NCBI RefSeq assembly: GCF_964194155.1
Contig: NC_135881.1
Location: forward strand, 150,536,001 to 150,600,000
DNA from: Cetorhinus maximus
Taxonomy: Eukaryota
Direction: 5' to 3'
Length of the DNA stretch: 64,000 nt
Within the stretch, counting starts at the first letter, position 1, and each line of letters opens with the position of its first letter. The notes under the pieces were generated by a model. The model did not search any database, was not told where the DNA came from, and saw only the letters and a list, made by a program, of their open reading frames with translations. Positions 1 to 64,000 of this stretch are shown here, one piece after another. Made by a program: the position numbers and the translations under genes.

Positions 1-1520
1 CAAGGATATAGGGGATATAGATAGGCTGAGTGCATGGGCAAAAACTTGGCAGATGGAGTTTAATGTAGGAAAGTGTGAGGTCATGCACTTTGGTGGGAAG
101 AATCAAAAGGCAGACAATTATTTAAATGGAGAGAGACTCCAAAAAAGTGCAGCACAGAGGGATCTGGGTGTTCTTGTGCATGAAACACAAAATGTTAGCA
201 TACAGGTGCAGCAAGTAATTAAGAAGGCAAATGGAATTTTGGCCTGTATTGCCAGGCGGTTAGAGTTTAAAAATAGGGAAGTCTTGTTACAAGAGTCCAG
301 GGTGTTCCTAAGACCGCACCTGGAGTACTGTGTAGAATTTTGGTCCCCATATTTAAGAAAGGATATACTGGCATTGGTGGCAGCTCAAAAGAGATTCACT
401 AGGCTGATTCCTGGGATGAAGGGGTTGACTTATCAAGAACAGCTAAACAGGTTAGGCCTTTATTCATTACAGTTTAGAAGAATGAGGGGTGATCTTGTTG
501 AAACATACAAAATTCTGAGGGGGTTTGACAGGGTAGATGTTGAGGAGATGTTTCTACTAGTAGGGGAATTTCAAACTAGGGGACATCATTACAGATTAAG
601 GGGACACTCATTTAAAACTAAGATGCGATGGAATTTCTTCTCTCAGAGGGTAGTGAATGTCTGGAATTCTCTACCTCAGAGAGTTGTGGAGGCTAGGGGC
701 AGAATATTGCCGTTGGCGTGCGGGGGTGGGCCCGATACACCGACCTGTAAAATGACGCGCGATGATGTCGAGCGTGCATCCCAGCGTCATTTCAATATTT
801 CGTTCGGCGAGCACGCACTGGAGGCAGCTGCACGCCCGCCAAACTGTCAACGGACTATTAAGACCATTAAAAAAGCAATTAAAGTTGTTGACAATGCTGC
901 CCATCCAATCTTAAGGTTGGCGGGCAGGCGAAGAGCCCAAGCAGCATTTGCGTTATTCAGGAAACCTCATCCACGGGCGGGATGAGGTTTCCTGAAGGTT
1001 TTATAAAATAATTAAATACATTTTGACAAATTGACAAACCTGTCCCAGCTCATGTGACACTGTCACATAAGGGGATATGTCTAAATAATTTTTTCACTTT
1101 ATTTATAAAAAAGTTTCATTATGTACCTAATCTCCCTGAGGCAGCTCCGTGCCTCAGAGAGATTGCTACGCTCTTTTGCACGCACGCCTATCACGCTGGG
1201 CAGGCCTTAATTAGCCTGCCCACGTCAAATGGTGGCGCGCAGCCGATCGCAGGTGGCAATCAGCACCGCGCCCGCCCGGGCCCGCTACTGCCCAGCCCAC
1301 CCGACATAGGTAAGTCTCAGCCCAGATCACTGAAAGAATTTAAAGAGGAGGTAGATAGATTTTTGAAATATTGGGGAGCTGAGGGCTATGAGGAGCTGGC
1401 ACTAAAGAGGAGGTGAGGCCTGGGGCAGATCAGCCATGATCTTATTGAATGGTGGGGCAGGCTTGAGGGGCCGAATGGCCTAATCCTGCTTCTATTTCTT
1501 AAATTCTTATGTTCTTATGA
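1..1520 (+). mobile_element. CR1-clade LINE, 3' fragment (RT C-terminus and 3' UTR), interrupted by a MITE at 697-1323
   Basis: ORF 53.. gives FNVGKCEVMHFG, LRPHLEYCVEFWSP, FFSQRVVNVWNSLP (CR1 ORF2 tail). CR1 resumes at ~1324 and ends in a (TTCTTATG)-like repeat. Confidence 0.92.
697..1323 (+). mobile_element. Harbinger-type MITE (family A), copy 1
   Basis: Termini GGGCAGAAT...TCTCAGCCC; flanks TAG/(C)AG; splits a CR1; 17-bp perfect internal stem 956-996; homologous to other copies in the window. Confidence 0.85.
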
Positions 1521-2178
1521 GGTAATTTTCATGCAGAATTTTGGAAATGGACTTATTTGGGTTCCTGGTATAATTGCCTCTAAAACTGGACCTTGTCATA
1601 CCGTGTGAAAGTGGAAGACCGGATTGTTCGAAAACATGTGGATCATCTAAGGAGTAGAGAGACATTCCAACAATCAGCTATTCCGCCTGTAATTTAATCC
1701 CTGAGGTGCCAGATTGACCTAGAATAGACATAGCTGATGTCTCTGTTGAATTACCTAACCCAAAACTGCCATTGTCTAAGGATGTCCCTGATGCTGCAGT
1801 TCCTGATCTTGCCGATCCAGTGGGAGAACCTCAAACCATAGAGCTACGCCGCTCTAACCGAATTAGAAAACCACCTCAGAGACTTAATCTATAATCGGAT
1901 GACCTGTGTATACATGTACATGTTGTGGGTTAAGATATTTTTTGTAAATAAGAAATGTAAAAAAAGCTCAAAGAGGAGGAAATGTAATGATTGTAGGTAA
2001 AACCTTTCCTACTGACTTTAGGGGTCATGCGATTGTACTGACGAATGAGCCCTGAGCATGGGTAATCTTAGGGGTAGAGCTTTATAGTCGAGACCTGGTT
2101 CAAGCATGTAGCTTCTAAAGATTTCCATAATAAAGTTATCTGTTTCAAGTAACTGTCCGGTACATCAAGTTCATTACA
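1521..2178 (+). mobile_element. Gypsy-like LTR retrotransposon 3' remnant with 3' LTR (1983-2178)
   Basis: Degenerate post-integrase text (VRKHVDHLRSR, LRRSNRIRKPPQRLNL*); polypurine tract AAAGAGGAGGAAA; LTR bounded by TGTAATGA...TCATTACA with AATAAA. Confidence 0.85.
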
Positions 2179-2486
2179 GTTGGCTGTTGTTACTGTGTGC
2201 CATACACTGCAAATAGATGTTCACACAACATTTACCACCCACAAATAGTCTAAAAATAGAATGAAACCGTCCCAGTGATCTATTGAATTTTATAAAGAAC
2301 AGCTGATATATTTAGCTACTTTAACACTTTATTTCAGTATGTAGAAGTCATCAACAAATTCTTAAGTCACTGACTGATTTTAATGTTATGTATTCACCCT
2401 CATGTATTCATAATTCTCCAAAGGGATCAAATCATGGGCTACAATATTAATAAGGAACATTCATTTCAAATTCCTCAACTTAATTG

Positions 2487-2955
2487 TTTCAGCTATGGCT
2501 CAGTTGGTAGCACTCTCACCTCTGAGTCACAAGGTTCCAGGTTTAAGTTCCGCCCTAGGACTTGAGCACAGAGAAATCAAGGCTGGCTCTCCAGTGCAGT
2601 ACTGAGGGACAGTTACGCTGTCAGAGGTACCATCTTTTGGATGAGATATTAAACTGAGGCCTCATCTGCCCTCACAGATGGACATAAGAGATCCCATGAA
2701 CCATTTTGAAGAAGAGCAGGGAATTATTCCTGGTGTCCTGAGCAATATTAATCACTATATCAATGTTGCAAGAAACAGAATGTCTGGTCATTGCTGTTTG
2801 AGGAAGCTTGCTGTATGCAAATTGGCCATCACGTTTCTAACATTGCAACAGTTTACAGTTACTGCAGTGTAAAAGTACAGGTACTTAAATTGGCTGCAAA
2901 ACGCTTTGAGATGCTCGGTGGACATGAAAAGTGCCATATAAATGCAAGTCTTTTT
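2487..2955 (+). mobile_element. tRNA-derived DeuSINE (SacSINE1-like)
   Basis: A-box TGGCTCAGTTGG head; Deu-domain-like CAGTGCAGTACTGAGGG...GAAGAAGAGCAGGG; ends ATAAATGCAAGTCTTTT; homologous to 42388-42846. Confidence 0.85.
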
Positions 2956-4318
2956 TTTACTATTTTACACAGGAGCATAGGAATATACAGATATGGGTAG
3001 ATCACTGTCAACCATCCAGTTGAATTAAAATAAATTTGGGTTATTTCCTTTTTTTAAGTGATGGGAAGGTGAATTTTATGCAAATAGATTAACATGTTTA
3101 TCACATATTGTAAAGCGTGCTTCACACCCATGTATGATTTAGTAAAGTATAGCCTTCAACTGATATGACTGGCATGATATATAAATATATAAAAATATAC
3201 GTATTATATATATGGAAAAACAGTAATATATTGTTTGATTGAAAACTATAATAATGTTCAAAACAAATCTAAATTTGAAGTGTCATATCATTCCCATCAT
3301 TAAACGGGGCAGCTATTTTAATTTGAGACTGATAGGAGAGCAACTTCATGTACCCACCCAGCTGAGCCCAATGGTATTATTCAAAACAAAAACACAATAA
3401 AATCTAGCCCTGAATTCATTTAAGATGGTGAAAACAGATAACATAAATGTATTCCACTTGCAAAGTTCACGGCAGTTATTCTTCATCTTTATGAAGCATT
3501 CCTGTCTAATCTGACAGAAGTCAATGAAAAGAATCTATTTCCTTGCAAATCTGCCTGTTTAGTATTATCGTGTAAAAAAATTACTTATGCTTCACAGCGT
3601 GCTATCTCTTTGGTACATTGCTAGTTGCAGAACTTGGCACATAATAAATTAATGTTCAATTTCCCATCTAATGGCATGGAATAATTGTACAATGCAAGTA
3701 TATGGTTAGAAACTTGATGTATGGATATTTAGGGATTCTTCTTGTGTGGTATGTACAATAATAGTATGACTAACTCCAGACCATTTTCTCAATCGCTTGT
3801 TATATATGCACTTATTAAACAGTTTTGGGCAGAGAGTCTGAGGGTATATTGACACTGCAAGTTTCTCTGATGGTGTAAGGTGATTTCAGCTCCACACCAA
3901 CATGAAACGAGAAACATAAACCCAGGTTCACCAAATCAAAAGCAATTTGCCAACCAAAAGTACAGTTTTTGATTAAAAATATTAATAATTTCTAAAAAAG
4001 TAAAATTTGAGATGTTTATCTTTGCTACGACCTGTAAGAATCTCAGTGGGCTGACACTGGAGCTGCAGTGTCTTGCAGTAGGTAAAAAGGCGTTTGAATC
4101 TCTGAAAGGGTTAGTAACACTGTGCTATGGTTTGACATCAAGTGGAGCATAACTGCAGTGTCAAACTGGTTTACAAAATTAGGCTCCCTTCCCACTTTGT
4201 AACCCATAAACATAAATATTCTGAGTGTGGTAATTTTGGGGGACAGCTCTATGAAATGCATCCTGATTCCTCTTTTTGATTTTGGATAGGAACATTGTCG
4301 ATTTGAGGTTGATTTATT

Positions 4319-4352
4319 TCAGTAAATCCCAGCTTGTTGCTGCATACTGTAC
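4319..4352 (-). CDS. Candidate terminal coding exon of an unidentified minus-strand host gene
   Basis: Acceptor TTGCATTTCTAG|G; in phase with the 4829-4928 candidate it gives (K)YSMQQQAGIY*; non-repetitive context. Confidence 0.25.
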
Positions 4353-4828
4353 CTAGAAATGCAATTACATCAGTGAATAGAGAAAGTTTCCACTTTGTGA
4401 CACATGACCTCACCATGGCACACCTGGTGAGAAATCCCAGGTATGAGAGCCAGGAGGCCTTCTGCAAACTTCAGCAAATATACTTCTATGGGTACTTCAT
4501 TGTCCACAATATAACTTTACTAAACACCTTTCTTGCGGAAGCGTATGGGAATCATTGTTATAATTTTCTGTGATTGCTAGGCCACAATTCACTGGAAAAT
4601 TATGGTTTTGTGCCTGGAAATATGGAAAACATTCTTTATATGCTAAAGAATATATGTAATATCCCAGGTTACAGTAAATGCTACATTCTTTCCTGATTTT
4701 TTGTTTCCCATAGCCATAACAAATATGAAAGAATATATTTAGATATATGCTAAAATGTATTAACTGGATAAATGATGAAGTGTACCATGTTCTAAATGAC
4801 AGCTGCACACTGAATGATTACATCTTAC

Positions 4829-4928
4829 TTTTTCCAGGGTTCGATGTCTGATGGATGTCTGTCAGATCGGAATTGATTAGATTGACATGAACAGCACAGA
4901 AATGTCCCGAGGGCTGATCTGCTCAACC
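4829..4928 (-). CDS. Candidate 100-nt internal exon of an unidentified host gene
   Basis: Acceptor CTCTATCTGTTTCAAG| and donor |GTAAGA; one open frame LSRSALGTFLCCSCQSNQFRSDRHPSDIEPWK. Confidence 0.3.
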
Positions 4929-5789
4929 CTTGAAACAGATAGAGCTTAAGTAAAGCACTACCCATTTTGCATTTTTTTTTAGAGTGATGTGCATTTGCAT
5001 TTGAACCATGTAATTTAGACTTAATTCATGCTCTAGCACCATGCATTTACACTCAGGATTCTTGAGGGGGAGTAGGGCAATTTAAATTATGGAATGGCTC
5101 ATTATTTTAATATTTGTGGTCACTGCAGCTGTTTCTTCAATACAATGACTAGTTTTCAGAGCACAATGAACTTGCATTTTCATTAGATTTTTGAGGTTTC
5201 ATCATTAAAAGAAATTCGACAACCACTGACTCTTCTTAAACTGAAGATGTTATTTTACAAGCTTATTTTAAATAAAGAAATACCTAATGTATTTAGCCTG
5301 TATCTAAAAGCTACATACAAGTCAACATTTATACATCAGAGCAAAACTGCATATTATGTACACATTCTGCTCCTTTAGGTAGGTTCCTTAATTTACCTAA
5401 GTGTGCAAGAAAATCAATAATTTGGTAGTTTTAAAAAGACAAATAAAATGTAGACTTCCCTTACTTTTAAATAATCTAAGTACATTCATTTTTTAAAAAT
5501 CTATGGCAAGCTTGATTCCTAAAAAAAGCGAAAATGGATTAGACTTCCCCTTGGAGCAAGTAGGATTTGTGTTGCTGCAAAAAAAAAAAATTGTATGATA
5601 TGCTTCCCCCTCTTTTTGATTTTCTTCTTGTGACAGATTTACTGTCATGCCTACTTTCGTGAGTGGCTATAAAAGGAGGGGGAAAATCCAATGTGTAATA
5701 CTGCTCGGTTATGCCCAATAATTGAAGTATTCAATGACACAAACCCATCTTGGCATGAAAGTTTAATGTCGGGATATAAGAAGGCAAAG

Positions 5790-6065
5790 CAATAAAGAAA
5801 AACAGAATATGCTGGAAATGAGCAAGTAATCAGTCAGCCTCTGTGAAGAGAAAAGACATGTTAAAATTTTGGATGTAACCCTTCATCAGAATTGAAAATT
5901 GGAGGATAACAAGACTATCTTGTTGACCCTTCAGTTTTCAGTTCCGACGATGGATAATATGTGAAATGTTAACTTGTCTTTATTCCATACAAATGCTGAC
6001 TGCTCTGTGGTGTATTCTAGCATTTCCTATTTTTATTTCAGATTTCTAGCACTTGTGTTTTTTTA
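5790..6065. repeat. Inverted pair of Penelope-type terminal repeat fragments (fold-back)
   Basis: AAAAACAGAATATGCTGGAAAT...CTTCATCAGAA followed by its degenerate reverse complement ...GAAATGTTAACT...CTAGCATTTCCTATTTTTATTTC; related to 9755-9853, 37685-37762 and 59329-59432. Confidence 0.65.
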
Positions 6066-7599
6066 TTAGAAATAGAACCAAGCCAACCATAAGTGCAAAT
6101 CACATTAGGAAAAGGGAATGAACATCTTGCACAGTGATGGTGCGAAAGGAAACAACTCGTCCATTTCTGACTAAATTGCTTTTAGTGTTAATTTCCAACT
6201 GGTCTTAAATATTCATAACCTTTGTGAGAATAATCATAATTTCTGTTTGACCTCTATCAAGAATAGATTTTTTTGTCATTTTATGTGGGCTGTGATCTAA
6301 ATGTTGCTTAAGTACGTTAAGCACTATAATCTATTAAGCATTTTTGCAGCTCATAATACAATTTTCACTTCCACCAAATGAAAGGAAGTAACTTAATATA
6401 AAATGACTAGTGAGAAACACATCACCCAATTTAACATATTAAACCATTAACATTTAAGAATCCACTGTTAAATGGCTGCATAATTAAAAGAATGCCCCTT
6501 TTAAATGTTTTTTTCCCACATGCATCAGAAGCAATATTCAAATCAAGGGGAAGACCTTTCACATACATGAGGCTATAATGGAGAGCTTAGCATAACTTCT
6601 GCCTGATTTCCAATTCAAATAGCAGCAGAGAAGTTCAGTGTGCCAATGCAGATTGGAGTTTATCCTTCTTTCACACCACAAGATTCTTCACGCTCTGGAA
6701 ATATTTTGCTTATCAGTGAAAAGCAATGATCAACACCTCACATCCCAAAGGGATTTAGCCAGTTAGATTGTTGACATTCAGCATACATAGTCAAAAGCTT
6801 GTGGGCAATATCTCTGCCTGATCGTGAGCACATTCGCAATTTGCGAAAATGTGCAGTTGTTTTTCTACCAAATTGCACAATGTGCAAATGTACATTGATA
6901 CAAATTACACCAGATTCCCATTAAAAATATGGATTCATGCAGAAAGCCATACTATACAGGCCAGTTAGGCACACATTAGCAGATTTCTAAAAAGGCATTC
7001 GCCCTCAATATGCTATTCTCCAGTTTTTGCTGATTTTTTATATTATGCATTTTGATAAGCCTTTGTCCTCCTCAGTCAGCGTTCGAGTTAGAACACTTCT
7101 GTGCTTTGTTTTAGTATCCAATCAGCATCAAGTATTCACAGCTCAGCAAAAATATGGCTGAACGTGGAACAGGTTTTTGCCCACATTGCCTCAGCAATGG
7201 GCCTGAATCAAAATAAAGAATGGCACACCCCACTGCTCAGTGTGTGTTCCTATTTTACACACCAGCATTCTTTTAGCTTCTAAAAATGCCAACACATTGC
7301 TATTTATTTTGAATTCTGGTCTGCTTTGAACTTTGGATTTGTAACAGCGTATAAACATAAAGCCCACCACTGTGTCTTGGATCCTGAACTTCCAATTGTC
7401 TAAACTGAGGGCAAATAAGCCTACTCGCACAATCATAATATTTTTATCTAATGGTAATGAATATTAGTTAGTGGGGATTGTTGGTTTAGCACTCAAGTGC
7501 TGATTAGATCCAACTTTTGTGGAGCAGTTTTTGCAGACGCCTTGAATCCACTCCTACTCAAGGCTTGGTCGCCTGGCAGGCACACAATAGTAGGTTTCA

Positions 7600-7730
7600 G
7601 GATGGCTCGAAGACCAAGTGAGATGTGAATAGGTTTTTGGATGTGGCACTGGAAGTCCTGGTGGAGGAGGTCCAGAGGAGGAGGGCTTTTCTGTACATGG
7701 GGGGTGGAAGGACTCCACCTGACCAACGTC
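7600..7730 (+). pseudogene. Harbinger Myb/SANT-like protein N-terminal fragment
   Basis: RFLDVALEVLVEEVQRRRAFLY resembles RFTDVALEALVMEVDRR at ~28950 (-) and NAIF1/MSANTD-type N-termini; truncated by a CR1. Confidence 0.6.
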
Positions 7731-8655
7731 CCATGTTTGCTGACGACACAAAACTTGGTGGAAATGTGAGTAGTGAGGAGAATGTTAAGAACTTCAAGGC
7801 GATTTAGACAAATTAATTGAGTGTGAAAATACATGGCAGGTGCAGTGTAACATGGATAAGTGTGAAGTTATCCACTTCGATAGGAAAAACAGAATGGCAG
7901 AGTATTATTTAAATGGTGATAGGTTGGCAAATGTTGGAAAATGTTACAAAGGGATCTGGGTCCTTGTACACCAACCAACGAAAGCAAGCATACAGATGCA
8001 GCAAGCAGCTAAGAAGGCAAATGGTATGTTGGCCTTCATTGCAAGAGGACTTGAATACAGGAGCAAGGATGTCTTACTGCAGCTGTACAGGGCTTTGGTG
8101 AGACCACACCTGGAGTATTGTGTGCAATTTTGGTCTCCTTAACTAAGAAAGGATATACTTGCTATAGAGTGAGTGCAGCAAAGGTTCACCAGGCTGGTTC
8201 CTGGGATGGCAGGATTGTTGTATGAGGAGAGATTGGGTCGACTAGGCTGGAGTTTAGAAGAATGAGAGGGGATCTTATTGAAATGTATAAAATTCTGACA
8301 GGACTGGACAGACTGGATGCAGGGATTATGTTTCCTCTGGCTGGGTCATCTAGAACAAGGGGTCACAGTCTCAGGTTATGGGGTAGACCATTTAGGACTG
8401 AGATGAGGAGAAACTTCTTCACTCAGAGGGTGGTGAATTTATGGAATTCTCTACCACAGAGGGCTGTGGAGGCCAAGTCACTGAATATATTTAGGAAGGA
8501 AATACGCAGGTTTCTAACTCTAAAGGCATCAAGGGGTATGGGGAGAGACTGGGATTATGATATTGAGATAGAGGGTCAGCCATGACCATATTGAATGGTG
8601 TAGCAGGCTCAAAGGGCCGAATGACCTGCTCCTGCTCCTATTTTCTATGTTTCTT
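7731..8655 (+). mobile_element. CR1-clade LINE, 5'-truncated and frameshifted
   Basis: FADDTKLGG, LYRALVRPHLEYCVQFWSP, RNFFTQRVVNLWNSLP; CR1 3' end with TTTCTATG. Confidence 0.92.
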
Positions 8656-9404
8656 TGTAATATTTTTTATTGCACGCCCTATTCTTTTAAGTGCGCTGCA
8701 CCATTAAATTATTTTGTGTGGCCACGCACGTATGGCAAGTTAAAGAAGTTGACCTGTACTCGGCATATGCAGGAACTTATAGGTTGTTAAACATCCCACA
8801 GCTAAGAGGGAAATTGCATCTTACTCTCTTGTCCCTTCTGTTCCTTTCTCCTGCAGCAGCTGGTGCTGCTCTTCCTGCCCTCATATCCTCCTCCTATCCT
8901 TCCTGCAGACTAAGGGGGTCCCCTATCAAGGTGCCATTGATCAAACACTTCTTTTCTCCTGGTGACTCCAATAAGGTGTCCAATAAGGTGGAAGAGCAAT
9001 GTTCACTCTTCTTAGGTGAATCCTCAGAGAATGTCAGGACTAACTGTTGATAAAGTGCTGGTTTAAACCTTGACAAAGTGTCCCAGAAAGTCTCCCAATG
9101 TGTTTTAAAAGTCCTTTTCAAACCTCCAGCAGCAAGTGAACTGTAAAAAGTGGTATACCTTTAAGTAGTGCTCAAAGTCCTCAGAAACAGCTTGTTTACT
9201 CCCAATCAGCTGCTCACCATTTAATAGAGGGTGTAAGGTCAAGCATTATCCACCAAAATGTCTTGCAGCTACATTAAGTGCTACAAGGTAATTTAAGTGG
9301 CAATCATTGCCTTACGAATCCTATGGCCGTTCCCAATGCAAGCTTCAATTCCTTTAAAAAGGTGGTGTTTTGCACTAAACATAGGTTAAAACTGTATTTC
9401 AGGT

Positions 9405-9535
9405 CAAGACCCCATCCTGGTAACCTCAGAGGCTCTTTAGGGGCTCTGTGCCTCATCTAAAAGATGGCACCACCAATGGTGTAGCACTCTCTCAGTGCTA
9501 CACTGAAGTATCAGCCTGAAGTTTCTGCTCCAGTT
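9405..9535 (-). mobile_element. DeuSINE central fragment
   Basis: Reverse complement matches the SINE core at ~2580-2680. Confidence 0.6.
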
Positions 9536-9754
9536 TTGTCCCCCAATTTTATATCACAGGTAAATTTCTATGGGACAATTTTGACATTGGGCGGTAGTGA
9601 AATGAATGTTATTTATGAAGTCAATGGAAACGAAAATGGGGAAAGATGTATAAGGGGTGTCTGAATTAATATCATCCTTTTTACGTCATCACCCAAAGAC
9701 TGAAGGAGCTAACAGCAGAACCCAATGATGATACCTGAGCACTATCTTGCTGCA

Positions 9755-9853
9755 ATAAAAACAGAAAATGCTGGAAATACTCAGCAGGTCTGGCAGTATC
9801 TGTGGAGGTGGAAACAGTTAATGTTTCAGGTCACAACCTTTCATCAGAACTCC
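9755..9853 (-). repeat. Penelope-type terminal repeat fragment with a minimal hammerhead-ribozyme motif
   Basis: Minus strand reads AGTT-CTGATGA-AAGGTTGTGACCT-GAAA-CATT-AACT followed by the shared tail CCACAGATACTGCCAGACCTGCTGAGTATTTCCAGCATTTTCTG. Confidence 0.65.
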
Positions 9854-9878
9854 ATTTTCCATTCTGATAGCATGTCAT

Positions 9879-10430
9879 TGTAGTATAAAGGGTTATACAG
9901 ATGGGATATGCTAATATCTGACGTAGATGATGTACTACTGACATGTCAGTCATGTGTTAGACTCTCTCTTGAGAGAGAGAGAGAGAGAGGTTGGGATCAT
10001 GCCTAGGAGCTACATGCCTACTCTGTAACTTGTTTTTAGACGTAGGACTAATAAACAAGTGTTAAGCAGATACCAGAGTATGTCTACAGTCTGTCTAAGA
10101 ACCAAGACCCATGCCTAGAGACCAAAGTAGAAGGACCCATCTCAGAACATGGTGGCAGCCATGGGGACATTGGTTTAAAAAGAGACATTGGTGTTATCAA
10201 AGGAACCACAGAGTGAAGAAACCTTTGAAAGCAGCTTGAAGAAATTTCGGCAATAGAAGAAGGCACACTGGATAGGGATAACAATGACCATACCCAGTGA
10301 GCATTTCCTGCTCTCCTCCCAATCTTTTGACTGCCTCGAGGACCCACAGGGAGGCCAGGAGTGGGAGTTATGGAAACGCCATTTTCTCTGGTACCGAGCA
10401 GTGTCAGGTCTTCAGGAAAAAGAGCCAAAG
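9879..10430 (+). mobile_element. 5' LTR (~9879-10149) with tRNA-Leu-type PBS and truncated leader
   Basis: TGTAG...AGAACA, internal AATAAA and (GA)n; directly followed by TGGTGGCAGCCATGGG, close to the complement of the tRNA-Leu 3' end. Confidence 0.7.
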
Positions 10431-10479
10431 CTTCAAGTTAGTTCAATGTGACAGGCAGGAAAGCAGCCGGGAACGGATG

Positions 10480-11099
10480 CTGGGTAAGTAGGCAATCATG
10501 GGGGTGCAGTGGGGGTACAGGGGTAGAATGAATGTCACAGGGGGCAGGGGTGTGATGGGTATTAGAAATTGGATCATTTGGAGGAAATCAGCAATCGTGG
10601 GGAGATTTGGAGAGTGTGGGGATGCAGTAAGTCAGAGATCAGGGAGTGAGGGGAGTCGGGAGATTGCAGGGGCATTCGAGATTATGGGAGTGGAAGGTGG
10701 CAGCCAATCGTGCAGTGTGTAAAGAGGTTAGCCTGTTGGACCTAGATAAAGGTTCCTCCTCCTCCTGACCCACAAGCAGTGCTGTAAATGCATTTACCTC
10801 ATGTTTCTAGCCCATCCAGCCTTCTTTTACATGCCTAGTTTCCCGAGGACTGGGAAACCTGGTCTCCCTGAGTTAACATTAAAAGTCCTGTGAAAATTAA
10901 GATGTGCGGACTCCTTTAAAGCTTTAGCTGTCTGATCCACCTCCTGAGAGCAGATTGATCACCAGCCCCCTGCCTTGGCTTTATCAAAATGGGAAGTGAA
11001 TGAGTTGGACAGTGGTTGTGTTTGGATTTAAGATTTAATTTTTTTTTAATTTCCTACCTATCCCCAACCCACCTGCCCTTTGGGTGTTAATATGGCCCC
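10480..11099 (-). mobile_element. Non-autonomous DNA-transposon-like repeat (family B)
   Basis: Reverse complement resembles 39890-39985 (AGGTAARTGC...GGCTAACCT) and 36060-36330; terminus GGGGCCATATTAAC resembles GGGGTAATTTTAA. Confidence 0.5.
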
Positions 11100-11994
11100 T
11101 ACAAATAAAGTAGATTACTGGATCCAGCACATCACCTAACTGCTAATAATCTACTCCAAAACTGCTGTGACTGCTGGTCACCTCACTTAATTGTTCTGTT
11201 TCCTGTGCCTCTTGTGAAATAAAGAGAATCTGTAGGCCAAATGTTATTGCTTATTTACACTGGTAGCATTTATATTCCAATAAAGTTCTAAAAATACATT
11301 TTAGATATTAGTACTACTCAGAAGATGAGCAACTTTAAGTTTATCAGGACCCTTCATCAGTTCAGTCTATCTCACACAATGGCGAACATTTAAAACAGAC
11401 AGCGGGCACAGGTGTTGGTGGATGCAGGGTGGTTAAAGAAGCAAAATTGCTGGCTTGTCAGGAAAACTGCAGGAATTCGATGACTTCTGTATTTAACTGA
11501 ATTGTGTTTCTACGTCTGTGGGAGACTCCCATGAAACCAATGGACCTAAGATTTCAATGTGGAAATCGCCAATTGACTGCAACTTTAACTCTGGGTTCTT
11601 GCTTTAACTGCCAGCCCACACGCTTCGCAGGCAATATAAAATCCACCAGGTCCAACAAGGCGAGAGCACCGTGGAGATTGACAGGGTGGAGCAATTGACA
11701 GGATGGTAAGTCTTTTAATGCAGAGCTATGACAGCTGTTTCTTTGTGTGAGGCTTTTGTTTACAGGATTTGTTCTGAGAGTGGGTTTTCACTGCGTTAGA
11801 GGTGATTTCCAATACTTTGGAGGTTCCTCTGCAGAGTTTTTTGACGTTGATCTGCACTTCCCAGTTGTTAGCCTTCCCAGCACCATGGCAGCAGATACGC
11901 AGCTCTATGTTGGACCTCTGATAAGAGACAAGGGGAACAGCAGCAGCAACACCAACAGCAACAGCAATAATAAGGCATATAAGCATAAGTTAAG

Positions 11995-12264
11995 AATGCA
12001 TATGGGACAATTGCATTTATTAGCTGAGGCATAGAATATAAGAGCAGGGGTGTTATGCTGGAACTGTATAAAACGCTGGTTAGGCCACAGCTAGAGTATT
12101 GTATGCAGTTCTGGAATCCGCATTATAGGAAGGATGTGATTGCACTGGGGAGAGTGCAGAGCAGATTTACCAGGATGTTGCCTGGGCTGGAGAGTTTTAG
12201 TTATGAGGAGAGATTGGATAGACTGGGGTTATTTTCCCTGGAGCAGAGGAGATTGAGGGGGAGA
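11995..12264 (+). mobile_element. CR1 LINE fragment
   Basis: MLELYKTLVRPQLEYCMQFWNPHY...RLGLFSLEQRRLRG. Confidence 0.85.
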
Positions 12265-14410
12265 TGTAACCCATATAAATAGACTAGGACTGTGGCTGTT
12301 GTGTTTGGAGAGATGCATGCCTATAATGTGTAACTCTGCAAATAAATATAAAAGTGAATAAAGGCTGGCTCCAATTCTATCCTTCACTAACTGGCTCTCT
12401 GGAATAGAACATGGTAGTAGAGAATGATAACCTAAAGGTGAATGTTGGAAGCCAAGGCAAAAAGCAGACAGAAAACTACAATCCTAGTAGACATTCTGGA
12501 ACATGGAAGGAAACAAGCACTAATTGTCGAGGAACAATTACCCTCCAATATTTTCGGAGTCTGACCAGTGGAAGAATAAAATGAATATGTGGGCATAAGT
12601 TACTACTAAAGACGAAACAGCGTATGGCCTTGATGTTGTCATTTCCTACAAGAAGTAAATTCAAAAGTAATGTATTTTGTGAGCTGGATGCCTAACAGTT
12701 GTGGTGAAGGATTGGAAGACATTTATAAGAAAGATGATCTGCTATGCCTATAATTTGCTATGCTCTGCCTATGATGCATTGTCAGGCCTTGATAGATTTC
12801 GCAAAACAGATGGCCATTCCAAGCAAGAGTATATTGTGGACTTTAACAAATCATACAGTCGTTTGACAACTTTCAATGGGGATCCCTGAATCAGTATTAG
12901 TAGTTAAATTGCTCAATTGTGCTAAGATGTCTCTTATGGGCAGGTACCTGGTTCAAACTGGTGTTTGGTTATAAGAGAAGGAGACCCAGTTGGATCAGAT
13001 GCCTGCCGCCTTGAAAAAAATCCTTGTGAAACAATAATTTTCTTCAGTCTTTGTAGAACAAAAGAACACCATGGACCTGTTCCATGGTAACACTGAGCAT
13101 AGAGGACTCAATTATTTCTTGATTTTGAAATAGTCCAGATACTGGATGCAAGCATTAATACAATTGAAGGATTAAAGACAGGCAAGATAAGATGAAAACA
13201 GTTGGGTGACCATTACAGCAGATGACAGATTTGGAACAGCAATAACAGGTTAATGAATCTCATGAAGGCCAAAGAACAGATAATAACTGCTTCAGATGTG
13301 ACTCAAAGTGTCATTCTTCAATGTTTGATAAATAAATCACAAGAATTGATCACAAGAAATTTTAATCCTGTGATGATAGTAGTCATGGACTCCTTTAACT
13401 ATGTGGTGCTAGATAGTACTTACATTTTGGCAATATGTGGAACAAATAGGTTAAAATGTTAGCTTGATTCATCAAGTTTCACTAAGTAGAGAGGATCGAT
13501 GCAAGGTTAAGGAATATTAAAGTACCACTTGCTTTAAGTTTGGTGACAGCAATTTATTGAGGTCACTAAAGAGAGCCCTATTTCTATACAAAATAGCTGG
13601 AGTAAACCATTTTATAACTACTGATTCCATTTCTAGTGAGAATGAAAAAGGCACAAATAAAACTTGATATGGAACATACTTAATTCCTTCTTGGCCATCA
13701 CAGAAAGATGATGTTGTATCAAAAGAGAGGAAAGAGCTATTGTGAATCTGAATTGGTCAGTTAACTCATTGTTCACTCAGACTAGACCAGATGTTAATTT
13801 TGATGCATTGGAGTTAGCACCACAATAAAACAACCTAACGTCAAGAATGTTTGAAGGGCAAATAATGCTTTAAAAAAATTAAATCTGGATAAGTCTGTAC
13901 TTTAAGTTTCTCTCCTGGGGTAACATAACGAGCATGAAATTAGTCATTTTTAGCAAAGCTTCACATGCTAGTCTTCCTGATGGCTATTTTAGTGCAGTGG
14001 ATGTCATAATATTTCTTATAGGTAAAAGTGAGAAATGCTGTCCTTTAACTTTGGGAAGCTAAGAAAATGAAAGAATTGTTAAAAGTGCTTTGGCTGCTGA
14101 AACACTAGATATTGTGAAGGCAGTGGATATGGGATTCTATTTGTTAAACATTTTAAATGAGCTCTTGTAGAATAGGTAGACTGAAGATGGTATACTCATT
14201 GATTGTCATGTAAATAATCATTCATTGTGGGATAATGTACACTCTATGAAAAGTTTGAATGAGAATCGTTAGGATTGACCTTCTGGCTTGAAACAAATGC
14301 TGGAGAGAAAGGAAATGTCTAAAATTAAAGTATGGATGCAATTTGTAAACTGTGTGATTAACATAAAGAAATGCTGGTACAAAGAAATTGTTAGGAGTCT
14401 TGGAGGGTGG
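12265..14410 (+). mobile_element. Degenerate Copia (GalEa-like) LTR retrotransposon, internally deleted
   Basis: Short LTR TGTAAC...AGAACA (12265-12411); PBS TGGTAGTAGAGAATG resembling tRNA-iMet complement; gag-like SAYDALSGLDRFRK...EYIVDFNK; protease-like VVLDS; RNase H-like RIVKSALAAETL. Confidence 0.7.
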
Positions 14411-14414
14411 GGTT

Positions 14415-14530
14415 ATTATGACATTGGTCTTTTTGGGAGTTTGCTGTGCACAAATTAGCTGCCACATTTCCTACTTTACAACAGTGACTACACTTCACAA
14501 GTATTTCATTGGCTGTAAAGTGCTTTGAAC
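14415..14530 (+). mobile_element. DeuSINE 3' fragment
   Basis: TTTGCTGTGCACAAATTAGCTGCC...ATTGGCTGTAAAGTGCTTTG matches the tail of the full SINE copies. Confidence 0.7.
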
Positions 14531-14534
14531 GCAA

Positions 14535-14716
14535 GGCTAGCATTTCATTTGCCTTCCCAATTATTTGGTGTACCTACTTGTTAATGTTTTATGTTTAATA
14601 TATGAGGACACCCAGGTCCCTCTGTACCATGGTATTCTTCAGTCTCTCTCCATTTAAATAATATGTTCCCGTTCTATCCTTCTACCTAAATAGATAATCT
14701 CAAACTTCCTACATTA
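14535..14716 (-). mobile_element. CR1 LINE fragment
   Basis: GGACACCCAGGTCCCTCTG...TCTCTCCATTTAAATAAT is the reverse complement of CR1 sequence at ~115-240. Confidence 0.7.
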
Positions 14717-16119
14717 TGGCCTAGATTTTCATCCCCTAGGTGGGTAGGTGGAGTCAGGAAAATTCCTGGCTCGGATCCACCCACCTCGAGAGAAGTGCCT
14801 GCAGAGACAAGATTTTCATTGCTGGGGGATTGAGGGTGGCTGGAATCGGGCCAACCCAGGAAGAAGTGAGGAGGCAGCCCTGGGGCCTGCCTTGGTGCTG
14901 TGGGGCTTTGTTCCAGCTAAAACAAAAAACACAAAGGCCCTCCATCCCTCCTTCACCCTCCAAACACTCCCTATGCTCCATCCATGCCACCTCAGGGCCC
15001 CCACCCACCTCCCATGCCACCTATCCCAAACTCTGCCCCTCTACCCACCCCAATGGCCCCTCATACGCCCAGATATGGCTCTTCCATACCCATTGACCCA
15101 CTCTACACTTTCTAGAACCAATGAACCCTAGAGTGTACAGTGGGAAGGGTAGAAAAATGCTTTTAAAAAAGTAATTCATTGAGAACTTTCTCCTATGTTT
15201 GAAAGGTCTGAGCTACAAGTTAATAAAAGTGTCAATCATCCAGACCCTTTGAAACACTATGAAACTGATAGCAGAGATCAGAGAGCTTGAGCTGTCAATC
15301 AATTTCCTCTGGGGAGCAGATCTTCTCATATTCTAATAGCCGCCTGAGCTCTCAACCAAGAATACATAATGAGGCTTGGCCATCAGTAACCGGTTTTATG
15401 CATTCCAGGTCCACTGACTGGAAGATCCTGGATATACCTATGGCAGAGCCCTCGAAGGACCCAAAGGCAAGATAGTTGAGTTTGGCCATCTCTCTGACAG
15501 CTACTGGTATTGTGTGGCTACCAGCAGGCTACAGGTTTTCTTTTACCACCATCTGATGCAATAATCTTAGCCTCCTGAACATTTGCTGTTCCAACATGTC
15601 AAGTAAACTCAGCCTCTGGCTAAACACACTGTGTCACAATTAGTGCCACCCCTCTGCTGCTCCCCCTGTGGTAATTATGGTCTTATTTGATGTGCATTAT
15701 ACCTTTAAGAAGAATGTTATTAAGGAAGATCACATGATCTTAGTGTCCAATAGGAGGATAGTGTGGGCTCCCTCCGTAGTTAATGGTTGGTAGTGTAGAG
15801 ATAGAGTTTAAAGTGAAAGCACATGTTTAGTTGCTGCTGAGTACATTTGTAAATAAACTAAAAGTTTCCCACCTGAGAAGTGTGTGCTGATCAACTCCAT
15901 AAATAGTACCAACTCGCCCATCACTCACAACAAACTGGCGATGAAGATCCACAGGATCTAACAAACTGGTGACGAGGATCTACAAGACTCAACAAACTGG
16001 TGACGAGGATGAAACAAGTTTAACAGAAGAAATCAAAAGAGGTGAAATTGGCGCTGTACATCGCACATTAATTGTCAGTAGAAGCACCGTTCAAATCGAC
16101 GAAGTAATTCCCTCACAGA

Positions 16120-17240
16120 ATGCTGTAATTCAGAAGAATTGATCCTTTTGATCCAGCAACAGAAGACTGGTCTCACTACTTGGAACGTCTCACATTCTTT
16201 TTCCAAGCAAATGCGATTACGAGGGAAGAGAAGTTACAGGAGATTCTCTTAAGTACATGGCTTGATTCGAAGTTTGATGGCACTCAGTGCCCCAAATTCG
16301 AAAACTTTTTATGAATTGATGGACCTTGTGAAGGGTCATTATCAACCAAAGCCCTCAGTAATGATGCAAAGGTTCAAGGTTAACTCGAGAAATAGAGCCC
16401 CGCGGGAGACAGCCGCATGCTATGAGGCAAGTTTGAAGTAATTAATGGAACATTGTGAGTTTGGTACTTCCCTAAACAATATGCTTAGAGATTGTGAATG
16501 AGGACATGATTCAGAAGTGATTGTTATTTGAAGCAAATTTGGATTTCAAGAAGGCATTAGAGATAGCATTGGTAATGGAAAATGCAGAAAGAGATTCAAA
16601 AGCCATACAGGGCACGCAAAATGGAGCTGTCCTCCACGTCAGCTGGGATGCCCCAACCAAAAAGGGCACAAAATACATGCCGAGAAGCAGGAAAATGAGA
16701 AAAAATGACTTAGCAGCAAAAACAAGGAATAATTTCAATAGAGATGGAAACAGGCAGTCTTTTGATGATTGGCAGTTTAAAAAAAATAGAATGTTTTTAT
16801 TATCATGGTAATGGGCAGATAATGAGACAGTGCAAGGAAAGAATCAAGCAGACTTTTAAACAAAAGAAAAAACACAGTGAGATCTACAATGTAGAAGATC
16901 CTGAAACAACAAATTCAGATATTTACTCATTGTTTAATTTGAAGGTTGGAAAGACAGAACCAATATATGTAACAGTGAAAGTGAATGGTAGAGCTGTTAG
17001 AATGGAAGTGGACACAGGAGCTTCCACTACAGTAATTGGTGAACAGACCTTCAAATGTCTGAATAATTTAGGATAATTAAATTTAGAAGAAACAACTGCC
17101 CAATGAAAACATACACCAGTGAAGACAAAGGCAGAAGCAGAGTAAAAGTCTATTATGGAAGCCAAACGGCAAAGCTACCAGTATTAGTATTGAGAGGCAG
17201 AGGACCAAGCCTTCTCAGGCAAAACTGGCTCAAGGAATCA
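16120..17240 (+). pseudogene. Gypsy gag and aspartic protease (frameshifted)
   Basis: IDPFDPATEDWSHYLERL, LDFKKALEIALVMENAERD, degenerate zinc knuckle CFYYHGNGQIMRQC, protease MEVDTGASTTVI. Confidence 0.85.
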
Positions 17241-17289
17241 GCCTTGAGTGGCCACTGAGATTCCAAAAGGAAGCTGGAAGCATTTTGTT

Positions 17290-17710
17290 TTGGAGTGTGT
17301 AAAGACTCAGCAACCTGAAGAAACACAGGCTGTCTTAAGCCAAAACATGGTAGAACAGGAGAAGGAACTCAAGGACACTATGCTTGATGACAGAGTTCAT
17401 GATGAGGTGAGAAATCTTCGAAAGGATAAAGAAAACCTGCTGAAAGACCTTCACATGCTACAAGATTCCCTCAGGTCTAAGTTTGTACCTCTGGAAAAGT
17501 CTGAAGAGAAACAGAAAGAATTCAGCACTTCTCTGAATAAACTGAAGAATGAGTTGGCAGAAAAGTACAACAATGCTCAATTTTCCAGGAGGCAGCAAAC
17601 AAATACAAAGAAGAGATGAAAGAGCTGAATAATCAGCTACATGAAGCCAAAAAGGCTTTGGAGGCAAAAGTCGTGGAATTTTCTAAGCAGGCAGATGATA
17701 AAATTTTAGG
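17290..17710 (+). pseudogene. Non-retroviral coiled-coil segment resembling UACA/RAI14/ANKRD24-family proteins, at the RT position
   Basis: ORFs 17248..17619 and 17616..17801: EKELKD...EVRNLRKDKENLLKDLHMLQDSLRSKFVPLEKSEEKQKEFSTSLNKLKNELAEKY; no RT motifs. Similarity is recalled, not searched. Confidence 0.55.
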
Positions 17711-17869
17711 AGACTCAACCGTTGAGTTCACTCAAGTCGGACTTGCACCTGAGAGTAGTCTGGCCAATATTGAAGCCAATAGAAAAGAAGGGCAAGATTA
17801 AAGTCAGTGCTGGGAAGAGGAAGGCACGTATAAAGAAGGCACAGAAACACAAATAAGTCTTTAATCCTG

Positions 17870-19085
17870 GCAGCATATGAGTATACTTTTGTACATAGGC
17901 CTGGCAGTCAAATTGCAAACGCTGACACACTTAGTCATTTGCCTTTATGAGAAAATGATGAGGAAGCCCCAGTTCCCCAGGAACTTGTTTTATTGTTAAT
18001 TTCCTTAGATTCCTCACCAGAATGCGCTCAACAGATCAGAGATTGGACAAGTTGGGGCCCAGTCCTATCCAAAGTATGAGAACAAGTACTTCACGCTTGG
18101 TCACAAGAGCCTGTATCTGATGAAATGAAATCATACTCAACAGAAGACATGAAATAACCAGCCAGGATGGCATCTTATTGTGGGGAACACGAGTGATAAT
18201 AGCTCCAAAGGGAAGAGGGCCATTGCTAATTGAACTACACAGCACACATCCAGGAATGTCCCGAGTGAAGACCATAGCACGCAGCTACCTATAGTGGCCT
18301 GGGATGGATGGTGAAATGGAGAGTTTAGTGAAGAATTGTGTGCGATGTCTGCAACTGCAAAAGTTACTTCAACAGCTCCGTTACACCCTTGGGAGTGGCA
18401 AGGAAAACTGTGGTTGCGGTTACACATTGATTATGTGGGATCTTTCATGGGAATAATGTTTCTGCTCATTGTTGATGCCCAATCAGAATGGATGGACATA
18501 TATGAGGTGAAGTCAACAATATCTTCTGCTACAATTGAGAAGTTACGTCAAAGTTTTGCCATTAACAGATCACCAGAAGTGGTCGTTTCTGATAACGACA
18601 CGGCATTTATGAGTGCTGAGTTTTAGCGGCTTATCAACCTCAATGGTATCACTCATGTAAAAACTTCATCGTACCACCCTTCCTCGAATGGACTGACCAA
18701 AAGGGCGGTTCAAACATTCAAGGCAGGCATGAAGAAGCTAAACGGAGATTCCCTAGCAACCAAGCCAGCACACTTTCTTATCCCGTACAAGACCACCCCT
18801 CACCCAATCACAGGTGTCACACCTGTACAGTTATTGATGAAACACCAAATTTAGGGGGGATGGTGGAAAGGAGCCAGGGAAGTCAGAAACTAGACACGAC
18901 TGGCATCATGGTGAGAGAAAATTTAGCGTGGGAGAAACAGTATACGTGAAGAACTTTGGAGAAGGACCAAAATGGTTACAGGGTGAAATAACTGCAGTGA
19001 CTGGACCTCTATCTTACCACGTGGAGGTGGAAGGCTGAGTCATATGGAGATATTTGGATCATCTAAGGAAGAGAGAAATGAATCA
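17870..19085 (+). pseudogene. Gypsy RNase H C-terminal tail and integrase (frameshifted)
   Basis: HRPGSQIANADTLSHLP; HHCC region LHSTHPGMSRVK...CVRC; core LHIDYVG...IVDAQSEW...VVSDND; YHPSSNG. Confidence 0.88.
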
Positions 19086-20151
19086 CCAAGAAGTGATTCC
19101 ACTAGTGTTCACGACCAGGTCAGTGTTTCCTGTTGAGAGAACTCCACTGAGTACAGACAAATCTGATATTCCTTCAAGAGTGGAGGATACAGATCTGCAG
19201 TTACCCGCCAAAGCACCTGATGTTTGGGTAACTCAGAAAAGGAGGTTCCTGACAAAGCACCTGTAGTTGTAGAGCTGAGTTGCCCTACGTGCATAATGAA
19301 ACCCCCAGAAAGTCTAAATTTGTAAATTACTTATCAGTGTAAATATTTTGCTACTTTGAGAAAATTGTAATTGTAAATGTAAAATGTATTTCTGAGTATA
19401 GGGGGAGGGATGTGGTAATTATGGTTTTATATTAAAGGTAATATACCTTTAAAAAGAATGTTATTAAGGAAGATCACATGATCTTAGTATCCAATAGGAC
19501 AGTAGCGTGGGCTAACTCAGTAGTTAGTAGTTGGCAGTGTAGAGATAGAGTTTGAAGTGAAAGTACATGTTTAGTTACTGCTGAGCACTTTTGTAAACAA
19601 ACTATAAATTTCCTACCGATAAAGTGTCTGCTGATCAACTCTATCAATAGTACCAACTTTCCCAACACTTACAACAAACTGGTGATGAGAATCCATAGGA
19701 TCCAACAAACTGACGATGAGGACCTACAGGACTCAACACCCCTCTGCTGCTGCCCTTTCTCCCATATTCATTTGTGGGTCTCTTAACAGCAAGCTGCTGC
19801 TGCTGCTAGAGTTGGTGCTGGTCCCTTGCCTGAGGTACTATCTAAGGCAGCCAAAGTGCTATTCATCCTTCTATGATTCATAAAACCTCCAAAGTATAGA
19901 AATTAAACTCTTGGCAGAAGTATTGTGCAACAACACCTTCCCACTAGCTGGTAAGAAAGCAGTTGTGAGTACTGAGCATTATTACAGCATATCTATAAAT
20001 TGGTACTAGCCCCCTCTATTGCCATTGTGTTGGTTTGCTTTGCAAGTTTTACAAAGCCTACAAACCCCACGAATGCAACATTAAAATTAAAACTGTGTTG
20101 AAATATTGCTTCAATTAAGCAATTACCATACATTAATAGACAACCCACATC

Positions 20152-22082
20152 TTTTTTTTTTGTAAAAATATACTTTATTCATAAAATATCTTCAATCACA
20201 TTCCAAACCATTTCAAAAACAACATTACAAGGGTACAATCCAGGTTACACTTTTACAAGATGTATCACCAGGTGCATCAGTACAAACAATATTACAATCA
20301 TTTACAGCCTTTCATTTTGATCTGTACAGCCCGAGGGGCTCTAAACAGTTCCCAGTCTCTCGGTGCGCTGTGGTAGAAAGGTCTTAGACAGCGACCCTTC
20401 CCCATTGCGCCTTTGCGGCAGCTGCCCCAAGCTTTAGTGCGTCCCTCAGCATGTAGTCCTGGACTTTGGATTGTGCCAGTCCGCAACAATCGGTCGGGGA
20501 CAACTCTTTGTGCTGGAAGACCAACAAGTTTCGGGCAGACCAAAGCGCGTCTTTCACCGAGTTGATGATCCTCCAGCTGCAGTTGATGTTTGTCTCGGTG
20601 TGTGTCCCTGGGAACAGCCCATAGAGCACAGAGTCCTGTGTCACAGAACTGCTCGGGATGAACCTCGACAGCAACCACTGCATCTCTCTCCAGACTTTCT
20701 TTGCAAAGGCACAATCCACAAGGAGGTGAACAACGGTCTCTTCCCCACCACAGCCACCTCGAGGGCAACGTGCAGAGGGGGTGAGCCTCCTGGCGTGTAG
20801 GAAGGATCTGACGGGGAGGGCCTTTCTCACCACCAGCCAAGCTACGTCTTGGTGCTTGTTGGAAAGTTCTGGCGATGAGGCATTCTGCCAAATGACTTTG
20901 ACAGTCTGCTCGGGGAACCATCCCACAGGGTCCACCCTCTCCTTTTCCCTCAGGGCCTCTAGGACGTTACGTGCTGACCACTGCCTGATGGACTTGTGGT
21001 CAAAGGTGTTTTTCTGCATAAATTTTTCCACCAGGGACAGGTGGTACGGCACGGTCCAACTACTTGGAGCGTTCCGCGGCAGCGTGGCCAGACCCATCCT
21101 TCGCAACACCGGGGACAGGTAGAACCTCAGCACGTAGTGACACTTGGTGTTTGCGTACTGAGGGTCTACGCACCGCTTGATGCAGCCACACACAAAGGTG
21201 GCCATCAGTATGAGGGCGATGTTGGGCACGTTTTTTCCCCCTTTATCTAGAGGCTTGTACATCGCGTCCCTGCGGACACGATCCATTTTCGACCTCCAGA
21301 TAAAGCGGAAGATGGCTCGAGTGATCGCCATCGCGCAGGAGTCTGGAATGGGCCAGACCTGCGCCACGTACAGCAACAGCGAGAGTACCTCACACCTGAT
21401 GACCAGGTTCTTTCCCGCAATGGAGAGGGAGCGTCGCTCCCACATGCCCAGTTTCCTTTTCACCATAGCCACTCGCTCCTTCCAGTTTCTAACGCATGCC
21501 CCGGTCCCTCCGAACCATATCCCCAGCACCTTCAGGCCGTCAGCCCTGACAGTGAAGGGGACAAAGGATCGGTCAGCCCAGTTCCCAAAGAACATGGCCT
21601 CGCTCTTCCCACGATTTACCTTGGCTCCCGAGGCCAGTTCGAACTGGTCGCAGATGTGCATCAGTCTGCGCACCGACAGCGGATCCGAGCAGAAGACGGC
21701 GACGTCGTCCATGTACAGGGAGGCTTTTACCTGAGTGCCTCCACTGCCTGGGATCGTCTCTCCTCTTATGCCCGGATCCTTCCTGATGGACTCGGCAAAG
21801 GGTTCTATGCAACACACGAAAAGGACAGGCGAGAGAGGACAGCCCTGCCTGACTCCAGATTTGATCGGAAAGCTATCTGTTTCCCACCCATTGATTGAGA
21901 CTGCGCTACTGATGTTAGTGTAGAGCAGTTGGATCCAATTTCGAATTCCCTCCCCAAACCCCATTTTGGAGAGCACATCCCCCATGTAGGTGTGCGATAT
22001 TCTGTCAAAGGCCTTCTCCTGATCCAAGCTGATGAGGCAGGTATCCACACCCCTGTCCTGTACATAGGCAATCGTATCCCTG
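20152..22082 (-). mobile_element. Tx1/L1-clade LINE, 5'-truncated, young
   Basis: Poly(A) tail; perfect 16-bp TSD AGACAACCCACATCTT (20138-20153 and 22083-22098); uninterrupted ORF2 fragment. Confidence 0.95.
20384..22082 (-). CDS. Tx1-like ORF2 C-terminal part (RT and zf-RVT), 5'-truncated
   Basis: LDQEKAFDRISH, GVRQGCPLSP, LYMDDV, CPRGGC...ETVVHLLVDC. Confidence 0.9.
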
Positions 22083-23544
22083 AGACAACCCACATCTTCT
22101 GAGGAGGTTGCACACAACCTGCCTAACCTGTTCGAGTTAAAAGCATGTGTTTGAGGTTTGAACTGGCTTTCTGACCCACTTACATTTTTGCCAGACTTAC
22201 TGTCTCACCCTGCCACCCACACCCAAACCCATGTGCTCCCCCAGGTTAAAATTACATTCCTTCCATCCTATCTATGCCACTTGGAATGGGAAGTACAGGC
22301 AGACATAGGGCTCTGTCTATCTCTATGTCCCCTGATGATTTACGGCTCCTTAGGCAAATGAGAAATTGTTAGAAATGGTGGATAATTGGCCTTTACCAGG
22401 AGAACTCCATTGATTTCCTGCTGAAGTAACAGTGGAAAAGTAGACGAACTTCTGAGTTTGTGATTGATGTTATATTTCTGGTGTTAAAGGATAAGAGTTG
22501 TATGATTGCCCCACTTTCTTTTTCAATTCCACACAATATTCATTGGCTGGCGGATGTCCACTATATTTATTTAACTGCTTAAATCAGAAATGAAGTGACA
22601 GTGTGGCTAATATGAAAAAATAATTTAAATGTCTACCTAACACAAGTAGTAAATCAATTCTACAATATCACTGAAAATTGAATGGTATCATTTTTATTAT
22701 GATATACAGGATACTGTTACTTTGATCTTACATCTTGTAATGGATTGCATTTATAAACTAAGTAGATTATTTTTAAAATGAAAGCATTTTACTCCACAAT
22801 GTATGTTCTTAACATGTAGATGATGAAGTATAATTAAAAGATATTCATCAAAATGATTCGAACTATAAAAGAAATTTTCTTCAGAGCTTGTGTTTTATTC
22901 TAGCACATTTTCAAGCTACAGTGGAAGGTCAGAAGAAAGCACAACTAGGAACAGAAGCAATAAATAATTTGTGCTGTGAAGTGATGTGTTGCCAAGAACA
23001 AAATGCATCATTTTTTCTTACAGTGACAATTTATATTTTGCATATAAATAAAACATTAAGCATGCTGCAAATACTGTAATTCCCAGTGAAGGAGAGTAAG
23101 ATTAGATTACCTTCCGTATGAATGGCCTTTCTTATCCTTTGAAAAATAGTCTACCTTCATCCACCTTCATGTACATATAAGGTAGAAATGACAACTCATC
23201 AGCAAATTATGTGGGGGTAATGTCCCTCCGAGAAAATAACTTCTCCACCTGTCTCCCTTTGTATTCTGAATAACAGTGGGGAAGGAGCATTGAGACCCAA
23301 AAAACATTTAAGGGGAGTTTGCCACATTTAAGAGGATGCTTGATGCATATATGAGGGAGCAGGAAATATAGGGATATGGGCGCATGGTGGATACGGGTAT
23401 TTAGACCGGGAAGAGACTCATGCTGAATATGAATAACAGTCAGGTCAGGTGGGACGAATATCTTGCATCTACGCTACAGAACCAAATGGCCTAATCTTAA
23501 CTGTGAGATGAGCTGAGATTCGGCGGACTGATATCTTTGCCGCT

Positions 23545-23690
23545 CCCCTCCCTGCTGCTCCTCTCTCTGCTGCCCCACTCTCTTCTGCTCCTCACTCTGC
23601 CTCTCCTTTTTGTACTGCTCCTTTCTCTGCTGCTTCTCTCTCTGCCCCTCCTCTCTCTGCCCCTCCTCTCTGTGCTTCTCCTCTCTCTGT
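23545..23690 (+). repeat. Pyrimidine-rich ~15-bp minisatellite (CTCTCTCTGCYNCTC)
   Basis: Roughly ten degenerate tandem units are visible. Confidence 0.8.
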
Positions 23691-23894
23691 CTGAAGCTAT
23701 TGGTACCTGATCATTAGGTTGCTGCATGTGCTGTTGCTGGTGATCTTGGTCCTCATCTAAGGTGCAATGTAGGGCAGCAATAGTGGCACCAGTCCTTATC
23801 TAATAGATCAGATCTCCCATCTGTCAGTCAATCTTTCAAAGATTGTAAAGTGATGGATGATGTCGTCGCCATTGAATTCCCAACCTCTGATATT

Positions 23895-25478
23895 CTGTTG
23901 TAGCCATAATACTTATATGACTGGTCCAGTTGAGTTTCTGGTCTGTGGTAACCCTCCAAGATGTTGATAGTGGGGGATCCAGCGATAGTAATGCCATTGA
24001 ATGTCAAGCCTGAATGCTGTCCAGGTCTTGCTGCATATTGGCACGGATTGCTTCAGTATCTGAGGAGTTGCAAATGGAACTGAACACTGAGCAATAATCA
24101 ACGAACATCTCCATATCTGATCTCATGTTTGAAAGAAGTTCATTGGCGAAGCAGCTGAAGATGTTTGGGCCGAGGACACTACCCTGAGGAACTCCAGCAG
24201 CAATGTCCTTGAGCTGAGATGACTGACCCCGAACAACCACAACCATCTTCCTTTGTGCTAGGTATGACTCCAACCAGTGCAGAGTTTTACACCAATTCCC
24301 ATTAACTTCAAGTTTGCCAGGGTTCCTTGATGCTACACTTGGTCAAGTGCTACCTTGATGTCAAGGGTAGTCACTCACCTCACCTCAGCTCTTTTGTCCA
24401 TTCTTAGACTAAGGCTGTCATGCGGTCAGGAGCTAAGTGGTCCTGGCAGAACCCAAACTGAGCATCAATGAGCAAGTTATTGCTGTGTAAATGTCACTCA
24501 ATAGCACTGTCGATGACATCATCCATCACTTTGCTGATTGGCCTGGTTGAGTTTGTCCTGTTTTTTGTGTACAGGACATACCTGGGCAATTTTCCACATA
24601 GCTGGGTAGATGCCAGTGTTGTAGCTGTACTGGAACAGCTTGGCTAGGAATGCAGCAAATTCTGGAGCACAAGTCTTCAGTACTATTGTCGGAATGTTGT
24701 CAAGGCCCATAGTTTTGCAGTATCCAATGCCTTCAGCCGTTTGTTGATATCACGTGGAGTGAAGCGAATTGGCTGAAGACTGGCATCAGTGAACCTGGGA
24801 ACCTCAGGGGACCTCAGCAGGAGGCCGAGATGGATCATCCATACGGCACTTCTGGCTAAAGATGGTTGCAAATGCTTCAGCCTTATCTTTTGCACTAATT
24901 TGCAGGGCTCCGCCATCATTGAGGATGGGGAGATTTGTGGTGCCTCCTCCCCCTCTTGTTAATTGTTTCATTGTCCCCCACCATTCATGACTAGATGAGG
25001 CTGGATTGCAGAGTTTTGATTTGATCCATTGTTGTGGGGTCACTTAGCTCTGCCTATTGCATGCTGCTTACCCTGTTTGGCACGCAAGTAGTCCTTCACC
25101 AGGTTGACACCTCATTTTTAGGTATGCCTGGTCCTGCTCCTGGCATGCCCTCCTGCACTTTTTATTGAACCAGACTGGATCCCCGGCTTGATGGTAATGG
25201 TAGAGTGAGCAATATTCTGGGCCATGAGATTACAGATTGTGGGTGAATACAATTCTGCTGCTGCTAGTGGCCCACAGTGCTTCATTTATATGGCTAGTCC
25301 AGATGGATACTTATCAGCCCTCTTATTTGTTCTCTCACCCACCTACTGCAAGCCCAAACTGGCAGATATGTCCTTCAGGACCTGGCTAACTCGGTCAGTA
25401 GTTGTGTCACCAAACCACTTTTCATGATAGACTTTGAAGTCCCCCATCCAGAGTACATTATGTGCCCTTGTCATCCTC
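23895..25478 (-). mobile_element. CR1-group LINE (second family), older decayed copy with APE and RT remnants
   Basis: GVPQGSVLGP, LAKLFQYSYNTG; APE-like VLWMGDFK at ~25430-25460; homologous to the adjacent + copy. Confidence 0.88.
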
Positions 25479-27478
25479 AGTTCAATGAAGAGTGCAGGGG
25501 GGCGTGCCAGGAGCAGCACCAGGCATACCTAAAAATGAGGTGTCAGCCCGGTGAAGCTATAAAACAGGACTACTTGTGTGCCAAACAGCATAAGCAGCAA
25601 GTGATAGACAGAGCTCAGCGATCCCACAACCAACGGGTCAGATCTAAGCTCTGCAGTCCTGCCACATCGAGTCGTGAATGATGAAGGACAATTAAACAAC
25701 TAAGTGGAGGAGGTGGCTTCACAAATACCCCCATCCTCAATAATGGAGGAGCCCAGCACAGCAGTGCAAAAGATAAGGCTGAAGTATTTGCAACAATCTT
25801 CATCCAGAAGTGCCGAGTGGATGATCCATCTTGGCCTCCTCCGGAGGTCCCCAGCATCACAGATGCCAGTCTTCAGCCAATTCAATTCACTCCATGTGAT
25901 ATGAAGAAATGGCTGAAGGCACTGGACACTGCAAAGGCTATGGGCCTTGACAACATTCCAGCAACAGTACTTATGCTTCAGAATTTGCCGTGCCCCTAGC
26001 CAAGCTGTTCCAGTACAGCTACAACACTGGCATCTGCCCGGCAATGTGGAAAATTGCCCAGATATGTCCTGTACACAAAAAGCAGGACAAATCCAACCCA
26101 GCCAATTACTGCCCCATCAGTCCACTCTCGAGCATCAGTAAAGTAATGGAAGGGGTCATCAACTGTGTTATCAAGCGGCACTTGCTTAGGAATAACCTGC
26201 TCACTGATGCCCAGTTTGGGTTCCGCCAGGGCCACTCAGCTCCTGACATCGTTTCAGCCTTGTTTCAAACATGAACTAAAGAACTGAACTCCCGAAGTGA
26301 GGTGAGAGTGACTGCCCTTGACATCAAGGCTGCATTTAACCAAGTGTGGCATCAAGGAGCCCTAGCAAAACTGCAGTTAATGGGAATCAGGGGGAAAACT
26401 CTCCACTGGTTGGAGTCATACCTAGCACAAAGGAAGATGGTTGTGGTTGTTGGAGGTCAGTCATCTCAGCTCCAGGACATCACTGCAGGAGTTCCTCAGG
26501 GTAGTGTCCTAGGCCTAACCATCTTCAGCTGCTTCATCAATAACCTTCCTTCCATCATAAGGTCAGAAGTGGGGATGTTCACTGATGATTGCACAATGTT
26601 CAGCACCATTTGTGACTCCTCAGACACTGAAGCAGTCCATGTCCAAATGCAGCAAGACCTGGACAATATCCAGGCTTGGGCTGACAAGTGGCAAGTAACA
26701 TTCACGCCACACAAGTGTCAGGCAATGGCCATCTCCAACAAGAGAGAATCCAACCATCGCCCCTTGATGTTCAATGGCATTACCATCACTGAATCCCCCA
26801 CAATAAACATCCTGGGCTTTACCATTGACCAGAAACTGAACTGGACTAACTATATAAATACCGTGGCTACAAGAGCAGGTCAGAGGCTAGGAATCGTGCG
26901 ACAAGTAACTCACCTCCTGACTCCCCAAAGCTTGTCCACCATCTACAAGGCACAAGTCAGGAGTGTGATGGAATACTCCCCACTTGCCTGGATGAGTGCA
27001 GCTCCTACAACACTGAAGAAGCTGGACACCGTTCAGGACAAAGCAGTCCACTTGGTTGGCACCACATCCACAAACATTCACTCCCTTCACCACCGATGGA
27101 CAGTAACAGCATTGTGTACCATCTACAAGATGCAGTGCAGGAATTCACCAAGGCTCCTTAGACAGCTCCGTTCAAACCCATGGCCACTACCACCTAGAAG
27201 GACAAGGGCAGCAGATAGGTGGGAACACCACCACCTGGATGTTCCCTTCCGAGTCACTCACCATCCTGACTTGGAAATATATCGCCGTTCCTTCACTGTC
27301 ACTGGGTCAAAATCCTGGAACTCCCTTCCTAACAGCACTATGGGTGTACCTACACCACATGGACTGCAGCAGTTCAAGAAGGCAGCTCACCACCACCTTC
27401 TCAAGGGCAACTAGGGATGGGCAATAAATGTTGGCCCAGCCAGCGAAGCCCACATCCCGTGAATGAATAAAAAAAAAC
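25479..27478 (+). mobile_element. CR1-group LINE (second family), 5'-truncated, 3' end intact
   Basis: QFGFRQGHS, ALDIKAAF, GVPQGSVLG, FTDDC; ends GAATGAATAAAAAAAAA. Confidence 0.92.
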
Positions 27479-27699
27479 AAGAGATATTTAAAGACCCAGG
27501 CACCAAGTACAGGAGAGGTATTTTGGATTATCTTTTGTTCTTGGAAAGTCTCTGGAAGTCATGTGGAGTGTTTCTAGAGGAGTTGTGGTGAGTTGCTGAA
27601 TTTTGCATAGAGTGTAGCTGCATCCTGACAGGGAGAGCAGAGGATCTGGTGACCTATCGACACAAAGACTGCAATAGGTATGGGGTCTGCTTTTGTAGT

Positions 27700-29292
27700 C
27701 CCTTGAGGTCCGTGACATGAGGAAGATGGAACGAAGCCTGCAGAGAGGGCAATCTCTCTGTGATGCCCTCTGCCAAGTTGTAACCAGATTCCTCCATACT
27801 CGTTGATAGTGACAGAAGGCTGTCTAACAGGCCAGCCAGTGCACTCAACATTTAGCTTTTCATTTTCATCAACGCTCTCCTGCTTGTTTCCCCATTGAGG
27901 TTCTCATCTAAGTTCTCTCCAGCAGAATTTGCCTGCAACCTCGGCCTCTGGTGAACTGACACAGCTATCATTTCATTCTGGCCCGGCTGCAACCAATTTA
28001 TGACCAATGATGTACTGATCCAAACTCTACACCAAGGTGTGTGCAGTGCCAGTATCAGAGCTAGTGGCTGAAAGTTTCAGATCATGTGATGAGGCCTCTT
28101 GATCAGTAATGTAGTCTTGGCTTCTTCCCTCCTCTTGTGTGTCCTGTAGCTGGGAAGTTGGCAGTTCTTGGGTGTCTGAGAGCAAGAAATCAGAAAGAGG
28201 AAGGTTGGGAAGTGTGAAGGGGTGATGATGGGGATGGGGAGGTGGAAAGCAGGAGGTCTATGGTCACACCATCTGCAGTTTGCTCCTTCTGCCAGATGGC
28301 AGGATGAGGGTGTGCTAGGAATTGAGAGAGGCCATTAGGCAGTAACATACTGTTATCCTTAATGTTCTCAGTGACGCCAGTACCAGGGATGCTGACAACC
28401 ATCTCCTTCGTAGGACTCAACAAGTGTAGACACCTTCGTCCCCATTGGCCTCTTCGTCCCCATTCTCTTATGGGCCATTTTATTCTGCAGGAGAGAGGGA
28501 AGATTGTCAGTCATTGTGTTGGCCAGTGTTTGGGTGGTGTGTCTGCCACAACTGAATAGCTGGAGGTATGTGGAGGGAATGAGAGGCTGGGCATAAGGCA
28601 GGTAGCGTTGGAAGGTGTGTGAGGATGAGGTGGAGTATCTGCATGTCACACATGAGTCCTGAGTGGGAGGGAGTGTTGCTAGATGAATGACGTAGTTGTG
28701 TTGTACTTGTTTATCATGAGAGGTTGCTAGTGTGGTGGGCAGAAGATGTCATGTGAAGATGCAATCATTGACCTTGGCCACCCGCGAGAGGTCATTACAT
28801 TTTTCTGGCACTGTTGCCAGATTCTCAGTATCAATATCTGGCAGCTAACACCCCTGGACACCTGTTTCCATTTCCTTAAAGGCTTTCCGGCCTCTCCCGT
28901 GGAGACCTGGCTTTGCTCCGCCTGTCTACCTCCATCACTAGGGCCTCCAGTGCCACATCTGTGAACCTAGGAACTATGGGAACCTGGGTTCCATTTTCCT
29001 TGTGTGGAATTGCATTCAGCAGCAGCCTCCTATGATTCAACACAGCTTCACTTAAAGAGGGATAGGCTGCCTTTAAGAGAAGCAGGCTATCTGCACCATA
29101 TGTCCTCTGTGAACACTGTTCAGTCCCCTGCTTAGCACTCAAGCTTGGGCTCTGCTCAGACCAATTCTTCAATCAGGTGAATGTAGAGGTGGCATCAAAT
29201 TTACATGCTGCCCACCTCCACAGTAACTGGTGTGGGCAGGTCACAAATCACAACCTTCACATTCCACAACTGGCACTGACCAATTTTAGCCC
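27700..29292 (-). mobile_element. Decayed Harbinger-derived segment with Myb/SANT gene remnant
   Basis: PRFTDVALEALVMEVDRR at ~28900-28980; terminus ...AATTTTAGCCC at 29292 resembles other Harbinger ends here. Confidence 0.55.
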
Positions 29293-30765
29293 TCTGTTTC
29301 TCTTGTACTCGGACTCTCATAGGAATCAGGGGATTTTCAAGTAGGAGAGAGGTGTCCAATTATTCATATCAGCTAAACAAATCCCTTATTGTTTGGTCTC
29401 TTGGAAACAAATTTTATTCACATGTCCACCGCTTCTCACCTGGCTTCAGATTTGCATCCCAGCTATCCTGAAAAATGAGCAAGCTTTAATTTCAAGTACA
29501 TTTTAAAATGATGACTATTTCTGTTCCCTTGTTGGATATTCCATTTCAGTAAATAAGATATTAGCGGTGGCCCATGAGCAGCATGATTGCCTTTGGGTGG
29601 AATTTTCTGTGCCCGCTGGTGCCGGGTGTGTTCGACGGCAAGAAGGCAAAAGTCGATTTCATAATGTCGTGAAACTAGTTTGCAATCATCCGCTCCACCC
29701 ATCAATGGCAGGCCATGTTTCCCACCATCTGACATTGGGACCCTCATTGTAATACATCTGCATATCATTATAATCCCAGCCTGCTGGTATCATCCTCCAC
29801 GCTGGATCATCCGAGCCGGTCGGTGTGGTTGCACCCCAATGCGTTTCACAACATTAAGGCGTGCATTTGGTGGGCTGCACTTTGAGGTGAACTTGGAGGT
29901 GAATACACAGTAAAGTTGTATAGCGCTTGCGAGGTTGCCTGTTGGACTTCAAGGTTGAGGCAAGTTGTTGGGGATGGCGGGAGTGCCGCACTGCAGTCGA
30001 GGCAAGTTCAGATGAGCAAGGGCTGCACTGCAGTCAAGGTGAGTTGGGGGGGGCAAGGACTGCACTGCGGCCGAAGGCGAGCTTGGGGGCAGGCAAGGGC
30101 TGCACTGCGTGTGATAGTAGTGCACAAGCAGGTACGGGGTTGCGGGGGGAACGAAGCAGTCATGCATTAGAGAAACCTTGTGTAAAATGACTATTCCACT
30201 GCAGCTGATAAAGTTCAGGTGCAGCCACACTGATATGATTGGAGTTAGACCTCTAGCTTATCTGCCCACTCAAGCAACACAGAAGCATGAAAGCGCCACC
30301 AAATGTCCCTGAACTTTTCATCCCTTGCACACAGGCTACAAACGAATGAGTGTTTTAATGGACTGCAGAACAGTTGTACAATCTGCTTGTGAAAGCTGGC
30401 CATGGAGCAGTCACTGGTGGAGGCACTCAGCCCTTCGCAAAGTCATCATTCAGGTTTGGACCAGTCTCCCCCATGGTTCAAGCTAACAGTGCAGCCTTGC
30501 AGTGTGGGTTAGGAGAATGTCTGCACCTGAGTGAGAGCACAGCATGCAGTCCAGTGGGCGAAGCTGCCGCTAACCGGTCAGTGGGGCGGAGTTGGCTGGG
30601 GTTTGGGCAGCCAGGCAGTGCACTAAACTCTGGCCATTCAAGTGGTGGCCAACACTATCCATGATGTGTTAAAGTACCTTCAGAATTAACCAAGAGAGGA
30701 TCTTAGTACACCCAAGCTAACCCACATGTCTCTCTTTCATCTTGCAGAAGGAATACATCAGGAGC

Positions 30766-32008
30766 ATGGAACATGGTGAACTAGCTGTATGCCTCATGGC
30801 GTACAAAGGGCAGAGACCCATGAGAAGAGAGCGACAGAGGTGCCTGGCTCGGCAGGAGGTGGAGCAGCACCCTCAGGAAGAAGGGATGACTGGGGCTCCC
30901 ACATATACCGCTGAAGAGCCACAGAGACCCATCGCTGTTTGGTGCCTAGCTAGACCCAGGGTCTATAGATGCACCTTTCATTCCTATAGATGACCGACAA
31001 CCAGTGTCGCCAAAGACTCCGCATGTCCAGGGAACAGGTCAGTCACATCTGCCAGCTCCTGCAGGATTTGGTGCCATGGGGACATGGAGGGCATCCACTG
31101 CCAGTGGCCGTGAAAGTGACAGCGATGCTTAATTTTTATGCCAGTGGCTCCTTACAGGGCTCTCAGGTCTCCTCTGTGGGATATCACAAGCCTCCACCCA
31201 CAAATGTATCCAAGAGGTCACGGATGCCATCTTCACAAAGACAAATAACATTGTGCATTTCGCCCGGGACAAGGAAAGTCAGGATGCAAGAGCGCTGGGA
31301 TTTGCCCAGATCTCAGGTTTCCCACAGGTGCAGGATGTCATCAACTGCACTCATGTGGTGCTCAGATCTCCATTGCAATAAGCGGTCAACTACATCAACT
31401 ACAAGGGCTTCCACTCACTGAATGTGCAGCTGGTGTGCGACCACCACAAATCCTACAGGTCTGCGCATGGTTCCCAGGGAGTGTCTACGACTCCTACATC
31501 CTTAGCAGGTCTCAGATCCCTGATGTCTTCCAGGACCCTCAGAGGCTGCAGGAATGGCTCCTCGGGGTGGAGGGTTAACACAGAGGGTGTGGCTAATAAC
31601 ACCTGTGCAGCGGCCTCAGACTGCAGCAGAGTGAAGGTATAATGAGGCTCATGCTGCAACCCGCTACTTGGTGGCGCAGACCATTGGGATGCTGAAAATG
31701 AGGTTCTGTTGCCTGGAGCGGTCTGGTGGAGCCCTGCAATACAGTCCGCAGAGGGTGTCATACATTATTGTCACCTGCTGCACCCTTTGCAACCTGGCGC
31801 CGCAATGGAGAGAGGGACTGGCTGAGGAGGAGATGGATGAGTTGGATGGTATCCCCCCAATGACGAGGACCTCGACAGGGATGAATGTGAGGAGAACAAC
31901 GAAGGCTACGATGAAAACAATGAGGCCCTCGCACTGGCCAGATGAGGCAGGTGCACTCAGGAGGCCTTTGCAACTGCTAGATTTGTAGAGGAGGATGATG
32001 ACATGTAG
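30766..32008 (+). pseudogene. Harbinger DDE transposase (HARBI1-like), frameshifted
   Basis: CRQRLRMSREQV, LPVAVKVTAMLNFYASGS, KGFHSLNVQLVCDH, HDSYIL, QTIGMLKMRFCCLERSGGALQYSP; acidic tail. Confidence 0.9.
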
Positions 32009-32438
32009 TGAGGAGACACCATAGATCCTCACATTGCATCTATGAATGTTTAATGCCTGGCTGATGGCAGCACACATACACTCAGTGATGATACTCCTGC
32101 CATGGAGATGCAGCGGAGGCCCTAATAGTCGCTCAGTTCCAGAAGGGTGATGACGACATGCAGTGAGAACACTCCACAGGTCTTCACATAGCTTCTATGA
32201 ATGTCTAACTCCTGTCTGGCTGAGAGCAGCTCGCTTGTGCTTTGTGATCAGGGTCATATCATAGAGACAAAGCCATGAAACTTTAAAAGCACTGATCCAT
32301 TGTCAGCCTTCAGCACCTGACCCCCTTCAGGAGCACAGAGTCGCTGGTCACAGATGCTGAAGTAATGAGGGGCCAACCCTAGCTTAAAGGTGCTGAGAGC
32401 ACACAGAGAGGATGATGGAACTCTGTGATGCCTGCCCG

Positions 32439-33807
32439 CTACAATCTGGCAGCAACGACAAGCACCATCAAGGTCCCCTGGCTGACTCCTTGGGGAGGAG
32501 AGAGTACTCGAGTGAGATCGAGCTGCTCTGCACCCTTCTCGCGTACCGTTAGAGGCCAACTATGGCATCGGTGATGGAGTTCCGCCCACAGCAGTGCAGG
32601 ACTGATATCCAAGACCAAGGTCTCCATGGCTGCCTCCATCCTACCAGTCTTGACCTCGGCGAGTTGCAATGCTGGTGCTATCGCCTTAGACTGAAGACGG
32701 ACAGACTCCTCTATCGTGCCTTGCAATCTGAGGAGTGCAGCGGACATCTCTTCCTGATGTTCCCGAGCTTGCCTTTGCAGCCCAGCAACTGAGTCCAGAG
32801 GCTCGTCATCTGACTCGCACTTGGCAAATTTCTGGCCTCCAGCAGTCTTCTGAATGCCGGGAACCTGGGAAGTCCCTGCCACTGCCTGCTGTGGATCAGA
32901 CAATGCGATGTGCTCACCAGATTGTGACCCCAAGGTGTGTGTTTCTGCATTGATGGAGGGTGTCGGTGAGCGCTGTGATGGGTCTTCAATGAAGGTGCCT
33001 TCAGGTTCCTCTTCAGAGGGCTTGATTGGAGGCCCTGGGTCATGAACTCTGCCAGCTGTCTCCCAGATGTGCCTGCAAAAGCAAGGAGAGATAATTGATG
33101 CATGGTAGGGGACTGCAGGACAGGGGAAGTAATTCACAGCATGGTTGTCTGATGGATGTTGCATTGCTGAACCCTCACTTGGTAGAGCACCGCTGACCTC
33201 ACTGTCAGCACAGGAATGGTCAGATCATCACCGGCCAGCTGGATGGCTCTGTTTTCAAAGTCCGTGAGGACCTTGATTTCAGGCATTCCTCCACCAGCCT
33301 GCGACCTCTCCCTCTTGTTGTGTGCCGGCTTGTCCTGCATGAATAGAGATGGAGAATGTAAGCAGGACGCCTGCCAGGCCAAATGATAAGTATGCCTGGC
33401 ATGTGTGGATGGCGAGTGGTCCCATGGATGGGATGAGGCCAAGGAAGGTGTGCGTGAGAAAGTGAATGGTGATGTCCCTTGAACCAGCAGTGATTGAGGG
33501 CACTGTGGATGTGTGATGGATTTTGTGACTGTGTGCATTGAGAGTGATGAGAAAAGTGACTTACCCTGGTGGAACGGAGGAGATCATTCATCCTCTTCCA
33601 GCACTGGGCGGCTGTCCTCTTTTGCAAGGCGTAGGCACTGACCAGCAGTGCTTCCGCCTCCCAAGCTGGGCTAGTAATGCTGCTGGCCCTCCTGCGGTCA
33701 GAGCGGGGGTTGAGGACATCATGGCTGGCCTCTACGATGTCCAAAAGGTGCTCGAAGTATGTGTTACTGAATCATGGGACTGCAGTCTTCTTGCCTTTTG
33801 GGGCCAT
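32439..33807 (-). pseudogene. Harbinger Myb/SANT-like DNA-binding protein gene, 3 exons
   Basis: MAPKGKK...PAWEAEA...KRTAAQCWKRMNDLLRSTR|GTAAGT (33565); exon 2 ~33335-33179 DKPAHNKRERSQAGGG; acceptor TTTTGCAG at 33072. Confidence 0.85.
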
Positions 33808-34660
33808 GTCTTCTTTGCAGCAGTCCTGGGCTGGTAGAACTGATAGGTATCCATGGCTGGATTTTAATGATGGCGTCTGGCATGAGGGAGCGGCGAGGTG
33901 ATGGAGTGGTGGGCGAATGAGAGCCCGTCTGCCATTGAAACGGCTTGTTTCCCGGGAATGTATGATTAATGAGGCGAGTTTGGGACAATACGGTATGAAA
34001 ACCTGCCATTGCAGCCGGCGGGAAAAACATTATTTTGCCCACCTGCTACCGCCCGTGTAGCTTGGTTTACTGTTAAGGCAAGTTGGTGCCAATTTAGCAA
34101 CTGTACTGCAGGCACTATTAAAAAAATTCCAATCAATACCCAAGCAATAAATATTAAGTGTGTAATCATTTACCTGTTTATTAGATCAAGAGGCCCCACA
34201 TTTAGTGGTACAGTTTACTTGCACAGTCAAACCAGGTTGCAACATGTGGCCTCTAGTTATTCCTGAAATGTCAAACTGGAAGCTGTCAGATATCATCACA
34301 GCAATAGTATCAATATACAACAGCTATTTTAGTGCATGCTAAAAGTTAATTATAATTACTTTAAAACTGAACCATAATTGGCCAAACCCATGTACTACTC
34401 TCAGGAATTTAAAATGTCATAGAATCAAAATGTACTTTCATTCTTTACATTAATACCATACAATTGTTGTACATTTTCCCCTTCAATTACATCGTAATGA
34501 AGATCACAGGCTGATCATATGTTCAATTGCTTTTTTATACCTCTTCATGTTGGCTGTTTTAGTGCTGCCATTTTAATAATAAAGTTCAGATTAATGTGGT
34601 TCCCACATTCCTGCATGCATTGGCAGCCATTTTAGCACAATGCCTAGGGCTGAGAACTAT

Positions 34661-35298
34661 GGCAGGATTTTACCTCCCACAGGCGGGCACGCGCCCGATC
34701 TGACCGGGCATAAAATCACGCACGATAGTGTCGGGTGAGTGTCCCGACGTCATCGTGCGATCTTTCGGTCAGCAGGCACGCTGCCAAGTCTTGCGTGCAC
34801 CCGCCAACAATTAAGAGGCCTATTAAGGCCCTAAAGCAGATAATTAATTTCTATTTTTCGCAGCCTGTCCAACTGTTTGGTTGGTGGACGGGTGAATCGG
34901 CCAGGTGATTTTTTATGAAACCTCATTCACGTGCAGGATGAGGTTTAGAGGAGTAATTAGAATTTAAATAAAAAATTTTAAACCTCATTTTAAACATGTC
35001 CCTCTTTGTGTGACTGAGCTACATGTGGGGACATATTTCTCTCATTTTTAAAATGTTTATTTTCGTGGCCACAATTCTTCAGCTCCCTGAGGCAGCTCTG
35101 TGCCCTCAGGGAGCTTTCAGCGCACGCTCCCCCACACACGCGCAGACTTCTGCGCTCGCACTCCTCCCGCCCCCACCCCGGCAGCGCTGAGCTCCTCAGT
35201 GTGTGTTCCAAACTGGCTTGCCATTAACTGGTGGACCATTTCACGGCCGCTCCTGGGCCTGCCTGCTGCACCTGCCCAATGACCAGAAGATCCTGCCC
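34661..35298 (+). mobile_element. MITE family A copy
   Basis: GGCAGGATTT...ATCCTGCCC; TAT on both flanks; three internal hairpins. Confidence 0.85.
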
Positions 35299-35404
35299 TA
35301 TATTGCCGTCGCATTTTATAGCCTGGAAATAACTACCATGTTATCACATTTCCATGACGTGGTTATATCTAATGCTCCCTTCTATCATTTTGGTGTAAAT
35401 ACCT

Positions 35405-36006
35405 GGGCCAGGATTTTCAGCCCAGTGTGCGGGCGCGTGCCCGACATGCCCGAGGGTGAATTATCGTGCGATGATGTCGTGCGAGCGTTCCGACATCATC
35501 ACACACTCACACGATATTTCGGTTGGCGGGCGCGCGTGAGAGTCGGCAGCGCGCTGGCGGACAATTGAGAGGCTTTTTAAGGCCATTAATCAATTATTTA
35601 ACCTGTGCTTTTCCCTGCCCATCCAATGTTACGGTTGGTAGGCGGACAAATCAGCCAGACGGCTTTTCAATTTTTGATGAAACCTCATCCACAGGCAAAC
35701 TGAGGTTTCCATAGTTAAATAACAAAAAATAAAAATGTTTGGGCGGGGTTTTTATAATCTCCATGTAAAGGTACGTGAGTCCACTGTGCAGGCATTTTTT
35801 TTCTGGAATTTAAAAATCTTTAATTTTGTTTTTAAAAATCTTCAACTCCCTGAGGCAGCTCTGTGCCTTCAGGGAGATTTCAGTGAGTACAACCCTGCAA
35901 ATGCGCAGACTTCTGCGCTCGCGCTCCTCCTGCCCCCATCCTGGCAGCGCTGAGGTTCTCAGCACGTGTTTCACGTTGGCTGGCCATTTATTGGGAAATC
36001 CTGCCC
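35405..36006 (+). mobile_element. MITE family A copy
   Basis: GGGCCAGGATTT...AAATCCTGCCC; CTG at both junctions. Confidence 0.85.
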
Positions 36007-36059
36007 CTGCCTATATTAGATTTTAACGTATTTTAAGATAGCAGTCATTTCTGACATTG

Positions 36060-36360
36060 TGGGGTAATTTTAATTCCCAAAAACAGTTGGGTTTAGAGAA
36101 GATCCAAAAGTAAAGGTGACAATGCAAAATTTCAAACCTGATCCCAAACTACCCACTTCCGGTTTTAAGGAAGACTGAACGAGTGGGTGCTGATGTCAGA
36201 TTCACTCTCAGGCAGTGGCTGAATCAGTCAATAAATGTTTTTAAGGAGGCCGCAAGATGCTTTTTAGTTTTTACCATTTGGACCTGGCTTCCTGAGCCTC
36301 GAAGGACCTGGCAGGTAAAAAGAAAGGTATGGAGTATCTCCCACACCCGATTTCCCCCTA
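36060..36360 (+). mobile_element. Family B non-autonomous element, left part
   Basis: GGGGTAATTTTAA start; resembles the reverse complement of 10850-11099 and the start at 39223. Confidence 0.45.
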
Positions 36361-36361
36361 T

Positions 36362-37362
36362 TACGAACACTCAAATTAGGAGCAGGAGTAGGCCACTCGG
36401 CCCCTCGAGCCTGCTCCGTTATTCAATTAGATCATGTCTGATCTGATTGTAACCTTAACCCTATATTCCTGCCTACCCTTGATAGCCTTTCACCCCCTTG
36501 TTAATCAAGAATCTGTCTAGCTCTGCCTTAAAAATATTCAAGATGTCACCTTTTGAGGAAGAGAGTTCCAAAGGCTCACTACCCTCTGAGAAAAAAATTC
36601 TCCTCATCTCGGTCTTAAATGTGAGCAACTTCTTATTTTTAAACAGTGATCCCTAGTTCTAGATTCTTCCACAAGAGGAAAGATCCTCTCCACTTCCACC
36701 CTGTCAAGGATCTTTAAAGATTTCAGTCAAGTCGCCTCTTACTCCCCTAAATTCGAGTGATACAAGCCAAGCCTGTCCAGCCTTTCCTCATAAGCCTATT
36801 CCTGGTATTAGTCTGGTAAACCTTCTCTGAACTGATTCTAATGCATTTACATCTTTCTTTAAATAAGGGGACCAGTACTGTACACAATACTCCAAATGCA
36901 GTTTCACTAGTGCGCTGTACAACTGAAGCATAACCTCCCTACTTTTGTAATCAGTTCCCCTCATAATAAATGATAACATTCTATTAGCTTTCCTAATTAC
37001 TTGCTTCACCTGCATACTGCCCTTTGTGATTCATGCACTAGGACACCCAGATCCCTCTGCAATCTCTCATCACTTAGGTAATAATCTTTTTTATTCTTCC
37101 TGCCAAAATTAACAATTTTACATTTTCCCACATGTACTACATTTGCCAGATCTTTGCCCACTCACTTAACCTATCTATGTCATATTGTAGCCTCCTTATG
37201 TCCTCTTCACAATTTACTTTCCTACCTATCTTTGTGTCGCCCACAAATTTAGCAACCATTCCTTCGGTCCCGTCATCCAAGTCATTTATATAAATTGTAA
37301 AAAGTTGAGGCTCCAGCACTGATCCCTGTGACACACCACTCATCACATCCTGCCAACCAGAA
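36362..37362 (-). mobile_element. CR1 LINE, 5'-truncated
   Basis: GVSQGSVLEPQLFTIYINDLD, KFVGDTKIG, HLEYCVQYWSP; CR1 3' end at ~36365. Confidence 0.92.
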
Positions 37363-37684
37363 AACTCCCTGAATCTCCATGTTCTCCTCCTCTCCCCACA
37401 AACTCTTAGCACTGGAAAAGATCTCTTCCCCCAACCATTATTCCATACCCTGCCTACGACCTGCAAATTTTCTCTCCCTGCTCTTAGCTGCAGCCATGTT
37501 TGTGCTGGAGCTTTTCCCACCTGTCAGGCAGGCAGTCTCCTAGATTAGTTGTCAGGAGGCAATTCTGCTGAAAAAAATTAAAATACGTACTGCAGTTAAT
37601 TGTTTGTTCTTCCAGGTTTCTCCATCAGAACTCTGTGGCCTCTTCCTGCCTCCCGGTAAATATTGGGGTCTATATAAAAAAAAA

Positions 37685-37762
37685 ACTGCCAGCCCTGCTG
37701 AGATTTTCCAGCATTTTCTGTTTTTATTTCAGATTTCCAGCATCCGCAGTATTTTGCTTTCA
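37685..37762 (+). repeat. Penelope-type tail fragment
   Basis: CTGCCAGCCCTGCTGAGATTTTCCAGCATTTTCTGTTTTTATTTCAGATTTCCAGCATCCGCAG. Confidence 0.65.
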
Positions 37763-39269
37763 TCACACGAGGGCCTACATGTTTGTCTTGAGAAAACATT
37801 TCTTTAAAAATAGCCATTTACTTTTAAGTCTTGCCCCAATCGGGACAAAACAACTCTTATTTGAGCACAAAATGAATATATATTAAATATTTTAAATTTT
37901 AAAAGGTAGGTTAAAGCAGTAAATGCTCCTTCTTTTCACCAGACTTTGTGTGGTCTTGCAAATTCAAGAAGTACTCTACGAGCATAGCACTGTAAAACCA
38001 GTCCAGACTCTTAAAAATGTCTATCTATATTGTGTGTACAGGAGTACAGCTGCACAATATGCAATCACATTTGCTGTACAAGGCTATAGAAAAAGCCGAA
38101 GCACTTACATTTGACACATGCACAGTTCCACCATAAAAGAAAGCTGTAGGATACGTGTATGAGGTTAGTACTTGTACTGAAAGAAAGTTAAATTAAAAGC
38201 ACATACTGAAGTTTGAATTACATTTTATTACATTAAAACATTACATATAAAATGCACAGTGAAAACCTGTGGTTAATTTACAGATTAAAAATAGCATCAT
38301 TTCAGGTTTCCATGCTTCAAATTTTGAAGGTTTCAATAGGAGATGTTGAAAGATTTCCAAAATATTTGAACACTTTTGGAGTGTAGTAGAGCAATATTCA
38401 GCTGCACTTTGTAAACTAGTTCTTCCTGTATCTTAGTTATAATAGTCCCAGCCCTGTTGTTGTCTTTCGTTGTGAACATTTTTGAATCAAGCAATAGACA
38501 GGCCATACCAAGGATGAGCACAAAACTTTTTCAAAATCTTTAACTTCTCCCTTTTAGGTGCTTTAACTTGTAACAACCAGAATAATGCTTAGCTCTGATT
38601 TCTCTAAGCAGAGTCGTTCAAGATGTTATTTACCTTCCAAGATTATGCTAGCGTCATGGTTTCCTGCAGAAACTAAATGGCAGGTGTGCATACACAGGAG
38701 AGTTGCCATTAGACATGAACACTTGGTTAGGAAGTTGAAAAACAGGGTTTCTGGGAAGTCTGGATAGGCCAAAAGCAAAAAGCCATTAGCATCAGGCACA
38801 GTGGTCTGCAACAGGAAGAACAAGCAGTTCTCAAGGTATCCATAAATGTAAGACATTATTTTCTTTGGATTTACTGGATGGAAAGTGTTGAGAGCTGTAA
38901 TATTAAATGAGATAAATTGTATTGAATTTACACCACAGAAACAGGCCATTCAGTCTACTCCAGTGTTTTTTCGCCACAAAAGCCTCCTCCCACTCTATTT
39001 ACTTCATCTCATGATAACAATATATCCTCTATTCCTTTCTCCCTCATGTATTTACTTAACTTCCTCTTAAATGTGTCTATCCTATTCGCTTCAATGACTT
39101 CATATAGAACAGATTCCACATTCTCACTACTCTCGAGGTAAATACATTTTCCTTGCTGAATCTATTAGTAAGCATCTTCTACTAATGGTGTCTAATTCTC
39201 GACTATCCTACAAGTGGAAACAGAGGGTAATTTTAAACCCCCCTGCTCCCCCAAACAGGTGTGAAAGAG

Positions 39270-39743
39270 CACAGAAATCTTCCTGAGGCAGCTCCGTGCC
39301 TCAGGAAGGGTAAGTTCAGTTATAAAGATGGCAAAAAAAAATATTCAGACATGTCCCCTCGTGTGACATTGTCACATGAGCTGGGACATGTTTATGAATT
39401 TTCATGAAAAATTTTATTTAATTAATAAAACACTTCATGAAACCAATCCCGCCAGTGGATGAGACTTCATGAAAAATGCGAAGGCCGCCTGGGCTCTTCG
39501 CCTGCCCGTCAACCTTAAGGTTGGACGGGCAGCCCTGACAATCACTTCAATTAGTTTATTAATGGCCTTAACAGGCCATTGACAGTTAGTTGGGCACGCA
39601 ACCGACTCCGGTGCACGCCCGCCGAGCTAAAGATCGGAATGACGCACAGTGACGTTGGGATGCAGGCCCGACATCACCGCATGTCATTTTATGCGTTGGT
39701 ATGCGGGGCCCGCCCCCGCACACCGAACAGAAGATTCTGCCCC
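39270..39743 (-). mobile_element. MITE family A copy (one end missing), nested in a family B element (~39223-40120)
   Basis: Reverse complement of 697-1165; ends AAGATTCTGCCC; hairpins present. Confidence 0.82.
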
Positions 39744-40249
39744 TGGAAACAGGATGAAAGGTGGGCAATCAATGCATTTTCAGGCGGGTCAATCAGTGAA
39801 ACCTTTTAAGGAGACTGCATGCCTCCATTTTAACATGCTTTCTATTTTAACTCAAGTTGGGTACTCAGGTCAAAGGAAGTGAGAAGTGTTAGGTCCATCA
39901 GGTAAGTGCCTTACTACTGGTGGGACAGGATGAGCAGGAGACCTTCTTCCAGGCCCAATTGGCTAACCTATAAACACTCCTCACCCCAACTCTACAATCT
40001 TCCCCAAGAACCCCAGTTCCTCTTAGCTGCCCCTTCTCTCCCCCAATGATCTATGTGATCTAAGCCCACAATCTGTCAGTATTCCTCCCCTGATCACTGT
40101 TATCTCCCATACTCTACCCACCCGCTAGGATGTATTTACAGTTTTTTGAACTTGTCCATGCAGTCCATATTCTCTATTGTCTCAGCCAACCTGAACTGTG
40201 CATCCACATGCGATTCCACAATCCTCTAACAGGTTGGATCACAAGCTCC

Positions 40250-41992
40250 TTCCCTTGTTGTAGCCAAGAACCTACTCTGACCTCCTGGTCAGCTTTCAAT
40301 CTCATGGTAAGGTCCCATCATGTGAAGTGTCATTGTGTGAACAGGTCTCTGGCGCTGATGGCATCCTGCATGAACTCCTCATTGCACATATGTGGATGAC
40401 CCCTCCTTCATCTCTGGGAGCCCTCCTACTAGCCTTCCACCTCACGCTTCTCATGGACATGTAATGCTTCCTCCTCCTCCCCCTCGTCTTCCTCATCTGA
40501 GGAGAGGCCCCATTCCTCCTCATTTTCTAGGTCCAGAATCAACCCTCTTCTTACTGCCAGGTTGTGCAACATGCAGCAGACCACAACCATTCTGTAAAGT
40601 GCATGCTCTAGCAAGTTCCCCCATCTCCCCTCTGAATGGTCCATGAACCTGAACCTCACCATTAGAAGGCAATGGCCTGTTCAATGAGTTTTGGTGTTTG
40701 AACATGGTACTTATTGTGCCTTCTCTGCAGTTAGATCTGTGGATATCGCAGGGTGTGAGAAGTCACATTTTCAGGAGTTTAGCCCTTATCCCCGGGTATC
40801 CAGGCATGCACCGAGAGATGGGTCTAAACATTCTTGGCAACCAGAATTCCTGAGTATAAATCAATCATGGGAACTGCCAGGGTAGGAGGCACAGATATAT
40901 AAAAAAAACTTTTTTAGTGGTCACAAATGAGCTGCACCTTCAGGGAGAGGTAGCCCTTTCAGTTGATGTACACCCTGCAATTGGGGGAATGCTGAGACCG
41001 AGGCATATCCTGTGACCCTCTGTGCCTGTGCTGCACCACCTGAGTCAAAAAAGAGATGGAGCCGTCCATCATGGCAAAAGGGTATCGATTACTTGATGGC
41101 TGCAGTTGTGTGGACTGTGAGGTCCCAGAGGTCAGGTGCAGATCTTTGGAAAGAGCTAGTCACAAAGAGATTGAGGGGCACTGTGATTTTTAAGGCCAAC
41201 TAGGAAGACATATATCTGGTCTCCCCTTTGCTGGGGTTCTTCTCGCAAAAGATTACAAGGCTCAAGGGCCACCTCTGAGGCCAGACATATCCTCCTCTGA
41301 CGTTGCCTCTCGGTCATGTCAAGGTACATTGCCTTGCCCCATGGTGGTGGTACCTCCCCTGCCTTGGTGGCATCCAGGTGGTGAGTGAAGCATTTCAAAC
41401 TGTTGCTGTTGCTGCTGCTGCTCTGCCTGTGTCTGTATGTACCTCAGATGGGATAAAGCTGCTCCCATTGTAGATTGCAGGTGTTAAAAGTACTTTTCTC
41501 CATACTTAGGAGGTTAAAATCAAAGCACAGGTTTCATTTTTGCTGTAGTTTAGATGTGACTCTGCCTTTAAGGGAACCTTCCTTCCACTCCCCATCCCTG
41601 CCAGACATTAAACTTGCTTGCAGGCAGTGTTTGGTGCTTCAACAATTGAGCAAAATAGTGAGGTAAGTTTTTTTTATTTCCTACCAGCTCTCCCTTATCT
41701 GCCGAATTTCTCCACAACTTGACAGTGGTGACACAGGTTTAATGGAGTCAGAAACTGTGTGAGTGCCAACCAACATGTGTTACTAAAAGCGAATTCTGTC
41801 CCCTTATTAAACTGTGGAGCCCGACATTAGCGGGAGCAGGTAAATGTTCCACCCAGGAGGTATTTCACACCCACGAAAGTGGCTGACAGAAATGGGCCAT
41901 ATTCAGGGATGCTGAGGAAAATCCTATTTCCACCAAAGTGTGGGCATTCCTGCACTGGAATGCGCCTCCAAACTCTGACAAAAATTCAGCCC
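40250..41992 (-). mobile_element. Decayed Harbinger element with transposase remnant (~40380-41470)
   Basis: GDKG, KLIEQAI, MVRFRFMDHS, VCCMLHNLAVRRG, acidic tail; terminus AAAATTCAGCCC at 41992. Confidence 0.75.
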
Positions 41993-41994
41993 CA

Positions 41995-42170
41995 ATTGTT
42001 AATTTTAAATCTGAGAATGCTAGATTTTTGTGAATCAAAGGTATTAAGGGATATGGGACAAAGGAGGGTATATGGAGTTAGGTCTCAGATCACCCATGAG
42101 TGCATTGAATAGTGGAACAGGCTCAAAGTGTGAAATGGTCTACTCCTATTCCTATGTTCCTCTGTTCCCG
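41995..42170 (+). mobile_element. CR1 3' end fragment
   Basis: AAGGGATATGGG...CTACTCCTATTCCTATGTTCC. Confidence 0.7.
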
Positions 42171-42387
42171 TTGAATGCATCTATGCTATTTACCTCAACT
42201 GCCTCTTGTGGTAGTGAGTTCCACACAATCTTTGAATATTGAAGTGTCTCCTGAATTCCCTATTAGATTAATTAGCAACTTATATTTATGGCCACTAGTA
42301 TTGGGCTCCCCCAACTATGAGCACATCTTCTCCGTGTCATGGTCATCTCAATAGTAAATTTTTTACAAGTAACAAATGTTTGCATAC

Positions 42388-42846
42388 GTGTCAGCTGTGG
42401 CTCAGCTTGTAGCATGCTTGCTTCTCAGTTATAAGGTTATGTGTTCAAGTTCCACTCCAGGATTGACCACAAAAATCAAGGCTGACACACCCGTCCAGTA
42501 CTCAGGGTGCGTTGCACTGTTGGATGTGCTGTCTCTCACTTAAAACATTAAACCAAGACCCTATCTGCCTGCTCTAGAGGATGGAAAAGATCCCCTGGCA
42601 CAACTGAACAAGAGCAGGGGAGTTATTCCAGGTGCCTGACCAATATCTATCCCTCAATCAACATCACAGAAACAGATTTTCTGATCACTGTCACATTGGT
42701 GTTTGTGGGAGTTTGCTGTGCGCAAAACTGGCTGCCATGTTTCCTGCATCACAACTGTGACTACATTTCAAAAAAATTACTCCATTGGCTATAATGGGCA
42801 TTGATGGTCATGAAAGGTGTTGTAGAAATGCAAGTCTTTCTTTTTT
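42388..42846 (+). mobile_element. DeuSINE (SacSINE1-like), full length
   Basis: A box TGGCTCAGCTTG, B box GTTCAAGT, Deu domain, tail AAATGCAAGTCTTTCTTTT. Confidence 0.88.
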
Positions 42847-43348
42847 TAACATGTTCCCCTCTAAGTTGAAAAGTTGTACGTTCAGTTCCCACTGTGAATG
42901 CCAGCATGCATTCACTTTTGGCAGGGGGTGCAGAAATAGGCAGGAATGAATGGGCTGCCTGTTACACACTCCACCCTCCTTCATGGAAAGGAAAAGGCCG
43001 TGTAACGGACCGAGCAGCTACCGTCATTTTCCGCTCCCGTTGGAAGTGAATTTGGTCCCCTTTAGTGCAATGCAGAGGGAAAGCTGCATTGTAGAGGTGC
43101 TCAGATGAAATTGTCAGATGTAGAGCTGAATGTTTGCTCCTGGGTCGAGAAGAAGGAGTCAGGAAATCTCCTGACTTGCCGTACCTGTCTCGGGGAAAAG
43201 TGTCCTGCATGGCAGGAACTTCTTTCTGGGGGTGGGCCGGGTATGTGATGGAGTCCAGACCATCACCCCTAGAGGCTGATCAGAGGTGGCCATAGATGCT
43301 GTCGAGTGCCAGGGCGAGCTAGTTAAAAGGCCTGCCTCAGTTCACTAG

Positions 43349-44046
43349 GGGCTGAATTTTCACCTCGGTATGCGGGTGCACACCTGACACGCATGAGCGT
43401 GAAATTGAGTGCAATAACGTCAGGCAAGTGTCCCGATGTCATCGCGCACTCGCATGATATATCGGTCGGCAGGCACACGCGGGAGTCAGCAGCGTGCCAG
43501 CCGACAATTAAGATGGCTGTTAAGCCGATTTATTCATTAATTAAATGGAATTTTTCCCTTCCCGTCCAACCATATGGTCGATGGGTGGGTGAATAGGCCA
43601 AGCAGCCTTTCGATTTTTGAGGAAACCTCATCCACGGACGGGATGAGGTTTCCGATGTTAATCAAGAATAAAATAAAAGTTTTCAGAAAAAGTTTGCAAC
43701 ATGTCCCTGCTCGTGCGACAGAATCACATGAGGGGATATGTTTTCCTCATTTTTTAAAACTTTATTTTTAATGTGGAAAATCTTCAGCTCCTTGAGGCAG
43801 CTCTGTTGCCTTCAGGAAGCATTCTGTGAGTGCGCCCGCGCGCATCCACTGACTTCCACGCTCGCCTTCCTTACCCCCCGCACCCAGGCAGTGCTGAGCG
43901 TTTTACTGCACAATTCACACTGGCTGGCAATTAATTGGCCCGCTAGGGTGAAATCACGTTCAGGGCCCACTCACAGGCGGTGGACAGTTGTGCGGCCGTT
44001 CCCGGCCCACCTGCCGTGCCCACCTGACAAAGCGAAAATCCTTTCC
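43349..44046 (+). mobile_element. MITE family A copy
   Basis: GGGCTGAATTTT...AAAATCCTTTCC with exact TAG TSD (43346-43348 and 44047-44049). Confidence 0.88.
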
Positions 44047-44104
44047 TAGGACTTTTTTCCAGTTGTTTTCTTAAACAATAGGCTCAACAAACAAACATTT
44101 GTAT

Positions 44105-45636
44105 TGTAAGGAACACATCTTTTTATTTCTGTTGGACTGTTGTAAAGAACATTGGAGTGTGGTAAGATTACAATGGCCGCAGTTGAAAGACATATGTCCA
44201 CTGGAACAGAATGAGGGATATATACAATGTTGCAGTCCTGGAACAGAGTGTGCCATGAAAGACAGGGTGGTGCCGGAGAGGAGTCCTGGACCAAATGAGC
44301 TGCCTGACAACATTATTTTAATTGGCTCCTGACCAGGTGAGGGGCAGAATTTTGCCCTTGGTGGGTAGGCTCAGCGGGGGTGGTCTGGAAGCTGACTGCC
44401 ACCTGCGATTGGCACCAGGCTGTGGTTTCACACAGTTAAGGCCCACCTAGTGTGAAACACGAGCAGCAGCGCTGAGCGCTACCTGTGTGGACGGGCGAGA
44501 AGGGCAAGCAGGCCAAGCGCGAACTTTGTGCATGCACAGAGCTGCCTCAGGGAGATGAAGCGATATGAAAAAAATCACAAAAAAAAGTTATGAAACATGT
44601 CCCTTCTGTCACATGAGCAGGGACATGTTATTAATGAAAAATTAAAGCTTTTATTTTATCTTTATTTGCTTTTGGAAACCTCATCCCACCCATGGATGAG
44701 GTTTCCAAAAAAAATGCAAAGGCCGTTGGCTTTTTCGCCTGCCCACCAACCGTTAGGTTGGACAGGCAGAGAAAAATTGAAGTTAATTGATTAGTTAATG
44801 ACCTTAACAGGGCTTTTAATTGTCGGCGGGTGCACTGCCGTCTCCAGCGTGTGCCCGCTGATTGAACTATCGCGTGACTGTGCGTTAACGTCGGCACGCT
44901 CAGCCAATGTCAACACGCGTCATTTCATGCTCGAGCAGGTCGGCGCACACCCACCTGCCGAGCAAAAATTTCTGCCCCAGGTTTTGTGTGAGGGCAATGC
45001 ATCAGAATAGCTCCTAGCCTGAAAGGAACAAGGCCTAAAACCTCTTTTTCCTGCTTGTGGAAGTTTCCAGTAATTCAACAATAATAGCTAGCTGGTTTTT
45101 TTTCTTCTTCTCATGTCTCTATGACATGCTCTCTCTCTGAAAACCCCTGTACAAAAGTAAAGTTAGAGTTATTGAAAGTCAAGTGCTTAACCAGTGAACT
45201 CCAGACAGAAAGTGCTGGAAGACTACCTCATGTCATCAACAAGAACTGAAAGGAATTTGGAAGACATCGATCAAAATCAACCAATCGAGTCCTGTACTCT
45301 GGAATTGGTGCTATTGAACTGTTTTACCCCACCCTTAAAATCCATGTTTTGTGTGTCTTATGTGCCTTGTGTGTGTGTATAGGGATTTAAGAAGGGGGTA
45401 CAGTTTAAGTTAAAGTGTTAGAAGTTATTTCTTTCTTTTACCGCCAATTAAAAACAATTTGTTCAATAAACAGTTATTTACTTATTAAGTTTACAAACCT
45501 GGTGCTCGTATTCTGTTAACCTAAATTAAACAGTTAGGTAGAATTGGGGAAATCTGATAGTTTGCTCAAACTTTTCACATTTGTCGTGGGTCGGGGAATA
45601 GTGAGGCTTGATATTACAGTGCACAGAGTCATGACA
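44105..45636 (+). mobile_element. Solo LTR (Gypsy-type) containing a MITE
   Basis: TGTAAG...ATGACA flanked by exact 4-bp TSD GTAT (44101-44104 and 45637-45640); AATAAA at ~45465. Confidence 0.75.
44342..44977 (-). mobile_element. MITE family A copy
   Basis: GGGCAGAATTTTGC...GCAAAAATTTCTGCCC; flanks GAG/CAG. Confidence 0.88.
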
Positions 45637-45804
45637 GTATTCATAATCCTATATCAAAGACAGCTAATCATCGAATAACTTCTTTGAGCTGCCAATCAAA
45701 CTGTGATCTCACAACCCCCCCACTGGGGGAATGAGGATGATTAATAATGCTATAATGATAGCACTTAAAGTTATGTTAGCAAATAGCTGTTGAAACTGAG
45801 GATA

Positions 45805-48540
45805 GTGAGTTCCCGCGACGTGGTGTGACGCACATGGATTCAGTGCCGCAAGCATTTCAGTGACCTCTTGCGCTCTAGAAGGGTGAGTGCCATGTTGGCA
45901 TTGGTCACTTAACACAACAGGTCAGCTTTCCCCGCTGGCTACCACTGCCCCCCCACCAACTCTGAGTGCAGTTACTGCATTGAGTCATTGACGGCATGTG
46001 TCCTTTGCTGGCTTGGCCAGCAGATGTTGCCCGTGCCGAGGTCACCCTGAGAGGGTGATGATGAGATTGGTTCTGCACTCATTAGATTGACACCCACATT
46101 ACTATTTTGGGGTCAGCCTGGAGGATCTGCATCTAGGCGCCGTGCTGCAACTGCAAAACGTGTCACAGTCAGGGTGCTGACATGCTGGGAGGGGAGCTTC
46201 CAGGAGGCACGGCACTGATCCATCTGCTGCCCTTTGCATTCCATGTGCTTGCACCTTCTTGCTTTGCAAGCTTAGACCATGTGATGCCAAATGTGATGTA
46301 GGCAGCATTTGGCCGGGGGGCTGGTATGGACAGTCCTGGTATCTTTGTGTGAGTGTGCAGCAGCTGTGGAGTGAGGAGGCACTGGAGCCCTCAATGTCCC
46401 ATTATGGTTGGCGTGGGACGGCAGCGAAGAGATTCCAGGTACAAGTTGCACTAATCAATGCTCTTCTCTCCATTTCAGGAGAAGAATGCTCATAGTGCCG
46501 CTGAGCGATTGAGGACTGGCGGAGAGCCGGCCCAGTTGGCGATCAATAGCGGGTTTGAGCAGGAGGCCTTCCATCTGGAGAGGCCGCCATGCGCCCAGGT
46601 CCACCGGTGTCGGTGAGGCTGGGGTGCCACGGGCAGGTATGGTTGCCCAGCACTGAGGTCACCATTAGTGTCCAAGCAGCCATGGCACTGCTGAATGTTC
46701 AGTGATTGAAGTTTGCAACATGGCTTGACCATTGTTTACGGAAGGATGAGCGAATAGTGATCCAGGGGACAGGGATGCACATTGGCATTGTCTCCACGTT
46801 AACTAATCAAATGTCCTTCTTCCTTTCAGCATCAGCGGAGCAGGGCTGGGAGGAGGAGCAGCAGGGGCCCCCTCTCACACCTGAGGGCCCTGAAGTCTCT
46901 GACCCAGCAGCATCACACCATTTCTGCCAGAAAGGCACCAACGCAGATACTAACACCTTGGTGAGAATTAGATCATCGGCTAGTGTCCTGGGGTACAGCG
47001 GTGAGGGCACTTCATAGTCGCTGGAGGAGCTGGCAGAGACAGAGAGCGTCCATGGCGCCAGCAGTCGGAGGACTGCAGGGGACCAGGCACACGCTCAGTC
47101 GGTGGCTGATGATGTGCCTCTGGAGTCGTCCGTGAGGCAGCAAATGCTGGAAGTCCAGCAGAGTGTGCAGGAAGATCTGGCAGAGATACATGAGGCTATG
47201 CTTGACTTGGTCTTCATGGTGGAGGAGTCCACGCGGACCATTGCCAATGCAATGAGTCTCATGGCCAAGCGCCATGCTTCCTCCATGGAGAGAGTGGTGA
47301 CTGTCATGGAAAGGCTCCTCCAGGAGACCAATCAGGGCTTCCTGGGGATGCACTCTGACCAGCAAGCCCTCACATCGGCATTGACCTCAGCTGGTCAGTG
47401 CCAGTGTGGGAGATGGTCTGGGCACCAAGTTTCCCAGCTCGGTGCCCATCCATCTACGGTGAGCAGGGAGGTCTGAAGCGACCTCATGTCGGCCAGCAGC
47501 TGCCTGTCGTCTCTGCGGGCTCCTCTCAGGGCGCTCCGGATGAGGGCAGCAGCTTCTCCGCCCCTCTGCCAGTGACCGTGGCATCCGATGAGGCTGCAAC
47601 AACTGGGGAGATGCCAGCTATGGAACTGGCTGCTCCCTCCCAGGCGGGGCCAGCACAGGCTCCACGGGCCAGAGGACAATCGCCAAGGTCATCAAGGCCA
47701 ACAGGACAGCAGAGAGAGCAGGCTGTCTCAGATGCCAGTGCCAGCGAGGGGGGGAGCACCTTTTTTTTTTTTTTTTTTGTAAAAATATACTTTATTCATA
47801 AAAATCTTCAATCACATTCAAAACCATTTCAAAAACAACATTACAAGGGTACAATCCAGGTTAAACTTTTACAAAATGTATCACCAGGTGCATCAGTACA
47901 AACAATATTACAGTCATTTACAGCCTTTCATTTTGATCTGTACAGCCCGAGGGGCTCTAAACAGTTCCCAGTCTCTCGGTGCGCTGTGGTAGAAAGGTCT
48001 TAGACAGCGACCCTTCCCCATTGCGCCTTTGCGGCAGCTGCCCCAAGCTTTAGTGCGTCCCTCAGCACGTAGTCCTGGACTTTGGATTGTGCCAGTCCGC
48101 AACAATCGGTCGGGGACAACTCTTTGTGCTGGAAGACCAACAAGTTTCGGGCAGACCAAAGCGCGTCTTTCACCGAGTTGATGATCCTCCAGCTGCAGTC
48201 GATGTTTGTCTCGGTGTGTGTCCCTGGGAACAGCCCGTAGAGCACAGAGTCCTGTGTCACAGAACTGCTCGGGATGAACCTCGACAGCAACCACTGCATC
48301 TCTCTCCAGACTTTCTTTGCAAAGGCACAATCCACAAGGAGGTGAACAACGGTCTCTTCCCCACCACAGCCACCTCGAGGGCATCGTGCAGAGGGGGTGA
48401 GCCTCCTGGCGTGTAGGAAGGATCTGACGGGGAGGGCCTTTCTCACCACCAGCCAAGCTACGTCTTGGTGCTTGTTGGAAAGTTCTGGCGATGAGGCATT
48501 CTGCCAAATGAGGGGGGGAGCACCTAGACGAAGCACCTGA
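45805..48540 (+). pseudogene. Harbinger Myb/SANT-like gene, multi-exon, disrupted
   Basis: RTWIQCRKHFSDLLRSRR|GTGAGT (45882); acceptor CATTTCAG|EKNAHSAAERLRTGG (46478); acceptor CCTTTCAG (46828) then coiled-coil QQMLEVQQSVQEDL. Confidence 0.8.
47761..48509 (-). mobile_element. Tx1/L1-clade LINE, 5'-truncated, near-identical to the 3' part of the 20152 copy
   Basis: Poly(A) tail; perfect TSD GAGGGGGGGAGCACC (47746-47760 and 48510-48524); zf-RVT C-terminus. Confidence 0.95.
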
Positions 48541-48901
48541 AAGTGTAAATTTAAGGTACCTGAGGCACACCACGGGTTTCTCACTGGTGCTTTTGTGTTG
48601 CCCCACAATGAGGTCATGGTTAGTTGATGTTCTGTTTATCACCTTAGTTATTTTGTTTCCTTAAGTTCATTTTGTCATATCATTAAATTTAGACATGTGA
48701 CCATGGCTGAGGGTGACTCTTTTCCTCTGCAGGTGAATGGTTACCCATGATGTTATGAGTGGGTTGTGTCACATTGAGCTTTATTAACAATGACCTTAGT
48801 TAATGTTCCTAACCTGGCAGATTTAGCACTCAGTTATCAAGTACGGAGCCTGCAGCCCAGGCTTTTGTTGGAGATCCATCTGTGGTGTTCTAGCTGAAGG
48901 T

Positions 48902-50112
48902 TCATTGGATTAAAGCCTCCCAAGTGTCCCTGCCTCCCTGGAGCATGCCTGGGTCAGCGTCTACCCCCTCAGCATTTCCCTGTGCACGCTCATCCTTGGA
49001 CCCACTGCTGGACTTACTGTGCGCATCCGGAGCAACTGCGTCTACATCTTCCTCATCCACTGCGTTCCCCCTTTCCAGTGCCAGATTGTGCAGAGCGCAG
49101 CATGTAGCCACTATCAGTGACACACGATCTGGGGGGTACTGGAGTGCACCCCCTGAACGGTCCAGGCATCGGAAGCGCATCTTGAGAAGACCGATGGCTC
49201 TCCCCACCACAACCCTTGTGCCGCCGTGGCTCCTATTGTACCGCTGCTCAGCTTCTGTTCTTGGATGGCAGAGAGGCATCATGAGCCACTTTCTGAGGGG
49301 ATAGCCCTTGTCACCCACCTGCCATCCATCCAGCTGGGCTGGAGCACTGAAGAGCCCCGGCACCTGGGAGTGTCTGAGGATGTAGGTGTTGTGGTAGCTG
49401 CCTGGGTACCTTGCACAGACTTGCAGAATCTGCATTCTGCGATCACACACTATCTGCACGTTCATGGAGTGGAAGCCCTTCCTGTTGATGAAGGCACCAG
49501 GCTCACCCGCTGGTGCCTTGATGGCCACATGTGTGCAGTCTATTGCACCCTGGACACGGGGGAAGCCAGCAATGGCTGCGAAGTCTCTGGCTCGCTCTGT
49601 CTGGCTTGCCTGGTCCCAACGGTAGTGGATGAAGGTCAATGCATGCCTGAGTAGAGCGTCTGTCACCTGCTTGACACAAGCGTGGACAGCTGATTGGGAG
49701 ATTCCAGAAAGATCACCCACTGAGCCCTGGAAGGAGCCAGAGACATAGATGTTACGGACAGCTGTGACCTTAAGAGCCACTGGCATGGGATGTCCACATG
49801 AGGTTTCAGGGCCTATCATTTGACAGATATAGTTGACTGTCTCCCTTGAGAGGTGGAGCCTCCATTGGAATTGCACCTCAGACATATTGAGGTAGCTGCT
49901 TCGCCGCCTGTATACCCTGGCAGCAGGATAGTGGCATCTTCTGCAGCCCCTTCCGCCTTGGACTTCCTGTTGGCCCTGCGCCCCTTGTGCCTGCACCTCT
50001 CCTCCCAAAGGTGGCTCCCTGGAGACTGAATGTGCACTCCTGGCCTCCTCCCCCTTCTGGCCCTCCCTTCCTCCTCAGATGAGGTGCCTCCAGTGGAGAG
50101 CACAACTCCCAT
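48902..50112 (-). pseudogene. Harbinger DDE transposase (HARBI1-like), long ORF but catalytic E lost
   Basis: GAIDCTHV, NRKGFHSMNVQIVCD, GDKGYPL, RVVVGRAIGLLKMRFRCL (G where E is expected); probable N-terminal frameshift. Confidence 0.9.
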
Positions 50113-50619
50113 TCCCAGGCTAAGGGAAGGCTTCCTGAAACCTGCAGGCCCCAAAAAAGATCTTCACTGTAGAGTGCTGACCTGAAGGTTTTGAGTCCGG
50201 TCCAAGCAGCTGGTATGCACACAGGCAAGTATCAGTAACCTTCCAAATTATATATCTGACTGAGCACATTCGCGACCTCACTGACCCCTATTATCCCAAC
50301 CCCTGGATGAGGTTTATACAAATGTAGCCTACCCATCTGCCCGTCACACCCGTGAGACGACCTGAAGATCACACGGTCCCCGAAGAATTGTCATCAATTG
50401 GTGCCTCAAGGGCCTTAAGTGGCCTGTTAATTAATGGCGGGCACACATTGGATATCATCGCGCGCCCGCCCATTGAAATATCCCAATGGCGCGCCATGCT
50501 GTCGGGACGCTCGCCAGACGTCACCGTGCGTTATTTTATGCATCGGTGTACAGGGCCCGCACCCGCACGACAACGGGAGTATTCTGCCCCATGTGTCCTG
50601 GTCATCTGGTTAACTAGTC

Positions 50620-50740
50620 ATTAATCTTACAAGTTTCTGTGGGATATTGCTGCTGCATTTGCTTGCAAAACAACTGGGAGTGCACTTCTGAAGCTCTTGT
50701 TGCAGTCATAAAAGGCACTATGTATATGCAAATTCTTTTG
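50620..50740 (+). mobile_element. DeuSINE 3' remnant
   Basis: ...GTCATAAAAGGCACTATGTATATGCAAATTCTTTT resembles the SINE tail. Confidence 0.5.
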
Positions 50741-53307
50741 TTTACATATGATTCCACTTTTAACATTTGCTTATTAAAAACAATTTCAGACTGCAAAAAA
50801 CATGCACCTTATGGTAATTCTTGAGTAAATTGGTCTGTATTACAAAGTATATCATATATATAATTGACATACTTTTAATAATAAAATGTATAGCTAAAAC
50901 TATTTCCTATTAATGTTTTATAAGTCAATTCAACATCAATTAGGCTGATAGTTTCCATATGGCCCTTAAAATACTCTGATTCATATTTAGATCATTAATA
51001 TCGGTTTGCAAATACAGCTCCAGGTGTTTAAGGAAAAATGCAGGCGGCATTACTGCTCTGCACAATGAATAATCCAAGCTACTACCTCTAGTGCCATGAG
51101 TTCAAATCATGGCAGCGTTTTATATGACTGCAATAGTCATACATATAGGCAGTAATCATCTGACAGTACGCTAGCAATGGGGAATTTCACCCACCAGTTG
51201 TGCACATCTGAAAATTGGGGATACATTGCCCATGACTTATCCTGCAAGGAGGATAGGGTCCCTGCCCTGATTGTGTACTCTGTAAAATCATTTCTGGAGT
51301 GCTTGGCATTCTTCTAATGTGATTCTCTTTACATAATCTACTCTTATAAATGTCTAACTTTTCTCTCTATGATATACCCTTGACAACAGCAGTGAAAAAA
51401 ATACAAATCCATATTACTTGAGAAATCTACAAATTCTACTAAAGGGTAGCACTCTCCTTAAATCACATTAGTTCACCAAATTCTCTTTATTCACTTCATG
51501 AAGACTTCACATATTATGGAGAATTTATTGAATTGATATTTATGTCATCCTGTAAGCCATTGATTATTGTGCTGTAGTTGGTAGCATTGTCACTGTGCCA
51601 TTGGCAATCAGTTTGAGATCTGCACAGTCAAAAATGTTATGAAAAGATAAACAGAGTAATTTTTCAAGTCAGAGCCTTGCCCAGCGGCAGTGCAAATCAG
51701 TAATTCATGGGGTACACATCTCATGTATTTTGGACCATTCATTTTATTGGTTAGCAAATTGCAGGCAGTGCACCTCTGAATTTCCAGTAGACAGTGGAAG
51801 ACTCTCTGACTCAAAAAATTGCCCCAAAATGATGATCTAAAAATGCCTGAATTCTGAAATAAAGCTTGAAAAAGCTAGTTATCATTTTAAATGGGACCCT
51901 TTCAGATGGCAATTGGCCTGCTGTGAACTCCCAAAATAATCTCTGTGTACCACATTACAATACATTCTTGCTTAAATTTAAATATAAATATAAATATTTA
52001 AACAAATAAAGTTATTTCCAGAACTTGCAGTTCAGAGTATTTAAACTGCAAAAATCGCTGAAAGCTACTGCTCACTTTACAGAACATGACATTAAATTGA
52101 ACAAACTGGGATATACACAAAATTAAATTTAAAAGCTCATAACTTAGTATCATCTGAGTCAGAGGTGATAGATTTCATTTACAGAGTGAATCTAAAGCTG
52201 TTCAGGGTCAGTAGGATATGGACCATTTCAAGTCTACTGCAAAGTCTGATGGAGTTGATTAATTTGTTGGAACTAAGCTTTGTCTTCTCCAGCTCACTGA
52301 ACAACTTCATTTCAGCTGATGAGTTCAAGTCGGGGTCAGAACAATCCGCATATCTGACAATTCAAGTAAATGGGAATTAATTTTATGAGTTAGTGCAAGG
52401 CAGCATAGTTAGAACTGAACAAAAAACTATTATGTCAAACAAGCATCAAACTAAAATTCATGTAGCGTGTTGAAATACATACTTCATGGTTGCATTCTTC
52501 TCCGACACTCTATGAGTTGTGTGTTCACACAAATAAATATAGCTATTAATATATGGCCTGTCCTTCCAAAGCATTATGGTTAGGCTCGCAAATAATTGAA
52601 TCTCTGCCGATTATGATCTCACTAAATTAATAGACCTTTCTTATGTGATGTGAATGAACAGACTGGGCCTCCACAGCTGTGTGCTGAAAAATTAATGTCC
52701 AGTTCAACTTTTATGTTCAGATAATAGCAAACTAGAGTGCGGCACTGGGATAGTTCTCCGATACGAGTGCGCAAGGAAATAGGTAGAACTGATCTTAACA
52801 GAAACTGTCTTTCATGTGCCGACAGCATAGCTTAGGAGAAGCCCTTAGGGAACAAATTACCTTTGTAAATCAGAATCCCCAGATTCTGGATTTCTCGTGA
52901 CTTCTCTTTTTTTATCAGTAGTCACTCTCTGGCTGAATGTGAATAATGAAAGTATACTTCATTAACTTCAGAACACAGGAATAAGTCTGAAGACTGAAAC
53001 ATTTTCTCCTAAATAGCTTACAAAAGCTCACTGTTACTGCAGCTAAAAACATGGAATGATGCATTTGACAAGGGAAGGTCAATTGACCTGAAAAAAAATA
53101 TTCAGGTTGAACTGCATTTAAATATATCCTAGATATAGGAATATTTGTCATTTAAAATCTCCTGCTAATTACAAGAGGACAATAAGTATTGAATGATTCC
53201 ACATTTCAAATAAGTCTGGGGAGGGCAAATCTAATTTGTCAACTTTCTGAGCTGTCCCAGTGCACTTCTCAGTATCCATCAAGCCTTGAGCCTGTAACAT
53301 AAGGAGA

Positions 53308-53410
53308 ATGTCATTATGGGACTCAAATCACACTGTGATATCAATAACAAATACAATAGCATGTCATTATGACTGTCAAATCATACTGATATATCAGTAA
53401 CAAATACAAT
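53308..53410 (+). repeat. 53-bp tandem duplication
   Basis: ATGTCATTATG...CAAATCA...TATCARTAACAAATACAAT at 53308 and 53361. Confidence 0.85.
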
Positions 53411-53747
53411 GACAGATGTGTATAAAATTCCAGTCCACTATATTAATCCATTTATTACTAATATCATACAACATCATTTAAAATCCTACAGCCAAGGAAT
53501 TAGATTTGACATTATCAGCAGATAGACAGTTTCAGGGGCCGATATTCATTTTAAGCATAGCTGAAGGGCAATGCGATTGCCCCATCTGCCTGATGTTCCT
53601 GGGCAGAGGCCCTGCCTTTTTGGGGGCAGGTTTACATTCCATTTAATTGGGGAGCTGCGAACACCCAATCAGTGTTCGCAGGCAGGTTGCTGATGAGGAT
53701 GGGCAGGAAATCCAAAACTCCTCTGTGGAGCCCAGTTGGAAATAATG

Positions 53748-54435
53748 TGGCAGAATTTTTAGGTTGGCGGGCAGGAGCGATCGGCGGGTCTGGGATTGGC
53801 CAGGGAATGGACTGCCAACCTCGATCAGCCCCCTACCGTGATTTCATGCCAGCTGGCCAATTAACAGCCAGCCAGGGTGAAGAGCGCGCTGAAATGCTCA
53901 GCGTTGCTGGGATGGGGGTGGGAGGAGGGCGGGCGCTGACATCAGTGTGGGCACAGGCTAGCGCTGAATGAAAGGTCCCTGAAGGCAGAGGGCTGCCTCA
54001 GGGAGCTGAAGGCTTGAAAACAATTAAATAAAGTTTTTAAAATCAGAAAAAAAATGTCTAAGCATCACAATCAGTCACCTGACCATATACATGATAAAAA
54101 TGCTGTCCATAGATTTTATTTTTTTTCATTTGATAATGGAAATCTCATCCCGCCCTTGAATGAGGTTTCATGAAAACTGCAAAGTCCGCCTATCCATTTC
54201 GCCCGTCCGCCAGCTGTAAGGTTGGGTGGATCACAAAAAATCAGAGACAATTGCAACTTAATTACACTAATTGGCCTCTTAATTGTCAGCAGGCGCGGTT
54301 CCGACTTCTGTGCGCGCCCACCGACCAAAGTATCACGTGAGCGCAGGATAACGTTGGGACACTCAACTGGCATCATCTCATGCGATTTCGCATCCAATCG
54401 GGTCAGACCTGCATGCCAACCTTAAAGTTCTGCCC
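53748..54435 (-). mobile_element. MITE family A copy
   Basis: TGGCAGAATTTTTAGG...CCTTAAAGTTCTGCCC; hairpins CCCTGAAGGCAG/CTGCCTCAGGG and GAAATCTCATCC/ATGAGGTTTC. Confidence 0.82.
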
Positions 54436-57355
54436 AATGGATTAAAGGGGAGGGAGATATATGTGAGGATGTGTATGGGGGAGAAATGGGGCTGAACTGC
54501 CAGCAGGAACAAAGAGGAGCACTGATACAAACCCACCCTGGCCTAACAAAAATTAAATACCACAGTGTTCCAGGCAGTGTTTCTCAGGGGTTGGCATGGA
54601 GGATATGCCGGTCAGTAAGGGTAGATGTGATTATTATGTATGGGGAGTGGGTGGGGGGCGTGTGAGGGGATGCGAGGGATGAGTGCTAGAGGACCTGGGA
54701 CAAAGTCTCAAAGAACCAAGGTGGGCCTATTAACCAGCCCACCGCAGAGCTCATCAGCTCCTGTGGCTGCCTCCGAGTACTATAGATAAAATTTGTCTCA
54801 CAAATGTTTTATTCAGTACGAATGAATGACACAAATTCTAGGATAAAAATGGTTCAAGCTAGGTGCGTTGAGGTGGATTTGGTATGCAAAACAAGCAATT
54901 ATAAGCAAAACAAGCATTAGCTGTTGGAGCACCTTCATATTTATGTTTTATAACAATTTCTTTGAAGTTTGTAAAGTGCACTCCTAATGGAGACAATGGG
55001 AGAACCCAAAGTCATCAACTATTAGTGTTGCAATTTGGAGACATACATTCAATGTAATTCATAGCCATCACTGAAGAATCAACTTTGGCAAGTATTTACA
55101 GTGCTGCAACTAATTGACTGGAGCAGGCACAGCCAATCTGCCAGTTTTAGAGTCTGATGTTCTCACACCTCACTAATATATTTTCATATGATGAAAATGT
55201 CTCAACAAAAAATGTCCTAAAAGCATGATAATCTTTAAGAAAGTTTATCCTGTGGCAAGGTTAAAATCCTGAAACAATTCAAGCAATGTCAGTCAATGAG
55301 GGCTCAAAATTGACATAGAGAGAAATTAACCAATGGCCAGGCACCCTACCTGTCTTTATAAAGGATGAAAACAACCAATCATCTCTCAATAAACCCCTCA
55401 TGATATCAACCTTCCACAATGTTGAGCACATGACCTCCCAGGATGAATTAGACAACAGAAATATCCTGGGGTGGGGCAGTTGGTGCTTGGAGAATGCTGA
55501 ATGAAGAGGTAATACTTAAAATTATGTTTGATTGTAACATCATGGAAGCACTTCATGTAAAAATACATTACTGCAAAAAATGAATATTATTGTCCTTATG
55601 TTGATTGGGTTTTAACAGCATGGAATGAGAAATGACTCATCAAGCCTATAACTTCCATAAGGCCGGCTTCACCTACTTAATCGCCTGAGAGATGCTTTTG
55701 TAGAAAAGACTTATTGATCCTCAAATTCAATCATAAAATGTTTGACTGCACCATTTCTCACCATTATTTAATACAGACCTGATGGGATAGTAACTGGTCC
55801 TCAATACACCTGTTTTACTTAAAACTAGAACAAAAAAGGACCCCAATTTCAGAGTTAAATGTTCTGTTGCCCAAGGATTGCTCAACTACATTCAATCTGA
55901 AAACAGGCCCTTTGGATACACTAATAAGGTGGCTGTTCAAGGACCCATACAAGAAATTGTGTTGCCTTACGAAATGAAGCAGGCCTCGGGCCTACTCTTG
56001 GATGCAACCTAGCTGGTGACAGGCACCAAAAATAAGTGAATTTAAAAAAAAAATTCTGGGGATTCAGGAGGAGTGAAAGATTCTCCCAACCTCCATGGTA
56101 CTTCCATCTATTATTTTTGGCCATGATCAGCTCCCTTCTTGCTATTGTCACCCTCTCCAGGGAATTGAGAAGAACTGCTGGTGTCTGAAATTGGATTCTT
56201 CCATCAATGAGTTGACAACGGGATTTGAGCAGTGCCAGCAGCTAACCCTGAATATTTAGATGAGGCTGGGGACAAATTCATTGTGATCCTTTGGCCCACA
56301 TCTTAGGAAGCCTAGCTCACACCAGTAGGCCAGAGCTCTGCAATTTCTACCCCGGTGCTTTCTTATCCCCACTCTCGCCCAAAGCTAGGAATCAATATGA
56401 ATTATCAATTAGGCTTTAATAAAGTCAAACAGTACAAGGAAAAATTCCAAAATGCTACATGATAGTGTAGGTTCTCTGGTAAGTAATATGGATGAGATCT
56501 TTTAAATAAGAACACACTTCAAAATAAACTTGTATCAGCATTTTTTAGAAAAATTACCATTGACTTTTTAAAGTCACATGCAATTCTTTAAACGTAGTGC
56601 AAATTATTGCAATCTCTAACCTTCCAATTCATACACATTTGACTCAAGGATCCTTCCAAATCCCTGACTCAATTTTGCTTCAGGCTTGACTTGAATACAT
56701 GTGCATTTTCCATTTGACTAGAAGGCCTGCAGGGCATTTTGTGTACACAAATGCAGTTGCATACAGTTCACTTTAAAATGGCTGTAAATGGAAATAGTTA
56801 CATTTCTTTTTAGGAACACCCAGGTAGTAAGGCTTTTTATTTTCTTACTGATCACTTAATATCATTAACACCCACTGGTTAATTGTTACATGGGGCTAAA
56901 ATGATGTCTGTACAGGCAATGGAATCCTGCATCATGGGGAAGGCACATGTTTGCTCCTCCTGCTGCTCTCTAGTAAGAAAGAATGAGATGTAGTCAAAAT
57001 TCCTCAAATAGACAGGCTCAGTGGACTCCCTCGTGCAGTATCAGATGCCAAACTATGCAACGATGCAAATATCTCCAGCTCCATCCTGGAAAAAAACACA
57101 CGCTTAAAAGCTCATGGCATTGATCACATTCACAACCATTGGCGATACGATACCTCTCCCTGCCCTGAAGTTGCAGATGTGACTGCAGCAGGTGCCAGAT
57201 TTCAGTGAGGACATCCTTAGTGAAGCTTAGCTATTTCCTACTGAGTTTCAGGTAGGATAATTGCTCTCTATGATTACCCTGTGCAGATATATGACCTCCT
57301 TCTGACAGCTCTTCTCCTTCTCCTCTTCCTCCCTCTTCTAGCAGCTTGCTATACT

Positions 57356-57460
57356 CAGAACATAGGAACAAAGGAACAGGAGTAGGCCATTTAGCCCTTC
57401 AAGCCTGTTTTGCCAGTCAGTGAGATCTTGGTTGACCTGTGATTTAACTCCATTGTAGTC
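57356..57460 (-). mobile_element. CR1 3' end fragment
   Basis: AGAACATAGGAACAAAGGAACAGGAGTAGGCCATTTAGCCC. Confidence 0.72.
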
Positions 57461-58452
57461 CTGGCTTTTTGAAAGAAGCACACTCACTCGGTATTCTGTA
57501 CTCTAGGAGTAGGGTGTGGGCTGGAGTCAGGGTGGATCCTGAGGCAGGCATGAGGTGGCAATGGGGGGGAGTAGATGGTGAGGTTGACAGATTAAAAGGC
57601 TCACCTCCATTTACTCTGGCATTGGTCTGGTTCAATTCATGGTTGTCTGGCCATATGTTCAGCCTGGATCTGTTGATACAGTCCCAGGTGGCCTCATTAT
57701 GAATGCATGGCTGAGCTCTAAGACTGACTAATGCAGTTTAAATGGCTGACTTTTTTTTTCTGTTTCATGAGCATTTCAAAGAGTAGCCAATGTTATTAAA
57801 TAGCTCATTGCTTCTATACCTAGTGACTATCTGAAAAGTGTTTCAAAGGTTCAGCACATGTCAAGACATTAGATCAACATGGAAAAAATCCACAGGATTG
57901 CCTGCATACATTAATATCTGATTGTCTATACTGTTGAATGCAGAAGAGGATTGTATCAACTGGAGAAAGGACTCTAATGCATCCAAACCCTTATGCGGTG
58001 TTGGGCAATTTAATGGTCTCTTACCTTTTAAGAATAGAGTCCTTTGAGCAATCATTACACTGAAAATATATTTAAATCATCATATACCATTACATTATAA
58101 CAGTTGAAGTTGGCAAGGGCTTTTAAACTTACCTGCAAAAAGGTTCCCAACTCCATAGCAGGCTTCCCACAAGGTTCACAAACTGACTTACCTGACATGG
58201 TTCCCACAGCCTTCAGGCACCCACCTGCCTTAACCAAAGTAGCAAAGGCAGGGAAACTTGAATTTGCAGCAGGAATTTAACTAGTGAATCCAATGTTCCT
58301 TTAAGTCAGCATTAAATGTCCCACCACATTTCCTGACTCAGTGAAAGTGGCAGAACAGTAATTGGAGGGGAAGTTTAAAAATGCAGCCCCCATGCCTCCC
58401 ATTTTGTCCTCCTGACAAAGGTTTGTGCAGTGTTGGGAGACGAAAATTCAGC

Positions 58453-59432
58453 CAAACGTTTCAGGTCCATGAACTTTCATCAGAAGACCTGAAACTATAA
58501 CATAGACCATAGTTTTTGCTCCCAGGTCAGGAGCACTTGGTTGGGATAAATCCTGGCTCTGCAAACCCAAACCAGGAAAAAACACTCCAGAAGTTCGGAT
58601 TTTTGTTCCAAGGTAGGGACGGGGGTTGAGGAAATGGGAGTGGCAGCAGGTGACCCACAACCCCCAAAGAAACTCAGAATTTCTAACCACTTGGAGCTGT
58701 CAATCAAACTGTCAACTGACTGGCATCCCACTATGATAATGATAGGTTGTGAAATCGATTTGGTGATGCAGCATTAATCCTGTCAATAGAGTGAAATAGC
58801 AAGCATTGATTTTTTTAACGCTGCAGACTACTTTTTTCTAATATTTAAGGGGCAGAACATTTAAATGCTTTGACAGCTTGACAATTTCTTGAAAGTCCTC
58901 TTGACAGTTCCAGTGAGCTTGACAGTTCCAACGAGTTTATACACTTTTCATGCATATTCATGTCTATTTTTAACAATCCTAAAGGACACCTGACCTCTCC
59001 TAAAGGTGTCTCGGGACCATATACAGAAGGGTACCTTACCTCTCCAAAGAACTCCAGCAGCTTTGGACCTTCTCTACCAGGTCTGAAGTGCACAAGTTGT
59101 GTTTTGGGCATCCCACTAGTCAAAAGCAGGTCTTAGTGAGGCACCTGCACTTTAACATGTGCAGTTGCCTCCATGGACCATGGATGCGCACATTAGAACC
59201 TGCCCTCATCCCCCACTGTGAAAATGGGGGAGGCAAGGTTTTGAGGGTGGGGTTGCTTCTGGATCTGGGCCTCCACTGCCATTTTTGCAGAGACGGAGAG
59301 GCATTCCATCTGCATAAAAATTCTGGCCATAGTTTCTCTCTCCATAGATGCTGCCAGCCCTGCTGAGTATTTACAGCATTTTCTGTTTTCTTTATTTCAT
59401 ATTCCCAGAATCCATAGTAGCTTGCAATTTCA
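58453..59432. repeat. Penelope-type fold-back repeat split by an inserted element
   Basis: AACGTTTCAGGTCCATGAACTTTCATCAGAA, then GACCTGAAAC...[insert]...TTTCTCTCTCCATAGATGCTGCCAGCCCTGCTGAG. Confidence 0.6.
58505..59328. mobile_element. Non-autonomous Harbinger-like element (distinct from family A)
   Basis: Imperfect TIRs GACCATAGTTTTT / AAAAATTCTGGCC; ATA on both flanks; removing it restores the Penelope-type repeat. Confidence 0.6.
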
Positions 59433-59439
59433 AAGCTAA

Positions 59440-61370
59440 AGTATGACTTGTATTATACTGTTTTCTAGTCCACCAGATATAAAGGCCATTGTTCCATTAA
59501 CTTTTTTGATTATTTTCTGTTCATAAGATTTTAATGATCTATGTAAGAGAACCCCAAAGTTTATTTTGGCCTCCACTATTTCTAGCTTCTCACCATTAAG
59601 AAATTACCCTGTTCTATACTTTTTAAGCCCAAAGTCCTCACATTTGCCTGCATTGAGATCCATTTGCCACAGTTTTGCCCATTCACTTCATCTATCAATA
59701 TCTCTTTGTAATTTTATGCTTCCATCTACACTGCTTACAATGTCTTTGTGTCATCAGCAAATTTGAATACAACATTTTCTATCTCATCATCTAAGCCATT
59801 AATAAATATCATGAATAGTTGAGTCCCCAACACAGATCTTTGCAGGGCATCACTAGTCACATTCTGACAATTAAATTATCTGTTAATTATCCCTACTCTG
59901 TCTCCTGCCACTTGAGCAATTTCCTATTCAGGTCAATAATTTGCCTTCAATTCCATGGGTTTCAACTTTAGCAAACAGTCTCTTATGAAGATCTTTATCA
60001 AATGCCTCCTGGAAGTCCATATAAAAAACATCCATAGAGTTTCCCCTGTCCATTACTTTAGTCACCTCTTTTAAAAATTCAGTCATATTCTTCATGGTCT
60101 AACCTACGCTTTCCAAATTCATGCTCGTTCTCTCTGATCAGCTGAAAATTTTCAAGTCACTCTACGCTTAATTATAGACACCAGTAATTTCCCAACAACA
60201 GATGCTGGTTAACTGGTCTATAATTCCCTGGTTTCTCTCTCTCACAATTCTTAAATAGCAGAGGGACTTGCAGACATTTTTTTCATCAAAAGAAATGTTT
60301 CATGAATCGTGAGAGCTTTGGAAGATTATAGTTAGGCATCTGGAATATTCTCACCTACTCCCTATAGAACCCTGGGATGGAGACCATCTGGCCCTGGGGG
60401 TTTGTCACTCTTTAATGCCATTATTTTCTTCATTACTCTTGTTTTGCTTATGTTAATTTTGCTGAGTCGCTGTCCTTGATTCAATATTAGGTTCTTTCAT
60501 ATTTTCAGCATGCTGACCTCTTCCTCAACTGTAAATACTGACACAAAGTAATTATCTGACATATCCACCATTTCCTTATTTTCATTGACAATATCATCAT
60601 GACCAGTTTTCAAGGGAAGCACACTACTCCTGATGACCCACTTTTATCCAATATTATTGTAAAAAAAATTGTATTGATTTTGATATCCCTTGCAAATTTC
60701 TTTGCAAATTCCCCTTTTAAAGCTCTTACTATCTGCTTTGTCACCATTTCCAGTTCTCTGTGCATTTCCCACTCACCATGGTGTGCTCTTTGTTTTGCGT
60801 TCTTATATGCTTTTTCTTTTAGTTTTATGTTGTCTCTTACCATTTTGTCATCCATGATTGTCTTTTTTGAGAAGTAGAGCTCTTGTTCCTTAGGGCTATA
60901 AACTAGTTCTGTATCATATTACATTCTTTTTTTGAGCATCTCTTACTTATCTTCCATCATTTTACCCATTAACAGGTTAGCCCAGTTTACTGCAGACAGT
61001 GCCTGTCTCATCCCAGTGATGTCAGCCTTACCTAAATCTACAATCTTAGTACTTCTTCAAGGTACCTCTTCCTAGAATCTTAGTAGTTGTTTCATGTTTC
61101 TCCATTTCAAACACTTCATTGATCTTAATCATATTATGATCACTATTAGATAAATGCTGATGCACTATTTAACTCTTAACTAAATCTGGTTCATTACTCA
61201 CTCCCAAATATAGTATGGCATTCCTGCTTTTTGGTCCAGGCAATACTGCTGCAGAAAACTATGCCGGGCACACACAAGAAATTCACTACTTTTCAGACAT
61301 GTCTAGTCTGCTTATTCCAATCTATTTGAAAGTTAAAACACCCATTAAAACCAATATGCCTTTGCTAACA
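59440..61370 (-). mobile_element. Old CR1 LINE fragment (APE/linker/RT), heavily decayed
   Basis: Reverse strand gives MDFQEAFDK-like (~60000-60020) and DGLHPRVL-like (~60370-60385) motifs; similar to 37080-37360. Confidence 0.8.
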
Positions 61371-61514
61371 TGCATGCCCTCTGCTCATTCCAATGGGAAT
61401 GCCTACTACTGCACCCATGTCTGGGAGCAATTTATTTCTATGGAAATCCTGAAATCAAGACCAAGTCCATCAGCAACTGCCACACATCTCACTGTAAACA
61501 ATTCTAGAAAGGCC

Positions 61515-61625
61515 ACAATCAGGTCAGCCATGATCTTATTCAATGGTGCAGCAGGCTCAATGGGCTGAGTGGCCTACTCACTTTCCTATTTTTTATGATC
61601 TTATGATCTCCTTATGATCTTATGG
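61515..61625 (+). mobile_element. CR1 3' end fragment
   Basis: CAGCCATGATCTTATTCAATGG...GGCCTACTC...(TCTTATGA)n. Confidence 0.75.
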
Positions 61626-63809
61626 TAGCACCAAACACTTGTACAATCATAGCAACTGCCAGTAGAAATCAGTCAGCAACTAACCTGCAAGTAATTGATG
61701 ATCACTTTAAATTGCACTGATGGGCGTTCCTTCCTGCTGCTGAGTGTGCATTCATTCATGCATGATTAAGAGATGGTATTAGCTGCAGCATTGAGCTCCA
61801 AAATGGTTATACTAGCATCAAATCAGCATTACACAATGATTGACGTCATGATCTATCTACTCAGCATACTTCTGTCAGGTGCTAATTGTACATGCATTGA
61901 TATCCTCAACAATAAAGCAGCCAACACAACTTGTTCTAGAAGAGTGCGCAGGTGCTGTGGATGCCAGTTTGGCCATTTAAGATTACTTGATCACAAAGAA
62001 TGAATGATACGCATCCAAATTTTAGGATGGTAGACCTTATGGAAAGCCTAGATTCTACACACCTGCTTTGGTGTTAAGCACACCAGAATGAAATACAAAC
62101 ACAATACTAATTTCTTATTCTTGAGTTGATAAGTTACCGTATCCTCATTTCTCTTGCTGAGAATACAATACGTACCTACGCCAAAACCAGTCACTTGCAC
62201 CCAACTCGATTTGGCATTGCAGCTCACCTACACTCTGGAATAAAACTTGTGCAGATTTTACAAATGCATCAGATTGGCTTCTTTGGCTTATTGCTTTCTG
62301 GGTGCTCTCACGTGGGATACTGTTATAGGTTTTAATTGCCAACAGTGTTCTCTGATATGTTCTATAAACACCATTTTATTTGAACTTTTCAGTTTCCCTG
62401 GGCACTGCTGCAATCTCTTACTTTTGTTACCCTTGAAATAAAAATGGTGTATTTTATAAATTTTTAACATTGTGTACTTTTTGTTGCTGATGTATTCAGG
62501 CAAGTCACATTTGTGTCTGCACCTACGCATCCAAAGCAAGGAGGCTGACTGCCCCTATTTGTAAACAAGTGTATAAACACAGATACATTAGTGTCACTTC
62601 CCAGCAAACTCAGTGTTAAGAAATGCCAAAGTGTATGTTCGGCAAAACAGTTTGACACAGCAATAATAGATCAATTATTTATCATAGCATTTTCTAAAAA
62701 AAATGATTACCACATTTGTTGCTTTTAAGGAGGTAAGAAGGTATATCTCGAGTCAACCTGCTGAGAAAAAACATGCTAAATGGCTGTACTTTTCAGCCCA
62801 AAGCTTTCAGTGAAAACACTCAACTGCCAAGTAAATACCAAGATTCTAACCTGATTTGTTCTCATTTTTTATTTAATTCATATGAATGGTCTGGCTATAA
62901 AAAGCAAGTGAGCGTAGTGCAAACTGGTGGCTGCCACGTTGTCACTGCTGGTAGCAATGACACCTGACAGAATAGACGCATAAAACCAAATGGAGTCCTA
63001 TAACCTTCATCATAATGCCACAGTACTGAAGGGTCTGAGGCTGGTGACATTGATGGTGCACCAACAAAATGGATTTCTATTGATGAGTCTATCTCTGATC
63101 GTAGTTCATGCCCCCTTTTCAGCACTGGCGTTAACATCACCTGCCTGATGTCAGACACTGCAATGATCACTGCCAGGAGACAGGCTGATGGTCCCAGGTC
63201 TCCCGTGCTGATGATGACTGCTTTGCTGATAGCATCAACTGAATTCAATCACTGTCACAGCTCATTCCCATCCAGCCCTACCAATACCACTGCTATTCCA
63301 GCACATTTCAGCTTATACACCTTTACTTTCATTTCAGGCTTTATCTCTATTTAAAATCACTCTCACACGAAGAAGGCTACTAACATAATGATGCCGGTTA
63401 ACAATTTTGCATTATAGCATGCAAATATCCAGGGATGGGTAAGATGGTTTTGGAGTGTTCTGGTATATTCTATGAGATTTCTGTATTTGCACATTTACTC
63501 AAACTTATGAACTGAATTCAAACCATATATTTGTGGATTGTTTTAAAAAAAAACCCAAGCTAAATCACATGTAAACTAAATTTACATGTCAAGCTATATT
63601 CTGCACTGTCTCAAGAATGGGTCATTGCTATAAAATCTATATCCCCAAGTATTTCCACCTGATATGGGTACTCTGAAGGTTATTTTTTTCCTATTATGAA
63701 ATAGCATAATGCCAAAAATACCCAAATTGCCACAATTTTCAGCCTTGGATCTCACATTTCTTCCACACATGAGCAGTCAATAGGTAGCCACCCCCATCCC
63801 AGCAGCACT

Positions 63810-63923
63810 CAGCATTGCAGCGCGTGAAATCGCGGCCGGGGCCCCAGCGCAGGCAGCGGTTGGTTTTGCGACTGTTCCCGCACCCGCCTACTGCGCCAGC
63901 CCGACGAGGTAAAATTCCTGCCC
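63810..63923 (+). mobile_element. MITE family A right-end fragment
   Basis: GCGTGAAATCGCGG...GGTAAAATTCCTGCCC resembles 43945-44046. Confidence 0.65.
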
Positions 63924-64000
63924 ACTATGTTGTTTGCTGTGCTTTACTGCAATGGTGGCAGAAGCAGATGTTAAAACTGGTATAAAAATCAGGAGATAAG

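Follow-up and report, generated by a model that had tools for sequence, protein, structure and literature searches.

According to the textbook rule, an LTR retrotransposon carries one primer-binding site (PBS), located just outside its 5' LTR. The element reported here resembles the fish K02A2.6-like Ty3/Gypsy elements, which presumably belong to the Mag-like clade, a label that we assume here for a copy in which reverse transcriptase (RT) is missing; its order of LTR end, short AC/AAC gap, 13-nt tRNA-Ser site and A-rich leader is that of the relative L047. A tRNA-Ser PBS is also described for a Mag-related locust element (PMC3391268, in part). The PBS normally lies just downstream of the 5' LTR, where tRF3a blocks reverse transcription and tRF3b silences translation via the PBS (PMC12853362, in part). 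HIV-1 MAL carries a heritable primer-site duplication at the U5/leader junction, found in 14% of isolates (PMC3185550, in part), and Drosophila gypsy and yeast Ty3 and Ty1 have more than one tRNA-binding site per element (PMC1635307, in part). In the open-access literature we found no description of a tandem PBS array inside LTRs; the pattern may be present in repeat libraries such as Repbase. Here we describe a cassette of PBS plus LTR end that is present in variable number inside the LTRs of an old Gypsy family and that is a real, subfamily-level feature.

The array lies in an element at 15667-19738 on the forward strand of the window, by which we mean the whole 64-kb stretch of DNA analysed. 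The two LTRs (15667-15994 and 19411-19738) are each 328 bp long, start with TG and end with CA, and align without gaps with 50 differences in 328 positions (85% identity, K2P 0.173). They are flanked by a 4-bp target-site duplication (TSD), CCCC, at 15663-15666 and 19739-19742, and an 11-nt purine run at 19400-19410, directly 5' of the 3' LTR, forms the polypurine tract. We compared the locus with contigs from 4 of 24 runs, of which X1 and X4 derive from one sample of organism A, X13 from organism B and X6 from organism C; loose contig ends at 15667 were numerous in all four, supporting the start of the 5' LTR. Between the LTRs, remnants of gag and protease containing stops and frameshifts (16129-17249; tblastn matches to P0004 and P0012 and the Pfam aspartyl protease) are followed by the broken end of RNase H and integrase remnants (17858-19074), all collinear with the Gypsy polyproteins P0004 and P0012. 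RT and most of RNase H are absent, and residues 411-860 of P0004, which cover them, had no match in the element; foreign, coiled-coil-like DNA occupies their expected place (17250-17857). The integrase was 49-65% identical to 16 matches from 65 candidates, and the named ones were all teleost 'K02A2.6-like' proteins. The element is a K02A2.6-like Ty3/Gypsy copy that is non-autonomous and dead. The foreign DNA, about 600 bp with open pieces of 123 and 82 aa, gave no Pfam hit, homolog or convincing Atlas match and is possibly a captured host gene fragment.

Organism B has the same 5' insertion junction (X13 record 9, with 4 mismatches over 168 letters), and by simple arithmetic on sequence divergence (~8.6% per LTR against ~1.2% per lineage) the insertion is several times older than the split between organisms A and B. 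The repeats of the host would fit a cartilaginous fish. The element sits in a degenerate 14-bp CT-rich tandem (15646-15666 and 19739-19760) that resembles a 15-bp minisatellite at 23534-23689. A target preference for such tandems found no support, as agreement with the flank consensus was only 0.34-0.38 at 15666/15667 and the flanks of other copies gave no sign of it. Elsewhere in the window, a second, related Gypsy remnant at 1519-2180 comprises an integrase C-terminus (73% DNA identity over 82 bp), a purine tract and the apparent 3' LTR of another family, which carries no PBS array. A nest of long inverted repeats at 23956-26815 has arms that are 76-91% complementary and forms a quasi-palindrome of ~2.9 kb, LINE-like in appearance, and the end of a young repeat, beginning with poly(T), is present in two copies (20152-20483 and 47769-48099) that are 98% identical to each other and probably belong to a recently active LINE on the minus strand.

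The preliminary description of this DNA had reported three units of LTR end plus primer site at a 31-bp period at 15930-16011, and the letters are exactly as quoted there; Tandem Repeats Finder returned a period of 31, 2.7 copies and a score of 101 for the same interval. As had also been proposed, a gap-free second copy of units 1 and 2 lies 3744 bp downstream, at 19673-19738; the two units were therefore copied as part of U5, a placement that a putative poly(A) signal (AATAAA, 15852-15857) would likewise imply. Each module is made up of AAC, a 13-nt site for the tRNA-Ser(GCT) primer and 15 nt of spacer, which closes with a predicted usable integrase end, so that in each unit, as claimed, an integrase-type end precedes AAC and a primer site. 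Upstream of the first module lies what contig joints and geometry point to as the plain LTR end (…AACA) of relatives without extra units (15918-15932, here End 0). Module 1 (15933-15963) contains PBS1 (15936-15948) and a spacer with a CAACA-type end, and module 2 (15964-15994) contains PBS2 (15967-15979) and a spacer whose last 4 nt are the real end of the LTR. The following AAC and PBS3 (15995-16010, with PBS3 at 15998-16010) form the primer site outside the LTR, as indicated by the end of the 3' LTR, the TSD and the tRNA-Ser(GCT) match. The 3' LTR closes with the same two modules (19677-19738). With up to 3 mismatches, the 19-nt motif of LTR end plus PBS occurred at five places in the 64 kb, all five of them within the arrays, and in none of 100 shuffled sequences. 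A self-restoring intron built by duplication was considered as a separate candidate and rejected, as neither array contains AGGT or AGGC and the period is 31 nt.

Units 1 and 2 belong to the LTR, because the right copy of the CCCC duplication directly adjoins the end of unit 2. The array predates the insertion, since units 1 and 2 are told apart by unit-specific letters at three offsets that are identical in both LTRs, and since the LTRs differ from one another at the same rate in the array (10/62) as in the LTR body (38/251). The end of the 3' LTR coincides with that of unit 2 and adjoins the target duplication, which shows that the tRNA primed this insertion at PBS3, the third site, and that the polymerase copied through the two sites upstream of it. 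The breakpoints of the modules fall exactly where the 13-nt match ends on its 3' side, and the modules retain no A-rich leader; the leader follows the PBS in most contigs (85-95% of the depth at 16011) and in relative L047.

The assignment to tRNA-Ser(GCT) holds against a published human primer (PMC9072684, in part) and tRF-3a (PMC8632637, in part), references that may differ from the host's own tRNA-Ser, and the match common to the sites is 13 nt rather than the 15 nt given in the preliminary description. Against the human reference the three 5' sites matched at 11, 12 and 12 of 13 positions and both 3' copies at 10 of 13; predicted binding of the 5' units to the tRF-3a/tRNA end was -14.8, -21.3 and -24.3 kcal/mol. 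ARAGORN detected no tRNA genes in the 64-kb window.

To place this copy among its relatives we turned to the contigs, a fragmentary form of evidence in which the statements on single records concern 15 of 87 joints, 12 of 22 between-letter rows, 24 of 1380 loose ends and 32 of 14367 pieces. With 2894-4277 matched records per run, the wider family has a very high abundance. Among the records listed, paralogous contigs of 81-84% identity that bear modules were present in organisms A, B and C. X1 record 4 (28 differences in 175) covers the LTR body and then unit 1 and breaks off 1 nt past the unit end, leaving 75 unaligned letters, as would be expected of an LTR that ends after one unit, although this is one contig with a depth of 3.65. 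X13 record 14 (33 differences in 184) continues through unit 1 and PBS2 and then leaves the alignment, and X6 record 29 (37 differences) contains unit 2, PBS3 and the leader, with no continuation into unit 1. In 10-17 contigs per run, the letter at 15981 is of the spacer type and follows a primer site. A joint in X4 (15965->16012) leads from a single extra unit into the leader. In X13 record 12 no more than 57 letters are available, against expected lengths of 54, 85 and 116 for zero, one and two extra units, placing it at zero, and X1 record 6 has fewer than two. A back-joint in X6 (16011->15930) is ambiguous and could represent either two type-1 spacers in a row or at least three extra units. 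Joints whose short side could consist of the repeated core alone (15948->16044 and 15911->15990) were left out of these counts, as were the count of other-letter contigs at 15959 and the 15959/15921 ratios as evidence on spacer 1, because any LTR end in that register shows the same letter at 15959.

Unit number therefore varies among copies, with zero, one or two extra units in related contigs, as had been anticipated, and the suggestion that only this copy has the array is ruled out by module-bearing paralogs in three organisms. Because modules occur in paralogous copies with different unit numbers and an LTR appears to end after unit 1, the array is a subfamily trait inherited through reverse transcription and no local accident. 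Relatives without extra units appear to be the majority: the summed depth over spacer 2, which is not a copy number and is read only as indicating a minority, was 0.04-0.11 of that of the LTR body, so that most relatives replicated without spacer 2. Both of the two IMG/VR relatives confirmed by protein, from 29 candidate stretches, had a single PBS, and one of them, L047, has the same 13-nt site followed by a run of A. Pattern searches for a tandem PBS array were made in collections with almost no animal DNA, so that their blanks are uninformative on its range: viral contigs gave 2, 0 and 0 stretches, the two being acidic coding repeats; metagenomes gave 28 stretches, mostly coding or simple repeats by eye, none of which matched the element by blastn or tblastn; and prokaryote genomes gave 16 single matches, none with a second site nearby. 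The element's own integrase piece had no match among the viral contigs. One unrelated public contig (L018:180-284) contains a 31-bp minisatellite with a 12-nt PBS-like motif and no match to the element, probably a coincidence. Separately, in 36-68 contigs per run the LTR start motif lies directly before 15688, marking a sister subfamily whose LTR start is ~11 bp shorter.

How could such modules arise? The array is unusual and probably a tolerated by-product of element copying, and we favour, with moderate confidence, a model in which modules were gained and varied through reverse transcription and were tolerated rather than required. Most likely, a high-copy K02A2.6-like Gypsy subfamily gained 31-nt modules, each made of a U5 end with its integrase end, AAC and the 13-nt tRNA-Ser primer site, by slippage or out-of-register strand transfer. 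The origin would lie where the copy of the tRNA ends, because the module boundaries fall where the 13-nt match stops and no A-rich leader is included. A tRNA priming at the most downstream site carries all upstream modules into minus-strand strong-stop DNA and hence into both LTRs, as the position of the TSD shows for this copy, and since each module would supply a valid integrase end before a primer site, any of them could define the end of the LTR. The number of modules would change whenever the tRNA primed at an inner site or the minus-strand end paired with one, and would thus drift among zero, one, two or more. The primer halves would stay matched to the tRNA through being copied from it or recently duplicated, with selection unneeded. 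Inheritance via reverse transcription, use of the last site to prime this copy and differences in unit number were all observed, and the route that connects them is the part we propose. Against this model, the expected derivation of the spacer from the LTR end upstream of it was not borne out, with only 3-5 of 11 identities (P=0.12-0.53, chance level) and the terminal CAACA as the only common part, so that a one-step duplication of today's end is unsupported; identity between spacer and leader was likewise only 2-3 of 11. Moreover, PBS1 is near-perfect while its spacer has become unlike End 0, a contrast that goes beyond neutral decay alone unless the spacer came from the end of another subfamily.

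The tolerated by-product model has to be weighed first against selected redundancy, according to which several priming-competent modules raise the capture of primer, or bypass a site blocked by the 18-nt tRF3a, with any module leading to integratable cDNA. Consistent with the claim that the primer half would be the better conserved, fixed differences between units numbered 0 of 20 in the 20-nt core and 3 of 11 in the 11-nt spacer (one-sided Fisher p=0.037), a comparison that leans towards constraint but that was made post hoc in one element with few columns, and in which one spacer difference of the three, at 15981, involves a letter that only a minority of the family carries, leaving 2 of 11 without it. 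Decay after the insertion was spread over core (7/40) and spacer (3/22) alike (p=1.0), and is neutral and uninformative on selection. The predicted binding to tRF-3a and tRNA kept by every 5' unit, the presence of modules in paralogs of three organisms, and the blocking of reverse transcription at the PBS by tRF3a (PMC12853362, in part) also speak for selection, but relatives with zero extra units are apparently the majority, this copy was primed at its last site, and re-templating from the tRNA explains the same pattern. Neither the variation in number nor the conservation of the primer half is evidence of function, because slippage during strand transfer and re-copying from the tRNA predict both equally. 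We consider selected redundancy possible but unlikely, and a fully selected cassette, in which each module is a working primer site and integrase end kept to secure priming against blocking by tRF3a, more doubtful still.

The spacer might instead be structural, either folding back on the tail of the PBS and so masking internal sites, or pairing with the T-arm of the tRNA like a primer activation signal. Unit 1 is predicted to fold into a 6-bp hairpin that covers the final 4 nt of PBS1 (-6.4 kcal/mol, z=-2.35, 6 of 200 shuffles), but the other three spacers fold weakly (-1.9 to -4.8 kcal/mol; z of +0.88, +1.13 and -1.85), the whole region folds no better than shuffles (z=-0.71 and -0.26), the first 9 nt of each PBS stay open, the predicted binding of tRNA outcompetes the hairpin, and a directly repeated palindromic hexamer yields a hairpin automatically. 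Pairing of U5 with the T-arm is known in HIV-2 (PMC3185550, in part) and three of the four spacers agree with the T-arm complement in 8 of 10 aligned columns; however, this similarity has P=0.075-0.41 and the gain in duplex stability P=0.20-0.59 (against the last 32 nt of the tRNA), and we regard a structural role as improbable. Positions 15945 and 15959, which close the hairpin of unit 1, both differ from the 3' LTR and compensate each other, either by chance or through quasi-palindrome repair after the insertion.

A role as decoys for tRNA-fragment or PBS-directed silencing, which the preliminary description had raised, would at least give solo and 3' LTRs of the subfamily sites that match tRFs, while ordinary solo LTRs lack the downstream sequence (PMC12853362, in part). 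It is mechanistically weak: extra sites on the same RNA or DNA would add targets for Argonaute or a repressor rather than divert tRNA fragments, the 3' copies in U5, behind the putative poly(A) signal, would fall outside the end of the genomic RNA, and the copy is old and dead, making this role very improbable. Finally, tandem arrays arise readily in host DNA, but slippage there after the insertion, with spread between the LTRs by gene conversion, is hardly credible, as the equal divergence of array and LTR body indicates no recent conversion, the 3' copy of the array adjoins the TSD, and the paralogs that also carry modules largely refute it.

A family with zero to two or more copies of PBS plus end in U5 is a natural record of the primer site used for each insertion, readable from the length of the 3' LTR and the position of the TSD. 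If the 5' array were set against the 3' array in a large number of copies, the frequency of internal priming and of out-of-register second-strand transfer could be measured in vivo, and selection on the extra primer sites could be tested at the same time. Solo LTRs with built-in tRNA-Ser sites would place targets of tRFs, and possibly priming sites, beside host genes; were the modules a true multi-primer cassette, solo and 3' LTRs could, unlike ordinary solo LTRs, start reverse transcription of read-through host RNA. Were they neutral, they would constitute an annotation pitfall, in which programs that rely on the PBS would put the LTR end 31 or 62 bp away from its true position.

Overall, the element differs from each of the known systems that it resembles. 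Compared with its fish K02A2.6-like counterparts, it has two extra modules of PBS plus end built into both LTRs, whereas the two relatives examined have one PBS, and this copy is without RT and most of RNase H. In HIV-1 MAL the 23-nt insert is a partial copy that lies downstream of the working PBS and outside the LTR (PMC3185550, in part), in contrast to the full 13-nt sites found here, which carry integrase ends, are located upstream within both LTRs and are present in variable number. In Drosophila gypsy and yeast Ty3 and Ty1 the second site is complementary to another region of the tRNA and is located near the 3' end of the RNA (PMC1635307, in part), whereas the sites of the present array are tandem copies for the same tRNA 3' end.

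Follow-up and report, generated by a model that had tools for sequence, protein, structure and literature searches.

The window, i.e. the whole 64,000-nucleotide stretch of DNA analysed here, contains on its forward strand, at 15667-19738, a decayed Gypsy-type LTR element from which the reverse transcriptase (RT) is absent. The element is flanked by a 5-bp target-site duplication (TSD; 15662-15666, with one mismatch to its partner at 19739-19743), and the 5-bp TSDs of the sister copies L073 and L074 are exact. The 5' LTR (15667-15994) and the 3' LTR (19411-19738) measure 328 bp each, run from TG to CA and are 15% apart (p-distance 0.152). The primer-binding site (PBS; 15998-16010) is complementary in 12 of its 13 bases to the 3' end of tRNA-Ser(GCT), and a polypurine tract (PPT) lies at 19401-19410. 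The element thus shows the hallmarks of Ty3/Gypsy: TG...CA LTRs, a TSD of 4-6 bp, a tRNA PBS and a PPT. At the 3' ends of the LTRs stand 31-nt repeats that duplicate the PBS (15929-16040 and 19673-19738), and the number of units differs among copies.

Both gag (16120-16840) and the aspartic protease (16930-17253, with DTGA at 17011) are broken in this copy. The gag pieces gave no Pfam match, the CCHC knuckle being intact in some sister copies, and the protease remnant matches Asp_protease_2 (E 2e-6). A diverged, retrotransposon-derived and non-host linker follows (17254-17291), in register by eye with the RT-bearing copies. It leads, in the protease frame, into a coiled coil derived from the host gene UACA, made of residues ~903-1026 (17292-17632) and ~1174-1210 (17633-17732), which are joined across a 450-nt deletion common to another group of elements, family X. 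The cassette is completed by the family-X linker and a lysine/arginine-rich tail (17733-17856), ending in a stop codon at 17854-17856. The last RNase H codons and the integrase (17859-19330) lie behind this stop, in the +1 frame, and are also broken; the integrase remnant matches Integrase_H2C2 (E 1.5e-8) and rve (E 3e-4). Frameshifts near 17285, 17565 and 17781 break the window copy. Neither in this element nor in the RT-bearing copy L075 is there room for env between integrase and PPT.

Only ~600 nt separate the protease remnant from the RNase H tail. RT-bearing relatives, which share LTR, gag, protease and integrase with the window element at 70-82%, have ~1320 nt of RT/RNase H at the equivalent site (RVT_1 E 5e-18, RT_RNaseH E 1e-25). 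Their order is protease, RT, RNase H and integrase, as in Ty3/Gypsy, and the window element has its protease, RNase H tail and integrase in the same order. A Pfam search of 17245-17870 in its three sense frames yielded no family at E<=0.001; RT is therefore absent there. An autonomous element has to encode RT and RNase H, and this one does not. Elsewhere in the window there is a LINE-like RT frame of 606 codons on the reverse strand (20184-22204), with a 98% copy of its end at 47800-48099, and a large inverted repeat at 23956-26815 (~85%, arms >1 kb).

Identity and copy number of the cassette

The broken open reading frame of the window copy found no match when used as a single-sequence query; an Atlas search of the cassette returned generic coiled coils only, and PDB and Pfam searches weak coil matches only. 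A profile of 12 natural copies gave seven matches among 7998 scored candidates (best E 3e-34), six of them ankyrin-repeat coiled-coil proteins, five named UACA and one unnamed. The remaining match is a Carcharodon gene model that contains part of the cassette. The similarity is beyond chance, since an open copy scored 123 bits against shark UACA and the maximum of 200 composition-matched shuffles was 47.8. The preliminary description had likened the insert to UACA, which this search confirms as the host gene, and had mentioned RAI14 and ANKRD24 beside it, neither of which is among the seven matches. The coiled-coil peptide that it quoted is indeed present in the insert; its UACA register, at about residue 1051 of the possum protein, is shifted by one repeat, as the similarity there is highest from residue ~917 onwards.

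Over 221 nt the window insert and the single host UACA locus agree at 76%, and the identity between cassette and host exon is 70-77%, or 47% at the amino acid level. The host counterpart sits inside one 2.7-kb exon, itself 95% identical to the Carcharodon protein, and so the UACA part spans no intron whose loss could mark a descent from mRNA. A hydrophobic period of 3.5-3.55 is among the top peaks of the cassette. The insert had been placed at 17245-17870, as a sense-strand sequence without RT motif. Its orientation and the absence of the motif stand, but the limits have to be narrowed: the host-derived part begins near 17292, because the first ~14 codons align, by eye, with the post-protease linker of the RT-bearing helper, and the UACA homology stops near 17732, where the non-UACA tail with its basic stretch begins.

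We refer as W to the family that carries the same cassette and junctions as the window element. All 40 scored DNA matches (of 4180 candidates, window included) span nearly the whole insert at 85-88%, and in each of the 20 fetched copies the insert lies between protease and RNase H tail with the same junctions, RT being deleted and not interrupted. A 32-nt junction pattern yielded 48 exact matches, of which seven are shared with the 40, giving at least 81 distinct loci. A rough capture-recapture calculation puts the number near 270, probably an underestimate, since copies of low divergence are over-represented in both samples. The window element is one decayed copy of a multi-copy Gypsy-type family without RT, non-autonomous as had been proposed. 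A secondary insertion, which had been considered as a competing outcome, does not account for the insert, which has neither TSD nor poly(A) of its own and is not single-copy.

In W a single frame leads from gag by way of protease and cassette to the stop; in the copies L008 (288 open codons) and L004 the cassette continues the protease frame. W copies are dispersed, with their own TSDs, and share LTR ends, PBS and PPT with the RT-bearing elements, for which a junction pattern gave 241 matches; sizeable RT sequence was found in 10 of the 12 fetched. In three sequencing runs, whose RNA nature is a guess, contigs extend across the 5' or the 3' junction, which attests the presence of the family and not its transcription. 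Some near-copies lie in pairs on the same contig (L008/L009; L138/L139, identical over the cassette; L118/L119), suggesting segmental duplication or gene conversion.

Family X and the exchange of modules

A search with UACA recovered the host locus and 32 dispersed loci, 19 of which were fetched. Outside the cassette none of these 19 matches the window element, and 12 of them have terminal direct repeats of their own. The elements of this family X (L039-L056, L058, L101, L105-L110) are ~3-4.5 kb long and carry pieces of three host genes, namely a stretch of the UACA exon (nt ~859-2409) in which deletions are nested, followed by a linker of ~30 codons, a ninein fragment (E 2e-31, host exon located) and an intron-less TPR fragment (PF25481, above cut-off). 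The UACA and ninein parts correspond to one exon each. In the TPR part successive host exons are fused, at least five introns being missing and the match ending at AG/GT, which shows that this part of the donor family was captured from RNA. In the search for the family X tail the best 150 of 2271 candidates were scored. Protease, RT and integrase found no match in family X; a remnant that we take to be gag was assigned by eye from its resemblance, and Pfam did not confirm it. Two other segments, L048:5095-5176 between UACA and ninein and L049:3900-4140 before UACA, are coiled-coil-like, with no donor gene assigned.

Aligned with X copies, the W insert stays colinear through the 450-nt deletion and into the non-UACA linker. 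A host-rooted tree (44 rows, 360 columns) places W together with its sister subfamily V on one branch (100/100), inside the group of X copies with the deletion. As the deletion and the non-UACA tail are shared and W/V is nested in X, it is likely that the cassette was acquired second-hand, from an LTR family that already carried the deleted UACA chimera. The preliminary description had inferred a capture directly from host mRNA, which on the same grounds is hardly tenable.

The four shared deletions, of 282, 102, 450 and 126 nt, have identical runs of 6-11 nt and are all multiples of three. Their lengths were considered as evidence of selection and set aside, as 59-71% of the microhomology pairs in the exon are in frame anyway (null in-frame rate 0.59-0.71). 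The captured segments contain 39-44% A, compared with 37% in gag-protease. The junctions between element and cassette are highly diverged, and only short A-rich overlaps are visible.

Subfamily V (12 loci) has gag, protease and the same cassette, without the RNase H tail and most of the integrase. In subfamily U (13 pattern matches and L021) the cassette stands in for the RT half with the catalytic motif; behind it come, out of frame, the second half of RT, RNase H and integrase. The cassette tree puts W inside U (97/95, the bootstrap being not fully settled). U was considered as an ancient intermediate and rejected, for its RT half is at about zero net distance from the RT-bearing copies; for the same reason recombination with a helper of its own time is the better reading of U. 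At the cassette/RT junction of L128-L140, 9 of 13 pattern matches have in the cassette frame the heptamer A AAA AAG, a motif that would shift -1 into the frame of the RT half and integrase; it may simply reflect how rich in A this junction is. Two further loci, L057 (the same as L129) and L131, are recombinants of the W-type and X families: their W-type LTR and integrase flank a 5' part resembling X, an incomplete cassette and the second RT half.

The W integrase mixes on the tree with those of the RT-bearing L026 and L027. It lies behind a stop in another frame, a sister subfamily does without it, and helpers exchange it with W, all of which makes it a probable passenger. LTRs, PBS, PPT, gag and protease, the latter two broken, are there as had been claimed; 'kept' is probably not a fitting word for the integrase. 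Beyond the stop, we infer, the template was switched repeatedly to helpers active at the time, the 5' module from LTR through gag, protease and cassette to the stop being the stable unit.

Selection on the cassette and its possible role

Individual copies decay privately at the neutral rate. Across 19 W copies, which are the best matches to the window copy and not a random sample, no stop occurs in more than four and no frameshift in more than two. In a neutral simulation with an LTR-derived spectrum, 158 codons gathered ~7.7 stops at equal divergence, and not one run out of 300 was free of stops. The dN/dS comparison that had been suggested for the insert gave 0.58 within W, as in the simulation, and a net value of 0.27 from X to W (bootstrap 0.16-0.46); L009, a near-duplicate of L008, was left out of the distance work. 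Third positions reached 0.40, against 0.24 and 0.17 (bootstrap P<0.001), and ~190 codons stayed open over a dS of ~0.75. The open protease frame, the few shared stops, the lower dN/dS and the excess at third positions indicate that the cassette was kept as a protein on the path from X to W.

On shorter branches the values were 0.52 for V against X (0.29-0.83), 0.37 for W against V (0.24-0.63), 0.41 for U against V (0.22-0.93) and 0.37 for U against the nearest X (0.21-0.62); individually they overlap neutrality and none reached significance. Between X and the host no third-position excess was found. The cassette is also far less constrained than its neighbours, dN/dS between W and V being 0.10 in gag and 0.16 in protease. 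The +1 frame of W is open over the last 75 cassette codons (17633-17858) into the integrase and contains ATGs, so that expression of integrase from such an ATG is possible; the corresponding frame has six fixed stops in X and four in V. Dual coding under selection for integrase expression is not supported, as U already lacks three of the stops though its +1 frame misses the integrase.

A second arrangement of this kind was found in lineage Y, in which a SCAN-gag, a protease-like region and an intron-less TPR coil form one long frame (669 open codons at L094:2936-4942; further loci L097-L099 and L103). In the search for the TPR family the best 150 of 1687 candidates were scored, all above cut-off. 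Intron loss is seen in Y as in X. The 5' junction of Y is unlike that of X, and on the tree the host falls on the Y side; a separate capture of TPR by Y is likely. Seven Y copies gave a net dN/dS of 0.17 against the host (0.09-0.28), a value that includes the purifying branch of the host itself, and the Y crown gave 0.40 (0.16-0.93) against three basal carriers, which like the shorter branches above is not significant.

The explanation to which we lean, by a little, is that the UACA cassette was acquired from the other LTR family and kept as a dimerising module in place of RT. Family X would first have picked up transcripts of UACA, ninein and TPR while being reverse-transcribed, and its deleted cassette would then have switched, by template switching, into a Ser-primed Gypsy element behind the protease. 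The 5' module would have persisted, 3' parts being swapped in from contemporary RT-bearing helpers to give V, U and W. In mixed particles such an element could provide Gag and protease and package its own RNA, borrowing RT and integrase from the helper. The coil may pair Gag-protease chains and so promote protease activation or co-assembly, the job of RT in HIV-1 Gag-Pol. This last step is the least certain and is drawn by analogy. Indirect support comes from the place of the coil straight after the protease in two lineages, W-type and Y, from its period close to 3.5 and from work on HIV-1. In the available text of one HIV-1 study a leucine zipper after the protease raises Gag-PR multimerisation and cleavage (PMC3291649). 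The same text reports that the zipper lowers particle yield, so the analogy cuts both ways. Contact between RT molecules helps protease activation according to the accessible part of another source (PMC11998509).

The main rival keeps the second-hand history and sees in the cassette an open stuffer favoured by A-rich microhomology, needing only openness and solubility, for example for the sake of a translated or stable RNA or of the basic tail. Coiled-coil genes would then recur because their long A/G-rich exons offer many microhomologies. The low amino acid identity to the host fits this reading, as do the several branches indistinguishable from neutral, the A content close to that of gag-protease and the abundance of short repeats that are mostly in frame. 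However, a stop straight after the protease would serve a stuffer equally well, whereas ~190 codons stayed open with the reduced dN/dS given above, and lineage Y repeats the pattern with TPR. We therefore regard a stuffer as possible, though rather unlikely. A role at the RNA level, in which host-like sequence shields the element from small-RNA silencing, has been put forward for gene-capturing plant elements, as far as the available text of that source goes (PMC13317346). We consider it very unlikely here, as the identity to the host exon is only 70-77% and third codon positions diverged fastest, the opposite of nucleotide mimicry.

A host-domesticated gene, or a restriction factor against autonomous Gypsy elements, would explain an open fusion frame under selection, and a public gene model (P0021) is the cassette read as protein. 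The copies are nevertheless dispersed, bounded by TSDs and decaying privately, and that of the window is frameshifted, which leaves this idea with hardly any credit. Still less can be said for the idea that the window Gypsy took its UACA fragment straight from an mRNA. It would agree with the sense orientation, the in-frame fusion and the clear UACA homology, but deletion and tail would have to arise twice and W/V lies inside X; the shared deletion and tail largely refute it. A one-off secondary insertion or processed pseudogene within a single element is refuted by the 40 spanning matches and the 20 copies with common junctions and deleted RT.

Returning to the dimerising module, a wider proposition would be that LTR parasites of sharks repeatedly domesticated host coils, at least two unrelated Gypsy lineages having given up RT for a captured coil, of UACA or TPR, that is fused to their protease as a dimerisation module, and cassettes having been traded between families. 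We put this forward tentatively, at somewhat less than an even chance. If true, it would be a natural counterpart of the experiment with the protease-leucine zipper and would indicate a general route to high-copy Gag-protease parasites.

Relation to known systems

The usual view of captured fragments in animal LTR elements is that they are passengers of recent date or a source of material for host genes. The shark evidence points in the opposite direction, to a fragment selected for the benefit of the element, moved between lineages, and to a design that appears twice with different donors. It also provides a testable handle on the structural contribution of RT to protease activation in single-ORF Gypsy elements. 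Moreover, it is a warning that 'expansions' of UACA, ninein or TPR, or odd shark gene models, can be transposon cargo. Residues ~390-439 of the Carcharodon gene model P0007 match the W cassette at 76%, with Ig/MHC-type domains alongside, an annotation artefact or an exonisation. In its available text, a Greenland shark preprint reports retrogenes near LINEs or LTRs and mentions neither Gypsy nor TPR (10.1101/2024.09.09.611499). No description of the present families was found in the literature searched; subscription journals, Repbase, Dfam or supplements could hold one. Gene capture by LTR elements is thus known, and its high-copy, selected and lineage-hopping form was not found in that literature.

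Acutely transforming retroviruses depend on helpers and make gag-onc fusions, in which a host coding fragment replaces replication genes in frame. The preliminary description had drawn the analogy with oncogene-capturing retroviruses, and it fits as regards helper dependence and the in-frame fusion that replaces replication genes. It fails in that the shark element is env-less, has Gypsy-type genes and carries a structural instead of a signalling cargo.

The other systems are compared here as far as the available texts describe them. The extra ORF3s of bdelloid LTR elements include coiled-coil types common to diverse retroelements, but they are separate ORFs on autonomous elements and not host exons replacing RT (PMC5408684). 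Closer is the wheat pair RLG_Quinta/Sabrina (PMC11302176), in which a non-autonomous partner has the PBS and LTR ends of its helper, an intact Gag, an extra domain and segments swapped by template switching. Where the extra domain of Quinta comes from and what it does are not known according to that text, and a protease is missing, whereas the shark cassette is traced to a host gene and stands behind a constrained protease. Maize Bs1 carries fragments of three host genes in a hybrid ORF (via PMC5131818 and PMC13317346), which family X parallels with UACA, ninein and TPR. Bs1, however, exists in one to five copies with functionally unrelated donors; in the shark each of the three named donors contributed a coiled-coil region, and one of the cassettes has apparently moved into a protease fusion.

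The closest likeness is to LTR-mediated retrocopies (Tan et al. 2016, PMC5131818), in which a sense-strand host fragment replaces part of an internal ORF. Here too the host fragment takes the place of such a part and lacks TSD and poly(A) of its own. Multi-gene chimeras, further retroposition in non-autonomous form and a few KA/KS values below 0.5 are also shared. The examples described in the available text are young and low-copy, whereas the shark families number dozens to hundreds of copies in deep subfamilies. Unlike those retrocopies, the shark case points to transfer between LTR lineages and to selection along the lineage of the element itself.
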